Assembly (NCBI GenBank): GCA_010093995.1
Contig: ML992528.1
Coordinates: 1 to 64,000, forward strand
DNA length: 64,000 bases
Direction: 5' to 3'
Origin: Elsinoe ampelina
Taxonomy: Eukaryota
The position numbers and the translations under genes were made by a program. Shown here one piece after another: positions 1 to 64,000 of this stretch (position 1 is its first letter; every line of letters begins with the position of its first letter). Under the pieces are notes generated by a model. It was not told the DNA's origin and made no database searches. It saw only the letters and a program-made list of their open reading frames with translations.

Positions 1-240
1 AAGCCGTTTAAACTGTTTAATTAAAGGGTTAATACGGGCTACTATAAGTGTTTATCTTAATGTAGCTAGTCCAGAATTTAGTGTAGGCGGCTTAGTAATC
101 CTTTTAATAATGACACGCTTAATTTGCTATAGCTTTAAGTGCTTTTATAGAAGTGCCGGGCTTATAACCTGTTATAACTAGCAAATCGGATCGAGAGACG
201 TGTGTTTTATTCAGAGAGTTACAATAACCGATTTATCTAC
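1..240. repeat. AT-rich, TpA-enriched segment, probably the edge of a RIP-mutated transposon relic
   Basis: Markedly AT-rich with many TA dinucleotides (ttaattaa, actataag, ctatagc, cttataac, gttataacta), unlike the GC-balanced rest of the window. No intact transposon ORF is visible. Confidence 0.5.
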
Positions 241-469
241 TATGCGTGCGCTGACTCATCAGTACCAGTTCTTCAGTACCAGAGAAGCTGTACCAGCCTT
301 CCATTACAACAGTATCTTGATACTCTATACCATTCCCACTATCCAGGGCTACCACGTTCCAGAAACCAGACAAGCATCTCGAAGCTCCACCCAAGCCCCT
401 CTACCTACCAGGCACCGGGTTCTCGCACCAAGCGACAGAGGCAGATCATCTCCCCCTTCCCCCTCTCAA

Positions 470-987
470 CTAAGGCGTACACCCATACCTTCCCCCCTCT
501 GGCCCACAACAGGGATAACCACCATGATCCTTACAAACAATCGTCGTCAACGTATTAAACTTGCTCCACACCCCCCTCGTCCTCATCTTCCCAGCATAGA
601 AATACTCTCTATCAGCATAGGTAAACGCATCGATATCCTTCCCATTCCCGCCCGTCGTGAAGCCCGGACTGAGGTACAGCTGCTTACAATTGACGACCTT
701 ACCGCAGCCGGTAGCGCCACTGCAGGACCAGTTCCTGGGGCCATGAGCAGATGCTAAGTGGGAGACACAGAGGTAGGGACTTACCAGATGTTGCACTTGT
801 TGTCGCATTTTCGTGTCGTGGTGGCGTCCCAGGCGCAGTTGGGGTTGTCGGTGGTGCGCAGCTGCCAGCTGGACTGGTTCTTGACTTTGCCGCAGATGCC
901 GGCGATGCAGCCGTCTGCTGTGGCGTGGGACATGAGGCTTGTCATGGCGACGAGAAAGAGGACGAGGGTTCTGGTGAAGGTCTTCAT
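470..987 (-). CDS. Small secreted cysteine-rich protein (155 aa, 12 Cys), effector candidate
   Basis: Exon 1 is 987-785 with signal-peptide-like MKTFTRTLVLFLVAMTSLMSHATA. A 50-nt intron at 784-735 (GTAAGT...GCTCAT...CCCAG) joins in frame to exon 2, 734-470 (..NIW|NWSCSGATGC..DIDAFTYADREY..GYPCCGPEGGRYGCTP). Confidence 0.85.
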
Positions 988-1940
988 GGTGGTGGTGGTT
1001 TTTGATGGATGGATGCTGGCTTAGTTGCCGGCTGGGTAAGAGATGAGGATGACAAAGGGTTTGGATTCTTGTTCGTCTGGCATGGTGCTGGTAGGAGGTC
1101 GTTGGTCTTTATGGCTCTTCAGGTTGAGATCGATGTTGCACTGCCCCTTTATACTCCGTCCATGTTTCCATTGTTGCTGAAGGTATACCTATACTCAGGA
1201 AGTCCATGTCAATCTAATATGGCATGGTAAGCTGACCTCCCACGGTCCTCGCGAACAAAGTCGATAGTCTCGGCGAGCTCCATGCTGAAAGCGGAGTGCT
1301 CGTAGCGAGGTCACCTATAGAGCCAAAGGTGGAATTTCTTCGCCATCAGATAGTCGAGTCTACATGCTTGACTGGCCGAAGTTACTACCAGGATGACTCG
1401 CTGGTATGGTAATTTTGTATGTTCTTACCCAAGTATAGCCTCAGCCGCACCGGCATTCGGTAGTCCCTCGCCTACGGTAGCGAGATCTTGCACGCCTGGT
1501 TGCGCCATTGTCATGTGTCAAAAATGCTGAAATGACGTGTGGGGACCCGAGATTAGGGTAAGGGGAGGTTCCATGGGTTCGTGGGTTCGTGGGTCGGCGA
1601 TTGGTAGAATCTATTTTCAGCCTTGGAGAATTGTGACTGTTGCCTGCAGGGATGGGAGGCCTGAACTGTCCAGGGGATTTGCTCGGTGTCGACTTTTGAG
1701 AGCTTGACGTGGGCTCACTTTGCTTCAATCGCCATGCTGAAAGGGTCGCTGACGTATGATTTCCTCTCAGACCGCCTCGGCTTGAAACCCAGGCTATGGA
1801 TAGGCGAAATTCTAAAGAGGGACTGGTAGGACTTGTGGTAGGGTTGACAGCGGCCTTTAGTGTCCGGGGCATATTCTAGAACGATAAAGAGGTGTTCAAC
1901 GTGCTTCGAAGAATGTTACATTGACCTGGCGGGGGTGTCA

Positions 1941-4253
1941 CTACTCATCCTCCTCGTCGCTCATGCCCATGTCCAAATCGGGTATCACAAAGCCCTCATC
2001 GTCGCTATCTTCTTCGCCATCAATGACTGGATTGGGAGCGCTGATACTACCATTACCTTGTGACGTTGGGGCGGAAACCACTGCGGTTGCTGTGGTCTCG
2101 ACCGATAAATCCTCGGTCGCGGCATCCGGTCCCTGACTCCTGTCACTCCTGGCTGTCTCCTCAGAAGGTGATTCAGGACCGGTCGCCGTGATTAGACCTG
2201 CATGCTCGACCGCCGGCTCTGGCAAGGCCGTGCGTCGTCTCTTCTCGCCATTCGTCACAGAATTCACCACTTCATCTACGCTCCTCTTCAGGGAGCTCGT
2301 AAGCTGTGCTGCTGCTGCTCTTTCCACTTCTCTTTCTGACAATTGGCTTGACACAGCAGGCATCGAAGCGGAAGCTTCTGCTGGTATCTGGTTTGCTGTG
2401 ACATCGCCTGGTGTTGCAGGGCTTTCGGGTTGGGTTTGTGATCCATTTCGATCGATGACCAAATCTCCATACAGTTGCCTAGGTGTGCTGACTTCCCCTG
2501 AGTGTAGTACTGGTACCCTCGGCTGCAGAATAGCCTTTAGGCTAGCGTCAGACTTTGCCGCGTGTGCTAAGAAAGGAAGCAGACTTGACTCCCTTGAGCC
2601 GTCTTGCTTCACTCGCGGATTGAGTACACTTGCGAGTATTGCATCCTTCTGCTGGATCAGAATGGCAGTCCGGTCCATCTCAGTCCTCACGTCTGCGGAT
2701 ATGTTATCAGCAGAAAGGTGTGTTTGGGCTGCCAGCAGTAGTTCAGACGAAGCCACGCGAAGGCCAGCAGGCAGAAGAACTCGCCGCTGATCACTTTTGC
2801 TTGCTTGCTTCAGTAATCCATCCGCAGAAGCATTCGTTCCAGCATGAGAAATTCGAATTGCGCTGTCAACAGAGCCAACCAGATCTGCACAAGCCGCCTT
2901 GATGATAGGGTACAATTGCTCTGTGACTTCTCTGCTCAAAGTTGATCCTGCAGCTATAAGGATCTTTTGGGCAGTCCGATAACATGCAAGCCTGACATCA
3001 AGTTGAGGATGTTCTGCTTGAAAGACCCATCGGAGCAAGGGGATCCATGATTGTGCAAGGTAAGCGTTTGAGTTTGGGAATCTTGCGAGTATGCCTTGCA
3101 GCAGCTGCAAAGCCGCGGTGTGAAGTTCTGGCAAGACAGCGACGCATGCGTCTCGTTCGTCTCTCGTGACATCGACGGCAAATCTGACAGCAGGTCCATC
3201 AGCTGGGACGCTATTGACCATGGTACAAATTCTCTGGATGACAGAGTTGACGAGATGCATCTTGAATGTTATCGGTCCGGTACTATCGCTGAGAATGTGA
3301 TGCAAAACTTTCTCAAGAGTGTATACCACAGTTTGAGCATTCGTCTGTATGGCCGCGACTCGTCGATCGGATGGCTGTGTGTGAAAATATTTGACGACCT
3401 CAGCTTTTGCTGCAGAAAGTGCAGAATCCAGATCTTCCTCCACGCCAGACAGCACCGCATTCAAGAAGCGGTGCGAATCTTCGACAAGCGAGCTGATCTC
3501 GTTTTCCCATGATGTCGCATATCCCTGCTTGGGTTCGCATTGATGCAGTGCAGCTGAAAGGCGAGCAGCTGTATCACGGGTTGAAGGGTGCAAAACCTTG
3601 CCCGGAATGCTGGCCTGGACATCTGTTGATCCAGTCTCATTCCTCAAAACATTTCCAATGTCCCTTACGTGAGTTCGAAATGTGGTGTGGTGGTGGGACA
3701 CGAGGCAGATGAGGCTCTCCAGGACTATTCTGAGCTCGCTCTCATCTCTGGTGGGCGCTGTGATATTGCCGAGGCATGTCTTGATAAAAGGAGACAGCGA
3801 AGGCGTCGTTATCTCACGGACTAGAGAAGGATATGGCCAAGTTAGAACAAAGATTCGGGTCAATGTCGTGATGTACAATGCTCTCGTGCTTGGAGGATCC
3901 GGCTTGCGAAGGTTACTCAAGAGGCCAGATACCCAATGCTTCGACTTTGAGAGCGACTCATACCCTCCAGCCTCAACGGTCGCTTTGATCAAGACTGCAG
4001 CTGACCATCTTTCCTCCACGGTCCGGCCTTGATTCAGTGCTGCAATCTGAGTGTAGAAGCGGTGCACAACTAGACCTGCTTCTCCAGCTGATTGACTGTT
4101 GGCTCGAGGAATAGAGAGCAGCTCACCGCAGTCCCGAATCGTTTGGATCTGTGATGCGACGACGTGCGGCAGATGAACCGCTTTCGTGGATGAGAGGCGG
4201 AATGATATGAACCGAAGGTTGGCGACTCCAGGCGCATCTCTTGCTGGCGCCAT
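1941..4253 (-). CDS. RIX1: Pre-rRNA-processing protein Rix1 (RIX1 domain, acidic tail)
   Basis: Long ORF from ATG at 4253 (MAPARD..). It carries RWSAAVLIKATVEAGG..W..LL..L.KPDP..TLTRIF..LVREITTPSL and the later R.EMDRTAIL motif, and ends in an acidic C-terminus. Confidence 0.85.
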   Translation of the reverse strand: MAPARDAPGVANLRFISFRLSSTKAVHLPHVVASQIQTIRDCGELLSIPRANSQSAGEAGLVVHRFYTQIAALNQGRTVEERWSAAVLIKATVEAGGYESLSKSKHWVSGLLSNLRKPDPPSTRALYITTLTRIFVLTWPYPSLVREITTPSLSPFIKTCLGNITAPTRDESELRIVLESLICLVSHHHTTFRTHVRDIGNVLRNETGSTDVQASIPGKVLHPSTRDTAARLSAALHQCEPKQGYATSWENEISSLVEDSHRFLNAVLSGVEEDLDSALSAAKAEVVKYFHTQPSDRRVAAIQTNAQTVVYTLEKVLHHILSDSTGPITFKMHLVNSVIQRICTMVNSVPADGPAVRFAVDVTRDERDACVAVLPELHTAALQLLQGILARFPNSNAYLAQSWIPLLRWVFQAEHPQLDVRLACYRTAQKILIAAGSTLSREVTEQLYPIIKAACADLVGSVDSAIRISHAGTNASADGLLKQASKSDQRRVLLPAGLRVASSELLLAAQTHLSADNISADVRTEMDRTAILIQQKDAILASVLNPRVKQDGSRESSLLPFLAHAAKSDASLKAILQPRVPVLHSGEVSTPRQLYGDLVIDRNGSQTQPESPATPGDVTANQIPAEASASMPAVSSQLSEREVERAAAAQLTSSLKRSVDEVVNSVTNGEKRRRTALPEPAVEHAGLITATGPESPSEETARSDRSQGPDAATEDLSVETTATAVVSAPTSQGNGSISAPNPVIDGEEDSDDEGFVIPDLDMGMSDEEDE

Positions 4254-4608
4254 TTTGAGCTCCTTCCTTCGAATATCTACAGGCTTACACTGAAGCCGTA
4301 TAGTCTTCCCAGTACCATCGACTTGCAAGTATCTTCGATGAACGCAGATGTGAATTCTACCATCTCCATCAAAATTTCTGATCGGCGGAAAACTTTACGG
4401 TTGCCCAGATCGTCATCTCAGCACTTCGTCATACCTAATGTCAACCTCGACGAACTCCAACGGGGTCTGCCTTTCATTGCTCAGTCTGTGCACTTGCATC
4501 TGTCTGCCCGACCACCCGGCAAGCTCTCTCAAGCTGCGCGATCTTCGAAAACGCCATGCGCCGACAATCACATCGGTAGTAACGATGACTGTAGGGTGAC
4601 CACTGCCC

Positions 4609-7600
4609 ATGAATCTGCTTGCTTCTGACACCGAGCAGACCCGACAAACTGACAAGGCGACTCGATACATCGATCAATTGAATGTTGCTCGACTCAATGG
4701 CGCCTGGGGTGAGGTCAGGGAGCTGATCAGGAAGGTACAGAAGCATGCGCCGTCACGTCACTGTAATCACGACCTCTGATCTCAGGGTACTGTACCGCTG
4801 ACCACTTGGTGCAGGCCTCGTCCTAACAGCAACGACCGAAGCTGAGCTCAGTGATGACAACATCCCGAGACCAATCTCGACTGGCAGTCAACAAACAAAC
4901 AAACATTCAGGCGCGATCGAAAAGTTGTCCCAAGCAGTACAAGCAGATCAGACTCATGCGCAAGATGTGTTTGGTGCGCGCGTTTGCTTGGCGCATGCGC
5001 AATGGTTGCAAGGTCAATGGTCAGAAGTGGTACAAACCCTGGCTCAAGAGAACTGGTCAGCAGCGCAACAAGGAAGCTTGACGCCAATCCTGTTGTACAC
5101 TCTCCTCAAGGGGAAGTACGTACTGGGAAATGCCTACGAGAAGAATGGCGCGAATGCCGAAGCAGAGAAGATCTATGAATCTGCCATCCCGATAATTGCT
5201 CGTTTACAGCAAACGGTACTGGAACATCATGAAGCTCATCGGTGGGCCTCGCGGGTACTTGGAGAACTGTGTGCCCTAGAACTACCTGGACAGGATAAGC
5301 AGACGTTGGAATCTATGAATCGAGCATTGGTACGGTACAGAAGCTGGTCTGTTGTTGGAAGGGATGCGCCTCTCGAGAGAAACAAGACACAATCTTCTAG
5401 TCGGATCTGGCGAGCATATCATACTCTACTTGCAGATGTCTTTAGGAGCAACTTAATATACACCGGGTCAGAAAAACAGCCGCTGGCCGTGTCGACTGGA
5501 GGTTTGTCAAGGTTCACGCGCTCAGAGCAGAGGAAGAAACAATTTGCTGAGCTTATATCGGCTGCAAAAGGGTATGAGGCAGCTCTGATGAAGGAGACGG
5601 AGTTCCCCGCGGCCAGCGAGACCAACGAGGCATTCGAAAGATTCGCGGACGAGGTCGTGGCGACCTGGCGCATCGCCATGAGCTCAGAATGGAGCAAGGC
5701 AGATCTGGAACACCCAGGCAAGCTTGGATGCACGAGAAGCGTGTTGGAATTCCTGTATCGTGCAGCCTCGAGGACTTTTCATTCGACACCAATCTTACGG
5801 CACTTGATCACTGTGCATGCCAGTCTTGCGGAGTTCGACCTGGCAACGAAAGCGCTGGACTCCTACATTGAGATCATTAGCAAGGGGAAAGCACGCGCAG
5901 AGAAGACGGGAAAGCATGAGCTCGGACTCGACAATGATGACATTGTACTCTACACCGTCTCAGAAGCTATCAAGTTCTTATGTTTGTATGGAGACAGCAA
6001 ACATGCGTTGAAAGCGTATGAGCTGGGCCAAACAGTATCTTCCTGGTTGCACCAAAAAAGACCAAGATCTTCTTCTGTGGGCTCAAAGGACTACGACCCT
6101 AGTCTGACATCCGAGAAAGTCGAAGCAGAGCAATTTTCCACACAGTCGGCTCTGGCTGCTGCATACAAGGGCATTGGCCAGAGCAAGGCTACTTGGGCTC
6201 GATACGTTCAGGAGACCAAGCTGCGAGGCGATCTGCAAGACGAAGCTGATAGAAGTCTTGTACGTAGTCTGCATCTTGCTGGACAATCTGATCCGGACTT
6301 GGAGATTGCATATCTCCTTGCTTACTCCCAAGCCGAGCGACGCAGTATCGCAGATGCCATGGAAACCGTTACCACAGCCCTGTCACAAGACAAGAAACGA
6401 ATAGGCAGCTCTCTTTCACAGAGTCCAGCAGAGGTCGCTTTCGAGGCGCAGAGGAGACGCCTTCCACTTCTGCATCTTCTCGTGCTTTTGTTGAGCGCAA
6501 ACAACCAGTACGACACAGCGGTCACCGTCTGTGAGACAGCACTTGAAGAGACGATTGATGCCGCTAGAGCTTGCGAGCGTGTCATCAATGGCCAGGCTGA
6601 AGGTGATGATGAGGACTACTCGTACGCGGAACTCCCTTCATACCTTGCGGAAAATCTGCTAGACACCGAGAAAGAATGTCTCATTCAATTGAAGATCTCC
6701 GAAATGGAATTGCTGAATTTGATCGAAAACGTCGCTTACGCAGCGAGTAAGCGACAGGAGCTGCTGAAGATGTACGAGCAGTTGTTTGGCAATCCACGAT
6801 CGAAATCGGCTGCTCCCACTACGGATGCAAATACAATATCATCCATGCCCAAATCAAGACCTGGCACAGTCAAGTCATTCCGGGAGTCAATATTTGGTCG
6901 ACCAAAATCGAGTCGTAGAAGTCTGGACAAGAACACATTCGACGTACCACCACCAGTCCCGGACCATCCTCTTCTGGCCAAGAGCAACGAGAAAGCAGAT
7001 ACCAGTACACAGCCCGATCCTCCGATCCTGCTGAAAGTCACGAACGAGGATGGTGAGCAAGTAGAAGACGAGTCGAGAAGCAAGCTGGGTCGCATATCGC
7101 TTAGTATCCGACGTGGTCGGCAACGTCATTCTCACGACGTCGCAAAACTGAAAGAAGAGCAAGATCAGTCAGCAAAAAGATCGGCAAGCGACCCACCACC
7201 TAGTGGGTTTCTGAATGGAACACCACCAAAGTCAAGGAAAGACAAGTCGCGGAGTAGAGAACGAAGGGCAAGTAAAGGGTCCCCCAAGATCGCCAACACG
7301 GCCACTGGCCAGCAAAGTGTGCTCACCAACGGTATAACCGAAAAGGATGAGAGCAAGGCGATTCCGGCACCGGAGTTGCGAATATTGGACCACGACGAGC
7401 GCAGTCGGAAAAACCCAGCACCGTTCCTCACGTCTCATCGGCGACAAGTGCACCATGTCTCGGTACTAGTAGATATCTGGCTTTTCATCTCTGTGCTGTT
7501 CACCAAAGAAGATTTATACGACGAAGCCAAGGCGGCGGTACAAGAAGCACATCAACTGATTGAGCTTCTGAAGACAATACAAGCAGGTGTTGAATCAAGC

Positions 7601-8257
7601 GCCAGAGCTTGGCAACATCGTGGTTGGGGTCTAGGTCGGAGTATCAGCCGCTTGACAGCTGATGCATGCGCAGAGGTCAGTCGTATGTTTTCGCAAGTAG
7701 TCCTGGCTAACGTCTCCCAGCGTGGTCGTATCGATACCCTAATGTCGGCACCGCACAGCGCTCTTGACTTCTTTGAACGAGGTCTCTCCTTCGAGACGGA
7801 TCACTCTGCCACTATCACTTTCATGTCCAGCATACTCCTCGACATCTATGAAGAGATTATTGCTCAGGAACCACCGTCGTCTCGGGATTTGGTCGCAATT
7901 GCTTCATCAGCCTCTTCTATGGACATGGACAACACCTTGGTACCCAAGATCAAGACCTCACAATCTGTGTCCGATGTGGAACAGAACGCCAATCAAGCTC
8001 CTCGACGTCCCAAAACAACTGATCCTTCACCTGAAGAGCTGAACCGCATTGCGGCAAGAGATCGAGCGTACATGCTGCTTTCATCCCTCACCAAGCTAGG
8101 TGAAGGATGGGACAATGCCGAGGCCTGGTTTCATCTCAGCAGAGCACATGAATTGATGGGACAGACGCAGAAGGCTGAGAACTGTCTCTGGTGGGTCGTC
8201 CAGCTGGAAGACGCCAGACCAGTACGGCCGTGGCGGGTTGCTGGGATAATGCAGTAA
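4609..8257 (+). CDS. YPP1: TPR-type cargo-transport / PI4K scaffold protein (Ypp1 / filamentation protein Rhf1-like)
   Basis: ATG at 4609 gives ..DKATRYIDQLNVARLNGAWGEVRELIRKVQKHAP.., then an intron at ~4763-4814 and a probable second one at ~7677-7720. Motifs LYRAASRTFHSTPILRHL and C-terminal RDRAYMLLSSLTKLGEGWDNAEAWF..LEDARPVRPW. Confidence 0.8.
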
Positions 8258-8534
8258 GGTCGAAGGTCACGACACGGTCAGGATGCACGCGCGCAGCGAT
8301 TGAATGTCTTTATTGTACAGCAGATCCGGATTACGACCTGTGTGTATAGCCTGCAAATCTAACCTTCATGATCACATTCCTCCACACTCATGGTCTTCTC
8401 TCTGGTAAGCTCTCTGATAATGGCTGATCTGCGGCGGTGTATGTTGGGTCGAGATGAGGGGTAAGGTGGGTCACACGGGTTAGTGCCGATCACCTACAGC
8501 CATCTTCACTCTCGAGCTTGTTGTCTGGTCCTGA

Positions 8535-10562
<2,028 letters not shown>

Positions 10563-10778
10563 GGTTGGAGGTGAGGGGAGGGGATACTTTGGGAAGAGAG
10601 AGGGGGCGTAATAGCAGATCGGTATTGAGGGCGAGGTTTGAGGGGCGTCAAAACGACCTGAGGAGCAGTGTAGGAGATTGCAGGGTGACATGCTTCGTCA
10701 CGTACAAGCTTCGAGGACCGTTCGGACCGTGACACAAACTACCACAGGCTGATTGCAATTCAAACCTTCTCTATCCCA

Positions 10779-11047
10779 GGTGGTGCAATGTTCGGCCATG
10801 ACTCTCGCATTATCAGTCGATCAGCCCTTTGCCACAGGAAGTAAAGTATCAGATTTGTCGTCGTTGCAGCGCAATCCTAGCTCCCAGCTCGCTGACCGTC
10901 AGTCTGCAGAGTCTTGGCAGGATGGTGTCTTACTTGGTAGCATTTACATCAAGCCGCCGACATGGACGCAAGAGAGCGATTGTATACAGCGCGATAATAT
11001 TTCACTTCAGCGCCCTTTTCAATCATCGTAGCTATCAATCACTGGGC
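10779..11047 (+). pseudogene. Degenerate duplicate of the 5' part of the adjacent sugar transporter
   Basis: Translates as GGAMFGHDSRII and SSLTVSLQSLG..RRHGRKRAIV, against GGFLFGYDSDII and SSLAVSLQNLG..RRYGRKKAIV in the intact gene. The intron sequence CCTTTGCCACA is shared (10826-10836 vs 11905-11915). Deletions are present and there is no start context. Confidence 0.7.
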
Positions 11048-11722
11048 ATGGTCACAGTCATCATGCATAGTCCGTTTGATCTTGAGAGTGGAAGGATTTG
11101 CTCGCGTGGCCGAAACAGTCAGATGCTAATGTCAACCTAAGAATATAACCATTAATTCCCACCCAATCAGGGGGGGTATCCCTTTTGGTAAAGTGGGTCA
11201 TTTTAGGCCCATTTTTCCAAGCTGACAGCTAAAAGGAAACACGTGATGAGGTCTTGGCAACATTCGCTGGAGGCTCAACCTCAATGAGCTATCTGTCATC
11301 GTGATTTCAGACGAGTAGGTCTCATTTCCACGGAGTTGTAGGTGTAGCAAAGCTGGCACACTCACCGAGAAAGCACTGCAGAGGACAACTTGATCGCCAT
11401 CCTCGGCCTGCAAACCAATCTACCATTGTTCGACCATATCTCTTCCTTGCAACGGCTGGAAACCAATACGCAGTCCATAGAACGGTTTCGTACTACCAGA
11501 AGCTCCTCCACTTCTACTCCCAATCAATTTCCCCTCAATCAAGCTCCGACGGCACGTATGCCGATCACTTCAATCACACCATACGCACTATACAGCTTTC
11601 GGTCGCGGGATGACAGATCCTACCCTCTGACACGACCGGACAGTCTGCAATGGTGATCCCTGCTTACGCTTGAGCGACTCTGCGTAACCTCGTGGCGGCT
11701 ATTTCATGCCAGCACGCCCGCC

Positions 11723-13492
11723 ATGACTGATCCAGACTCCGACACTGACTGCGCGACTGAGCCTCTTCTTGACAGCGACGACAACATGGCTAAGACGGAC
11801 GAGCTCACGACGCAGGGAAAACTGAGAGCATACTACCTCGGCGCTGTGGTCTGCATTGGCGGCTTCTTGTTCGGCTACGACTCCGACATCATCGGTCAGT
11901 CAAGCCTTTGCCACAAAGCTTGTCGACGCCAGATCCGACTGACCATGCACAGGTGGAGTCTTGACCTTGTCGTCATTCCAGCGCGACTTCCGCTACTCAG
12001 CGAAGCAAAACACCATAGTCAGCTCGTTGGCCGTCAGCCTGCAGAACCTCGGCGCTTTCGTGTCCTGCTTCGTCGTCTTCCCTCTCACACGCAGATATGG
12101 CCGCAAGAAAGCAATCGTCTGCAGCTCGCTGTTATTCTGCATCGGAGCGCTCATGCAGACAATCGACCACCACTCCCTGACCGTCTTCTACATCTTCAGA
12201 GTCATCGCAGGCCTCGGCCTCGGAGCCTCCTCAGTCATCGTCCCCATGTACTCCTCCGAAATGGTCCCCAAACAACTCCGCGGCCAAATCGGCTCATTCT
12301 ACCAACTCATGTTCACGTACGCCCCCTTCCCCTCCCCCTCTCCCTCCCCCTCCCCTCCCCCCTGTACCTACCACTAACCCCTCCCAGCGCCGGCATCTTC
12401 CTCTCCTACTGGGTCAACTACGGCGTCTCCAAAGATCTCCGCTCCTCCACAGCCCGCCAATGGCAAATCCCCGTCGGCCTCCAACTCCTCCCCGCCGGCA
12501 TCCTCGGCCTCGGTGTCCTCACCCTCCGCGAATCCACCCGCTGGCTCACCCTCCAAGGCCGGCACGACGAAGCATGGGCCTCGCTGGTCTGGATCCGCGC
12601 CGACTCCGGCCCCTCTGTCGCGGCTGAGATGGACGAGATTCGCACGGGGGTGCTCCTGGAGCAGCGCGCGACGGAGGGGTTCCGCGTGTCCGAACTCGTC
12701 ACTGTGCCGGCGAACCTGAAGCGGGTGAGCCTGGCGTTTTTGGTGTTTACGGCGCAGCAGGCGACGGGAGCGACGGCTTTTGCGTATTACTCCCCGCAGT
12801 ACTTCGCCCTCATCGTCGGCAAGGGGAACGACCGCGCCCTCCTCCTCAGCGGCATCTTTGGCGCTGTCAAAGTGGTGGCGTGCGGGTTGTTTATCATCTT
12901 CGTCGCGGAACGGGTGCCTCGCAAGGCGATCCTGACTGGTGGAGCGGTGTTCATGGCTGCCACCCAGTTTGTCACGGCGGCGGTGCTCAAGACGCATCCT
13001 GCGCCTGGCGGGGGCAAGGTTACGAGTAGTGGTATCGCGACGGTGGCGATGATCTACTTGTTTGTGGTTGCGTATAATTTCTCCTGGGGACCGTTGTGTT
13101 GGCCGTATGTCAGTGAGATTTTCTCGGCCAGGATAAGGGAGCCGGGGGTTGCGGTGGGGGTTAGTGCGCAGTGGTGAGTTCCTCCTTCCTTTTTCTTCTA
13201 TCCCGTGGCATACCCACTTCTGGCGGGTGTTTGATGTATACTGATGGATCGTAGGCTCTTCTCTTTTGTCTTCACGTTGGTCACGCCGTATATGATTCAG
13301 GATCTCGGATGGGGGACGTTTTTGTTCTGGGGTATCGCGGATCTGGTCATTGCCGTTGGGGCGCGGTTGATTTTGATCGAGACGAGGGGGAGGAGTCTGG
13401 AGGATATCAGTGGAACAGTGGTGGATGAGGTGGATGGGAAACTGAGTGATGATGAAATTGAGGGAAGCGGAGAAAGGACTAAAAGGTCATGA
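11723..13492 (+). CDS. MFS sugar porter family transporter (quinate permease-like)
   Basis: Motifs GGFLFGYDS, YGRK, QQATG, FSWGP..WPYVSEIF and ETRGRSLE. Three introns (~11895-11951, ~12317-12388, ~13174-13254) explain the frame changes. Confidence 0.9.
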
Positions 13493-13755
13493 GCCCATCT
13501 GAAAGTGTAGCAAGGTCTAGTCTCGATGCGGAGGACTACGCCGTCGCTGTTGAGTACGAGGCTGGATGCAGAAGGCTGGAGGCAGGTGCTACGGTCTCAT
13601 GAAAGGCCAATTCATCGGTAGTCGTTGGTCAGATAGTGGAGAACAAGGTCTCTATTGGGTATCATGTTTGAGATCTGTAAGGCCAGCCCATATCATGACG
13701 TTGAGCGGAACAGCCGCATCACCTTCTTACCTAAAGATACCATTCTCCCAGCATG

Positions 13756-15314
13756 TCAGATGTCATGGAAGAACGGATCCTGTACAATCTCCGCCGCCGT
13801 CGCCCTCTCACTGGGTTCGTACCGCAACAGTGATCTCAAAATACGCTTCAAGTCATCCAGTCCGCCAGATCCAAGATCTTGTGGGCTATCGCGGTGATAA
13901 TAACAGGCATCGACCCACTCATCAAGAGTGTAAGTCTTGCCCCAGCCATCTTCAATTTATTGATCAGCCAGAATCAATCCGTGAGCCCAGGAATCTTACC
14001 TGCAATGTCTTCCGCTGTCAAATGCAATTCGCCGACTGGAGGAAGCTTCCTGTGAAGCTCGTCCCATCGTTTCGGCAGAGGACCGAGCTTCTCGATCATC
14101 TCCTTGACAAGTTCTTCCCGGCGTGTGGTGATGCCATCGAAAGGGTGCTGGCCCAAGAATAGCTCGAAGATCTGGACCTGTCAGCTGGAAGCTCACTGAT
14201 GACATCAGGGTACTCACTAGACAACCAAGATGCCATCGATCGACTCGATGGTCGATGCGGTCTCCTAGTGCAGCTTCAGGCGGGAGCAGACATGTAGCGG
14301 TGGAGAGTGTCTCAGGCGGCGAGTTGTGGAAGAAGGCGTTGCCAAAGTCAATCAATTTGACGTCAGGGAGGTCGTCGAGGTCCGGCCGAGTGTCTGCTAA
14401 GGGCCATATGAGGTGTTTTGGGACACCGGGCTCATGGCTACCGGGGACTGTACGTGCCACCTGCCACAATTCGGGTATACCTACATATTCCATGAGATCC
14501 GCTTCATCCATGTCCGTCAGCGATGCGTCGATGAAGGCTACGTTTGTCCAATTCAGATCTAGCTTGTTAGTCTAGTAGTTGCAGCTGTCATACCATTCCT
14601 TCATACCTCCGTGAGCGATGCCGCTGCGATGTAGATAGTCTAACCCCTCGGCGGCCTGATGGGCTACACGTTTGGCGATCGCTGAAGGCAGTCTTCCTGC
14701 TTTACAAAGGTCTTCCGCAGTGATTGCAACACTGTCACCCATCACGCCAGCGACAATGCACTGATGCACTCCGTTCGGTCCCTCCAATCTGAAGTCATCG
14801 ACAAGCCCACGTAATCGCTGCCTATCTGGACGTCCATCTCGAAGTCGCTTAAGTTGTCTCATAACCTCCAACTCCCGAGGCAAGCCTTGCGACGACTGCG
14901 CAGTATTGATCTTCAGCGCGACATTTTGATGTCGTCTGTGTAATGTGGTCAGGGGTGGATGCAGAAAAGCAGGAAGAGAACTCACAGGTTGTCTCTTGCT
15001 AGCCAAACTGTAGCAAAGCCCCCATAGCCAAGCTTGTGTAGGATTCTGTATTGTCCTTCTTTGAGGAGGTCTCCAATGTGTATCGGGTGAAATCCTCCCC
15101 GGCAGTACATCTCCAAAGGTTCCGCGGTGTCCAGCCCTGATCGATACATGTCCCGTCGGCTTCGAGCTACTTTGTGAACATCCAAGATCGTAAGCCGGTG
15201 CATCTTTCGATGGCATCTGGAGGTATCTGTAGGAGCGACTCTGGATCGTTCGCGTCTACACCATCTGAGCAACGAGGTCAGACGTTGGTGAGCATTGAAA
15301 CCTCTGGCGTGCAT
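13756..15314 (-). CDS. SRPK-like (CMGC-related) Ser/Thr protein kinase, apparently intact
   Basis: Five exons reconstruct YCRGGFHPIHIGD..KLGYGGFATVWLARD, VALKI, GPNGVHQC, HGDLNWTN, KLIDFG, PPE, DRWHLGCL and LLRYEPSERATAAEIVQDPFF. The start codon is uncertain. Confidence 0.8.
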
Positions 15315-15807
15315 AGCTCGCAAAGCATACTCGACCGCGGTATGTTGCCTGTACAGCCCTCACTGACAGCGTCAGCCAATCAGACGTCATCGATTTTGTC
15401 TATGGCTCTTGTGTGACCTATCACACTTGTGCCTTTCTAGTTCTAAAAGATGTTGTAAGCGCTCGGAAGGTAGAAAGACCAAGATTGCTGTCGAGGCGCA
15501 GCTGGCGGAGAAGCCACGCCACCACGCCGCACCGCGCGATTGAGTGGTCGAGATAGTTCCCTTTCCAGAGGTCGGAACGTCACTTCATCATTTCGAGATG
15601 GCTGGATGAGAAGTCTTGCACGACGGCGGCGCTCATCAGCGATACGCCCATGCTAGACACTGACGATACTGCGCCTAGCAGGGAGTGGCCTGAGGCGTGT
15701 CGCAGTGACATGCGGCACGGTCGTTGTCATGACATATAGAAGGACCAGAGAGGACATGGTAGATCATGGCGATTACAACATATAACAATTCTCTACTTTC
15801 TCCCACC

Positions 15808-16243
15808 ATGACTATCGCTAGAGCCGCTATCATAGATGCTGCGACAGGCGGCGGGAACACACTAAAAAGGAAGAAAGCCATAGATGCAATCGTACGAATC
15901 ACGCAAGCAGCCGGCTTTCAGGATTACACCTCGGCCATCATCAAGTAGGCTTGTTGTTGCTGCTAGCATGATCCGTGTTGAAGTTGTCAGGAACTACCGC
16001 CATACTGCCACATCAGACCAGCGGCCTCATGCCACCATCTGGCTCAAGAACCCTCAAATGGAGAGAATGGGTACACACCACCCTCTTCATATCTATCTAG
16101 ACCGGAACGACGGATATGAGGCGCACCGTCTGTTCCTCGAAAAGAAGGACGAGAATCCTAGACGAGGAAAGAAGAAGGACAAGGGCAAGGGCAAGGGTAA
16201 AAGGAGAGAAGACAAGGGAGGGTTTCGATGCATTCTCATGTAA
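15808..16243 (+). CDS. Small hypothetical protein (~129 aa) with polybasic tail and C-terminal CaaX box (CILM)
   Basis: ATG in CACCATG context at 15808 (alternative 15766). A 46-nt GT-AG intron at 15945-15990 joins two ORF-track frames. The protein ends RRGKKKDKGKGKGKRREDKGGFRCILM. A TATA-like CATATAGA lies at ~15733. Confidence 0.7.
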
Positions 16244-16477
16244 TGGCGTGCTTGTACAAGACACACATCATGCCAGAGAAGCGCCTTATGAGTGTTTCAT
16301 GCCAGCTGAGCGTTCTGGAGGGAAATGGCCAAAGCAGAGGATGGCAATGAGTTCATACCCTGCACCCATACCATACTTCCAGGTCATGCGGTCTGGGTCG
16401 CTGTGGTACTCGATCCCCACATGTGTCTTTGTTCAAGCTGAGATCAGGCGTCCTTGAAGTGGCGGATTCGTGCAGAA

Positions 16478-17608
16478 TCAGAGGACCCCGTTATGCCTCG
16501 CCGCAAAGAAGTGCCTGCCAGCAATGTCTGACGCCATGGGTCGAATGACCGGATCGTAGGTCATGAGCTGGGATAAGATCTCCCCTACTTCACTCAACTC
16601 TCAATCGTCGAGGACCGTACGGTGTCTCGTGGTGGAAGAATGCTGCCCCAAAGTCGATGTATTTTACCTGGACCTGATCCGCTTCTGTCCAATCTTCATC
16701 AAATGCAGCTTCGAGTTTAGCCAGTGGCCAGACGACGTATCGTGGTAGACCTTCGAGCGTAAGACCGGAGTCTTCATCTTCAAGGTATACTTCGAGCTTT
16801 TCTGGTAGTTCGACCCTGCGCCAGAGCTCGGGTAAAGTCATGTTGTCAATGCCGGGGGCCGTGAAGCACATGTTGCTGGTATGAATATCTTCCAACATCA
16901 GTATCGTACTCGGAAGATGACGTCCAGTTGCTCACCGCCGTGCGCAATCGATATGGCATGCAGTCGGGCGAGACCCTCTGCAGCTTGTCTGCAGATGGCT
17001 TTCGACACCTCCTTCGAGAACATGCGAGCTTCTAGCTTGTAGCGAGCTTTGCACACTTCGCTTCCCATGACCTCCAATACCAGACATGGATGTTTACCAT
17101 TTGGTCCGTGATGGTCAAAGAAGTCGTAGAGCTGCCTCACATATGGCTGCAAAGTCGTAGCTTGCCCGGAGCTCTGAACAGCGTCAAGGGCTCTCTTCTC
17201 CAGGAGTGCCTTCTCATACACTCTGGATTGCACGACCTTCAATGTCACGTTCCGAGCAAGACTACCACATTAGCCAGGGGTTGCGATGCACGATTCCTGG
17301 ATCATAACTTACTGTCTATCCCTAGCCAGCCATACAGTCGACCAAGCGCTCCATCCTAGTTTATGTAGCACGTGGTAACGTCCTGCTTTGAACTCATCGC
17401 CTATGTGGACCGGATGGTAGCCGCCAGGGTGATACTCTTCGAGTTCCTCTGAAGATTCCATCTCTCCATCTGCGACAAATTTGAGATATCGCTTGTCCGA
17501 AATGTCGCGAAAGTCAGAATATAAAGGATTCTCAAATATAGTCGTTGGAAAGCCCGAAGACCAACGGAGCTGCAGTGAAGGACGTCGAATCTGCTTCAGG
17601 GACAACAT
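16478..17608 (-). pseudogene. Second SRPK-like kinase paralogue with an internal C-lobe deletion and frameshift
   Basis: Has YHPGGYHPVHIGD, KLGWSAWSTVWLARD, TLKVV, HGDIHTSN and YIDFG, then stops ~19 codons after DFG. The terminal EILSQLMTYDPVIRPMASDIAGRHFF follows immediately in another frame. Subdomains VIII-X are absent. Confidence 0.7.
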
Positions 17609-18119
17609 GTCTGTCGGCGACCAATCTCTTCAGCAGCCAGAGAACTCGTCTCTGCCGGAAGAGGAACTTACAGGAGCCGACTGGGGATACGTGATGATAT
17701 CTTACCTTCAAAAAACCTTGCTTATTAGACTTCGATTCGTCCAACTGTGCCGCATTGCAAAGAGCCTGCATGTCCACACCTGTCACCGAGGTTGAGCAAA
17801 GCTATGAGTCACCCATCCAGGATTCATCTTATGGCCCGACAGGATCGTATTGATGATGCTCTCTCGTTGATGTTTGACGTGCAAAGCGTGAATTGGACCT
17901 GAAAGCAGATCAACAGAGTGCGGAGTTGTCACAAAATTACTGTAGATGGGAATTTGAGCTTGTTGAAATTTTCCTATTTGGGACGTCGAGCCCCCACGAC
18001 ACGCTACGTATTCGGGGCCAACACCGAGACCCTGAAAACGCGAACCTCGCCCTTCCCCTTGAGGACCGCTACCATATCAGACTCCATGTCGTAGTCTTGC
18101 AGTCCGCCCCACCTCTCCC

Positions 18120-19385
18120 CTACGCCTTTCCTTCCTCCCTCATCCTCCCTAATTTCCCCACCACCCTCTCCCTCCCCCACCCATCCACCAGTGCCCTCCT
18201 TAGCAACCCCTGCTCACTCTCCGGCGCCATGCCCCCATGCGCAGGCGGCCTGCGATCCAGGTTCGTCGGAAACGGATACCCCTCCGCCACAGCCTGCACA
18301 AACGCTTCAACCTCCTGACTCATCCCCTCGGCATCAAACTTCTCCTTGAGTCCGTCCCACGTCTTCTCCACCAGTGGCAAAGTATCGATGCTCTCCATCG
18401 GCTTTCCGAAGGCGCTGCTCACTTGCACCAGATTGGCGGAACGATCGAATTCTGCCGTTTTGTTCTCACCCGCAGCGTGATAGAGAGCGGGGTTGAAGAA
18501 CAGCCCGTAGCCTTTCTGCAGGGGGAGAGCGATGTGGTGCTCTAGGAAGAATGACTGGAAGTCTGCGTCGCGGTAGGACATGAAGCCTGACTCGAGGCGT
18601 TGGCTGAAGGGTAGGAGACGAGTGGGGCCGCTGAGCAAGGGCATGTCGGTGTGGGCGATGGCGCCTTGTAGCGTGAGGAGTTGGGAGGCGGTGTGCATCG
18701 CTCGAGGCCACCGGGAGACTTGCTCGGCGGTCTGGAAGCCAAGGTGGTAATCGCGGTGGCAGGTCTGGGCGGTGCCGCCGGGGTGGACGATGTTGAGCTG
18801 GGTGGTGATCCGGTACGCTGGGCCAAGGTAGGCTTCGCAGATGAGTGCGAGGAAGGGGTTGGAGTAGTAGGGGATGAAGGTCGAAGGGGAGGTGAGGCAG
18901 TGTTTGGAGAAGGAGTTCCAGATGCGGGAATTGGTGTTGTTGGCAAAGAAGTGGTCGCCTTTGGAGGTAGTGCGTTCAGAGTCGATGACGTTGGAAAACG
19001 TAGCATTGGTCTCGTCGAGCAGGTCGTGATTGGTATACATGATTTTAAGGACAAGAACGCCAGGCCCATGAAGAAGCATATTGTAGAGTTCCGTCATAAG
19101 AGCCTCTCGTCGTGATGAATCCACTATATTGAGCTTCGAGCAGTCGTACATCGGGACATTCTTCACCACTGATGCTGCTAGTGGGCAATCCGTTGTAGTC
19201 AGAGTTCGTGAAGCGATTGCCTTCAATTCGTTCGGCCTCCGTTTCTGTGACAGGTCGAACAATCGGGTCGTGGATGGCGAAGGGACTGGTCCTGAGCCAT
19301 GATCCTGTCCAAGAAACAACATGATGATCCCTGCTCCAATGCTCGCGGCTACTACTAAGTCTGTAGCACCGATGTGCGGAGCCAT
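18120..19385 (-). CDS. Phytanoyl-CoA dioxygenase (PhyH) family Fe(II)/2-oxoglutarate dioxygenase
   Basis: Uninterrupted 421-aa ORF with HRDYHLGF (HxD), GPTRLLPFSQ, LFFNPALYHAAGEN (distal His) and AEGYPFPTNLD. Confidence 0.85.
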   Translation of the reverse strand: MAPHIGATDLVVAASIGAGIIMLFLGQDHGSGPVPSPSTTRLFDLSQKRRPNELKAIASRTLTTTDCPLAASVVKNVPMYDCSKLNIVDSSRREALMTELYNMLLHGPGVLVLKIMYTNHDLLDETNATFSNVIDSERTTSKGDHFFANNTNSRIWNSFSKHCLTSPSTFIPYYSNPFLALICEAYLGPAYRITTQLNIVHPGGTAQTCHRDYHLGFQTAEQVSRWPRAMHTASQLLTLQGAIAHTDMPLLSGPTRLLPFSQRLESGFMSYRDADFQSFFLEHHIALPLQKGYGLFFNPALYHAAGENKTAEFDRSANLVQVSSAFGKPMESIDTLPLVEKTWDGLKEKFDAEGMSQEVEAFVQAVAEGYPFPTNLDRRPPAHGGMAPESEQGLLRRALVDGWGRERVVGKLGRMREEGKA

Positions 19386-19737
19386 TTCTTTATAGTTACC
19401 TGCTTCTGCAGAAGGCAGGACCTTGAATGTCTTGCGGAGACTAGACAGATGGGGATCAGATCGATTTGGGCCACAGTCAAAGCCGACAATATGGATGTAG
19501 GGCGGGGCATAATTCCATGAGGAGCATCATTGTGGACGGCTCACTTGTTATTGACGTCGGGATCGGGTCGATTGCCTCTTTAGTGTCGGGTCGGCGTCTA
19601 AGGGGCGGAACCCCTCCCAAGCAGAACAGAGCCAACCCGGAGTGAACATGACGATGCCACTTTTCAGGCAGCGAACATCAACCATTGATGGAGATCCGGT
19701 CGGCAAAAGCGTAGGCCCAGGGTCGAGTATCCCAGCC

Positions 19738-19742
19738 AAAAA
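19738..19742 (-). terminator. Pol III-type oligo(T) terminator downstream of the split tRNA-Leu
   Basis: TTTTT on the minus strand, 12 nt after the discriminator A at 19755. Confidence 0.6.
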
Positions 19743-19754
19743 TTAAGTCGACAT

Positions 19755-20032
19755 TGACAAGGAGGGGCTGCAATGAATAAGAAGAAACCCATCAAAGCAT
19801 CTAGAAGTGCTCACATTCGAACCCTAGTTCGAAATTAGAACCTGTCACGGGGTTTTATGGGACGGTGTTTGATCATACCCTGCGGGCAACGCCCATGAGA
19901 AGCAGCTCATAACGAGCACCTGATAGTGGTCTATCAAGAAGCAAATGCTTGAGTCACACGCCATAACCTGAAGGGTTAGCGCGGTGTTGGCAATTGCGGG
20001 GTTTAATAGGCATACCACTCGGCCACCTTGCC
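19755..20032 (-). tRNA. tRNA-Leu(CAA) split into 5 exons by three GT-AG introns and one canonical tRNA intron
   Basis: Exons 20032-20016, 19967-19948, 19901-19879, 19823-19815 and 19767-19755 join to GGCAAGGTGGCCGAGTGGTTATGGCGTGTGACTCAAGTTCTCATGGGCGTTGCCCGCAGGGGTTCGAATCCCCTCCTTGTCA (82 nt). It folds with acceptor GGCAAGG/CCTTGTC plus A73, D stem GCCG/TGGC, anticodon CAA (19951-19949), variable arm GGGC/GCCC and T arm AGGGG-TTCGAAT-CCCCT. Confidence 0.88.
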
Positions 20033-20080
20033 GCGTAAATCGAGCTCGAAATGAGCACGAATTCCAAAATTGGGTGGGGT

Positions 20081-20098
20081 AGGAAATATATATTTCCT
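20081..20098. promoter_or_regulatory. Palindromic TATA element upstream of the split tRNA
   Basis: Perfect 18-bp palindrome AGGAAATATATATTTCCT. The TATATA core at 20087-20092 lies 55-60 nt upstream of the mature tRNA 5' end. Confidence 0.5.
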
Positions 20099-20672
20099 TC
20101 CAAAATAAAGCAAATGGGGCGAGCAATTAGAACGCCACTCGCATAGCGGATGAAGCAACTAACGATGTTGTCGAGTCCGCGAGAACGGATTGGATCCGAA
20201 TAGCGAAAGAATAATGAAGAAGCAATCACTCATGAGGATGATGCAAGGCTCATAGTGTTCACTCAGGATCGATTGTGGCAAAGCGAACAAACATACTCAT
20301 GTGTCTCACAGCGTGCTTTTCGTGGTCTCGGGCATGATATTACGATCCTAGGCGGAAGAGGAATCTTGGACATGCCGACGGTCGGAGTGGTTCTCTTTTT
20401 GCCAGTAGTGATCTGTCGAGATGTTAGGCTAGTGTAGATGGCGGCTGCTAGGAAGCCTTGATAGGCACGTCGACAACGACATTAAGATGGGCCTCAATAG
20501 CTAGGTTGCAAAATGCTACGAAACGATACCTAGCATAAGAAGTTTGTCGTTCTGGCATCACTTGTGTTGAAGCAAAAGAAATCTTGATATCGGATCTAAC
20601 AGGTAGCATAGTTGCAACGGGCTGCTTCCATCATTCCTGACGATAAGTTTCTGACAACCCGATACTTGACCA

Positions 20673-22075
20673 ATGCTCTCCTTTCCCGAACGTAATGACC
20701 TTCAATTATCAGACATCATCTTCTCTGCCGCTAGCCAGCAAATCTCCCGTTTCGAGCGCGAGGCTACCAGGTCTCGACTCTCAACAAGAAGCCGATTACA
20801 CTCTATAGCTCACGACGCAGAGTTTGTCCAGCAAGTCGCAGAACTTTTCTCCCTGCCATTGATAGCAAACGAAAGATGTGGCAGCTGGTATGTTGCACCT
20901 CCCGCTAAGAAGGGCAGCGTATACTTCAAGTCTACAGATGGTCATGCTGGCCAGTGGTCGCTAAGTCTGCGAAGACTCAATCTCAACTTGTTGGAGCTGA
21001 TTGCTCTTCAACGAGGGTATGTTCACATGTTGGATTCGTTTAGATCAACGCTGATCACAACAGATGCATAATCGTTGACTCTACTCGACGTGGCAAAAGC
21101 ATGCCAGATGCTCTATCAAAGACGGTACCTATCTGGATTGCTGTCTGGAATCGCCTTCTATTCCCTGCCAACCAAGAAGCTTGCACCTTGCGAACACCAT
21201 CAGACGTTGTCGGCGCATCCGAGCATTCTCAGATCGAGCAGCGACTGGACAAGCTTGTCGACGATCTGAAGTCGTTAGATCTGGACCTGGAAGCAATACG
21301 GAAGTCCTTGCAGAAGCCGCTGCGGCCGACATGGGTCACCCAGTCCTCAGGAGTGTCGGGGATGGATCTTGACGAAAGCTTCTACCATGTCATCCTATGC
21401 ACAGCATCAGGCCGAGACGCAGGTCAGGACGTCTCCGGCTTCAACTACGTCCAAGGCGCTGCAGACGACGCAGAAGCATGGGCACTCGGTCTAACGCCGC
21501 AGCTATTCTGGGAGCACAAAGACACACTGCTCGAATCGTCCGAGGATGACTTGCCAGCATTGATCACATCTCTCGTATCAGAGGAGGACAACAATGAGTC
21601 TACAGAGGCCCCCATCCTGATCAAGCCCACCCAACTCCTCATCGGCACCACCGCCTCCACCATCCCACAGGACTGCACCCTCATCATCACTTGCTCACCC
21701 ACCCCACCCACCTCCCCTACACCCTCTTCCCCCACGAAAACCCTCCACCTCCCCCTCCCCCCGGGCAAACTCGGCTCCCGCGCCCTCCGGCACCTCCTCC
21801 CCCAACTCCCCCTCTTCCTCAACCCCCACCTCTCCCCCACCGCCAAAACCCTCATCACCTGCCCTTCAGGGAAAGACCACAGCATCGGCGTCGCGCTGTG
21901 CGTCCTCTGCCTCTTCGCCACGACAGACGGGACACTACACAAAGACACGGATAACGCCTCACATATGAACAAAGACTTTATAAAGAGGAGGCTGAGTTGG
22001 ATCATGGCTTCTATTCCCTCTGCGAACCCTTCGAGGGCGACGTTGCAGAGCGTGAATGCTTATCTACTTGGGTAG
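20673..22075 (+). CDS. RIT1: Initiator tRNA A64 2'-O-ribosylphosphate transferase
   Basis: Motifs ANERCGSWY, YFKSTDGH.GQW.LSLRRLN, DSTRRGKSMPDALSKTVPIW, YVQGAADD.EAW, KLGSRALR and NPSRATLQSVN. One intron at ~21018-21064. Confidence 0.93.
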
Positions 22076-22257
22076 GCTAGGGCCCCGACGATGGGGGAAA
22101 GGGGGAAAGGCTATCCTTGCGTGGAGATAGCGATGGAAGATCTTGCCCCGAGGTCGTGGGGGAAATGGGGTGGTACACGAAAGTAAAGCTGGGCCAGAAT
22201 GTGGGTTGGCGGAAACGGTGCGGGTAACGAAAGGTGGTGGTACATGTGCCTGCCTCC

Positions 22258-24521
22258 TCATGCTAGATGTACAGGCATCGAGTCGTTGTTGCCAAAGTTC
22301 TTGCTGCAGGTGGGGCATTTGCGGGAGCGGTTTGTGATGAGGTTTTGGATGCAGACGTTGCAGAAGACGTGGCCGCAGAGTTTGAGGGCCGTGTTGCGGA
22401 GGTTGGCGTTGCAGACGGGGCAGATACCCATGCGCTGGAGGATGTTAGCTGGGTTGGAGGGGAAGAGGTGATGGATAAAACTTACTCTCCAATCGTCAGC
22501 GGCTGTGCCGTCGCCGTTCGTGACTCGCTTCTTCAGCGTGTCGTTCAGCTTCTTTTGGTCTTCTAGCTTGGCTTTGATTTCTGCTACTTCCACCTCCATC
22601 TTTCGCCGCTCGTTTGCTGCTTTGGTTGTTGATTCGTCCTTGCTTGTGAGGAGTATTTTCAATTCGCTCGCCTCCGTCTTTGACGTTTGCAGGTTCACAT
22701 CCGCTTCGCTAATCTTCTGCTGTAAATTCCGGTTCTGGCTCTCCATCCTTGCGAGACCGTCCTTGGTTTCTGAATGTTCTTTCTCCAGGTTTGCAAGGAC
22801 TTGCTTCAGTGAAGCTTCAGTCTCTTTAAACTGCGTCACGACTCCAGAGGTTTTGTCCTTCTGCGTTTTCAGTACTCCTATCTCGAGCAGTCGTGCCTCC
22901 GCCGTCTTCATTGCTGCGAAGTACTTCTGATCCGCCTTGGCTTTTTCCGCCGACAGCCGCGCTAGTTTGTCTTCCACATTCAACTGATCGAAGACCTTCT
23001 TGTTAGCGACAGTCGAGGTCTTGCGCCAAGCCGCTTCGATGGGTTTTGTTTGGTCAGACAGCTCCTGGTACTCGGACTGTAGCTTTAGCAGCTTAGATCT
23101 TAGCTCGTCCACACCAAGACGTTCTACATCTTCGGTAGACATCGGTTGTGATCCTTCCGCCTGCCTTCGGATGCTCTCGAGCTCGGTCTCCAGCGCCTTG
23201 ATCCTCAACTCTCGGGCTTCCGCCAATTCTTTTGCTGCACTCATGGCTTCTTGTGACGTTGTGTGAGTCCCCTTGAGAATTTCGACCTCGGCATTCAATG
23301 CATCCCGATTGTTGCGTATCCGGGCCAAGTCAGATTCACTTCGCGCAAGTAAGCTCTCATTTTCGCTGATAGTGTTCCTCGATTCTTCCTCTGCTTGTGT
23401 TCGTGACGATGTCCGCTCAGCTTGTAGCCTCTTGATGTCGTCTTGCAATTGCGAATTTGTGGCCTTGAGATCGTTGAGTCGCGTGATCGTGTCTTCCAAC
23501 TGTGACTTTGCGATTGTGAATAAGGAAGTCTTTGCGTAGTCGTCGTCAGATACAGACGCGGCTTTCATTCTTGCCGCCGTCAGATCATCCGTAAGTCGTT
23601 TGTTCTCAGCCTCCAACTGCTCCACCTGCAATTTGCGCTTCTCCGCTGCAGCCACTGCTTCTCGTCTTGCTGATTCAGCAGCATTAGCTGCCGCAGGATC
23701 CACCTCACCGTTAGTCTCAACCTTCTCAGTCTTGACAGCCTTTTCCGGCTTCGTGGTGTCGTCCTCGCGCTTCAGTACAGCTTGTTGTTCCAGCTTCTGC
23801 ACGGCCGCACTTTTGGCCCTGTCTAGCTTCTTCTCGGCCATGAGATATCTCTCGGTCGCCGCATCGAGGCGATCTTCCAGAGCATCCTTCTCTGCTGTGA
23901 CTCGCTGCAATTCGACAATATGCGCTTTCTCTGCCGCAAGAAGTGCCGACATGCGCTCTTGCAGCTCGTTCGCTTCCGGAGATGATTGAGGTATTCGAGA
24001 ATATATGTCGTTGATTACTTCCCGTATTTTCGATGACCGACCAGAAAGATGCTCCTGAAAGGCGGGGTTGGACTCGTTGAGGAGGGACGATTGGAAGGAG
24101 GTGCCTAATTTGATCAGCACTGTATAATGGCGATTTGGTAGACGTCATACCTTTCTCCGCGACAGGAGCACCAGACACCAGTACGTGTATTTCGTCGAGT
24201 AGTTGTGAGAACCAAGCATCTATAAGTCGTATATGGTCGTCGTGATAACTGGCTTGGGATTTGAGATCTTTGACATTAGACTCGAGTTCTTTACAGTTGC
24301 GCTTGTACTCCTTCATCTGGCGAAGTATAGCGTCTTTCTGGTAGTTCTGGAAGCCGCGCGATCAGTCGTGGTCGAGCTGTGAAACGAAAGATGCTTACCT
24401 CGACATCTTTCTCCTTATCCGCATCCATTCGACTTGCGCCATTGGCGGCGGTGGCCTGCCTTTTACTCGGCGGACCAGCATCATCATGATCTGCTACGAT
24501 TGTACGCTTTCGATCCTCCAT
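22258..24521 (-). CDS. BRE1: E3 ubiquitin ligase Bre1
   Basis: MEDRKR start (an in-frame upstream ATG at 24575 is possible), YHDDHIRLIDAWFSQLLDE, long coiled coil, EKAKADQKYFAAMK, and a C-terminal RING (CPVC..CGHVFC..C..RKCPTC). Three short introns. Confidence 0.92.
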
Positions 24522-25177
24522 CTTTAGCTTAAGAGCAGATGGGAAAGCGCCAGTTTCGAGGGTTTGGGACTTCATCGAAGCCACGTGGGCAAGGCGATTG
24601 GGGGCGATCGATGCCAAAATGATAATCCAAGACCGATGATAGATGATTCGAAGAGATCACACATCATTTCCGAGCCATCTATGCTGTTGTTGAGGTTGCG
24701 CAAGGGGAAGCTGAAGGTGAGAGGATCCAAGTCGAAAGGTTTCAAAACGCCAAGTCTTCATGTCCGCGATTTCTTGGCGGAATCTTGACTCCTTCACCTC
24801 TCCTCTTGCGGCCAGAATTATTCCCAGAACCACACATCTTCTCGGACTGCGATCTAAAGGGACGAAGAAGCACTTTGACGACGAAGATGACAATACGCAC
24901 TTCCATGGGACGACCTACTTCGGCGCAGCAGCAGGCTAGGTGACACCGTCTGTCCCTCGACAGTACTCCTTTTTGAAAGAGGAAGAAAGCATCCATACGT
25001 GCTATGATGCGAACCTTTCGAGACACTCAGAACCTTGACATTTGATCACACTCTTCCTCTACGAGTTCGGCATCCCACGCTCTCCAACATCTATAATGAG
25101 TCAAGACCAAATCTAAATACTTATATGACCCCACTATTACCCCTCCAACAAAGGTCCAAACTGTCAAAGTCGAAAAT

Positions 25178-27043
25178 ATGGACTTACAGACGAGTTCCGC
25201 GATCAGTACGCCGCCTTGTGATCTGCGTGTGAGAACGAGGTGAACTTACGCTCGCCAGACAAGTCGGGCAAAATCATTGCACCGAAGATAGCAGGACGCC
25301 GTCGACCTGCACAACGCGCGACACCACAACAAGCCCCTGCGAACCCTTTACCAACCCCAGAGCCTAGTCAAGCACCGACGGAGGAGGATGTCGTGCAAAG
25401 TGCAAGTGAAACTCCGGCAAGAGCAGAAGCAAGTGAAGCCGGAGCAACACAAGCACCGACCACGATAACTCCAGCGCCAGCAGAGAGCCCAGTGCAAGAC
25501 AATCAGGCATCGAACAATACGAGTCAACAGGAGGACACCTCCGTTCCACAAAGAACCGAGCAGAATGAGATCGAGCAGGACAATGAGGCAGTGGCTGGCG
25601 CCGAAGTGCTGGCCAGTCTCTTGCAACAAGCACGGACCGAGTCTGCGAGCAGTACAACAGCTACTCAAAATTCCCATGCGGTGGCGCCAATAGAGCCGCA
25701 ATCTCAATCAATTGTACCAACACCTCGACGTCAACGGAAGGCTCCAGCGCCGGTAGCTGGCACAAAGCGCAAGCGTACCAGCAAGACGCAGTTGAGCGCG
25801 GAGCGGATCATCGACTCGGACGACGAAGGCGAGACGAACGTAGGGACTGGGCAGGAAACGACTTCGGGAGCACAAAGCGCGCCGAAGCGAGCGAAAGCAC
25901 GACGAAAGGCGGCAAAGGCGGCCGCAACGCAGGCCGATGGTGGAGCAGAAGGTACGACTGGACAGGCTGAATCTGCTGCGACCCCCAAGCCACGTGCTCG
26001 AGCGCGAAAGCGCAAAGCTGCAGCACAAGCGGCCGATGGTGAGTGTTTGAACCGGCTAAGAAGGCGCACAGTGAAATTTGACTAATATGATTCCAGGCGA
26101 TCAAGTAGGAAACGCAGAACATGCAGCTGAGGAAGAGGAGAGCGACCCGGAACTCAAGGAAATTGATGTCAACAAGACCGCTATGCATGACCTTGTCCGT
26201 CTACCTACTGGTGGTAAGACATCGAAGCTGGAACGACGAATGGCCGAGGTGGATTGGGATGAAGTACGACTTCAACGACGCTTGGCTGCCGAGAACCCCG
26301 CCGATCCTACTAATGCCCGTGACAGAGCTCCAGCTGCTACACCTGCGGATCCGGCCACCGCTCCGACGTTGCGTATGGTGAATGGTGAGATTCAGTACGA
26401 TGAAGCATCTTCGAATATCGATAGGCAAGCGCAAGCGATCAGGAACGCTCAGAATATGGCAGTCGCAGAGGATGAGGACGTGACGAGACAAGTCAATCAG
26501 GCCAGCTGGATTAACGACAAGCGGCGTGATCCCGCTGAACGCAAGCCTCGAATGTCTGGCACACCGTGGAATGACGATGAGACAGATCGCTTCTACGATG
26601 CATTACGCATGTTCGGTACCGACTTTTCCATAATCAGCAAGATGTTTGCGCCAAAGACCAGGAAGCAAATCAAGCTGAAACTCCGGCGGGAAGAGAAATT
26701 GGATCCTCAGAGGGTGAATGCTGCTCTGGGAGGCACAGCATGGGTACAAATGGATCTCAAGCATTATGCCGATGTGACTGGAGTGGAAGAAAGCGAGTTC
26801 AGAGATCCCGAGATTGTGAATAGAGAGTTGGAGGAGACTAAGAAGCAACAAGAGGTCGAGGTGGCGGCAAAGAAGAAGGAGGCCGAGGAAGCGCAGAAGC
26901 AAAGAGATATCATGGAGCAGCAAAGGGAGAAGGACAAAGAGGGGAGGGACCGGGAGAAAGCGGTGCAGAAGCAGCAGCGAGAGTTGGCAAGGAGAAGGAA
27001 GAGGGCTGGGAGAGGCCAAGCAGTTGGTACAGGTACCTTCTGA
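25178..27043 (+). CDS. BDP1: TFIIIB component B'' (Bdp1), SANT/Myb domain
   Basis: MDLQTSSAI|NKSGKIIAPK across intron 25206-25258, second intron at ~26039-26096. SANT motif WNDDETDRFYDALRMFGTDFSIISKMF..KTRKQIKLK..REEK. Confidence 0.88.
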
Positions 27044-27330
27044 TACCTTCTTGAGCAAGGAGTGATAGACCCGGAAAAGCACGAGATACAGTGCTTCGAT
27101 GATTATGATACCCTTGCTAATGCTAAATGCATCTCCGACCATGTTTTGAGCTTCGCGACATAAATGGCCTCAATCCTTGGTCATTGATATCAAACTTTCA
27201 AGCTCCGCCGTGATGTCATCTTCAATGTCGTGCTTACACATCTACCTTCAAGTTGCCAAACACCGGCTGTTACCCCTCTTCATCACTTTCATGGTACAAG
27301 CTCTCGCTTTGTAAAGATTGAATCCAAAAT

Positions 27331-28318
27331 ATGGTTGCACCACAAAAGGTCCTTCTCCTCGGTGGGCACGGAAAGATCGCACTCAAGCTCACACCCCTCC
27401 TTCTCAAGCGATCCTGGGACGTGACCAGTGTCATTCGCAACCCAGATCACGAATCTGAAATCCTAGCTCTTACCAAAGGCCAGCCAGGCAAGCTCTCTGT
27501 TCTCGTCGAGAGTCTGGATGATGTCAAGACCTCTGCCGATGCAGACAAAGTCTTGAACAAGGTAGACCCCACCATCGTAGTTTGGAGCGCCGGTACGTGA
27601 CCTCCCCTGTACTTCATACCATCTCTGGTTTCCTCTCTTACAGTCCCTCCTTGAACCCCTCCTCTCTCTCCCTCCTCTCCATCACTTCCTCCCTCCATCT
27701 CCTCCCCATCCCACCCTCACCACAACTAACCCCCCCCCAGGAGCAGGCGGCAAAGGCGGTCCCCCCCGCACCTATTCCATCGACAGAGACGCCGCAAAGA
27801 GCTACATAACCGCCTCCCTCTCGCGCCCTTCCGTCCACAAATTCCTCATGATATCCTACATCGCGTCCCGCCGCACCCCTGCCCCCTGGTGGGACGCCGC
27901 CGACATGGCCGCCGCGGAGAAAGTGAATAAGGAGATACTGCCGCATTATTTCGCTGCAAAGGTGGAGGCGGATGAACACCTGCTTGTTGAGACTGAACGG
28001 CGGAGGAGGAAGGGGGTGGATGGGAAGGGAGAGGGGAAGGGGGGTTTCCAGATGATTAACTTGAGGCCGGGGACGTTGACGGATGGGGAGGCGACGGGGA
28101 AGGTGAAGCTTGGCAAGACGGGGAGTAGAGGGGAGGTGAGCAGGGGGGATGTGGCGGTTGTGGCGGATGAGATGTTGGGGAGGGGGGATGTGAGGGGGTG
28201 GTTTGATTTGCTTGCGGGGAAGGAAGGGGTGGGGGAGGCGGTGGAGAGGGTGGTGAGGGAGGGGTGGGATGGGGTGGAAGGGGAGGATTTGGGGGCGTTG
28301 TACAAGGGGTTGGATTGA
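27331..28318 (+). CDS. NAD(P)-binding Rossmann protein (NAD_binding_10 / atypical SDR)
   Basis: KVLLLGGHGKIA, VVWSAG|AGGKGG across an intron (~27593-27740), AAKVEADE, LRPGTLTD and VSRGDVA. Confidence 0.85.
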
Positions 28319-28472
28319 TGGCTGATAGAGTGACCAATGGTTGTCAGGTTAGGGTGGATGGGTCTCCTGCGGGACGATGCCAGTAATACGAAAAGTACGC
28401 ATGCTTTGAGTTGTATCATAATCATCACTCATTCTTAACAACCACCGAGGTTGTTACTCCTAAGCCTCCCAT

Positions 28473-31400
28473 CTATTCCTCCTTTGTCAAAAACATCTCC
28501 AACACCCCCCTCCTCCTCTCCTCCACCACCGCCTTCTCCTTCCCCTTCACCTCCGGCGTCCTCACCGCCGCCCTCCCGAAAATTTCCGCCATCTCCCTAA
28601 CAATAATCTGTCTATACGCCACCTTCGGCTCCCTGCTCATCTTTTTTTTACTCAACGACCCCGTCCGCTTCAACGGCGGCGGGATCTTAAAGTCCTCCTT
28701 CTCTGCGCTGCGCAGTGTCGAAGCGACTTGTTCCTGTATGATGCGGTCCAGCATGGATGTCAGCAGGATGAAGGATATGCTGTGCGGTGGTGAGGAGGAG
28801 AAAATTTCTTGAATCGTGGTGCGTTGGTCTTCGAGTGGGAGGGAGGAGATGGTCGGGTGCGCGGATTGGAGTTTAGTCCAGAGATCTTCGGTGATGATGC
28901 CGTCGGGCATGCTTTCGAGGTATTCGAGGAGGAAGGCGGAGAGGGTTTCGAGCATGGCGAGTTTGGGTGTTTCGGGAGGCATGCATTCGTCTATCGGTGT
29001 GTTGGTATCTAGAGCTTCGCATACGGCTTCGGAGAGGGCGTGGCGGTCTTCATAAGTCGTGCTCGTCCAGGAGGCGGTGGCAAAGGGCCAGCCAGCTGTG
29101 TTTACCCAGGGGGCTTCTTTGTCGCTGGATGTCATTTCCCATTCTGCTATGCAGATTTCGGTGAGCTTCTCTGCAGTATCGGTAAGTCGGAATAACTCTC
29201 GCGGGGCAGACCATTTGACTGGCATCTCGTCCACTGGGCTGGTCGTGGAAGTGCTCTTGGGTCGTTGACTCTGCCACCTTCGAATACCACCTTCAGGAAT
29301 ACGGATAAGCTTATCAATTGACCTTCCGAAAGATGTTTCCATCCATTTCCCGCGTACAGGTATGAAGTGATCTCGACCGTTCTCGACTCGTAGTACAAGG
29401 ATATCGTCAAGCGACTTGATGCCCTCGTTAAGCGCTCTGATCAGATGACGATCTTTGATCTTGAGGTGGAGATCCACATTACAGCTATCCCCAGGCTCCA
29501 ATGTCCTCGGTCCAGTGAAATGTCGATGGTCCAAATTGCTGGCATTCTCCGGGTCCATATTGAGTGACATCCATACAGGACTAGGCCCAGGTGCTTGACC
29601 TGCTCCCACTGGTCGATCAACGAACGTAATGGTCGCCGGTACTTGTCCAGTATTGGCAATGGTCAGTGATCGATGTTTTCGTGCAGCATACCGGACATGC
29701 CCAAAAGTCACTCCTTCGAACTTGAATGGATCTTCGTCTGTCGTTTCTGGACCTTCTCCTTGATTGTCGACTACCACAGTCACTGATGGTCTGCCCTCGT
29801 TCTCCGCCTTGTCCAGTTCCCGTGCCACTTGCTGATGAACCTTGGCTCGTAGTTCCGGTACGACAGAGCTGTAAGTAAATTTGAAGACCGCGTCCAGAGG
29901 TTTGTGATCACTTGACAGTATCCTTTGATGAGCTTGGTAGTACTCCAAATGTACCTCATCCTCGAAGCCCTCTTTCGTGACGACTACCCCTTCAGGTATA
30001 TCAGCCGTCTCGTCATATTCGTTCTCGTCGTCAGCGCCGTCTTCATCTGGATCGTAGTCGTACAGTAGTTCTTCGTCTTTACCAGCTTCGTCTATTCCTT
30101 TCTTCTTCATATCTTCGTCTTTTGCTTTTGCTTCTGCTTCTTCGGCTAGCAAGCTCTCAAACGCAAGCTTGTCTCGTCTTGTCCGATACAGGATCCGATC
30201 GCACCAGCTGGGCGCCCGCTTCTTCTCGCTCGAGTCAAAGACGCCGACTGTGCCTGGATCGTACTTGTAAGTAGGTAGGAATGTGATCGGACCTTCTTTC
30301 CAGCCATCGTAGAATGCTTTACGAGTTTTGATTTGCTGCTGAAGCTCGTCATGTGGTAGTAATGAGTCAAGGGTCGTCTGTAATGAGGTTGGACTAGCCT
30401 GCAGATCTTCTATGGAAGTCTGGCTCGAGCGATCCGAGGCTTCACTGTCCTTGTCTTTGTCCTTCGTATCAGTTGAACTCGCGGTCCGTGTTGACCGAGA
30501 ATCGTCAAGAGACAGGCGCTCTACTTGCTTCGTTGATAGTGCTTCGGTACTGTTAATAGCGTCCTCGATCTTCTTAGCAGATAGTTGCGATAAGTCGTAC
30601 TCGTTCCGCGTGTGCAGCATCAGGAGTCGTCGAACATCGTCTCCAGGAATGTCGGATAGTCGGTAATTGAGGTCGCCCGTCCAGAAAGCAAAATCCGCAT
30701 CATCAATCATCTCTCCTTGACTTTGGTACAGATCCATAGAGTCTCTGATCGGATCAAACCTCGTCCTTGAGACAACCTGTCCATAGTCCCAATTTCGCCT
30801 GTCAAGTGAGGTTTTGTCGCTTCCAGCTGCGAGATGGCAGTTGACAAAGACCAGTCTGGTAGTCTCGCCCAACACTATCCTTGCTGTGACTGCTCCCTTG
30901 TTGCCCAGGTACCCCATCAATCCCGTGCCCACTGATGTTGTACTCACAGACTTGACGTCTGGCGCAACCTCTGGCGAAGCATATACAAGGAGCAGAAGTC
31001 CGATCAGCTGCTGCTCCGCGACCAGAATGTAGCCTTTGGGCAGGACTGCCTCGACTGCGGACTTCCATCTCGCTGCCGGTTCCGGGTCTATATATGGTCT
31101 GAAGGCTTCCGAGGCAGATGTCACATCCACAATCTCCTGCAGGCCGAGAAAGTAAAGTCCAATATCACCGTCGCCAGGTACGCCACCAGGATCGTGCTTC
31201 GGTATGCTTGACTTTTTGGGGCTGTATCTCGCCTCCTGAGCATCTACAGACTCTGGACTTTCTACATTGTTGGAACCATCCTCGGCGGTCGTCTTATCAT
31301 GAGAATCTTGAGAGACGTGAAGGCCAGTCAGGCGATCAGAGATACCTTGACCTTTGACGAACCAGCCACCGATGTCCTTTTCGGTCCCCTTGAGTGAAGC

Positions 31401-31598
31401 AGTGTTCCAGGTACCAACTTTGATCCTGATTGTCTTTGGCCGGACATAGTCTGCTCTCCTAGCGTGAATTGCTTGGGTCAGGGAAAGCGGATTCGATCCT
31501 GTGCTAGGAGAAGCTAGGCTAGGGAATTGACCAGGTACCTCGGGCCAGATAGATCCTTGTCGACCTTGCTCACTTGACGTTGGTCTTGAGCTTGTCAT
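28473..31598 (-). CDS. Type II inositol polyphosphate 5-phosphatase (OCRL/INPP5B-like, with ASH and RhoGAP-like C-terminus)
   Basis: 1041-aa ORF with GTWN, GLQEIV, GNKGAV, FVNCHLAA, FWTGDLNYRL, PTYKYD, RAPSWCDRIL and SDHKP, followed by ELDKAENE and LDDILVLRVENGRDHFI. Confidence 0.92.
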   Translation of the reverse strand: MTSSRPTSSEQGRQGSIWPEVPGQFPSLASPSTGSNPLSLTQAIHARRADYVRPKTIRIKVGTWNTASLKGTEKDIGGWFVKGQGISDRLTGLHVSQDSHDKTTAEDGSNNVESPESVDAQEARYSPKKSSIPKHDPGGVPGDGDIGLYFLGLQEIVDVTSASEAFRPYIDPEPAARWKSAVEAVLPKGYILVAEQQLIGLLLLVYASPEVAPDVKSVSTTSVGTGLMGYLGNKGAVTARIVLGETTRLVFVNCHLAAGSDKTSLDRRNWDYGQVVSRTRFDPIRDSMDLYQSQGEMIDDADFAFWTGDLNYRLSDIPGDDVRRLLMLHTRNEYDLSQLSAKKIEDAINSTEALSTKQVERLSLDDSRSTRTASSTDTKDKDKDSEASDRSSQTSIEDLQASPTSLQTTLDSLLPHDELQQQIKTRKAFYDGWKEGPITFLPTYKYDPGTVGVFDSSEKKRAPSWCDRILYRTRRDKLAFESLLAEEAEAKAKDEDMKKKGIDEAGKDEELLYDYDPDEDGADDENEYDETADIPEGVVVTKEGFEDEVHLEYYQAHQRILSSDHKPLDAVFKFTYSSVVPELRAKVHQQVARELDKAENEGRPSVTVVVDNQGEGPETTDEDPFKFEGVTFGHVRYAARKHRSLTIANTGQVPATITFVDRPVGAGQAPGPSPVWMSLNMDPENASNLDHRHFTGPRTLEPGDSCNVDLHLKIKDRHLIRALNEGIKSLDDILVLRVENGRDHFIPVRGKWMETSFGRSIDKLIRIPEGGIRRWQSQRPKSTSTTSPVDEMPVKWSAPRELFRLTDTAEKLTEICIAEWEMTSSDKEAPWVNTAGWPFATASWTSTTYEDRHALSEAVCEALDTNTPIDECMPPETPKLAMLETLSAFLLEYLESMPDGIITEDLWTKLQSAHPTISSLPLEDQRTTIQEIFSSSPPHSISFILLTSMLDRIIQEQVASTLRSAEKEDFKIPPPLKRTGSLSKKKMSREPKVAYRQIIVREMAEIFGRAAVRTPEVKGKEKAVVEERRRGVLEMFLTKEE

Positions 31599-31980
31599 TT
31601 CGAAACCTAGACGGCTTCAGGTAGATGCCGCTGATACACGATACTACCAGGATGCATGCGCCGCGAACAAGACAGACCCGCAATCCAACGGAGAGTGACA
31701 GCACTTGTCACGTCGTCGCTGGATACAGGCCCTAGAATGAATTGAATTACAAATTAGAAAGTTAGAAGTGGCAAGAAAAACAGGGCGCGTGACAAGGCTC
31801 TTTTTCTTGTCTTTGTCAAACAGCTTTGGCTTGCAGCTCCAGCTCAAAGTGACGTCGGCGGTGTCAACCTCTTCTCACAAAGACACATCAACAATGCCAC
31901 AATTCCTCCCCCTTGCATCGCCGTGACATCTGGAACATATCATCTCGCCTTGTCAGTCTCCCTACCCAAAATAAGGCAGC

Positions 31981-32907
31981 ATGGCACCGCGCAAGCCCCG
32001 CCGTCGCCCTCAAGTTGTCGAGACCGACTACGACTCTGAGCAACCCACCGACCTCCCATCTGCCCCAGCGCATACTGCACCACCAGCGACGCGAACGAAT
32101 GAAGAGCTCAACCTCTCAGTACTGCGCCGACATAACAAGGATATCTCTCAAGTGCTTTCCGTTGGAGGCTTCGCTTGCGTCTACAGATTTTCAGCCGAGA
32201 CACAGACATGGGTCAAGATCGGCATAGAGGGAGCGCTGTTCGTCTGCGAGCTATTGCCTCTTGTGCCCAATGGCAGCGATGGTATCAGCGGGGATCTACT
32301 CGAGCGATACGGCGTAGTAGTCTTGAACAGGAAGGGACTGAACAATTTTGTGGTCGAGTTGAAGAGCGCGGCAGATGTGGACGTCGACGAGGAGTATGTG
32401 ATTCTACAGGTGGCCGAGGAGGAGCTGGTCGAGGATGGTATCTATGGACTGTGGATATTCTGTCCGGGAGGAGATACAACCGATAGAGAGGTTGCGGCTG
32501 CCGTGATCACCGAATGCGCCGGAAGGGCAGAGAAGAGCAGGTTGGCACTTGGAGATGGACAACCTTTCGAGGAGCAGTATGAGGCTGGATATGAGGAAGG
32601 CTTTGATGACGGCTTTATGGCTGGAGGCGATGCACAAAGGCAGGAGGATGACTTTCAACGGCGGCAGCAGACACAGCAGCAAGGAGGACAACAGATTGAT
32701 CTGCTGAGTCTGTTTGGCAAGGCGACGCAAGACCATCAAGCACAGCAGCAGCAACAACCGCAGTATCAACAACAACCGCAGCATCAGAATGGCTTTCATC
32801 AAGGACAGCAGTACCAACAGCAGCAGCCACAATACCACCATAGCCATCCTCAGCCGCCGCCACAACAGACACAAGCACAAAATCTCCTCAACCTCTTCAA
32901 GCGCTGA
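31981..32907 (+). CDS. DCP1: mRNA decapping factor Dcp1 (EVH1 domain, Q-rich tail)
   Basis: RTNEELNLSVLRRH, VYRF..W.K.GIEGALFV, VLNRKGLNNF and IYGLWIF. Confidence 0.88.
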   Translation: MAPRKPRRRPQVVETDYDSEQPTDLPSAPAHTAPPATRTNEELNLSVLRRHNKDISQVLSVGGFACVYRFSAETQTWVKIGIEGALFVCELLPLVPNGSDGISGDLLERYGVVVLNRKGLNNFVVELKSAADVDVDEEYVILQVAEEELVEDGIYGLWIFCPGGDTTDREVAAAVITECAGRAEKSRLALGDGQPFEEQYEAGYEEGFDDGFMAGGDAQRQEDDFQRRQQTQQQGGQQIDLLSLFGKATQDHQAQQQQQPQYQQQPQHQNGFHQGQQYQQQQPQYHHSHPQPPPQQTQAQNLLNLFKR

Positions 32908-34039
32908 TCACTGCCAATTTTCATCTATTATCCTCCTCAGATACCCAACAGTCTTATCAGCCACTATCTGCGAATGTCTGATGCAAAAGTCATGCGGCAC
33001 CTCATTCGTGTCGATCTCCATGACAGGCCTGTCCTCCTCGTCCACTTTACCTGAATAGGCTCTTGCAGCTATGATCTGGTCTCTCGTCTCATCAGCTATC
33101 CAGTGGTCGACCTCGGCAAAGTACAAGAACAATTTGGTCTTGGTCCCGGAAGCAGGCGCAACGACGCCCCAGATCTCGTCGTCCCACTTGTCAGCCGAAA
33201 TATCTACCAGCTCGTGGCGGGCGAGCGTCAGCGCTTGCCGTACGCCGTTTGGACTTTGAAGGAAAGACGTGGTGACGAATGCTGCGTCTGGAGGCTGGCC
33301 AGTCACTCTCTGGACGAGGCCGAGCATTGCCGTCAACGACAGCAGCCAGGATAGGACCCGTGCCAGCGAGGCAAGAGAGACTGCAGTGAAGCGGAGGGAA
33401 CCAATGAGCTGGCAATGTCAGCATGTAATCCCGATCAAGGAGACATTGCATACCGCCACTTTCCTCCCACTAGAACTCCCCGCTAGATTCATGATAGTAG
33501 GACAAAGCAGAATGGCACCAATGATCTTCCCCTGAGCCTGCCTTGCTTTCCGGCGCCGCAGAATCTCGAGCGTCATGTACGTTCCCAAAGAATGACCTAT
33601 GAGCTAGACCACTCAGCCTACCGCATGTATTCATAGTGCCTGCACTTACCACAACCCTCGCCTCCTTCCCTACATCCTGCCCCTGCCCCTTGAGATACGC
33701 CCTCAGATCCTCAAGTGCATCATCAATAGCCCCATCCACATACGCAATCTCCTGATCCACATCCCATGGACCAGGACCATGTTCTGCTACGAAACGTGCA
33801 TTTGTTGCTTTGCCACTCGTTTCAAAGCCGGCGAGGGAGCAGCCGTAGATGTGGATGGTTGTATCCTTGGCTCTGCCAGTGATGTTGCCATGCTGAGAGA
33901 GGACGGCGTTGAGGTACTCCTGGTAGTAGTCTATCAGGCCTGGGTTGCCGGTTAGGAAGTAGATGAGGAGATGGTTCGTGGGTTTTGAGAAATTGGGACT
34001 GTGGAGGACGATTGACTCATAGTTTTGTTCGAAACTCAT
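32908..34039 (-). CDS. Lipid droplet-associated alpha/beta hydrolase (LDAH/DUF2305-like)
   Basis: YFLTGNPGLIDYY, GHSLG nucleophile elbow after an intron, and YFAEVDHWIAD..VPHDFCIRHS. Two introns. Confidence 0.8.
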
Positions 34040-34345
34040 GGTGGGACGGTGTCTACGTGCTGAAGTGCGACTTGCGTAGAACCCAAATGTGGTGGGTATC
34101 TGAGGTGGGGGTCAAGTGTCCCGAATAGGCAATTTTTAACAAGCTGAAGTTCAACCATTCAGAGGCTTTGATTAGTCAAGCTCTGCTGCGCCGCAAATCG
34201 ATCTTCTTTCAATGATTCAATCATCACCATCGTCATATTTCGTATCAGCGCAAGTACGCAGTTCACCCCGAAGTGGAATCGAAGAAGGTATTATGGCTGC
34301 GTGATATAGTATTAGCAGTGATTATCGCTGCAATCAAATGCACAG

Positions 34346-36040
34346 ATGGAGGGCTTTCTTGCATTAAAATCGCCACTCGATGTAGATGACGAGAAGATCC
34401 TTGACAATGTCAGCAACAGGATTCATGATACCGACCAACGATTCGACTTCCTTGGGAGTCGATTACGCCATCTGGCTGCCACGTTCATCCAGGATCGCAA
34501 ATTGGAACCACCCAGACTGTCAAATACTGAGGCATTCACAACTTGGTTGGAGCACTTCTCAAAGGAACATCTTGAAGATACCCAGCATCAATGGCATATT
34601 TCCAAGACCGAGGGCGCCACACTTCTATTGATGAAGCAGCGAGTCAAGTCCTTGCAATCTGGCGACGATGAGACCTGGCAACGCGTTCAGATCATCGGCC
34701 ATGTTCTCTGCGACGGGGGCATAGATTATGAAAAACACCTTGTGCGCCTCTGCACGTCAGCACTGCGAGTTTTCATGGCTCAGCCTACCAGACTCTACCT
34801 AATTGGCTTTTACTTACGGGGATCCCGGCTTGAAGTGGTAGTCTTGGACAGGTCCGGCATGTATCCCGCTGTGTCAGTCGACATGGCGAATGAGTCGCGC
34901 CTCCTGGAGCTGGTGGTCAGCTTTCGATTCATGACAGATCGTGATTTGGGAAGAAGCGCTGTGATCCAGATGGATGTCCATGGATCGTTCATCAGGTTGG
35001 GCGACTCGGAGATGCTCTACTTGGAGGGTCAGACTATAGCACAGTCGGACGAATTGGTAGGCGACGGGACGACCTGCTATCGAGGGAGATCTACTGGTTC
35101 GAACCTCTGGCATCATGTGGTGAAGTTCAAGTGGCCCTTGACCAGCAGCCGGCCCGAAAATGAATTACTGCGGCTGGCCGCGGAGCGAGGAGTCGAGGGT
35201 CTCATCAAATTACGACACTACCAGGCTTTTGACCGTACCTCGACACTCCGTCAAGGATACCACAATGGACCATATAGACGGATTACATGGGGATCCCAAC
35301 CTGGCAGCAACAGCGGTGTCGATGATATGACCGTTCCAACTGACGAGCCTTTCGAGGACCGCATACTCACCTGTGTGGTCACAACCCCGGCCGGAAGACC
35401 TCTCCGGACCTTCGCAGACCCCACCGAGCTGCTTATAGTATTTCGAGATGCAGTCAAGGCGCACAGATCACTATTCCAGGTCGGAAAGATCCTACATCGA
35501 GATATCTCAGCCCAGAACATCATCATTGTGGATCATAGCCCTTGGAGAGGGTACCTCATTGACCTTGATGTGGCGATTGACCTGTCCAATGGACCGACAA
35601 CGACCGACAACATCGCAGGAACCCGCCCGTTCATGTCCATCGGCATTCTGAAGAAAAGGAAACACACGTATCGGCACGATCTCGAGTCATTCCTCTATGT
35701 TTTCCTATGGGTTGTGATCTGCGATGGCTCGAGCAATCCTACAAAGACAAGCAGACTTCGTCGTTGGTTCAAAGGTACTTGGGAGGAGTCCGCCACCATG
35801 AAAATGGACGACATGCGGGAGGAGAACTTCCACATCTACCTGGATGAATTCCCTCCTAGGTTCACTTATTTCAAGCAGGTAGCCGAGGCTATGCGTGGGA
35901 TACTGTTCCCCGTCCACAACGGGCAGCTATGGACCGGGACGGATGGGTCCTTGGCAGTCACGAATCAGGTCTACGATGGCATCATTGCTGCGTTCCAACG
36001 AGCCATCGACGAAAAAGTATCGTCGGATACGTTGGGCTGA
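34346..36040 (+). CDS. Fungal-type protein kinase (FunK1 / Pkinase_fungal)
   Basis: VFMAQPTR..GF.LRG, DRSG, GDGTTCY, VVKFKW, HRSL..KILHRDISAQNII, GYLIDLD, GTRPFM and HTYRHDLESFLYVFLW. Confidence 0.88.
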   Translation: MEGFLALKSPLDVDDEKILDNVSNRIHDTDQRFDFLGSRLRHLAATFIQDRKLEPPRLSNTEAFTTWLEHFSKEHLEDTQHQWHISKTEGATLLLMKQRVKSLQSGDDETWQRVQIIGHVLCDGGIDYEKHLVRLCTSALRVFMAQPTRLYLIGFYLRGSRLEVVVLDRSGMYPAVSVDMANESRLLELVVSFRFMTDRDLGRSAVIQMDVHGSFIRLGDSEMLYLEGQTIAQSDELVGDGTTCYRGRSTGSNLWHHVVKFKWPLTSSRPENELLRLAAERGVEGLIKLRHYQAFDRTSTLRQGYHNGPYRRITWGSQPGSNSGVDDMTVPTDEPFEDRILTCVVTTPAGRPLRTFADPTELLIVFRDAVKAHRSLFQVGKILHRDISAQNIIIVDHSPWRGYLIDLDVAIDLSNGPTTTDNIAGTRPFMSIGILKKRKHTYRHDLESFLYVFLWVVICDGSSNPTKTSRLRRWFKGTWEESATMKMDDMREENFHIYLDEFPPRFTYFKQVAEAMRGILFPVHNGQLWTGTDGSLAVTNQVYDGIIAAFQRAIDEKVSSDTLG

Positions 36041-36290
36041 ACAGAGGTTCTGCCCAGAAAGACTCGCTTGCGGCTATCACAGGCGGCTTCTCTTCACCAA
36101 ACAATACAAACTGCCTGGCGTCAGATATACTCGTGGCGTTGCTTCATTGCTGGCAGTAGATGAACCACTGGGTCGCCCCTGCAAACCCTTCAAGAGGCAG
36201 TAGAAAATTGGCATAAGAATAAGTATAGCATGGGTCTTCCCGACCTCATTTATGGTAAGGGATGATCACTCCTTTCTTCTGCCTTCTTCC

Positions 36291-37901
36291 TCAAACACCA
36301 AAGTACCTCAACACATGCCCCGCCTCACCACACCCCAATCCCTGATCCCAACATTGCACACAAACATCCCAATTCCCCTTCTCACAAATCGCACAATTAT
36401 GCCTCTCCCCCGGAATAAACAAGTGACACACATCGCATTTATACCGCCACTTGACCGGAGACTCCGGTGATATAGGCATGAGCTTGCCCAGCTCACGGCC
36501 GCAGCGTGGGATGGCTTCGTTGGCGAGGTAGTCTTTCCGGGAGCGGCTGATGGGGCCGGATTTGCCGTCGTATTCGTCGAGGTAGCGCGTGAGGCGTTTG
36601 CGTTCGCGGAAGATGGCGGAGGCGGAGGCGGGGGTGGGGGCTGAGGGGGGTCGTGAGGGGGGGTTGGGGTGTTCTGCTGGTGGGGGTAGGTAGGGGTGCT
36701 GGTGGGGTGCTGACGGATCCCGAGGGGAGGGGATGGTGTGCTGGTGGTGTATGGATGGATTCTTGGGAGTTGGGTTGGTGTCCTGGTCGATGTTCCGGTA
36801 GGGGTCCTGGTGGTGTGCTGGTGGGTTTGGAGGCGAGGGAGGTCTGACCTCTATTACCTGTGGTTCCAGCCCGTCGAGATCGAAGAGGCTGTCGAGCTCC
36901 GTGGCAATATCGATTGTGGTAGGGTCTTTGCTGGCGTGGTCTCTGCTCTTTTTCATCGCCTCCATCTCCAGCTCCATCTTGACCTTCTCCTCAAACCGCT
37001 CAACCTCCCCCTTGTGCATCTTCTGCACCTCGAGTTCCAGTCTGGCCTTTTGTATCTTCTCCATCTCGAGTTGCATCCTGGCCTTCTCCCTCTCCAACCG
37101 CTCCTTCTCCGCCTTGATCACATCCTTCTTGCTTCGTCCTTCGACAATGATTACACCAGCAGGTTTCGCCGAAGCCACGTCATGTAACCGCGCCCCTTTC
37201 TCTGGCTCCGTCCTCCAGAACGGCGTCTCCCCTCTGACAAGATGGCGAACATAAGCCTTAATATCCTCCTCGAACCTCGCCGCTTGCTCTCCCGTGATTC
37301 CTTCGCTGGCCAGCTCTCTCCCCATCTTCCCCCAAACATCCATCCCCGCCACTGGCTCTGCTGCCGCTCCCACACCTCCACCCCCTCCCTGCGCCCTCGG
37401 CCCCTGGCCCCCATGCACGTCCCCACCCGCCCCTACCCCTCCTATCCCCACCGCCCTATTCGCCAACAAAAACTCCACCCTCCCAAGCGCCCCATTACTC
37501 AACCCGGTAAGAAACATGCCCAAACTAGCCACATGCAACGCCACCCTCTCCCTCAGCCCCTGCTTACTCTCCTTCGCCAACCTCACCCTCTCCAACCACC
37601 CCTTCTTCTCCTCCCCTCCTAGCGCATCATACTTGTACACCAGCCTGCGCAGACTCTCCATCCCATTGCGGCAGTTCTCGAGTAAGACGCGGAGGTGGTC
37701 CTGCCGGGAACGGGGCAGTTTGTGGTAGAGTGAAGTGGGGGATTGGGCTTCGTCGGCGAGGTGGCGCAGGGTGAGGGTGAGGCTGTGGCAGTCTAGGGCT
37801 AGGGAGCGGAGGTCCGAGGGGCCGGATTTGAGCGCCGAGATGGCTTGGTGGGTTAGGGTGAGGGTGGTGAGGATGTCGCCTATTGAGATGCCGAAGGACA
37901 T
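36291..37901 (-). CDS. Protein with a fungal STAND-associated (HeLo-like/SesA-type) N-terminal domain and C-terminal ZZ-type zinc finger
   Basis: MSFGISIGDI.. N-terminus with L.NC...L..L..KY helical pattern, Gly-rich linker, coiled coil, Pro-rich region, and CDVC..HNCAIC..WDVCVQC..C..H. Confidence 0.65.
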   Translation of the reverse strand: MSFGISIGDILTTLTLTHQAISALKSGPSDLRSLALDCHSLTLTLRHLADEAQSPTSLYHKLPRSRQDHLRVLLENCRNGMESLRRLVYKYDALGGEEKKGWLERVRLAKESKQGLRERVALHVASLGMFLTGLSNGALGRVEFLLANRAVGIGGVGAGGDVHGGQGPRAQGGGGGVGAAAEPVAGMDVWGKMGRELASEGITGEQAARFEEDIKAYVRHLVRGETPFWRTEPEKGARLHDVASAKPAGVIIVEGRSKKDVIKAEKERLEREKARMQLEMEKIQKARLELEVQKMHKGEVERFEEKVKMELEMEAMKKSRDHASKDPTTIDIATELDSLFDLDGLEPQVIEVRPPSPPNPPAHHQDPYRNIDQDTNPTPKNPSIHHQHTIPSPRDPSAPHQHPYLPPPAEHPNPPSRPPSAPTPASASAIFRERKRLTRYLDEYDGKSGPISRSRKDYLANEAIPRCGRELGKLMPISPESPVKWRYKCDVCHLFIPGERHNCAICEKGNWDVCVQCWDQGLGCGEAGHVLRYFGV

Positions 37902-38123
37902 TGTGGAGGTTTGGTGGGAGGGTAAGGATGGGAATGGGGGTAAGGGGATGGGTGAGAAGTGGGAGGTGAGTTGTCAGATGCGAAGTTGTGGAGCTGGTGG
38001 GGTGGCGTCGAGGTGGGGTACTTTGTGGTCGTCAATGTTGGAATACTGGTAACATTAAATTTGCGATATGCACGATGGACTGATCGTGTGTGAACTTGTT
38101 ATTTGGGGAAAACATCTTGTATG

Positions 38124-39520
38124 CTACACTAGTGGCCGGGCCGCTTTCACCTTCATCTCTGGAAGGAGTCCCATCTTTGCCATCTCGTCAAACATCATAA
38201 ATAGACTCTCCCTGGTATCGACAAACCCGTTCCAACCCAGGATCCTGGCTTTGTTCATGCTCAGCGCTCCCATGGTCGCATGCGCTGCATCTCCCATCAC
38301 AAAGTTCTCCTCCACATCATCGAATGGATTCGTCTTGATCTTGCCTCCGCTTTGCTGCGTGATCTCCTTCCATGCGTTTTTGTTCTCGTCCTGCTTCGCC
38401 CACTCCACAAAGGAGAATGTCACGCGATGCGCAGTCGGTGGGCCGTGGCCAAAGGGCACATCATTGCCGCCTTTACCTTCCAGAACGTGATACTGATCGT
38501 CTTTGTCGCTTTGTTCCGGCGGTCCTTTCACGCCGGCAGTCACGCTGTACCATCGTGCAAGCTCCTCGTAGACTCGGTCCCAGGAGAGAGGAGACGTATC
38601 TCGGGCGTTGAACGCTTCGTTGCCACAGTCAGGCTCGAGGACTGCCCACTCGCTCAGAAACCCGGTCAGGAAGGCAGTGGCATGATGGCACTCGTATTGA
38701 TACTTTGTCCAGTCCGAAGGGAAGCTGAGAGGTTTGTTGAGATAGGCTTGCACGGCGGCTGCAGAGGTTAGCAAAAGTTGCATATAACGAGGAGAAAAGT
38801 CCTACCATAAATTGCCATGGGATAGAAAGCATTGATCTGTGCCTTGACGACAGCACCGATGATCCATGCCGGTCGAATGACATTCCACTTTGTCTTCCCT
38901 CCACTCTTCTCGCAGAACTTGAAAAGGGACTCTTCTTGGGGATAGTAGAAGTTGGGCTCAAGGTGCTTCGGCTGAGGGTCACTCTCGATGGCGGGTAGTC
39001 TGATTCGACCAAGATGTATGCCGTAGTTCTTTGCACCTGTCTGGAGCAGGAAGCGTTGTGGCCAGATTTCGCACTTCTCCAACGCCGCCAGGAAATTATC
39101 GAGCATACCGGCATTTACCTTGACGAGCTCATCCGCGTTTGACCATACCCTGGTGTTCTCTAGTGGTGGAGGCTGCAGGTACGTGTAGTAGAAGATATGG
39201 TCGGCTTTCACGCTTGCCTTCTCCATGGCAGCTGCGATGTCTTCCACCGGATTCAAAAAGTCCACTGCAACATGCTGGACCCGAGATCGCTCATCGGACG
39301 TAAGCAGAGCCATCATCTCCTCGGGAGGCGGCTTGCGCGACAGAGCATAGATTTTGGACCATCGCGAAGGCGCAGCGAGTAACGCCCGCATGGTATGGAA
39401 TCCAGATATGCCATTTCCGCCAGTGATGACTGCTGTCAGCCCTTTGATGCTAGGGTCGTAGTCTGGTAGGTTGCGGAAGATGCCAATGTTCCGTAGTGGT
39501 TGTTTAGCGGAGCTCATCAT
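38124..39520 (-). CDS. NAD-dependent epimerase / PRISE-like short-chain dehydrogenase
   Basis: TAVITGGNGISG, RFLLQTGAKNYG.H, PNFYYPQE and WNVIRP. One intron at ~38766-38805. Confidence 0.82.
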
Positions 39521-40392
39521 TGACTTGAGCCGACGAGAGGAGAAATGTATGTACTGAACCTACCAGAACTGTACCTTGACTTTGTAGTATAGCTGAGCAT
39601 GATCATCAAGTCGGGAGGGGTTATCCAAGTACTCTGACGTCAAGCGCCGGCAGCTCTGCGGGAGGTATATGCCTGGTTGTTCCTACATTGGAGTTCTCGA
39701 GGCCCTGGGATGCTCTCGGATACCATGAGACTGGATGGACATGCTACGAAGCCAGGGCAATATTATCGGGCGTTTCGTTGATGGTCCAAGAGGAATGCTC
39801 ACAAGGAAAAGCAGTCTGTATCCAAACCCAACAATCTTTCATCTCCACCAAAAATGGCAGTAGCGGATAGACTAAGCCCAAAGCGGAACAATCGGAGGGG
39901 AAACGTGACAACAACCCGATTTTTCGACAACTCCCTCCTGCACACAGCAAACGCCCAAAGAGACGACGCCGTCGAGGCACAACTTCATCAACACCAACCC
40001 ATAATCTCATCCAAAACTCTTCATTCCACCACCATAAAAATCCTCGAATTTCGTCTCGAAATAATATCCAGTTTTCACGAATTTGTTCGATGGTCTGGGG
40101 CCTGTTTTGACGACTTGAAGTTTTGCGACACACAAAAGGCCGCGACGCTGCGCTGTCCTCGTTTGCGCCCGGCCTTTTCCGGCTTTGGCTGCCCGTCACA
40201 CTCCGTCGCGTCCCGACTTTGGAGGCGAGAATTTTTCATAGGCCAATCCGAGGATCTGCCAGTGCAGACGACTGGTCCTGCTGCAGCCTGCAGTGGCCAA
40301 ACTCGTCGCGATATCATTTCGAGGCCTTTACTGACCTCATCGACTCTGCGGATTAAGTTCTTGCAGAGTCACCCTCCACATATGCGCCCGTC

Positions 40393-42228
40393 ATGACGTC
40401 GCGTACTGCCGGCGCTCGCTTCAGGCAGCGCAAGCTCAGTACCAAACATGCCTTGTCGATAATAAGAGAGGATGAGCTGCTTGACAGCTATCATGATGAA
40501 GACGATCCAGGGAGGCAGATTCCGAAGCTGGAGACTGGTGTGGAGAAATCGGAAGAAACAGTATGACTTGCCTCGACCCATCACTTACCTCGCTAACCTC
40601 GAGTCCAGGAACACCATCTCCAAGCCGTCATTACTGCTTCTGCTGCCGCTTCTCTCGGTGGCAAAGCAGCGCAGGTATACATTCCCACTCCAGAGGTCAA
40701 GTCATCGTACATCAAATACGATGAGCTCTACCCACCGCGATGGTCATCTCCTACCACATACATCCGCTTCTCATCCACCGTAGAAGACTGCATAGGTCCA
40801 CTCTACTGCTCGACGACTGAAGATGATGCCTTCCTCTCCTCCCTCAACGCCAACAAGAACAGCAAAGATGGCCGACTAACGATCGACTGCTTCGAAGAGG
40901 TCATGTCCTTTTTTGAATCTGCGGCGTTCACCCGTCAGCCCTTTGCCAACATCGACAGTCCTCCAGTCTTGTCTTTTGAAGAGCTGCAAGCTTCGTATGA
41001 TGACACCATCTCACCTGAAGCGCAGAAATGGGCTGCAGAAGTCTATCCTCATTGGCATTCCCTACGCCTCGCCAAAGGCAACCAGACACTCATGCCTGGT
41101 CTCAAGTCGGAGACTGGTGCAGAGACAGACGACAGTGATGCTTACGTCTGCTTCCGTCGCCGTGAAGTGCGACAGGCACGCAAGACTCGTGGTCGCGACG
41201 CCCAAGTGACTGACAAGCTTCGCAAACTCCGGCGCGAGCTGGAAGATGCTCGACAGCTTGTCCATTCCATCAACGCTCGAGAGAAGCTCTTCTTCGACCG
41301 CATCGATGTCGATCGCAAGGTGTTCGAACAACGGCAAGAGCTCAAGCGCGTCAAGACCCAACATGGCATCAAGGGCGACAAGGACGACGAAGATCTCCTC
41401 ATCAATCAGCGGCCAGTGGTCAAGCCGAAGATGAAGCTCGACATGTCCGGCAATCGACCAGCCATGCTCAAGCTCTCCGCCGGCCAAAGACCAGACGGCC
41501 GCGGCGCACCAGAACAAGACCTCGTCCAGCTCGAGGACCTCCGAGAAGAAGCCGAAGCAGTCGTCCGTCGTTCGGTCGAGACCAAGAAACAGAAACACCG
41601 CGACTGGAACCGCGGTTTCCGAGACGACACCTGGTACCCACTCTGCCCACCCGACGACGAGCGACCAGGCGTCGGCTACCTCCCCGTCGTCCAAGAAGTC
41701 CAACTCCCCACCCCCCCCGCCAGCGTCGCCGACAAAGAAGACATGGACATCGACCACACCCCGGACGACACCCAGAAACACGCCCCCAAAGACCTCCCCA
41801 CACCGGAAAGCGACTCCCCTCACGACCGCTCCGGCCGCACCATCTTCCAATTCCAATCCCCCCCAGGCGAACTCAAACGCTCCCTCCCCGCCTTCCGTCG
41901 TCGCTTCGGCCGCTTGGGTCGGCTACACATCGACGCCATCAAGCCCCGCCGCGTGCTACCGGCCGAGAAATCCGGCGTGGTGTACGACTCGGACTCGGAT
42001 CTCGAGATGGCGGACAGTGATGATGATGTGGTGGTGTACCCCGTGGACTGTTATGCGAATTGGAATATTAATTATCGAGCGAGTCTGATGACGAGTTCGA
42101 GGAAGGTGGACGGCCAGGGACAGCAGGGCGGACAGGTCCAGGGTGGGGCCGAGAGGAGGTCGAGTAGTGCTGCTGGGGGTGCGCCTAGGGATGTGGTGAT
42201 GGGGGAGGGAGGGGGGACGGCGGGGTAG
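40393..42228 (+). CDS. EPL1: Enhancer of polycomb-like protein 1 (NuA4 subunit)
   Basis: MTSRTAGARFRQRKLS, ETGVEKSEE|EHHLQA (intron 40561-40608), YIRFSSTVEDC, YVCFRRREVRQARKTRGRD and FRRRFGRLGRLHID. Confidence 0.92.
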
Positions 42229-42402
42229 AGTCCCGGGTGGGGGCGGTGAGCAGTGAGGAATTCCGATTGAGGTTGATGAGGTTGGAGAGAGTGTGTATTG
42301 TACATATGACGATTTTGGATGCTTGGATGGCTGAGGGCACAAGCCGGGTTATGAGGCGCTTCGATTCATGTAAAATCTTTTTTCCGACCGCCTGTCTGCT
42401 TT

Positions 42403-43913
42403 TCAGTGGCCGTTGCTGAGTTTCGTGCGTTTCGCCGGGCGAGAGTCCCCGTCGTCCTCATGTGTGCCGTTTGTGCTTGAGGTTTGACCGGCGATGTGGT
42501 CCATTGCTCTCTGCAGGAGGATCTTCTCCCCCATGCGCACTTGAATGGCTTGGATCTTCCTCCGCTCTTGCGGGGAGGTCTGCTGCAGAATCTGTTGGTC
42601 TCGCTCCACGCTTGTGCCGTACTGCTGAAGCCTCGCCTGTAGAACTGCGAGGTAGGCCTGGTTCATCTTCGCTCTGTCGTTGGGTTCGATCTTTTCGGGT
42701 CGCTTGGCGTACTTTGATCCTGGCGCGGCGATGAGGCGGTAAATGAGCATTTGCAGTGCGGGAGGGTAGAGCGGATCTTCGTCTTCTTCCTCGGTGTTGG
42801 CGGAGATGATGTGGCCGTCTTCCCAGTAGTCTTTCTCTTCTAGTGCCTCTTCGATCTCGGCGAGATATTCGTCGGTGAGTTGCGCGCCGTGCCCTTGTGA
42901 TAGTCCAGACTTGATTGCGTTGATAATAAAAGGAGTGGAGAGCTCGACTACGTCGTATTTGGCGTAGTTGTCTGTGATGTAGCCATAGCGGCGGAGGAGT
43001 TCGGCTCGAGGTAAGGGCCCATAGTCGTTGAAGAGCTCCTCGCCCGCTTTGACGGGCTTGATTGTTCTCATGACCACCAGATCCTCTTCGTAGAATAGTC
43101 TGGCATTATTACGGTCGGCGTCGGCGTTGAGCATATCTGCCATGGGAACCATGCCTTTGGGAAGAAATTGATCTTCTTCGTCGGAAACGTATCCTTCCTC
43201 ATCTTGAGCCTGAGCGGACGGCTGCTTCTCGATATCGAAAGCGTACGCCATAATTGTCGAGCCAGCCCAGTGAGCTGCAGCCAGAATGTCTTCCTCACTT
43301 GATTGCCCGAGGGACGGGAAGAGGTTGGGGTAGTTCTTGATGGACGGAACGATCTTGGTCCGGAAGGTCTCGTCTGCCCCAATCTTCCCAATCTTCTCTT
43401 GAATGGCGCTAGCTTGAAGCTCTGCAAGGTCACTTTCTTGCCAGTACATGAGAGTATCCAGGTCCGTATCCTGAAGTGTGCCGATGTATGGCGCCCATGG
43501 GGAGTCTGGCCGTACTCGCTCGTATATCAGGATTAAAATTAGGGCGAGCCACGAGTCGTCCAGGTCTGCTAAGACCTGCTGACCTTCACTTGACCTTGTG
43601 AAGTCGCTGGTCTCAGCACTCAGGATACCGTTACGGCTGACAGAGAAGAGGTCCTCATCTTGATCGATGTCCGATTTGGCGACTGTCAGAGTCAGCGTCG
43701 AGGATCAGACTTGTTTGTGCGTTGGGGAATGTGATCAAGAGAAGGTTTCGCAGTGTATGATGGAGCAAAGAATGTCCACATACCAACACCTCGTCCCCTT
43801 CCCTCCGCTCTGAGATCCGCCAGTTGAATCTTCTCGCTGAGGAAAGGTTGGGCACTTCTGAAGTAGTCTACGAAACTGGCTGTAACCGTTTCAAAGCTAC
43901 CACTGGAAGCCAT
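42403..43913 (-). CDS. RKM4: SET-domain N-lysine methyltransferase (SETD6/Rkm4-like)
   Basis: DLRAEGRGRGV, an intron, then IMAYAFD, MVPMADMLNAD and ELFNDYGPLPRAELLRRYGY. Confidence 0.78.
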
Positions 43914-44157
43914 GAGTAGGATAGCACCACGAAATGTCGGTGTGAGAAGTGTGTATAGAGATCCACTGTGTTAGTTTTCGTCCAGCAAGTGGATGCATTG
44001 CGGGCGACCAATTCTGCCGATTCTCACCGCCTTGGATAATTGTCCGACAAATGTGACGGAAAAGGCAGGGTCTCGCTCTCGGCCCGCTCAGCCGGTGAAC
44101 CACACCAGTCTTCACATGCCCCTCCTCTGCTCGAGCAAACAAATCAGACACGATAAT

Positions 44158-45270
44158 ATGCCCATATCGATCGGTCTCGAAGGCTCGGCGAATAAGCTGG
44201 GCGTTGGCGTCATCTATCATCCGTCTTCTGCTCACGACTCGCCACAAGAAGCACTTCTCGATGCTGGTCGCAAATCTCATCCAGTCCGCATTCTCGCAAA
44301 CCTCCGCCATACCTATGTCTCCCCCCCTGGCACTGGATTCTTGCCGAAAGACACCGCAGCACATCATAGGAGATGGGTAGTGAGATTGGTCAAGCAAACC
44401 ATGAAGCAAGCTGGAGTTACGATCGAGGACATTGATTGCATCTGCTTCACCAAAGGACCAGGAATGGGTGCCCCGCTTGGGTCGGTCTCAATTGCGGCAA
44501 GGATGTTGAGTTTGCTCTGGGACAAGCCCTTGATCGGGGTCAATCACTGTGTCGGGCATATCGAGATGGGACGAGCGATTACAGGAGCTGAAAACCCGGT
44601 TGTCCTTTATGTCAGTGGTGGGAATACCCAGATCATTGCATACAGCGCGCAGAGATACCGGATCTTCGGTGAGGCTCTTGATATTGCAGTCGGGAACTGT
44701 CTGGACAGGTTCGCAAGGGTACTGGAAATTAGTAACGACCCAGCTCCTGGGTACAACATCGAGCAGCTTGCAAAGAAGGGGAAGATTCTCATCGACATTC
44801 CGTACGCCGTGAAGGGGATGGATGTCAGCTTCTCCGGCATTCTAGCAAGGGTGGAGGAGTTGGCGAAGAAGCTGGAGGCCGGACGGACCGGAAAAGCGGA
44901 GAAGTGGGTAGATGAGGAAACCGGAAATGAGATCACGAGGGAAGACCTCTGCTTCACACTGCAGGAGACCGTCTTCGCCATGCTTGTTGAGATCACTGAG
45001 CGGGCAATGGCACACGTTGGCGCGAATCAGGTTCTCATCGTTGGAGGGGTTGGATGCAATGAGCGGCTCCAGGAGATGATGGGCATGATGGCCAGGGACC
45101 GTGGAGGGAGTGTATACGCAACTGACGAGAGATTCTGTATCGACAACGGCATCATGATCGCTCACGCTGGACTATTGGCATGGAAGATGGGTTTCAAGAC
45201 AGCATTGGACGACAGCTCATGCACGCAAAGGTTCCGGACTGATGAAGTCTTGATTGATTGGAGAGACTGA
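44158..45270 (+). CDS. KAE1: tRNA N6-threonylcarbamoyladenosine synthase Kae1 (KEOPS complex)
   Basis: [56 protein letters not shown] and TQRFRTDEV. Confidence 0.96.
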
Positions 45271-45424
45271 ATAAGATATGCAAAAAGCAATAAGCCAAAA
45301 GGCTAGATGTCATGAGTATCGTTTCTCAACAGCGCACCTTGCGCTCTGGTCTACTGACTCCCGGCTCGACCCAACCATCTCTACTGGCCGCCAGAACTTC
45401 GTTGATGAGCGCCATGGCCGCCCG

Positions 45425-46053
45425 TCAATCCTCCTGGACGACCTCTGCCTCATCCTCATCATCAACCACCTCAGCCTTCTTGGCCTTCGCACCCTTCTTG
45501 GGAGAGACCTTGCGTGTCTTCTTGGCAGTCGGGGAAGCTCCGCCGTCCTCCTTCTCAGCGCCTTCAGCGGCATCTTCATCCTCAACCTTGGCCTTGCTCT
45601 TCTTGACTGGAGTCTTGCGCTGCTTCTTGGGTGGAGTCTGATCTTCGTCGTTGCCTTCACCATCGCTGGCACGCTTCTTTGCCCCGCCCTTTTTGCCCTT
45701 GGAGGCCGGAGCGACGACGACACCTGGTAGGATGTTAGCATAAGAAGCCGGAGAATTGCGAGTAGGATGCCAACCATTCTGCTCGGCAATCTGCGCAAGC
45801 TTCTTCTTGAGGACTCCCCAGGTGTTGCTGCATGTCTTCTGGGTGTTAAACCCGGCTGCTTCGGCGAGCTTCTCCATGTCGATCTGAGATAGTCAGTACC
45901 CAATCACGTTGGTCTGGTAGGCTCTGATACCTCAGGAATGGTCTTCATGCACTGCCAGACGACCTTGAGCACCTTTTCCTCCTTCTCGGTGAATTTCACC
46001 TCGACAGCGGTGCCGGGTGTGGCCGGAGTCTCAGGGACCTCTGAGTCAGACAT
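45425..46053 (-). CDS. Small Lys/Glu-rich nuclear protein with a Myb-like helical domain
   Basis: MSDSEVPETP..FTEKEEKVL..W.C..PE|IDMEKLA..GF..W..LKKKL followed by a low-complexity charged tail. One or two short introns. Confidence 0.65.
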
Positions 46054-46843
46054 GGTCGTAGGTGGGTGAGACCGGATTGTTGGATGATGGAGTTGTTGAA
46101 GATGTATCGGAAGTGCTGCAGAAGGGCAGTAATTGGTAGGATGTTGGGAATGTGAAGTGAAAGTGGGATGTGAGAAAGAAGGAGGGAGAAAGCTCACAGA
46201 CAAGCTTAAATACCCATTCTCAAGAGATTCACATGCTTGAGTGAGGACATTTCGGAGCTTCACACTCACCGCAGGCACTCATTGTTGCCTATTCATGCAA
46301 TAACCCATGCCATTCACTGCACAAGCGTCTTGCGGCAATGACAATACTTGCCTACGCGGTAGCGCTCACACACCTTGAGGTGGACGAAAGGTACTACCAG
46401 GCATATCTGCACAGGTCCGACACACTCACTCATGTTCACTTCGGGTGTCAGCATGCCATCGCACATGTAAGCAGTGTCACCAAAGAGCGGCTTCATACAA
46501 GCACGAAGTACGACCAGGCGGTCGCAAGCCTCTGTACACATTCCGATTTCACCACCAACTAGGTGACTGATCGGACACGAAAATACTGTCAGTGACTTGA
46601 TCACTGGTTTGTGCAGTGAACGAAGATCAGGAACAAACAGATCTGGATCACAGGATCGACCAGGGCGGGAACGCAAACATCTTGCCCAGTTATCAATGTT
46701 TCACCCGTCTCAGCGGAGGGACATTATTGGAGCCCTATATCTATCTTGATCGACATATCCTATTCGGAGTTCCTCATTGACTTACTGCCCCCTCTTCAAC
46801 ACTGTGGTAGTACCTTGCCACCGCTGCGCAGAACACAAAGACA

Positions 46844-47686
46844 ATGCCGGTCGAAAATGATATCAGCAAAGAGCGAGCAACCCCGAACACAAACCAAAAG
46901 AAGTTCCGCAAGCACAGATTTCACCATGCTGCCGCCCCATCACAAGTCGATATAGTCCTGTTCAGCAAGACAGAAGAGCGAAATATTCCTCCCCGATCCA
47001 TCAGCGTCGATGATCTTACCGCAAATTGGCATGTACTACCACCAGAAGTGCGGGACATGGTATTCACAGAGTACTTCGCCAGCATCAACCAGCTCTATCA
47101 CATACTGTCGACTCCATTCCCAAGTATTCTAAGGATATCTCAGGAATTCCGTCAACGAGGTCTCCTGGCATTCTTCAAGCAATCACGTTTCGTCGCTCTG
47201 CTCTTCCGCCATGACAACGAGAACGACAACTTCACCCTCCCGTGGCACCGAAAGCATGCCAGTCACTGGCTCAACCTACCAGAAGGTCCCTTTTATATGC
47301 AAGACCTCATCATCCGGGCTGTCGTATCTCGCTGCAACGGATGTTCGAACGAGAAGTTACAAGATGCTGATAGTCCACACTGCCATCAGCTGCACCAGAT
47401 TGCCATTCGTCTTTGCAGCCGCAAGAAGGATACCGAGCTGGATGAATACTGGAACCGACAGATCAAGGGCCCGAGGTTGGGTCAACCGGTCTACAATTCC
47501 TTCTTCCAACACAAACAGGCGACGATCTATCTCGGTCATCGTCATTTGGTCAAGAGGGATGTCCTAAGGACTGCGATCGTTAAGGTGGTGGAAGATTTGT
47601 TCGGAGACAAGCGCAGTATGGAGGTGCAGAAGGTATTGAGTGTGGGCATACCGGCTTCCACTTTTGGCCCGAGCATGTTCATATGA
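46844..47686 (+). CDS. Hypothetical protein with F-box-like motif (copy 1 of 4)
   Basis: 280-aa ORF with WHVLPPEVRDMVF and PSILRISQEFR. Confidence 0.6.
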   Translation: MPVENDISKERATPNTNQKKFRKHRFHHAAAPSQVDIVLFSKTEERNIPPRSISVDDLTANWHVLPPEVRDMVFTEYFASINQLYHILSTPFPSILRISQEFRQRGLLAFFKQSRFVALLFRHDNENDNFTLPWHRKHASHWLNLPEGPFYMQDLIIRAVVSRCNGCSNEKLQDADSPHCHQLHQIAIRLCSRKKDTELDEYWNRQIKGPRLGQPVYNSFFQHKQATIYLGHRHLVKRDVLRTAIVKVVEDLFGDKRSMEVQKVLSVGIPASTFGPSMFI

Positions 47687-48297
47687 GGTACCAGAGAGGG
47701 CTCGTGATTACGGTGTCAGAACATCTGGTAGTCGGCTCAGAAGACCACATCAGCAGGATCATAACGAATCTGGTGGAAATAGCACTGCTGATGGATCTGT
47801 GCGCATAGCACTGCCAGACGCCATACATACCTCTCAAGCCGTGCTACCTCTTGTTAATAATCTCAAACACCATCTTCACCGGTGACCTGTGCCCCATCTT
47901 GTCGTAAATGGGTCAACTTCCGCTCATTCCTGGCTTTCTCGGCGTACCAGCATCTATACCGTATTGGCACCTATCCTTCCCTTCCAACGAACATTCAGCT
48001 CCCGAGCAAAGGACGGCTCTTATCCTCACTTCGAGCTCCTTTGCCACACACAAACCGGAAATATCGTGACCAAGGGATCAGGCTGGGCTGTTTCTGGTAG
48101 TATCTTGAGAACGTCTGCACACCTGCAACTGTCTGGGAACACTGGCTTGAGATCGACCTACATAACACCATCGAAGCGAAGCTATTTCCCACTCAGAAGA
48201 TTCGCAACGATCCTTCGATCAGAAGATGGACCGACAGCGACACCGGAAGGAGGCGGGCGAGACGAGTCCAAAGTGAGCACCGTCCCGATTTCGAAAT

Positions 48298-49125
48298 ATG
48301 GTAATAGGATTGACTTCTATAGTATCAGAAAGCGCATCGATTTTTAATGGCTTTCGCTACACACCTCGACGCAGCCCTCATGGTCCATTCCGTTTCCCTT
48401 TCACCAAGCTGCCACCAGAGATCAGAGTAATGGTCTACAAGTTTTACTTTCGCTGGGAGCTTGTCTTGGTGCAGAAGCCCTCGGATTCGGCCCTGCTCCG
48501 AGCTAGTAGACTTCTCAGGCAGGAAGCACGGCCGTATTTCTTCAGCAATACCACCTTCGTCATCTACCCTCACCAAGACGAGCAACACAAATCGACCTTG
48601 ACATGGATGGAAAAGCATGAGGTGTATGCGAAGAAATGGTGGAAGACATGGTCAGCATGGAAGATCCCGACCAACCACATAGCTTTCAACGTGCGAGGAA
48701 TCGATCCGGACGAGTGTCCCATGGCATATCGACCGCATTGCCATAAGCCTCCAATGTTGGCTGAAGACGATCGTACGTTCCTCTACCTGCGGATGTCCCC
48801 GAAGCCCGTGCTCTATCATGGTAGTGGAACTTGCCCTATCTGCGAAGGTCTCTGCCATTGTCGGTGGCCAGACACATTTGATCTCGAGTTGTACAGTGCC
48901 AGGTTTCAGCAGCATGTCACCAAACATGTCGAAGCGATGAGGAAAGCAGACTCCGAAATTTCGAAGCTCTTTCGAAGGCCGATTACTGCAGCAAACATTC
49001 GAAAGGTTCGCCTACCAGAGAATGTCATGCGTTATGTCGCGCGAGCCGATTCAGCAGAAGACGCCATCATCGAGATCTGGGAAAGGGCAGTCGTGGAAGA
49101 CGTCAGAGGAGGGGCGCGCTCGTGA
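48298..49125 (+). CDS. Hypothetical protein with F-box-like/2EXR-like motif (copy 2 of 4)
   Basis: FPFTKLPPEIRVMVY and ALLRASRLLRQEA. The start is uncertain and an upstream exon is possible. Confidence 0.62.
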   Translation: MVIGLTSIVSESASIFNGFRYTPRRSPHGPFRFPFTKLPPEIRVMVYKFYFRWELVLVQKPSDSALLRASRLLRQEARPYFFSNTTFVIYPHQDEQHKSTLTWMEKHEVYAKKWWKTWSAWKIPTNHIAFNVRGIDPDECPMAYRPHCHKPPMLAEDDRTFLYLRMSPKPVLYHGSGTCPICEGLCHCRWPDTFDLELYSARFQQHVTKHVEAMRKADSEISKLFRRPITAANIRKVRLPENVMRYVARADSAEDAIIEIWERAVVEDVRGGARS

Positions 49126-49696
49126 GCCACGAGATGAGTGGCTGCGCAGGATCACCAGGGGAATGATGAGGTGTCCTAGAAGACTCTTGACATGAGACAT
49201 CCGGCAAATGTGCAAGATGATTCAACCGTTTTGGTGCCGCCAAATCTGTCTGCAAGCTGGAGGTACTTCGAGGTGCAAGGCGGTTTATGCAGTAGAAGGA
49301 GCTGCCTTTACGATGGCTGACAGTACAAGACGGGAGTCATGGTGATTTTGGCGCCGCCAAAATTGTCATTGAGCTGGCCGCGGCATCATCGTGGTCGCTG
49401 TGATGGAAGAGCAGCTGGGTCACAGCAAGTGATGGATCTACAATAGCGTCGAATACGAGATCGGTGGCCTCGAGTGGATTATGGTGCCTTCAAAATCGTC
49501 TCTGTGCAGTGCTTGGCTGGTTGCAGACTGTGTTGGGTCGCACATCACGTGATACGACGTCCGCTACCCGTCCCGAGGTGCTCTTCCCCCAATTAAATAC
49601 TGAACCTCTCTGACATGCAACCGCCTTCTGACTCCGATAATTCAACCAAGCGCAACAAATCATCGCGCAACATTGTGCACTGGGATTACGGGAGCC

Positions 49697-50707
49697 ATGA
49701 CGGGCCTCAATGGCTCGCCATTTGCCGATGGCAAACTTCCAATCGAGATTCGCCTAATGATACTGGAAGAAGTCATGAAACAACACGGACCCGTTCAAAT
49801 CTGCTTCAACAATGTCAGACTGCCACCAATATTGCACACTTGCAAACAGCTTCGCGACGATATTCTGGGATTTCTTCAGGTCAAGCTTCATGTTCTTGCT
49901 GCCCTGGATCTCGATCGTGATGCGATCAGCTCGGGCACAATGTCACCCCTCCTACCAGATGTATTGAAAACTACTTTCATGGACTCGCGAGCTCGCATCA
50001 GCAAATTCCACCTGGTTGTAGCTGAGCTGGACAAGTCTGGTGTCGCGAAAGGTATGCTTTGGACCAATCATTCACCAAGCCAATCCAATATCACCTTGTG
50101 GCCACCATTAGCCGCGCCACTCAAACTTTTCAAGGGAGGGGGGCCGCCGACGGATATCACATCTGGCAGGACGGCAGAGGCAGCAGGATCTTTTGAGAAA
50201 GGAAGCCCCCAACTTCTCCTGAGTCCGGGCTGGGGGAACTGGTACATGACCATGGATAGTTCTTCTGATCCCCCGACACCAGCAGCGGTACCTCGTCGCC
50301 CTAGCTGGCCCGTTTCCTTCTCTCGCCAGTGTGAGTTCGAAGTTATGATTGAAGCAATGTATCTCGCCATGCAGCGCGAGAGCGTTGGCCTCTCCGTCCA
50401 AGACTTCTCTCAACTGACCCCTCCGATGCCACTCTTCGTCAGAATTGGATGCACCCCCAAATGTCTCTGGTATCGTATCCACGGACACGAGTATCTTCAG
50501 GGCAGGATCAAGCAAGAGATCAGTGAGCAGCGCAAACTTCACGAGAATGATGGAGGGATCACGTCGAGGACCACGACAATCATGAAAAGAAACATCATGC
50601 GTGAGTTACAAGGAATACAGGGCTGCAGGTCACACAAGAAGCTTCACAGCCTGAAAGATCTGGACAAGATGCTGAAAGAGGAGCTTGAATTGGTTGAGAC
50701 GGCTTGA
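49697..50707 (+). CDS. Hypothetical protein with F-box-like motif (copy 3 of 4)
   Basis: First in-frame ATG at 49697; KLPIEIRLMIL and PPILHTCKQLRDDIL. Confidence 0.62.
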   Translation: MTGLNGSPFADGKLPIEIRLMILEEVMKQHGPVQICFNNVRLPPILHTCKQLRDDILGFLQVKLHVLAALDLDRDAISSGTMSPLLPDVLKTTFMDSRARISKFHLVVAELDKSGVAKGMLWTNHSPSQSNITLWPPLAAPLKLFKGGGPPTDITSGRTAEAAGSFEKGSPQLLLSPGWGNWYMTMDSSSDPPTPAAVPRRPSWPVSFSRQCEFEVMIEAMYLAMQRESVGLSVQDFSQLTPPMPLFVRIGCTPKCLWYRIHGHEYLQGRIKQEISEQRKLHENDGGITSRTTTIMKRNIMRELQGIQGCRSHKKLHSLKDLDKMLKEELELVETA

Positions 50708-51445
50708 TGGAGGACCAGCACCTGTGTGGTAGGACCTTGCAGGGAAATTAGCAAGGCTAGACATTGCTTGTACAGTATCGATCAGCCAACATCCGTAGCG
50801 TACATTGAATACGCCAGAGTCGTTTTGTTCTGACAGAGCAAGAGAATTCCTCATTGTTACTCTTTGTTCACATACGACTCATTGTGCAAATTTGTCATTG
50901 TTCGCGTTGGAACTTTTCCCATTCTCTATCACCGTATCCTATCAGACAAAGAAGGGAGGAAACACTGCATTGTCCATTGTCCATTGTCCATGGTCTGATG
51001 TCTCAGGCGGTTGAATCACATGGAGGCTGGACTCGCAGGTCTCGTGAGTCGAAACATGCAGGAGTATGAGCATCTTTTGCATCGATTCTCTTCTGAATGT
51101 ATACTGTTGACGACTGTGCGCGTCGAGGAACTCCACTGACGGCACCAGGTATCCCCTGTCCTCCAGCTTCCGAGCATTCCCGCTATGATAAACCACCAGC
51201 ATATCAGATTTTGCCGTGCATTCAATGAGAGACTCACGTTGTATTTGCACACATTCCCCTTTGTCGGTGGTCTGAGACACGCGTCAATGGAAGCCTTTTA
51301 TGTGAGACTCACAACACACGATGGTCTTCGCGGCATCTTCTATAAGAGTGTCACTTCGTCAGTCCTCTTCGCTCCTTCATCTGTCCATCTTCACCATCAC
51401 TCATCGACGTAGTACCTCCAGCTGGCCCTGGAAACCTCTACCACG

Positions 51446-52651
51446 ATGAGTGAACTCGCCCGTGAACTCGCCCCTTTCGACTTCGAGAAGTTGCCCTACG
51501 ATATCCGTGCTAAGATCTTGCAGGCAATCGTCACTGCTCAGGGACCTGTCTTCATGCACTTTGGCCGTGTTCATACTCCCTCGATCATGCGAGCTAACAA
51601 ACAGATCCGTGCCGAGATCCTGCATCACAGCAAAGTTGAGGTCCATCTTTTGACCGCCCTCTGTCCCGCCGTCCACGGTCAATCCAACCAGGAGTTCATG
51701 ACCACTGCGACCGAGACCTTCGCTCTGCAGATTCCGCCTATCCTCGTCAACTGGATTACACTCATCCCCGGCAACCAGGTGCGTATCTCCAAGCTCACGG
51801 TCGCAGCATGTCGTGTAGACAACGCAGGTAAGCCGACTCACATCATCGCACCCCGGGTCGGCGCAAGTCAGGTGATTCCCATCAACTACGCCCAGGTGAC
51901 GCGTCCTGACGCCTTCGCTGCCCTTGGAATCCACGCTACCCACAGGCTCTTCACGCTCCGCATCCAAGAATATCAGAACGGGTACAAGATGATCGTCGGC
52001 TCATCCGCAGCCGGGCAGTACGCCGAGATCATCTTCGGTGTCATCGACTCATTGCCCGATGGCAGCAAGATACTCCGCGACCCCACCGCGAGAGGGGTCG
52101 TTGGTTGGCCTGCGCCCTTTCGGTCTGCTGGGGGCGCCCCGCCCGTGCCACCCTTCACCTACGCTGAGCTCTGGAAGTACGTCCGCGAGATCTTGCACAC
52201 TATCCGTGACATGCCCAGGCAGAGAGAGATCACTCTCAAGCGCGGCCTGTCTATCGATGCTCTGCAGCGTATGCGTATCCCCGCGCCGATGCTGAAGATC
52301 TGCTTCGGATGCGACGCTCACACCATCTCACGCTTGCTGGCAGGCGAGACGAAGACGTTGGCTGAAATCGCCGAGGATGTCGTCAGAGCTCGTCGTGTGA
52401 ACAGGCCTTACAACAAGCAGGTCATGGACGTGTTCCGCGAGGATGTGTGGCAGGCGCTGCACGCGCGTGCGGTGGCGAACCCGTGCCATTTCAGGGTAGG
52501 TGCTGATGTCATGGTCGACTGCATGGAGTTGGCGAAGCGCTACTGGCAGCCGTTCGCTGATCGTACTGATCCGTGGTTCCAGCATACGGCGACGGAGATG
52601 GTTCTGCTGTGGAATGTTGATTGGACGGACTTTATCCGGGCGCATCCTTGA
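51446..52651 (+). CDS. Hypothetical protein with F-box-like motif (copy 4 of 4)
   Basis: 401-aa ORF with strong codon bias; FDFEKLPYDIRAKIL and PSIMRANKQIRAEIL. TATAAGA at 51341. Confidence 0.7.
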   Translation: MSELARELAPFDFEKLPYDIRAKILQAIVTAQGPVFMHFGRVHTPSIMRANKQIRAEILHHSKVEVHLLTALCPAVHGQSNQEFMTTATETFALQIPPILVNWITLIPGNQVRISKLTVAACRVDNAGKPTHIIAPRVGASQVIPINYAQVTRPDAFAALGIHATHRLFTLRIQEYQNGYKMIVGSSAAGQYAEIIFGVIDSLPDGSKILRDPTARGVVGWPAPFRSAGGAPPVPPFTYAELWKYVREILHTIRDMPRQREITLKRGLSIDALQRMRIPAPMLKICFGCDAHTISRLLAGETKTLAEIAEDVVRARRVNRPYNKQVMDVFREDVWQALHARAVANPCHFRVGADVMVDCMELAKRYWQPFADRTDPWFQHTATEMVLLWNVDWTDFIRAHP

Positions 52652-53249
52652 GGGGAGCGTCAGAGGTGAGTAGATCAGGAGAGGATACCAGGAGGTCGTG
52701 AGAGGTAAGTCAGCCATGAGGTGGCTTGAGTACGTAGCGTGCATGATGCAGATGGCTGCTGTGAAGGATGACAGCAGGACTGTGCATCGTTTCTTTTGAT
52801 CAGGAGTGCTACTCATCTACTTACTTGGCTGTCGAGCACCAGTATATACTACCAGAGCATTGATTATAGCCGAGAAAATAGACATCCTTGCTGACCAAAA
52901 TGTTAAGATGAAGGTGAAGTTGAGGACCCTGGCGGGTAATGTACAATCCCCCCGTGCGGATAGTGCACCAGCTGAGGTCGATTGATTGCCGTGCGAGTTT
53001 CGGCTCTGGACCATATACAGACTTCATGATAGAGTTTACCCCGCTCACGCTCAATGGTTCATGCTCCAGGTTCCATAAGTCGCGAATGCGGGGAGTCTAC
53101 CGTCCAAGTGAAACATGGCCCACTGCCCCAAGAGGACCGACGCAAATGCTGGGGAGCTCTGGTAGTATATCGTACATCATGGACTCCCTCGTCCGTCCCT
53201 CTGCTGATCTTCGACCTCTCCTCTTCCGTCACCACCAGTAACCCACGCC

Positions 53250-55047
53250 ATGGCACCCACTCCAGACCCCCCACTCTTCTTCGCAGAACTATCCAAACCA
53301 CACAACCCCCTCGTCCTCTACGCCCTCCCCATCACAGCAGCCCTATGTCTCCACCTAGCCTGCCACATCAAAGAACCCTACGGCCACCACGTCCTCATCG
53401 CCGCCGTCCTCTCCTTCACCACCACCACCTACGCCCTCCACCAAACCTGGCACCTGCCCCTCGCCCCCTCCCTCCACGCCACCACCCTCATGACTCTCGT
53501 CTTCCTCCTCACCCTCACCCTCTCCATCACCACCTACCGCCTCCTCCTCCACCCCCTCCGCCACATCCCCGGCCCCCTCTCCTGCAAACTCACAATGTGG
53601 TCCTGGCTCCCCTCCGACTGGACGGGGACTCGCGCGCGGCACATCCAAGCCATGCACCGACGCTACGGGGACATCGTGCGCATCGGTCCACGCGAGGTGT
53701 CGTGCGCCGACCCCGCCGCATTGTCCACCATCTATGGCCCCTCGGGCCCGGCGGCAAAGTGCATCCGGGGCCCGTGGTACACGGGGCAAAGCGAGCCGCA
53801 CGTGCATAGTCTCCAGAATGAGCCGACGCTGGCGGAGCATAACCGGCGGAGGAGGGATTGGGATGCTGCGTTTTCCGTGAGGGCGTTGGGGACTTACAAG
53901 GGGAATATTAGGAGGAATGCGGGGGGGTTGCTGGGGCAGATCGCTAGGCTTGCGGGGCAGGGTAAGGTCGATGTGAGAGAGTGTATGATGTGGTTTGGGT
54001 TTGATGTCATGGGGGAGTTGGGGTTTGGGAGGTCGTTCGGGACTGTCGAGGCTGGGAGGACGAGTGAGGAGGTGCATCTTGTTGAGTTGGGGGTGCGCGC
54101 GAGTGAGTTCTGCCAGGGTGTATCACCCGTCCCGTTGCTCTCTGTCGCTTCTTTTGGTCAACCTGGCACGTACTGTGAGTGTCCGACTGACGATCATAGT
54201 CAACACCCTCATCAACGTCCCGTACCTGTCGCACATCCTACGGTATCTACCCTCCCCGATCGCCCGCTTTGAATCATGGCTCGACACAGCTCTGGACTGG
54301 CGCATTTCACACCACGGCGAGAAGGACTTTGTCGATGCTGACGTGTTCGCTTTTCTGCTTGGCGAACAGGGCAAGCAGCGAAGAAAGTTGAACCGTCTGG
54401 AGCTTCGTCAGGATTGCATGCTCATGGTCGTCGCCGGCTCGGACACCACATCTAACGCGATGACGTTCGTGTTGTATGAGCTGGCGAGGCAGCCGGAGCT
54501 AGTGAGAAGGTTGCGGGAAGAGTTGGCTGAGTTGTTCCCTGGAAACCTGGAGAAGCCGGATGATTTCGAAATACTGAGGGATCAGGCGCATCTGTTGAAT
54601 GCGTGTATCAATGAGGCTTTGAGATTGTGGGCGCCCGTGCCGTCAGGGTTGCAGAGAACTACCACAACCCGGATGACTTTGCCTTCTGGCAGGGAAACGA
54701 TCGTGGTGCCTGCTGATACGGTGGTCTCGACGCATACATTGACAATGCACCTCGATGAGCGCAACTTCTCTAATCCGGAGCTGTACTTGCCAGACCGCTG
54801 GATCGAGCCAGAAAAGCAGCAGACGCACAATCCGAGAGCTTTGAGTCCGTTTGGGTATGGTGTCACGGGGTGTATCGGGAAGAATTTGGCCTTCATGGAG
54901 ATGCGATTGGTATTGGCGCAATTTGTGGCGAGGTTTGATATCGAGGTCGAAGAGGCAGATGCTAGGGCATTCGAGGCGAGCGTGAGGGACCAATTCGTTG
55001 TCGCCACTGGACCATTGCGGATGTCGATTAAGCCGCGGAAGAGCTGA
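53250..55047 (+). CDS. Cytochrome P450
   Basis: HPLRHIPGP, YGDIVRIGP, intron 54103-54199, AGSDTT (I helix), EALR, PDRW and heme motif FGYGVTGCIG. Confidence 0.92.
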
Positions 55048-55571
55048 GGTGAATCGTGTCGATCGAACTATATCAGGCTCTATAAGTGGATTTGCCGCAG
55101 TTGGTCGATAAATCGTATTAGAAAATCCCCGGTCGAGAATGCTATTAGCTGACTGTTTACTGTAGTATATACCTTCCCGTTTCTGCTTCGTCTCTACAAT
55201 CAATACATCTCACATGCTGTAGCGAACAAAGGAAACAAATTTTACTGTCTTTCATTGTCGGCTGCTTCTCAAGCGCAGGTCGCTGCTATCATGGGTATGC
55301 TGTCTAAATATGCTTTCACTCATCCTATCATGTCATGCTAATCTTCCTGATGGTCCTTCTTCCAGAGTCTCGGTGTGGCTGCCGGCTCGGTCTTCGAAAT
55401 CATGGTGATGTGTCCGCTTCATTGGATATCCCCGAGCTGGAGTTCCAGGGGTGCTGTCATCATACATCGTGCGTTCGTTTGTGAATCGTCGAGCGAGACT
55501 CGGAAGCACAATCGAAACGAGTCTCCTCAGTCGGCAGTCGGATCGACGTAACTTTCTTTTGTTAGTCGTGC

Positions 55572-57215
55572 TCAATCATCTCCATTACGAGGCTTGTACA
55601 TGATGGTTGTGAGGAACTGCGGGTTGTCAATAGCAGTCCTTTCAGTTCGAGAATACATAAAACTTACCCTGGTCTTGTATCTTGTCGTGGCACTCGTGGC
55701 AAGGACGCCATGCTTGATATTCGTGGTGGCCAAGTGGTTGAGTACTGTGTGATTGGGTTGAGCCAAGACACTTGCATCATCTTTGAGGGGAGTCTGAGCA
55801 TTAAGAACAGACTTGTTGAGAAAGAGAGGAAGAGAAGGAGGAGTAGGCTGAGAATCGGCTGCTGCTTTTGCGCGGTCCAGGTTGCGATCCTTGATTGAGT
55901 CCGGACTCGAGTCTGGTGTCTCCGACGGCCAGTGATCGAGGTCGAGAAGGTATTGCGGGATGTCGTTGGTATACTGCTTAGGTGAGGACTTGCGGACTGG
56001 TGGGGTCTTTGTTGGACGAGGAGATGCCCTGTTTGGGGTTTGTGATGGTGAAGGCGTGGCAACTTGCTTTGGAGCTGGTGATGATGTCTTGACTGGGGAC
56101 GCTGCTTCTGTCGTTTGCTTTGGACGGATGTCCATTGGTTTCGACGGAGCAGGTACTGCCACAGGCTTGGGCTGATGCCTTGCGACATCCTCGACGCTGA
56201 CCTCGATATAGTTGACAAGAATGTTACCATAGTCAACAGTGGTGGGCATATCGTGTGACGTCTGCATGTCGTTGTTGATGAGGAATTTGATGTGATAAAT
56301 GCCAGGCCTCAGCTGGAGGGTAAGGGACACGATATATGGTTCTCCAGGCCTATTATTGCTGCTGATCTGGTCAGTCTTGTTTGTACCTGCTGCCCATGCG
56401 ACCTACCTTGGGTGAAGACGGAACTTCTTATTCCAGTTTGCGAAGCTGCCAGTAACGTAGACCTTATCTCCCGGTTTGGCTCTCTTCCATTCCACTGTAT
56501 ATGGTGCTGTCGGTGCATTTGGATCTGGCTCTTCAAACTCGTATTCTTCGTCATCGTCCTCCTCATCTTGATTGCTGCTGACCACACTCGTTCTACGATT
56601 CACCAGCACTTCCGACTCGTTGTCGATGCCGTCCACGCGGGGTACATCAGGAACCTCAGTAGTTGGTGAGAGAATCGGAGAGCCGGGGGTGTAGTTCTCG
56701 TCGTCGATCGGGAGCGGTAGACGAGGCGGACGACTGTAGCTAGCGGACGGTAGATTGTACGCATCGCTTAAAGGAGCAGTGGGATCGAGGGGTGAGGGCT
56801 CAAAGACTGGTTCGGAATCATCGACTGGTTCGGTTGGTTTCTCTGCTGGTGATGCGGTCTGTATGTCTGCTGGCTTCTCTCGTTGGGCGCTTGACCTTGA
56901 AGCTGTGCGCTTCGGCTTGGATGAGTCGTTACCCATGGCCTTTTCGAGCTGGTCTTGTGGCTTCAGGTGAGGTGTCGCGACTGTTGCGCTACGATTCCTG
57001 GAATGTGAGGGTCTCGATTGAGTGGGTGAATTTGCTTGTACGCCCGTCGCGCTTTCTAGACTGGCAGACGGAGGTGCCGGTGTCGCCTTGGGAGTAGTTG
57101 TAGGCAGAGCATGAACACTTTCACGTCTTTTTGGTTCACGCCTGACTGGTAGGTCGTTTGACTTTTGATGCCCCGCTGGTGCTTGCTTCTGCGACGTTGA
57201 GGGGCTGTTGCCCAT
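55572..57215 (-). CDS. SNF1/AMPK beta subunit (Sip2/Gal83 family)
   Basis: MGNSPS myristoylation-type start, RPPRLPLPI, CBM KVYVTGSFANW..GIYHIKFL and AMPKBI PNHTVLNHLATTNIKHGVLATSATTRYK. Two introns. Confidence 0.92.
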
Positions 57216-57519
57216 TTTGACTCGCAATGAGACCCGCGCCAATCGCTTTCAGCGTCTTGCTAGCTTTGTGTCACCATCAAGAAAAAAACGGGTGTTCGGC
57301 ATTCCAGCGCCGCAGCAGTCGAGGGTTGATTGGACAAAGTTGACTGCCTGGCGCAAACTTGACACGGCTCACATGAGGGGTGAGAGTGCCAAGACCGACG
57401 ACGACCTTCGGATCGACACGCTATCGACACGAACTACAGCATCTCACACAACTACAGTGGCAACAGAAGTTTGAATCCTGAGCACGATGTAGGAACGTCT
57501 AGTCCGCTCGGCTTCGAAT

Positions 57520-58171
57520 ATGAATCAATATCTGGCACTAACGATCACGATTCTGTACTGGCTTCTTTTCCCCGTCTACTGGATTGTTTACTATATCATA
57601 CTGGCACTATTCGCTATAATCTTGTTCTTCGTGCATCCGATCTATTCTGTCATCCTTTTCTTGCTTCAGCCGGTCATCTTTGTTGGTGTATTCATCTCCC
57701 AACTGGCGTATTTGCCCATTGATATATTCAAGCGATTCGAGGTAGGTCGTGGCAAAGTTCGAGTCAGATCATGGCTGATCATTCCAGACACTCTACATCT
57801 ACCTTGGCGTCGGTGGTCTCGTGGGTCTGACCACGGGGCTATTCCTACATGGTCTCTTCAATTTCCTCGCAGGGACCCTGGGTCTGAAGCCTACGAAACC
57901 AATCAAAGGACCCACGGCAAGAGAACATCGAGAAGCACGCCGGAAAAAGGTTGAGAAGTCGGAGCCGAGCTCGACAGTACAGCCATTCCCACCAGCAGAG
58001 CCGATTATTCAGCGACCAGATACCAGATATGAGCCGGAAAAACCAGTGAAGCAGGACCGCATGCGACTATCTGCGCTGCCTAAACTCACTCTGCAGGGTC
58101 CGTCACCAGAAGGGAAGCGGTCACTATATGACCAAACCATGGACGAGGATGCAGATTCTGATATTTTGTGA
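57520..58171 (+). CDS. Hypothetical membrane protein
   Basis: Hydrophobic N-terminal exon, a GT-AG intron at ~57742-57788 joining RFE|TLYIYLGVGGLVG, and a hydrophilic tail. Confidence 0.65.
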
Positions 58172-58284
58172 TCATAATTCATACGAGGCAACCACCATCA
58201 TGCGTTATAAGCAATGTCCTGGACATGATAACAAGGTCCTTCTTACCCCAACGCCACGCTAAAATTCAAAGGGTTCTCCAGTAT

Positions 58285-59292
58285 TTACAACCTGATGCGC
58301 TTCCGATCCCCATCCTTGTCGCCTGATCTTTGCCTCTTCTTTTCCTGTTCTTCCTTGTCACGAAGCATGACCCTCTCTAGCTCACTCATCTTCTTGGGCT
58401 GATCCACTACAGCCACCTTCTTCTGCTTGAGAGGGTTGGACCTTGAAGAGAACACATTGACCGGCTTCGACTTTTGAGCTGCGCCTCCAAAGCTGATTGA
58501 CATGGGCTTCGATTCCTCTGTCGTGGTCGGTCCGTTGGTATCCTTGGCTGCCGTCCTAGGCGATGCATCCTCTTTACTTCTAGGCTGTCCAGCTGTCTCA
58601 ATCTCCGTTGCTGGTTTGGACTTGGGCTCGTCGTCTTTCGAGCCATTTCCGAGTTTCGGGGCCGTAAGACTGAAGCTGATCGGTCCATCGTCCTTGCGCT
58701 CAAACGTCGACTCGGTCGGTTCGATGCCACCGTCTCCCTTTTTCTGCTCCTGCGCCCTCTTGATCTGCGCCTCTAGCATCCTAGTTTGCCGTTCCTCGTC
58801 GCCCTTCTCCATTCGATCTTTCCGCAAAACTGCCTCGCGTCTCCTTAACGCTTCCGGACTGTCATCCACCCACGCAATTTCCAGACCGCGCTCCCCCTCT
58901 TCAACACGGCATATACCCTCCCTACCCAGGTATTTGACAAACTCGGTCAAGCTTGGCCATCGCGTTGCATTCATGTGTATGTGACTTTTCTCAGCGATGT
59001 ATTCCTGGTAGAAGTGGTTTGCGTGTACTTTTTTCTCCCCATGAGCCGTTCGTAATAAGCGGAGGAAGTCCTTCTTGAACTGATCCGAGTAGTTGCTGAT
59101 GAATTTGCGACTGTTCTCGCCAACGACCTGCATATTTCGATTATGTGCCTCTGACAGACAGTGCTGCTTGAATCCGTTTTCGTCTCGCATTTGTCGTTCG
59201 CAAACCTGGCAGTACCATCGCAGGCGCTGCAATCCCTTTTGTTTCATATTGTTGGAGAGCCATTTTGTACTGCCTACCTCTGCTTTAGGCAT
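58285..59292 (-). CDS. RTS2: KIN17/Rts2 zinc-finger nucleic-acid-binding protein
   Basis: MPKAEVGSTKWLSN.MK.KGLQRLRWYCQVCERQMRDENGFKQH and HIHMNATRWPSLTEF. Confidence 0.92.
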   Translation of the reverse strand: MPKAEVGSTKWLSNNMKQKGLQRLRWYCQVCERQMRDENGFKQHCLSEAHNRNMQVVGENSRKFISNYSDQFKKDFLRLLRTAHGEKKVHANHFYQEYIAEKSHIHMNATRWPSLTEFVKYLGREGICRVEEGERGLEIAWVDDSPEALRRREAVLRKDRMEKGDEERQTRMLEAQIKRAQEQKKGDGGIEPTESTFERKDDGPISFSLTAPKLGNGSKDDEPKSKPATEIETAGQPRSKEDASPRTAAKDTNGPTTTEESKPMSISFGGAAQKSKPVNVFSSRSNPLKQKKVAVVDQPKKMSELERVMLRDKEEQEKKRQRSGDKDGDRKRIRL

Positions 59293-59518
59293 ATTGACCG
59301 TGAAATCACAAAAGATTACTTGTGAGAACAGACGTCTGATTTGGCCGGGAAAAGTGAAGTTGTCGATAAGTGCTCCGCCCGCCTGGGACTGCCGTTTTAG
59401 GAAGTCGAGAATGCTTATGTAATCGCACTTGCGGAGGCTTTCGCAAAATCTACCTCCACTACCGTCACTGGAGAATTGATCACGGATAGCACAACTGACG
59501 TCTTGACAATCACTCAAG

Positions 59519-59802
59519 ATGCCTGTGAGTACACCATACAAGACGGACGATGCGATGAACTCATCATGTTTGTCCCCGCGACTGCCCGACTGACACCCTC
59601 GATAGTCCCACAAGTCATTCCGCACCAAGCAGAAGCTGGCAAAGGCCCAGAAGCAGAACCGTCCTATCCCACAATGGATCCGCCTTAGGACTGGCAACAC
59701 CGTACGATCAACGATGAGCGAAACTGCGATGCCTGCTAATCAAAACAGATCCGCTACAACGCGAAGCGAAGGCACTGGAGGAAGACTCGCATCGGCATCT
59801 AG
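59519..59802 (+). CDS. RPL39: 60S ribosomal protein L39 (absent from the ORF track)
   Basis: Exons 59519-59524, 59606-59701 and 59749-59802 give [51 protein letters not shown]. Confidence 0.97.
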
Positions 59803-60051
59803 ACAACTCGACCCGGCGCACCATTTTCTTTTGCGACTGCGATACACCGACTGCAAATACAGCGATCACAACCGATCACCTTGCTCGGATGATGAAGGAT
59901 GTGGAACGGTGGGCAAGCTGAACTTCCGGATGGGCAAAGACTCCCGATGGAGAAGAGCATGGCATGATCACAAGGCGTTCGAAAATGGAATGAATCTTTG
60001 ATCAACATGTCTATTTCTTGGGTATCGTGCGAGTCTGCCAGGTCTATGAGT

Positions 60052-61043
60052 CTATGCAGGCATTTCTGTGTCCCTCGTGCGTTGTTTCAGCCCAAACCTT
60101 GGAGGGTATTCTGTGTCGACCACCAACAGCCTTTCCTCTGCTCTTCCAAGCATGTCCCAGATCTTCAACTCGCCGTCTTTGATACCCATGACGCAGCTGG
60201 TGCCTGCGAACCCAACAACGCTCTCTCCCTGCTCGTCAATCCCCCTCGTCACACCATCCACCTTCCCCGGCTCAATCCCACACCTATTCGCAAAGACAAC
60301 CACCACCTCCTCCCTTCCCATCTTCTCCAGCACCGGCTTGAACCTCGCCACCCAGTAATTCAGCGTATCAGAATCCGGCGCATTTGGATTCGCCAACAGA
60401 TCCCCCGGCATCATACTCGTCAACCAAGCCGTGCTCAGTACTACCAGTCCCGCTTCATTCTCCACACAATGCGTCGCAAACTCGTACTTCTCCCACTCGG
60501 TCTGAAATTTGTACGGATTGATATCCATGCAAATCCCCATCGCCACTTTTGAGAATTCCCCCCACCCCTCGATCTCAGTGGATAAGAACCCCTGCCCTTC
60601 CTCCGCCCACGTCTCGTCCGTGTAGTAGAGAAACGACTTGCGGTAATGCGCCACCACTTCTCCTGCGGGCGACACCGTGACGAGGGAATTGTAGTTCTTC
60701 CCCTCCTCCCCAGACCGTGTGGAGCGCTCAGGGTAGCCTACGCATACGTGGCATTGTAGTCTTTGCGCTGTGCGGATGGCCCATTCCGTTGATGGTCCGG
60801 ATGAAGTGGGTTCGAGGAAAGGAAGAATAGAGGAGAGATCGGGGAAGGAGTAGCCTACCTTTTGGATCAGGATGGAGTGGGCAAGGTGATGGTAGGGCAC
60901 CTACCGGTGAAGGCCATCTCCGGGAGCACGAGGAGGTCTAGAGACGGGAGGTTGGTGGTGGTGGCGAGGAGGGCATCGGCGCGGGCGATGTTTTGGTCGC
61001 GTTCGCCTAGTTTGGGGGCGAATTGGAGGGTGGCTATCTTCAT
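60052..61043 (-). CDS. NTA1: Protein N-terminal amidase (carbon-nitrogen hydrolase family)
   Basis: MKIATLQFAPKLGE, LVLPEMAFTG|YSF across an intron, YRKSFLYYTDETWA, GICMDINPYKF and FANRCGIE. Confidence 0.9.
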
Positions 61044-61396
61044 GTTTGCAGGGGGAATATATCTGTGGTCAGTCTGAATCAGATTTGTGCAATCGCTGCG
61101 TTTATAATGTTAGTCCATTGATAGACATACACAATTTGAGGTATACGCAAATGTTCATGGTGCGAGTGGTGATGGCAAGCAGAGTTGCTGGCCTCGCTTG
61201 AAAGCGGAAGCAGCTTCGGAGTGACGACATGCTCTCAAATGTTTGCAGCACTTCCACCAACCTAGTCCGATACCTCATCACTCGCCAATTCCTCCACCAC
61301 ACACGGCATAGCTTTCAGGAATGGTTGGGTTCCAGCGCTATCTAATGGCACCATGAAAGTCACAAGCGACAGATCTGGAGGAGTAATTGCACAAGC

Positions 61397-64000
61397 ATGT
61401 CAGGCAAGAGGCTGCTTGATGCAGCTCGATTCTATGGAGCTCTCCGAACGGTAGCAAAAACGCATTTCGCAATTCGCTCGCGGCAATTGGACACGTTCTC
61501 GAAGACGTCGAGTCTTGCAAAAGCAGTGAAGAGTCAGACAGATCGTGTAACTGTCACGGCTGGAGCTGCATATGCTTTGGCAAGGAGATTGAGCGAGAAT
61601 GCGCCTGCGTACTCCACGAATGGTGCGCCCACTGGCTACAGTACAGGCGCATCGATACCGCGGCAAGATGCAGGTCATACTGGTTCCCCCGCGACATCAA
61701 GCGCAGTTGGGTTGGAGCAAGACCACCACTACAAACGATCTGAGGGCAATGCTGTGCAAGAGGAGGCTCCGACGGAGAGTATTGAGGTGACTCAGGAGAA
61801 GGCACAACGATACCCTCTGCCAGATGGTACTATACCGCCTGAAGGCGCGCCGGTGGAAGGGGTGCCCTCTCCTGGTCAGGACACACTGAATGAGCGTGTC
61901 AGGGAAGCACCCCAAGATCCGCTCCAGCATGATGGCAATCACCCCGGACTGGACATTGGACAGAAAGAGGCCGAGCGCGATGCCCTCACTGATGGCAGCA
62001 TACCACCCAAGGATGCTCCCATCGGCAAAGGACCCGAGGTCGGTGGGGAGGATACTTTTGCGGACAGACCTGATCCTGAACCCCAAAAGCAACCTCTTAC
62101 GCAGCAGCATGAATCCGAATCTCAATTGGAGCCTCGAGGATCTGGTCAGTCTACTATCCCTGATCCTTCACTGGCAGCTAGGAAAGCACAACAGCTGTCA
62201 GAGATGCAAATACCATCTGAATCTGCCAACGAACAATCGGGGAGCACTAGCGCAGACACATTTGCGGAGCGGCCCCGGACGACTGCGACCACTCTATCAT
62301 CCTTACCTCGATCGAAGATTCCGAAGCATGCAGAAACGAGTGAGGGTACTGAGAGCATCGGGGGACAAAGCATCAATCAGGATGTGTACTACACACCATC
62401 GCCGGATAGCAGGCGTGACTCTATGCTGGACAAGGATATTCCTGACGGCGTAGATGTCAATGTGTTTCATAGTCCGCAAGTAGCATCCCTGATCAACAGC
62501 GGAGGTCGAGACGACAGGAGGAAGGCTTATGAAGCGAAGGTGAAAGCTGCAAAGGAGAAATCTGGTGCAAAAACGGTCCAGTCTGAATCTGTCGCCAACC
62601 GAGGACCTCTTTGGGGCGAAGGCGATGTTGTGCGGGACGAGTCAGATCGAGTGATCAATCCCATCAGACCGCAAGACGATGAGGCGAAGGATACTCGGGA
62701 TCTTGCAAAGTCTATCGCAGAGGAGGCCAAGCAGCAAGAGGTGAGCATGTTATACATGATCGACTCATGGAGCTGATACTGACAGTATAGTGATAGACGC
62801 AAGAAGCCATAGCCACAGAGGAGCCAATCTCGAGGCACCAATTGCATGAATCAAGAGTGCCATCTTCTCGACTTGGCCGAATCTGGCAGTTTGCTGGACT
62901 TGGGACAAGTATGGCCCTGGGCGCTGTCGGAGAGACCTTCCGGCGGGCCACTGGTAGCGGTACTGATGGGTCTATCATGCTCAGCGAAGCCAATATGGAA
63001 CGTCTTGTCAGCAAGCTCTCCCGCATGAGGGGTGCAGCGCTTAAACTGGGACAAATGATGAGCTTTCAGGACTCCAAGCTACTTCCACCCGCCATCAATG
63101 CTGTCCTACAACGAGTTCAGGACAGCGCCGACTATATGCCACCATCGCAACGCAACAAAGTGCTCGCCAGCAATCTTGGAGACAATTGGAAGGACCTCTT
63201 CTCGTCATTCGATGATGTGCCGATCGCCGCTGCGTCAATCGGGCAAGTTCACAAGGCTGTGCTTGAATCCAATGGACAGACAGTCGCTGTCAAGGTGCAA
63301 TATCCCGGCGTGCGAGACTCCATCACTTCCGATCTGAACAACCTCTCGCTTCTACTGACTGCATCGCGACTCTTGCCGAAAGGTCTTTACCTTGACAAGA
63401 CCATTGCGAATGCAAAGACGGAACTGGCATGGGAATGCGACTATGAACGGGAGGCAGCTTGCGGTCAGCGATTCGCTCAGCTTTGTCGGGACGAGGGGGA
63501 CGTCTTCACGGTGCCGACAGTCTATACCAAAGCAAGTGGAGGGGAAGTTCTCACGGCACAATTCATGCACGGCACAGGAGTCACCAAGATCAAGGACCTG
63601 AAACAGTCAGAGAGAGACTGGATAGGAACCCAGATTCTCCGACTATGCCTGCGAGAGCTGATGGAGTGGCGATTCATGCAGACTGATCCGAATTGGACGA
63701 ATTTCCTCTACAACAGGAAGAGTAAGAAATTGGAGCTGCTTGACTTTGGTGCCAGCAGGGAGTACCCAGAGCATTTCGTCAGACCATATGTTGAGCTGCT
63801 CATCGCTGCCAGCAAGAAGGACAGAGACGTCTGTCGAGAGAAGAGTATCGAGCTTGGCTACCTGACTGGGCATGAGAGTAAAGCCATGTTGAATGCTCAC
63901 GTCGACAGCATCTTGACACTTGCCGAACCCTTCATGGAAGACGCGAACCTCGAAGATGGGATGTATGACTTCCAGGACCAAACCATCACAGACAGAGTGA
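61397..64000 (+). CDS. COQ8: ABC1/COQ8 atypical kinase, mitochondrial (3' end outside window)
   Basis: Mitochondrial-targeting-like start, intron from ~62741, then ESRVPSSRLGR, KLSRMRGAALKLGQ, PIAAASIGQVH, VAVKVQYPG, MQTDPNWTNF and LLDFGA. Confidence 0.92.

Follow-up and report, generated by a model that had tools for sequence, protein, structure and literature searches.

Can the maturation of a single nuclear tRNA depend on both the spliceosome and the tRNA splicing endonuclease? In passages of two reviews, the intron types of eukaryotic nuclear genes are treated apart, with spliceosomal introns assigned to mRNAs and other Pol II transcripts and tRNA introns to a protein endonuclease and a ligase (PMC12530127, PMC10275265). 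A locus on the minus strand of Elsinoe ampelina contig ML992528.1, lying within the 64-kb stretch of DNA that was analysed (the window), raises this question. An earlier note on the same DNA had described it as a tRNA-Leu(CAA) gene broken by four inserts, three of the GT-AG type and one at the usual tRNA intron site, and had proposed that both the spliceosome and the endonuclease TSEN are needed to mature the product.

Coordinate extraction of the minus-strand sequence returns the four inserts at the positions and with the signals that had been described (Table 1). When they are removed, all 82 exon positions enter a clean cloverleaf in which every conserved base is present, and ARAGORN calls the joined 82-mer tRNA-Leu(caa), in agreement with the 82-nt product that the earlier note had derived. 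The joined molecule is of type II, with a long variable arm, all arms present and discriminator A73; its anticodon stem contains one U-U mismatch, and the sequence behind this mismatch is kept in 68 of 69 homologous loci. Each of the three GT-AG inserts opens with GTRNG, carries a YTRAY branch motif and closes with YAG. Their proposed likeness to the mRNA introns of the window is borne out by the RNA-verified intron of the Rit1-family gene (47 nt, GTATGT..CTGAT..CAG), the inserts themselves being 47-55 nt long. An introner-like or repeated intron family was considered and rejected, as there is no similarity either among the inserts, whose longest mutual match is at most 8 nt, or elsewhere in the 64-kb window, where the best matches span only 10-18 nt. 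The genes neighbouring the tRNA locus are PhyH, Rit1 and Bre1, which, together with the size and signals of the introns, fit a fungal origin.

Table 1. Features of the tRNA-Leu(CAA) locus and its surroundings on Elsinoe ampelina ML992528.1, in window coordinates
Feature	Position	Strand	Length (nt)	Description	Basis
tRNA-Leu(CAA) locus	19755..20032	-		Five exons, four inserts	
Exon 1	20016..20032	-	17	Acceptor 5′ strand, positions 8-9, D stem, D loop through G18	Coordinate extraction
Insert 1	19968..20015	-	48	GT-AG type; GTATGC, CTAAC (A 8 nt from end), CAG; between G18/G19	
Exon 2	19948..19967	-	20	Remaining D arm, anticodon stem 5′ strand, anticodon CAA, G37	
Insert 2	19902..19947	-	46	Canonical tRNA-type intron at 37/38; without GT-AG	
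Exon 3	19879..19901	-	23	Anticodon stem 3′ strand, long variable arm, T-stem bases 1-3	
Insert 3	19824..19878	-	55	GT-AG type; GTATGA, CTAAT (A 11 nt from end), TAG; T stem 51/52	
Exon 4	19815..19823	-	9	Micro-exon; final two T-stem bases and T loop (B box core)	
Insert 4	19768..19814	-	47	GT-AG type; GTGAGC, TTGAT (~24 nt from end), CAG; at 60/61	
Exon 5	19755..19767	-	13	T stem 3′ strand, acceptor 3′ strand, discriminator A73	
T5 run	19738..19742	-		Starts 13 nt past tRNA 3′ end; candidate Pol III-type terminator	
TATA-like run	20086..20093	-		~55-60 nt upstream of tRNA 5′ end; function putative	
Candidate primary transcript	19738..20045	-	308	Extent of unspliced contigs	RNA-derived contigs
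PhyH-family dioxygenase gene	18123..19385	-		Downstream neighbour, same strand	
Rit1-family gene	20670..22075	+		Upstream divergent neighbour; 47-nt GT-AG intron 21016-21062, control mRNA intron	

By the A- and B-box consensus, both internal boxes are interrupted, being split by inserts 1, 3 and 4, and the first G of each box-splitting insert (1 and 4) keeps part of the A or B box. Runs of four or more T are absent from inserts 1, 3 and 4.

The intact DNA is silent to tRNA models. ARAGORN finds no tRNA gene in the whole window and nothing in a 478-nt genomic stretch around the locus, with its intron option on or off, and Rfam gives no match at its gathering score in the window and none at E ≤ 10 in 19600-20200. 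That standard tRNA finders would overlook the locus had been anticipated in the earlier note, and such blindness is expected if the inserts are real. The chance of obtaining a tRNA by removing segments was estimated under strict signals, with all combinations of one to three removals of GT[AG]NG..YAG segments of 40-75 nt passed to ARAGORN. A tRNA call was obtained in 2 of 1672 combinations in the real window, both at this locus and one of them the exact solution of the earlier note, and in none of the 6296 combinations of a reversed-sequence control. Bare GT..AG ends proved too permissive: 5 of 300000 sampled triples in the reversed sequence gave a tRNA call, all at one place, and a spurious tRNA-Thr call appeared in G-rich DNA at 36702-36922. 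Reliance is therefore placed on strict signals, RNA and homologues rather than on ARAGORN alone. The joined sequence aligns collinearly with uninterrupted metagenome genes for tRNA-Leu(CAA), agreeing with them at 76 of 80 positions, and its D and T loops have, after joining, exactly the lengths found in those genes. This collinearity is a stronger argument than the ARAGORN calls.

Insert 2 behaves in most respects as a canonical tRNA-Leu(CAA) intron, an intron at 37/38 that is described as widely conserved across Metazoa (PMC12530127). It follows G37, includes the complement (CTTGA) of the anticodon-loop sequence TCAAG, and has a counterpart of the 37/38 type in all 92 related loci where sequence is available. 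Its 3′ boundary can be drawn in two ways. With the canonical insert left in place, ARAGORN favours a 48-nt intron (19900-19947) and an 80-nt tRNA, against the 46-nt insert of the earlier note; the homologues speak for the 46-nt boundary, since TTCTCA lies directly 3′ of the insert in 68 of 69 distinct loci, preceded by a base that varies. In tRNA precursors, base 32 forms a pair with the intron at position -3 relative to the 3′ splice site. A G is found 3 nt before the end of the canonical insert in 66 of 68 homologues, which under this pairing rule fits the 46-nt boundary. Unlike these homologues, the Elsinoe locus has T at -3 and G at -2, and the missing -3 pairing is a small mark against it.

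Transcribed sequence from the locus was found in contigs of four runs (X1, X2, X3 and X6), none of them catalogued as RNA, all of which join 21015 to 21063 across the 47-nt Rit1 intron and can therefore be taken as RNA-derived. The alignment of X1 record 1 (1564 nt) spans 19000-19767, beyond which 10 further letters disagree with the adjoining genomic bases and instead reproduce 19815-19824. These extra letters match exon 4, implying that insert 4 (19768-19814) was removed to the nucleotide; the junction is a 10-letter loose end of the contig, at which the aligner itself called no joint. The tenth letter is compatible with insert 3 being either spliced or retained and is uninformative on that insert. 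The loose end stops exactly where the insert-3-spliced and insert-3-retained forms diverge, an observation that fits an assembly-graph fork and proves nothing alone. Downstream, the same record extends without a break past the T5 run and reaches the PhyH-family gene, which means that the spliced molecule is a read-through or longer transcript; it may thus be a read-through product or a Pol II transcript rather than a tRNA precursor.

In X2, X3 and X6 the locus appears in unspliced form only, in X6 record 14 (19738-20045), X3 records 10 and 11 (19739-19891 and 19863-20044) and X2 record 7 (19790-20024). Junctions from which insert 1, 2 or 3 had been removed were not found among the contigs of the four runs, the exons being too short to align a fully spliced contig. 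Nor did a mature, CCA-tailed or charged tRNA appear among them, as would be expected of contigs built from ordinary RNA-seq. The earlier note had predicted splice junctions in RNA, and this prediction holds for the junction of exons 4 and 5, left by insert 4, with those of inserts 1 and 3 unobserved. The outer limits of the X3 and X6 contigs, which come from two studies, fall ~13 nt before the tRNA 5′ end on one side and on the final T(s) of the T5 run on the other, and the PhyH contigs of X2 and X6 begin at 19725-19727. The X3 and X6 ends match, as a weak hint, a Pol III unit of ~308 nt. Contig cover is absent from 20053-20620 in X2, X3 and X6 and from 19810-20052 in X1, gaps that were not counted as evidence. 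X1 record 2 spans 20088-20510.

Related genes were sought in metagenome contigs with the 20-nt exon 2 as the query, and the survey covers Leu(CAA) only. Exact copies of this 20-mer were found at 92 loci, each a complete or partial tRNA-Leu(CAA) gene. For classification, candidate introns were removed and ARAGORN was required to return a Leu(CAA) tRNA of 79-87 nt with a canonical intron of 15-60 nt. The script left 20 loci unsettled (one with an implausible solution only and 19 unresolved), which were then read by eye; this placed L021, L072, L074, L063, L089 and L023, which form one family, and L001, L042 and L070, which ARAGORN had mislabelled. In total, 44 loci are ordinary, with the canonical intron only (38 by script, 6 by eye), 34 have one GT-AG insert (32 and 2) and 3 have two (2 and 1). 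The remaining 11 loci are cut at an end (L022, L088, L065, L066), without a T arm (L050, L061, L064, L077), degenerate (L056), mismatched in their acceptor strands (L060) or without a recognizable exon 1 (L009). At least 37 of the 92 loci thus contain GT-AG inserts, 34 by script and 3 by eye.

The 72 resolved loci correspond to 55 distinct genes, of which 30 are ordinary and 25 carry GT-AG inserts, with 26 such introns among them. These introns are 50-57 nt long and begin with GTAAGA (10), GTAAGT (7) or close variants; a CTRAY branch motif (CTAAC, CTAAT, CTGAC or CTGAT) is present in 26 of 26, its A lying 6-13 nt short of the intron end, and the 3′ ends are CAG (11), TAG (8) or AAG (7). Most interrupt the D arm or loop (17) or the T arm (7), with one after base 8 (8/9) and one in the variable region. 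The intron of L069 occupies the position of insert 1 (G18/G19, also given as 17/18) and is the sole such case among the 26; none of the 26 lies at 51/52 or 60/61, the sites of inserts 3 and 4. Conservation consequently does not back these particular introns. No metagenome locus shares flanks with the window, the similarity being confined to the exons and, in four loci, part of the canonical insert. Within the 1.2-kb flanks of the 92 loci, no tRNA of another isotype with a GT-AG insert was found; the single tRNA-Met call made there was rejected because it falls partly on the Leu gene itself, and the two calls for tRNA-Ala(cgc), at L063 and L089, proved to be Leu genes under a wrong label.

Recurrence of this kind is observed in genes whose exons are constrained. 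A family of 11 distinct metagenome genes shares a single mature sequence, with a mean exon identity of 98.4% (range 96-100%, the differences lying at ARAGORN end calls), compared with 71% (64-82%) for the GT-AG introns, 87% (74-100%) for the canonical introns and ~62% for the flanks. The pattern of conserved exons and divergent introns that the earlier note had named as a check is therefore present in this family. In L057, the mature sequence and canonical intron are the same as in L016 and the GT-AG intron is absent. Among the 25 interrupted genes, the acceptor 5′ strand takes 14 different forms; pairing is intact in 173 of 175 acceptor pairs and 125 of 125 T-stem pairs, and A73 stands in 25 of 25. 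The stem-pair counts are to some degree circular, since the solutions were those selected by ARAGORN. A run of four or more T starts no more than 25 nt past the 3′ end in all 25 interrupted genes and in 27 of the 30 ordinary ones. Inside the GT-AG introns, such runs occur in only 1 of 29 (the 26 and the 3 described here), compared with 5.3 expected by shuffling (P 0.013); runs of three T are not depleted. Taken together, exon conservation, terminal T-runs and the depletion of T4+ point to working genes that would be read by Pol III.

Several other explanations for the locus have to be weighed against this picture. It may be a disabled copy, a tRNA-Leu(CAA) gene with three recent introns that is transcribed and partly spliced and yields no working tRNA, the supply coming from other copies. 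This would account for the exclusively unspliced RNA in X2, X3 and X6, and the interrupted A and B boxes, the departure of insert 2 from the G at -3 of 66/68 homologues and the intron sites at 51/52 and 60/61, unique to the locus in the sample, are all in its favour. However, the 82 exon positions still form a clean cloverleaf with all conserved bases, decay would not produce three independent, nucleotide-exact insertions with good splice signals and no T4+ run, and homologues with such introns keep their exons constrained in many lineages; we consider a disabled copy unlikely. The exons may instead form part of a Pol II transcript, in the 5′ leader of the PhyH mRNA or within a non-coding RNA, with ordinary leader introns and a tRNA-like part that either serves as a signal in processing or regulation, such as an RNase P/Z cut site, or is cut out of this transcript in place of a Pol III one. 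The sole contig with a spliced tRNA junction, X1 record 1, does extend past the T5 run as far as the PhyH coding region, the locus is preceded by a TATA-like run, and TATA-like motifs are found upstream of 13 of 25 GT-AG genes compared with 6 of 30 standard ones. Against this, the T5 run is where the contigs of X3 and X6 break off, and the PhyH contigs of X2 and X6 start just beyond it, which is a weak hint. All 25 homologous genes, set in unrelated flanks, have a T-run after them, T4+ is depleted inside the introns, which is relevant only to Pol III, and the homologues lack shared flanks, meaning that the link to PhyH is not conserved. A Pol II origin of this kind appears quite improbable.

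It has also to be considered that the tRNA endonuclease cuts the GT-AG inserts through bulge-helix-bulge-like folds and that their GT and AG ends are coincidental. Removal by the endonuclease is known for ectopic D- and T-arm introns in red algal, nucleomorph and archaeal tRNAs, as described in part of PMC4090602. The inserts studied here have GT..AG ends in 29 of 29 cases (26 from metagenomes and 3 from this locus), an exact CTRAY motif in every metagenome intron, with CTAAC, CTAAT and the looser TTGAT (YTRAY) at this locus, and a narrow length range of 47-57 nt like that of local mRNA introns. The bulge-helix-bulge reading was set aside because of these spliceosomal signals in all 29 inserts, and we regard it as very remote.

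The closest known case is that of the fungal U6 snRNA genes with introns. Like these, the locus is a small non-coding RNA gene, probably of Pol III type, with one to several introns. Such introns carry canonical signals for the 5′ splice site, branch and 3′ splice site and have no other sequence in common; they occupy lineage-specific positions and cluster in conserved regions critical to function. It differs from U6 in that the host is a tRNA, the spliceosomal introns share the gene with an intron of endonuclease type, one exon is only 9 nt long, and introns of this type cluster in the D and T loops, that is, in the internal promoter boxes; the reverse-splicing argument made for U6, nearness to the catalytic centre, is not obviously applicable to a tRNA. 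Spliceosomal introns are known in U6 (up to four per fungal gene), U1, U2 and U5 snRNA and rRNA genes, tRNA being unlisted in the part of that source concerned (PMC5855946), and in fungal U3 snoRNA (passages of PMC5832005). The locus resembles these other fungal non-coding hosts (U3, U1, U2, U5 and rRNA) in having normal GT-AG introns in a structured RNA with a patchy phylogeny, and is unlike them in that two splicing pathways meet in one tRNA molecule.

In its appearance, the locus is also similar to tRNA genes of Archaea, the red alga Cyanidioschyzon merolae and nucleomorphs, which have up to three introns, D and T arms included, and are missed by standard finders (passages of PMC4090602). 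Those introns are defined by a bulge-helix-bulge and cut by a protein endonuclease, in contrast to the spliceosomal signals seen here; in nucleomorph tRNAs they are 3-24 nt long and without GT-AG or branch signals, as stated in part of the same review. The locus works like an intron-containing U6 gene and looks like an archaeal or red-algal multi-intron tRNA gene, and belongs to neither group. Spliceosomal introns in nuclear tRNA genes were not described in the full-text literature searched, a body that includes few subscription journals. No such introns are described in passages of PMC12530127 (2025, tRNA intron loss), PMC10275265 (2023, tRNA processing review), PMC4090602, PMC4033280, PMC5832005 (2017, U3) or PMC11146597 (2024, intron circles), and the word ‘spliceosom’ is absent from PMC4090602 and PMC4033280 (2014 reviews of tRNA introns and tRNA gene diversity). 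The earlier note, which likewise knew of no described tRNA case, is thus in accord with the search; a prior report is conceivable in subscription journals.

Our results make it likely that the locus is a nuclear tRNA-Leu(CAA) gene with a 308-nt precursor that is spliced four times, three times by the spliceosome and once by the tRNA endonuclease and ligase. In the proposed mechanism, a precursor of ~308 nt would be made, most likely by RNA polymerase III, as is suggested by analogy with the intron-containing U6 snRNA gene of fission yeast. The spliceosome would remove inserts 1, 3 and 4, leaving the 9-nt middle exon, with inserts 1 and 3 probably spliced in the same manner as insert 4 and the spliceosome as the putative agent for all three. 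Insert 2 would be removed by the tRNA splicing endonuclease and ligase, ordinary end processing would follow splicing, and the product would presumably be charged and used as a tRNA. The requirement for both machineries put forward in the earlier note is supported by the excision of insert 4 and by the recurrent signals in 25 homologues, the removal of inserts 1-3 being unobserved. An uninterrupted Leu(CAA) copy elsewhere in the genome could supply all of the tRNA.

Beyond this locus, it seems somewhat probable that spliceosome-dependent tRNAs are a hidden, widespread class, in which Leu(CAA) genes, most likely fungal, have acquired mRNA-type introns in their D and T loops on repeated occasions, within the A and B boxes, and are transcribed by Pol III before processing by spliceosome and endonuclease. 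Among the examples seen, the Elsinoe locus is the most fragmented, with five exons, one of them 9 nt.

A tRNA that needs both machineries would break the separation of nuclear intron types maintained in reviews. If the proposal is true, the gene would follow U6 as the second natural example of a probable Pol III transcript handled by the spliceosome, and the family would offer a compact system for intron gain, with many independent insertion sites in an 82-nt gene. Such a gene would also pose the problem of how TFIIIC recognizes A and B boxes that introns divide. Since the locus is missed by ARAGORN and by the Rfam tRNA model, genes of this kind would be absent from annotations made by similar tools, and analyses of codon usage and tRNA supply that rely on such annotations could be wrong. 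In some species, every Leu(CAA) copy may be interrupted; in that event, decoding of UUG would be dependent on the spliceosome and tRNA censuses would under-count.

The metagenome loci L057, L016 and L087 specify the same mature tRNA-Leu(CAA) and carry an identical 37-nt canonical, endonuclease-type intron, whereas a GT-AG intron of 52 nt interrupts the D loop in L016 and L087 and is absent from L057. L057 and the other two form a presence/absence pair bearing on the gain or loss of this intron. In the family of genes with GCATTCG in the acceptor strand, the D-loop GT-AG introns (L005, L006, L026, L039, L058, L081, L083 and L085) have in common a CCAAT-containing stretch located ∼20–28 nt from the 5' end and are otherwise only ∼71% alike. 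This stretch could reflect common descent or a functional element.

Four Leu(CAA) loci (L050, L061, L064 and L077), with almost identical flanks, comprise the 5' two-thirds of the gene, lack the T arm and continue into a T5 run; their canonical insert is 89% identical to that of the window's gene over 48–54 nt. These loci may represent a repeat derived from a tRNA, or a gene that has been truncated. Two further loci, L038 and L056, lie ∼38 kb apart on a single 935-kb contig, one copy being intact and the other having a degenerate T arm, and upstream of each stands an incomplete second copy of the gene's 5' portion, ending in GGTGGCCGAG.

Features in the window around and beyond the split tRNA-Leu(CAA) gene
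Feature	Position	Strand
PhyH-family leader segment, 72 nt, 3' end CTAG	19441–19512	−
Allelic position in the PhyH-family leader	19512	
Contig from sequencing run X1, 423 nt	20088–20510	
tRNA-Thr call	36702–36922	+

Within the window, the leader of the neighbouring PhyH-family gene differs between strains. The allelic position is A in the window and C in the sequencing runs X2 and X6, that is, G in place of T on the minus strand, and this G creates a new GTATGC 5' splice site. The leader segment is missing from one X2 contig carrying the GTATGC allele; the window's allele reads TT at this site, and the X1 contig there is unspliced. A separate contig, recovered in no run other than X1 (depth 19.5), occupies part of the interval separating the Rit1-family gene from the tRNA locus, and one of its ends falls within the TATA-like run. 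The tRNA-Thr call arose in a G-rich low-complexity stretch once three arbitrarily chosen GT..AG segments had been cut out, and was rejected as spurious and judged to be a chance result.

Among the distinct metagenome tRNA-Leu(CAA) genes, a TATA-like motif is found in the 60 nt upstream of 13 of the 25 genes with GT-AG introns, compared with 6 of the 30 ordinary genes, which have the canonical intron only. This excess may stem from lineage differences or from a type of promoter in which interruption of the internal boxes is tolerated.
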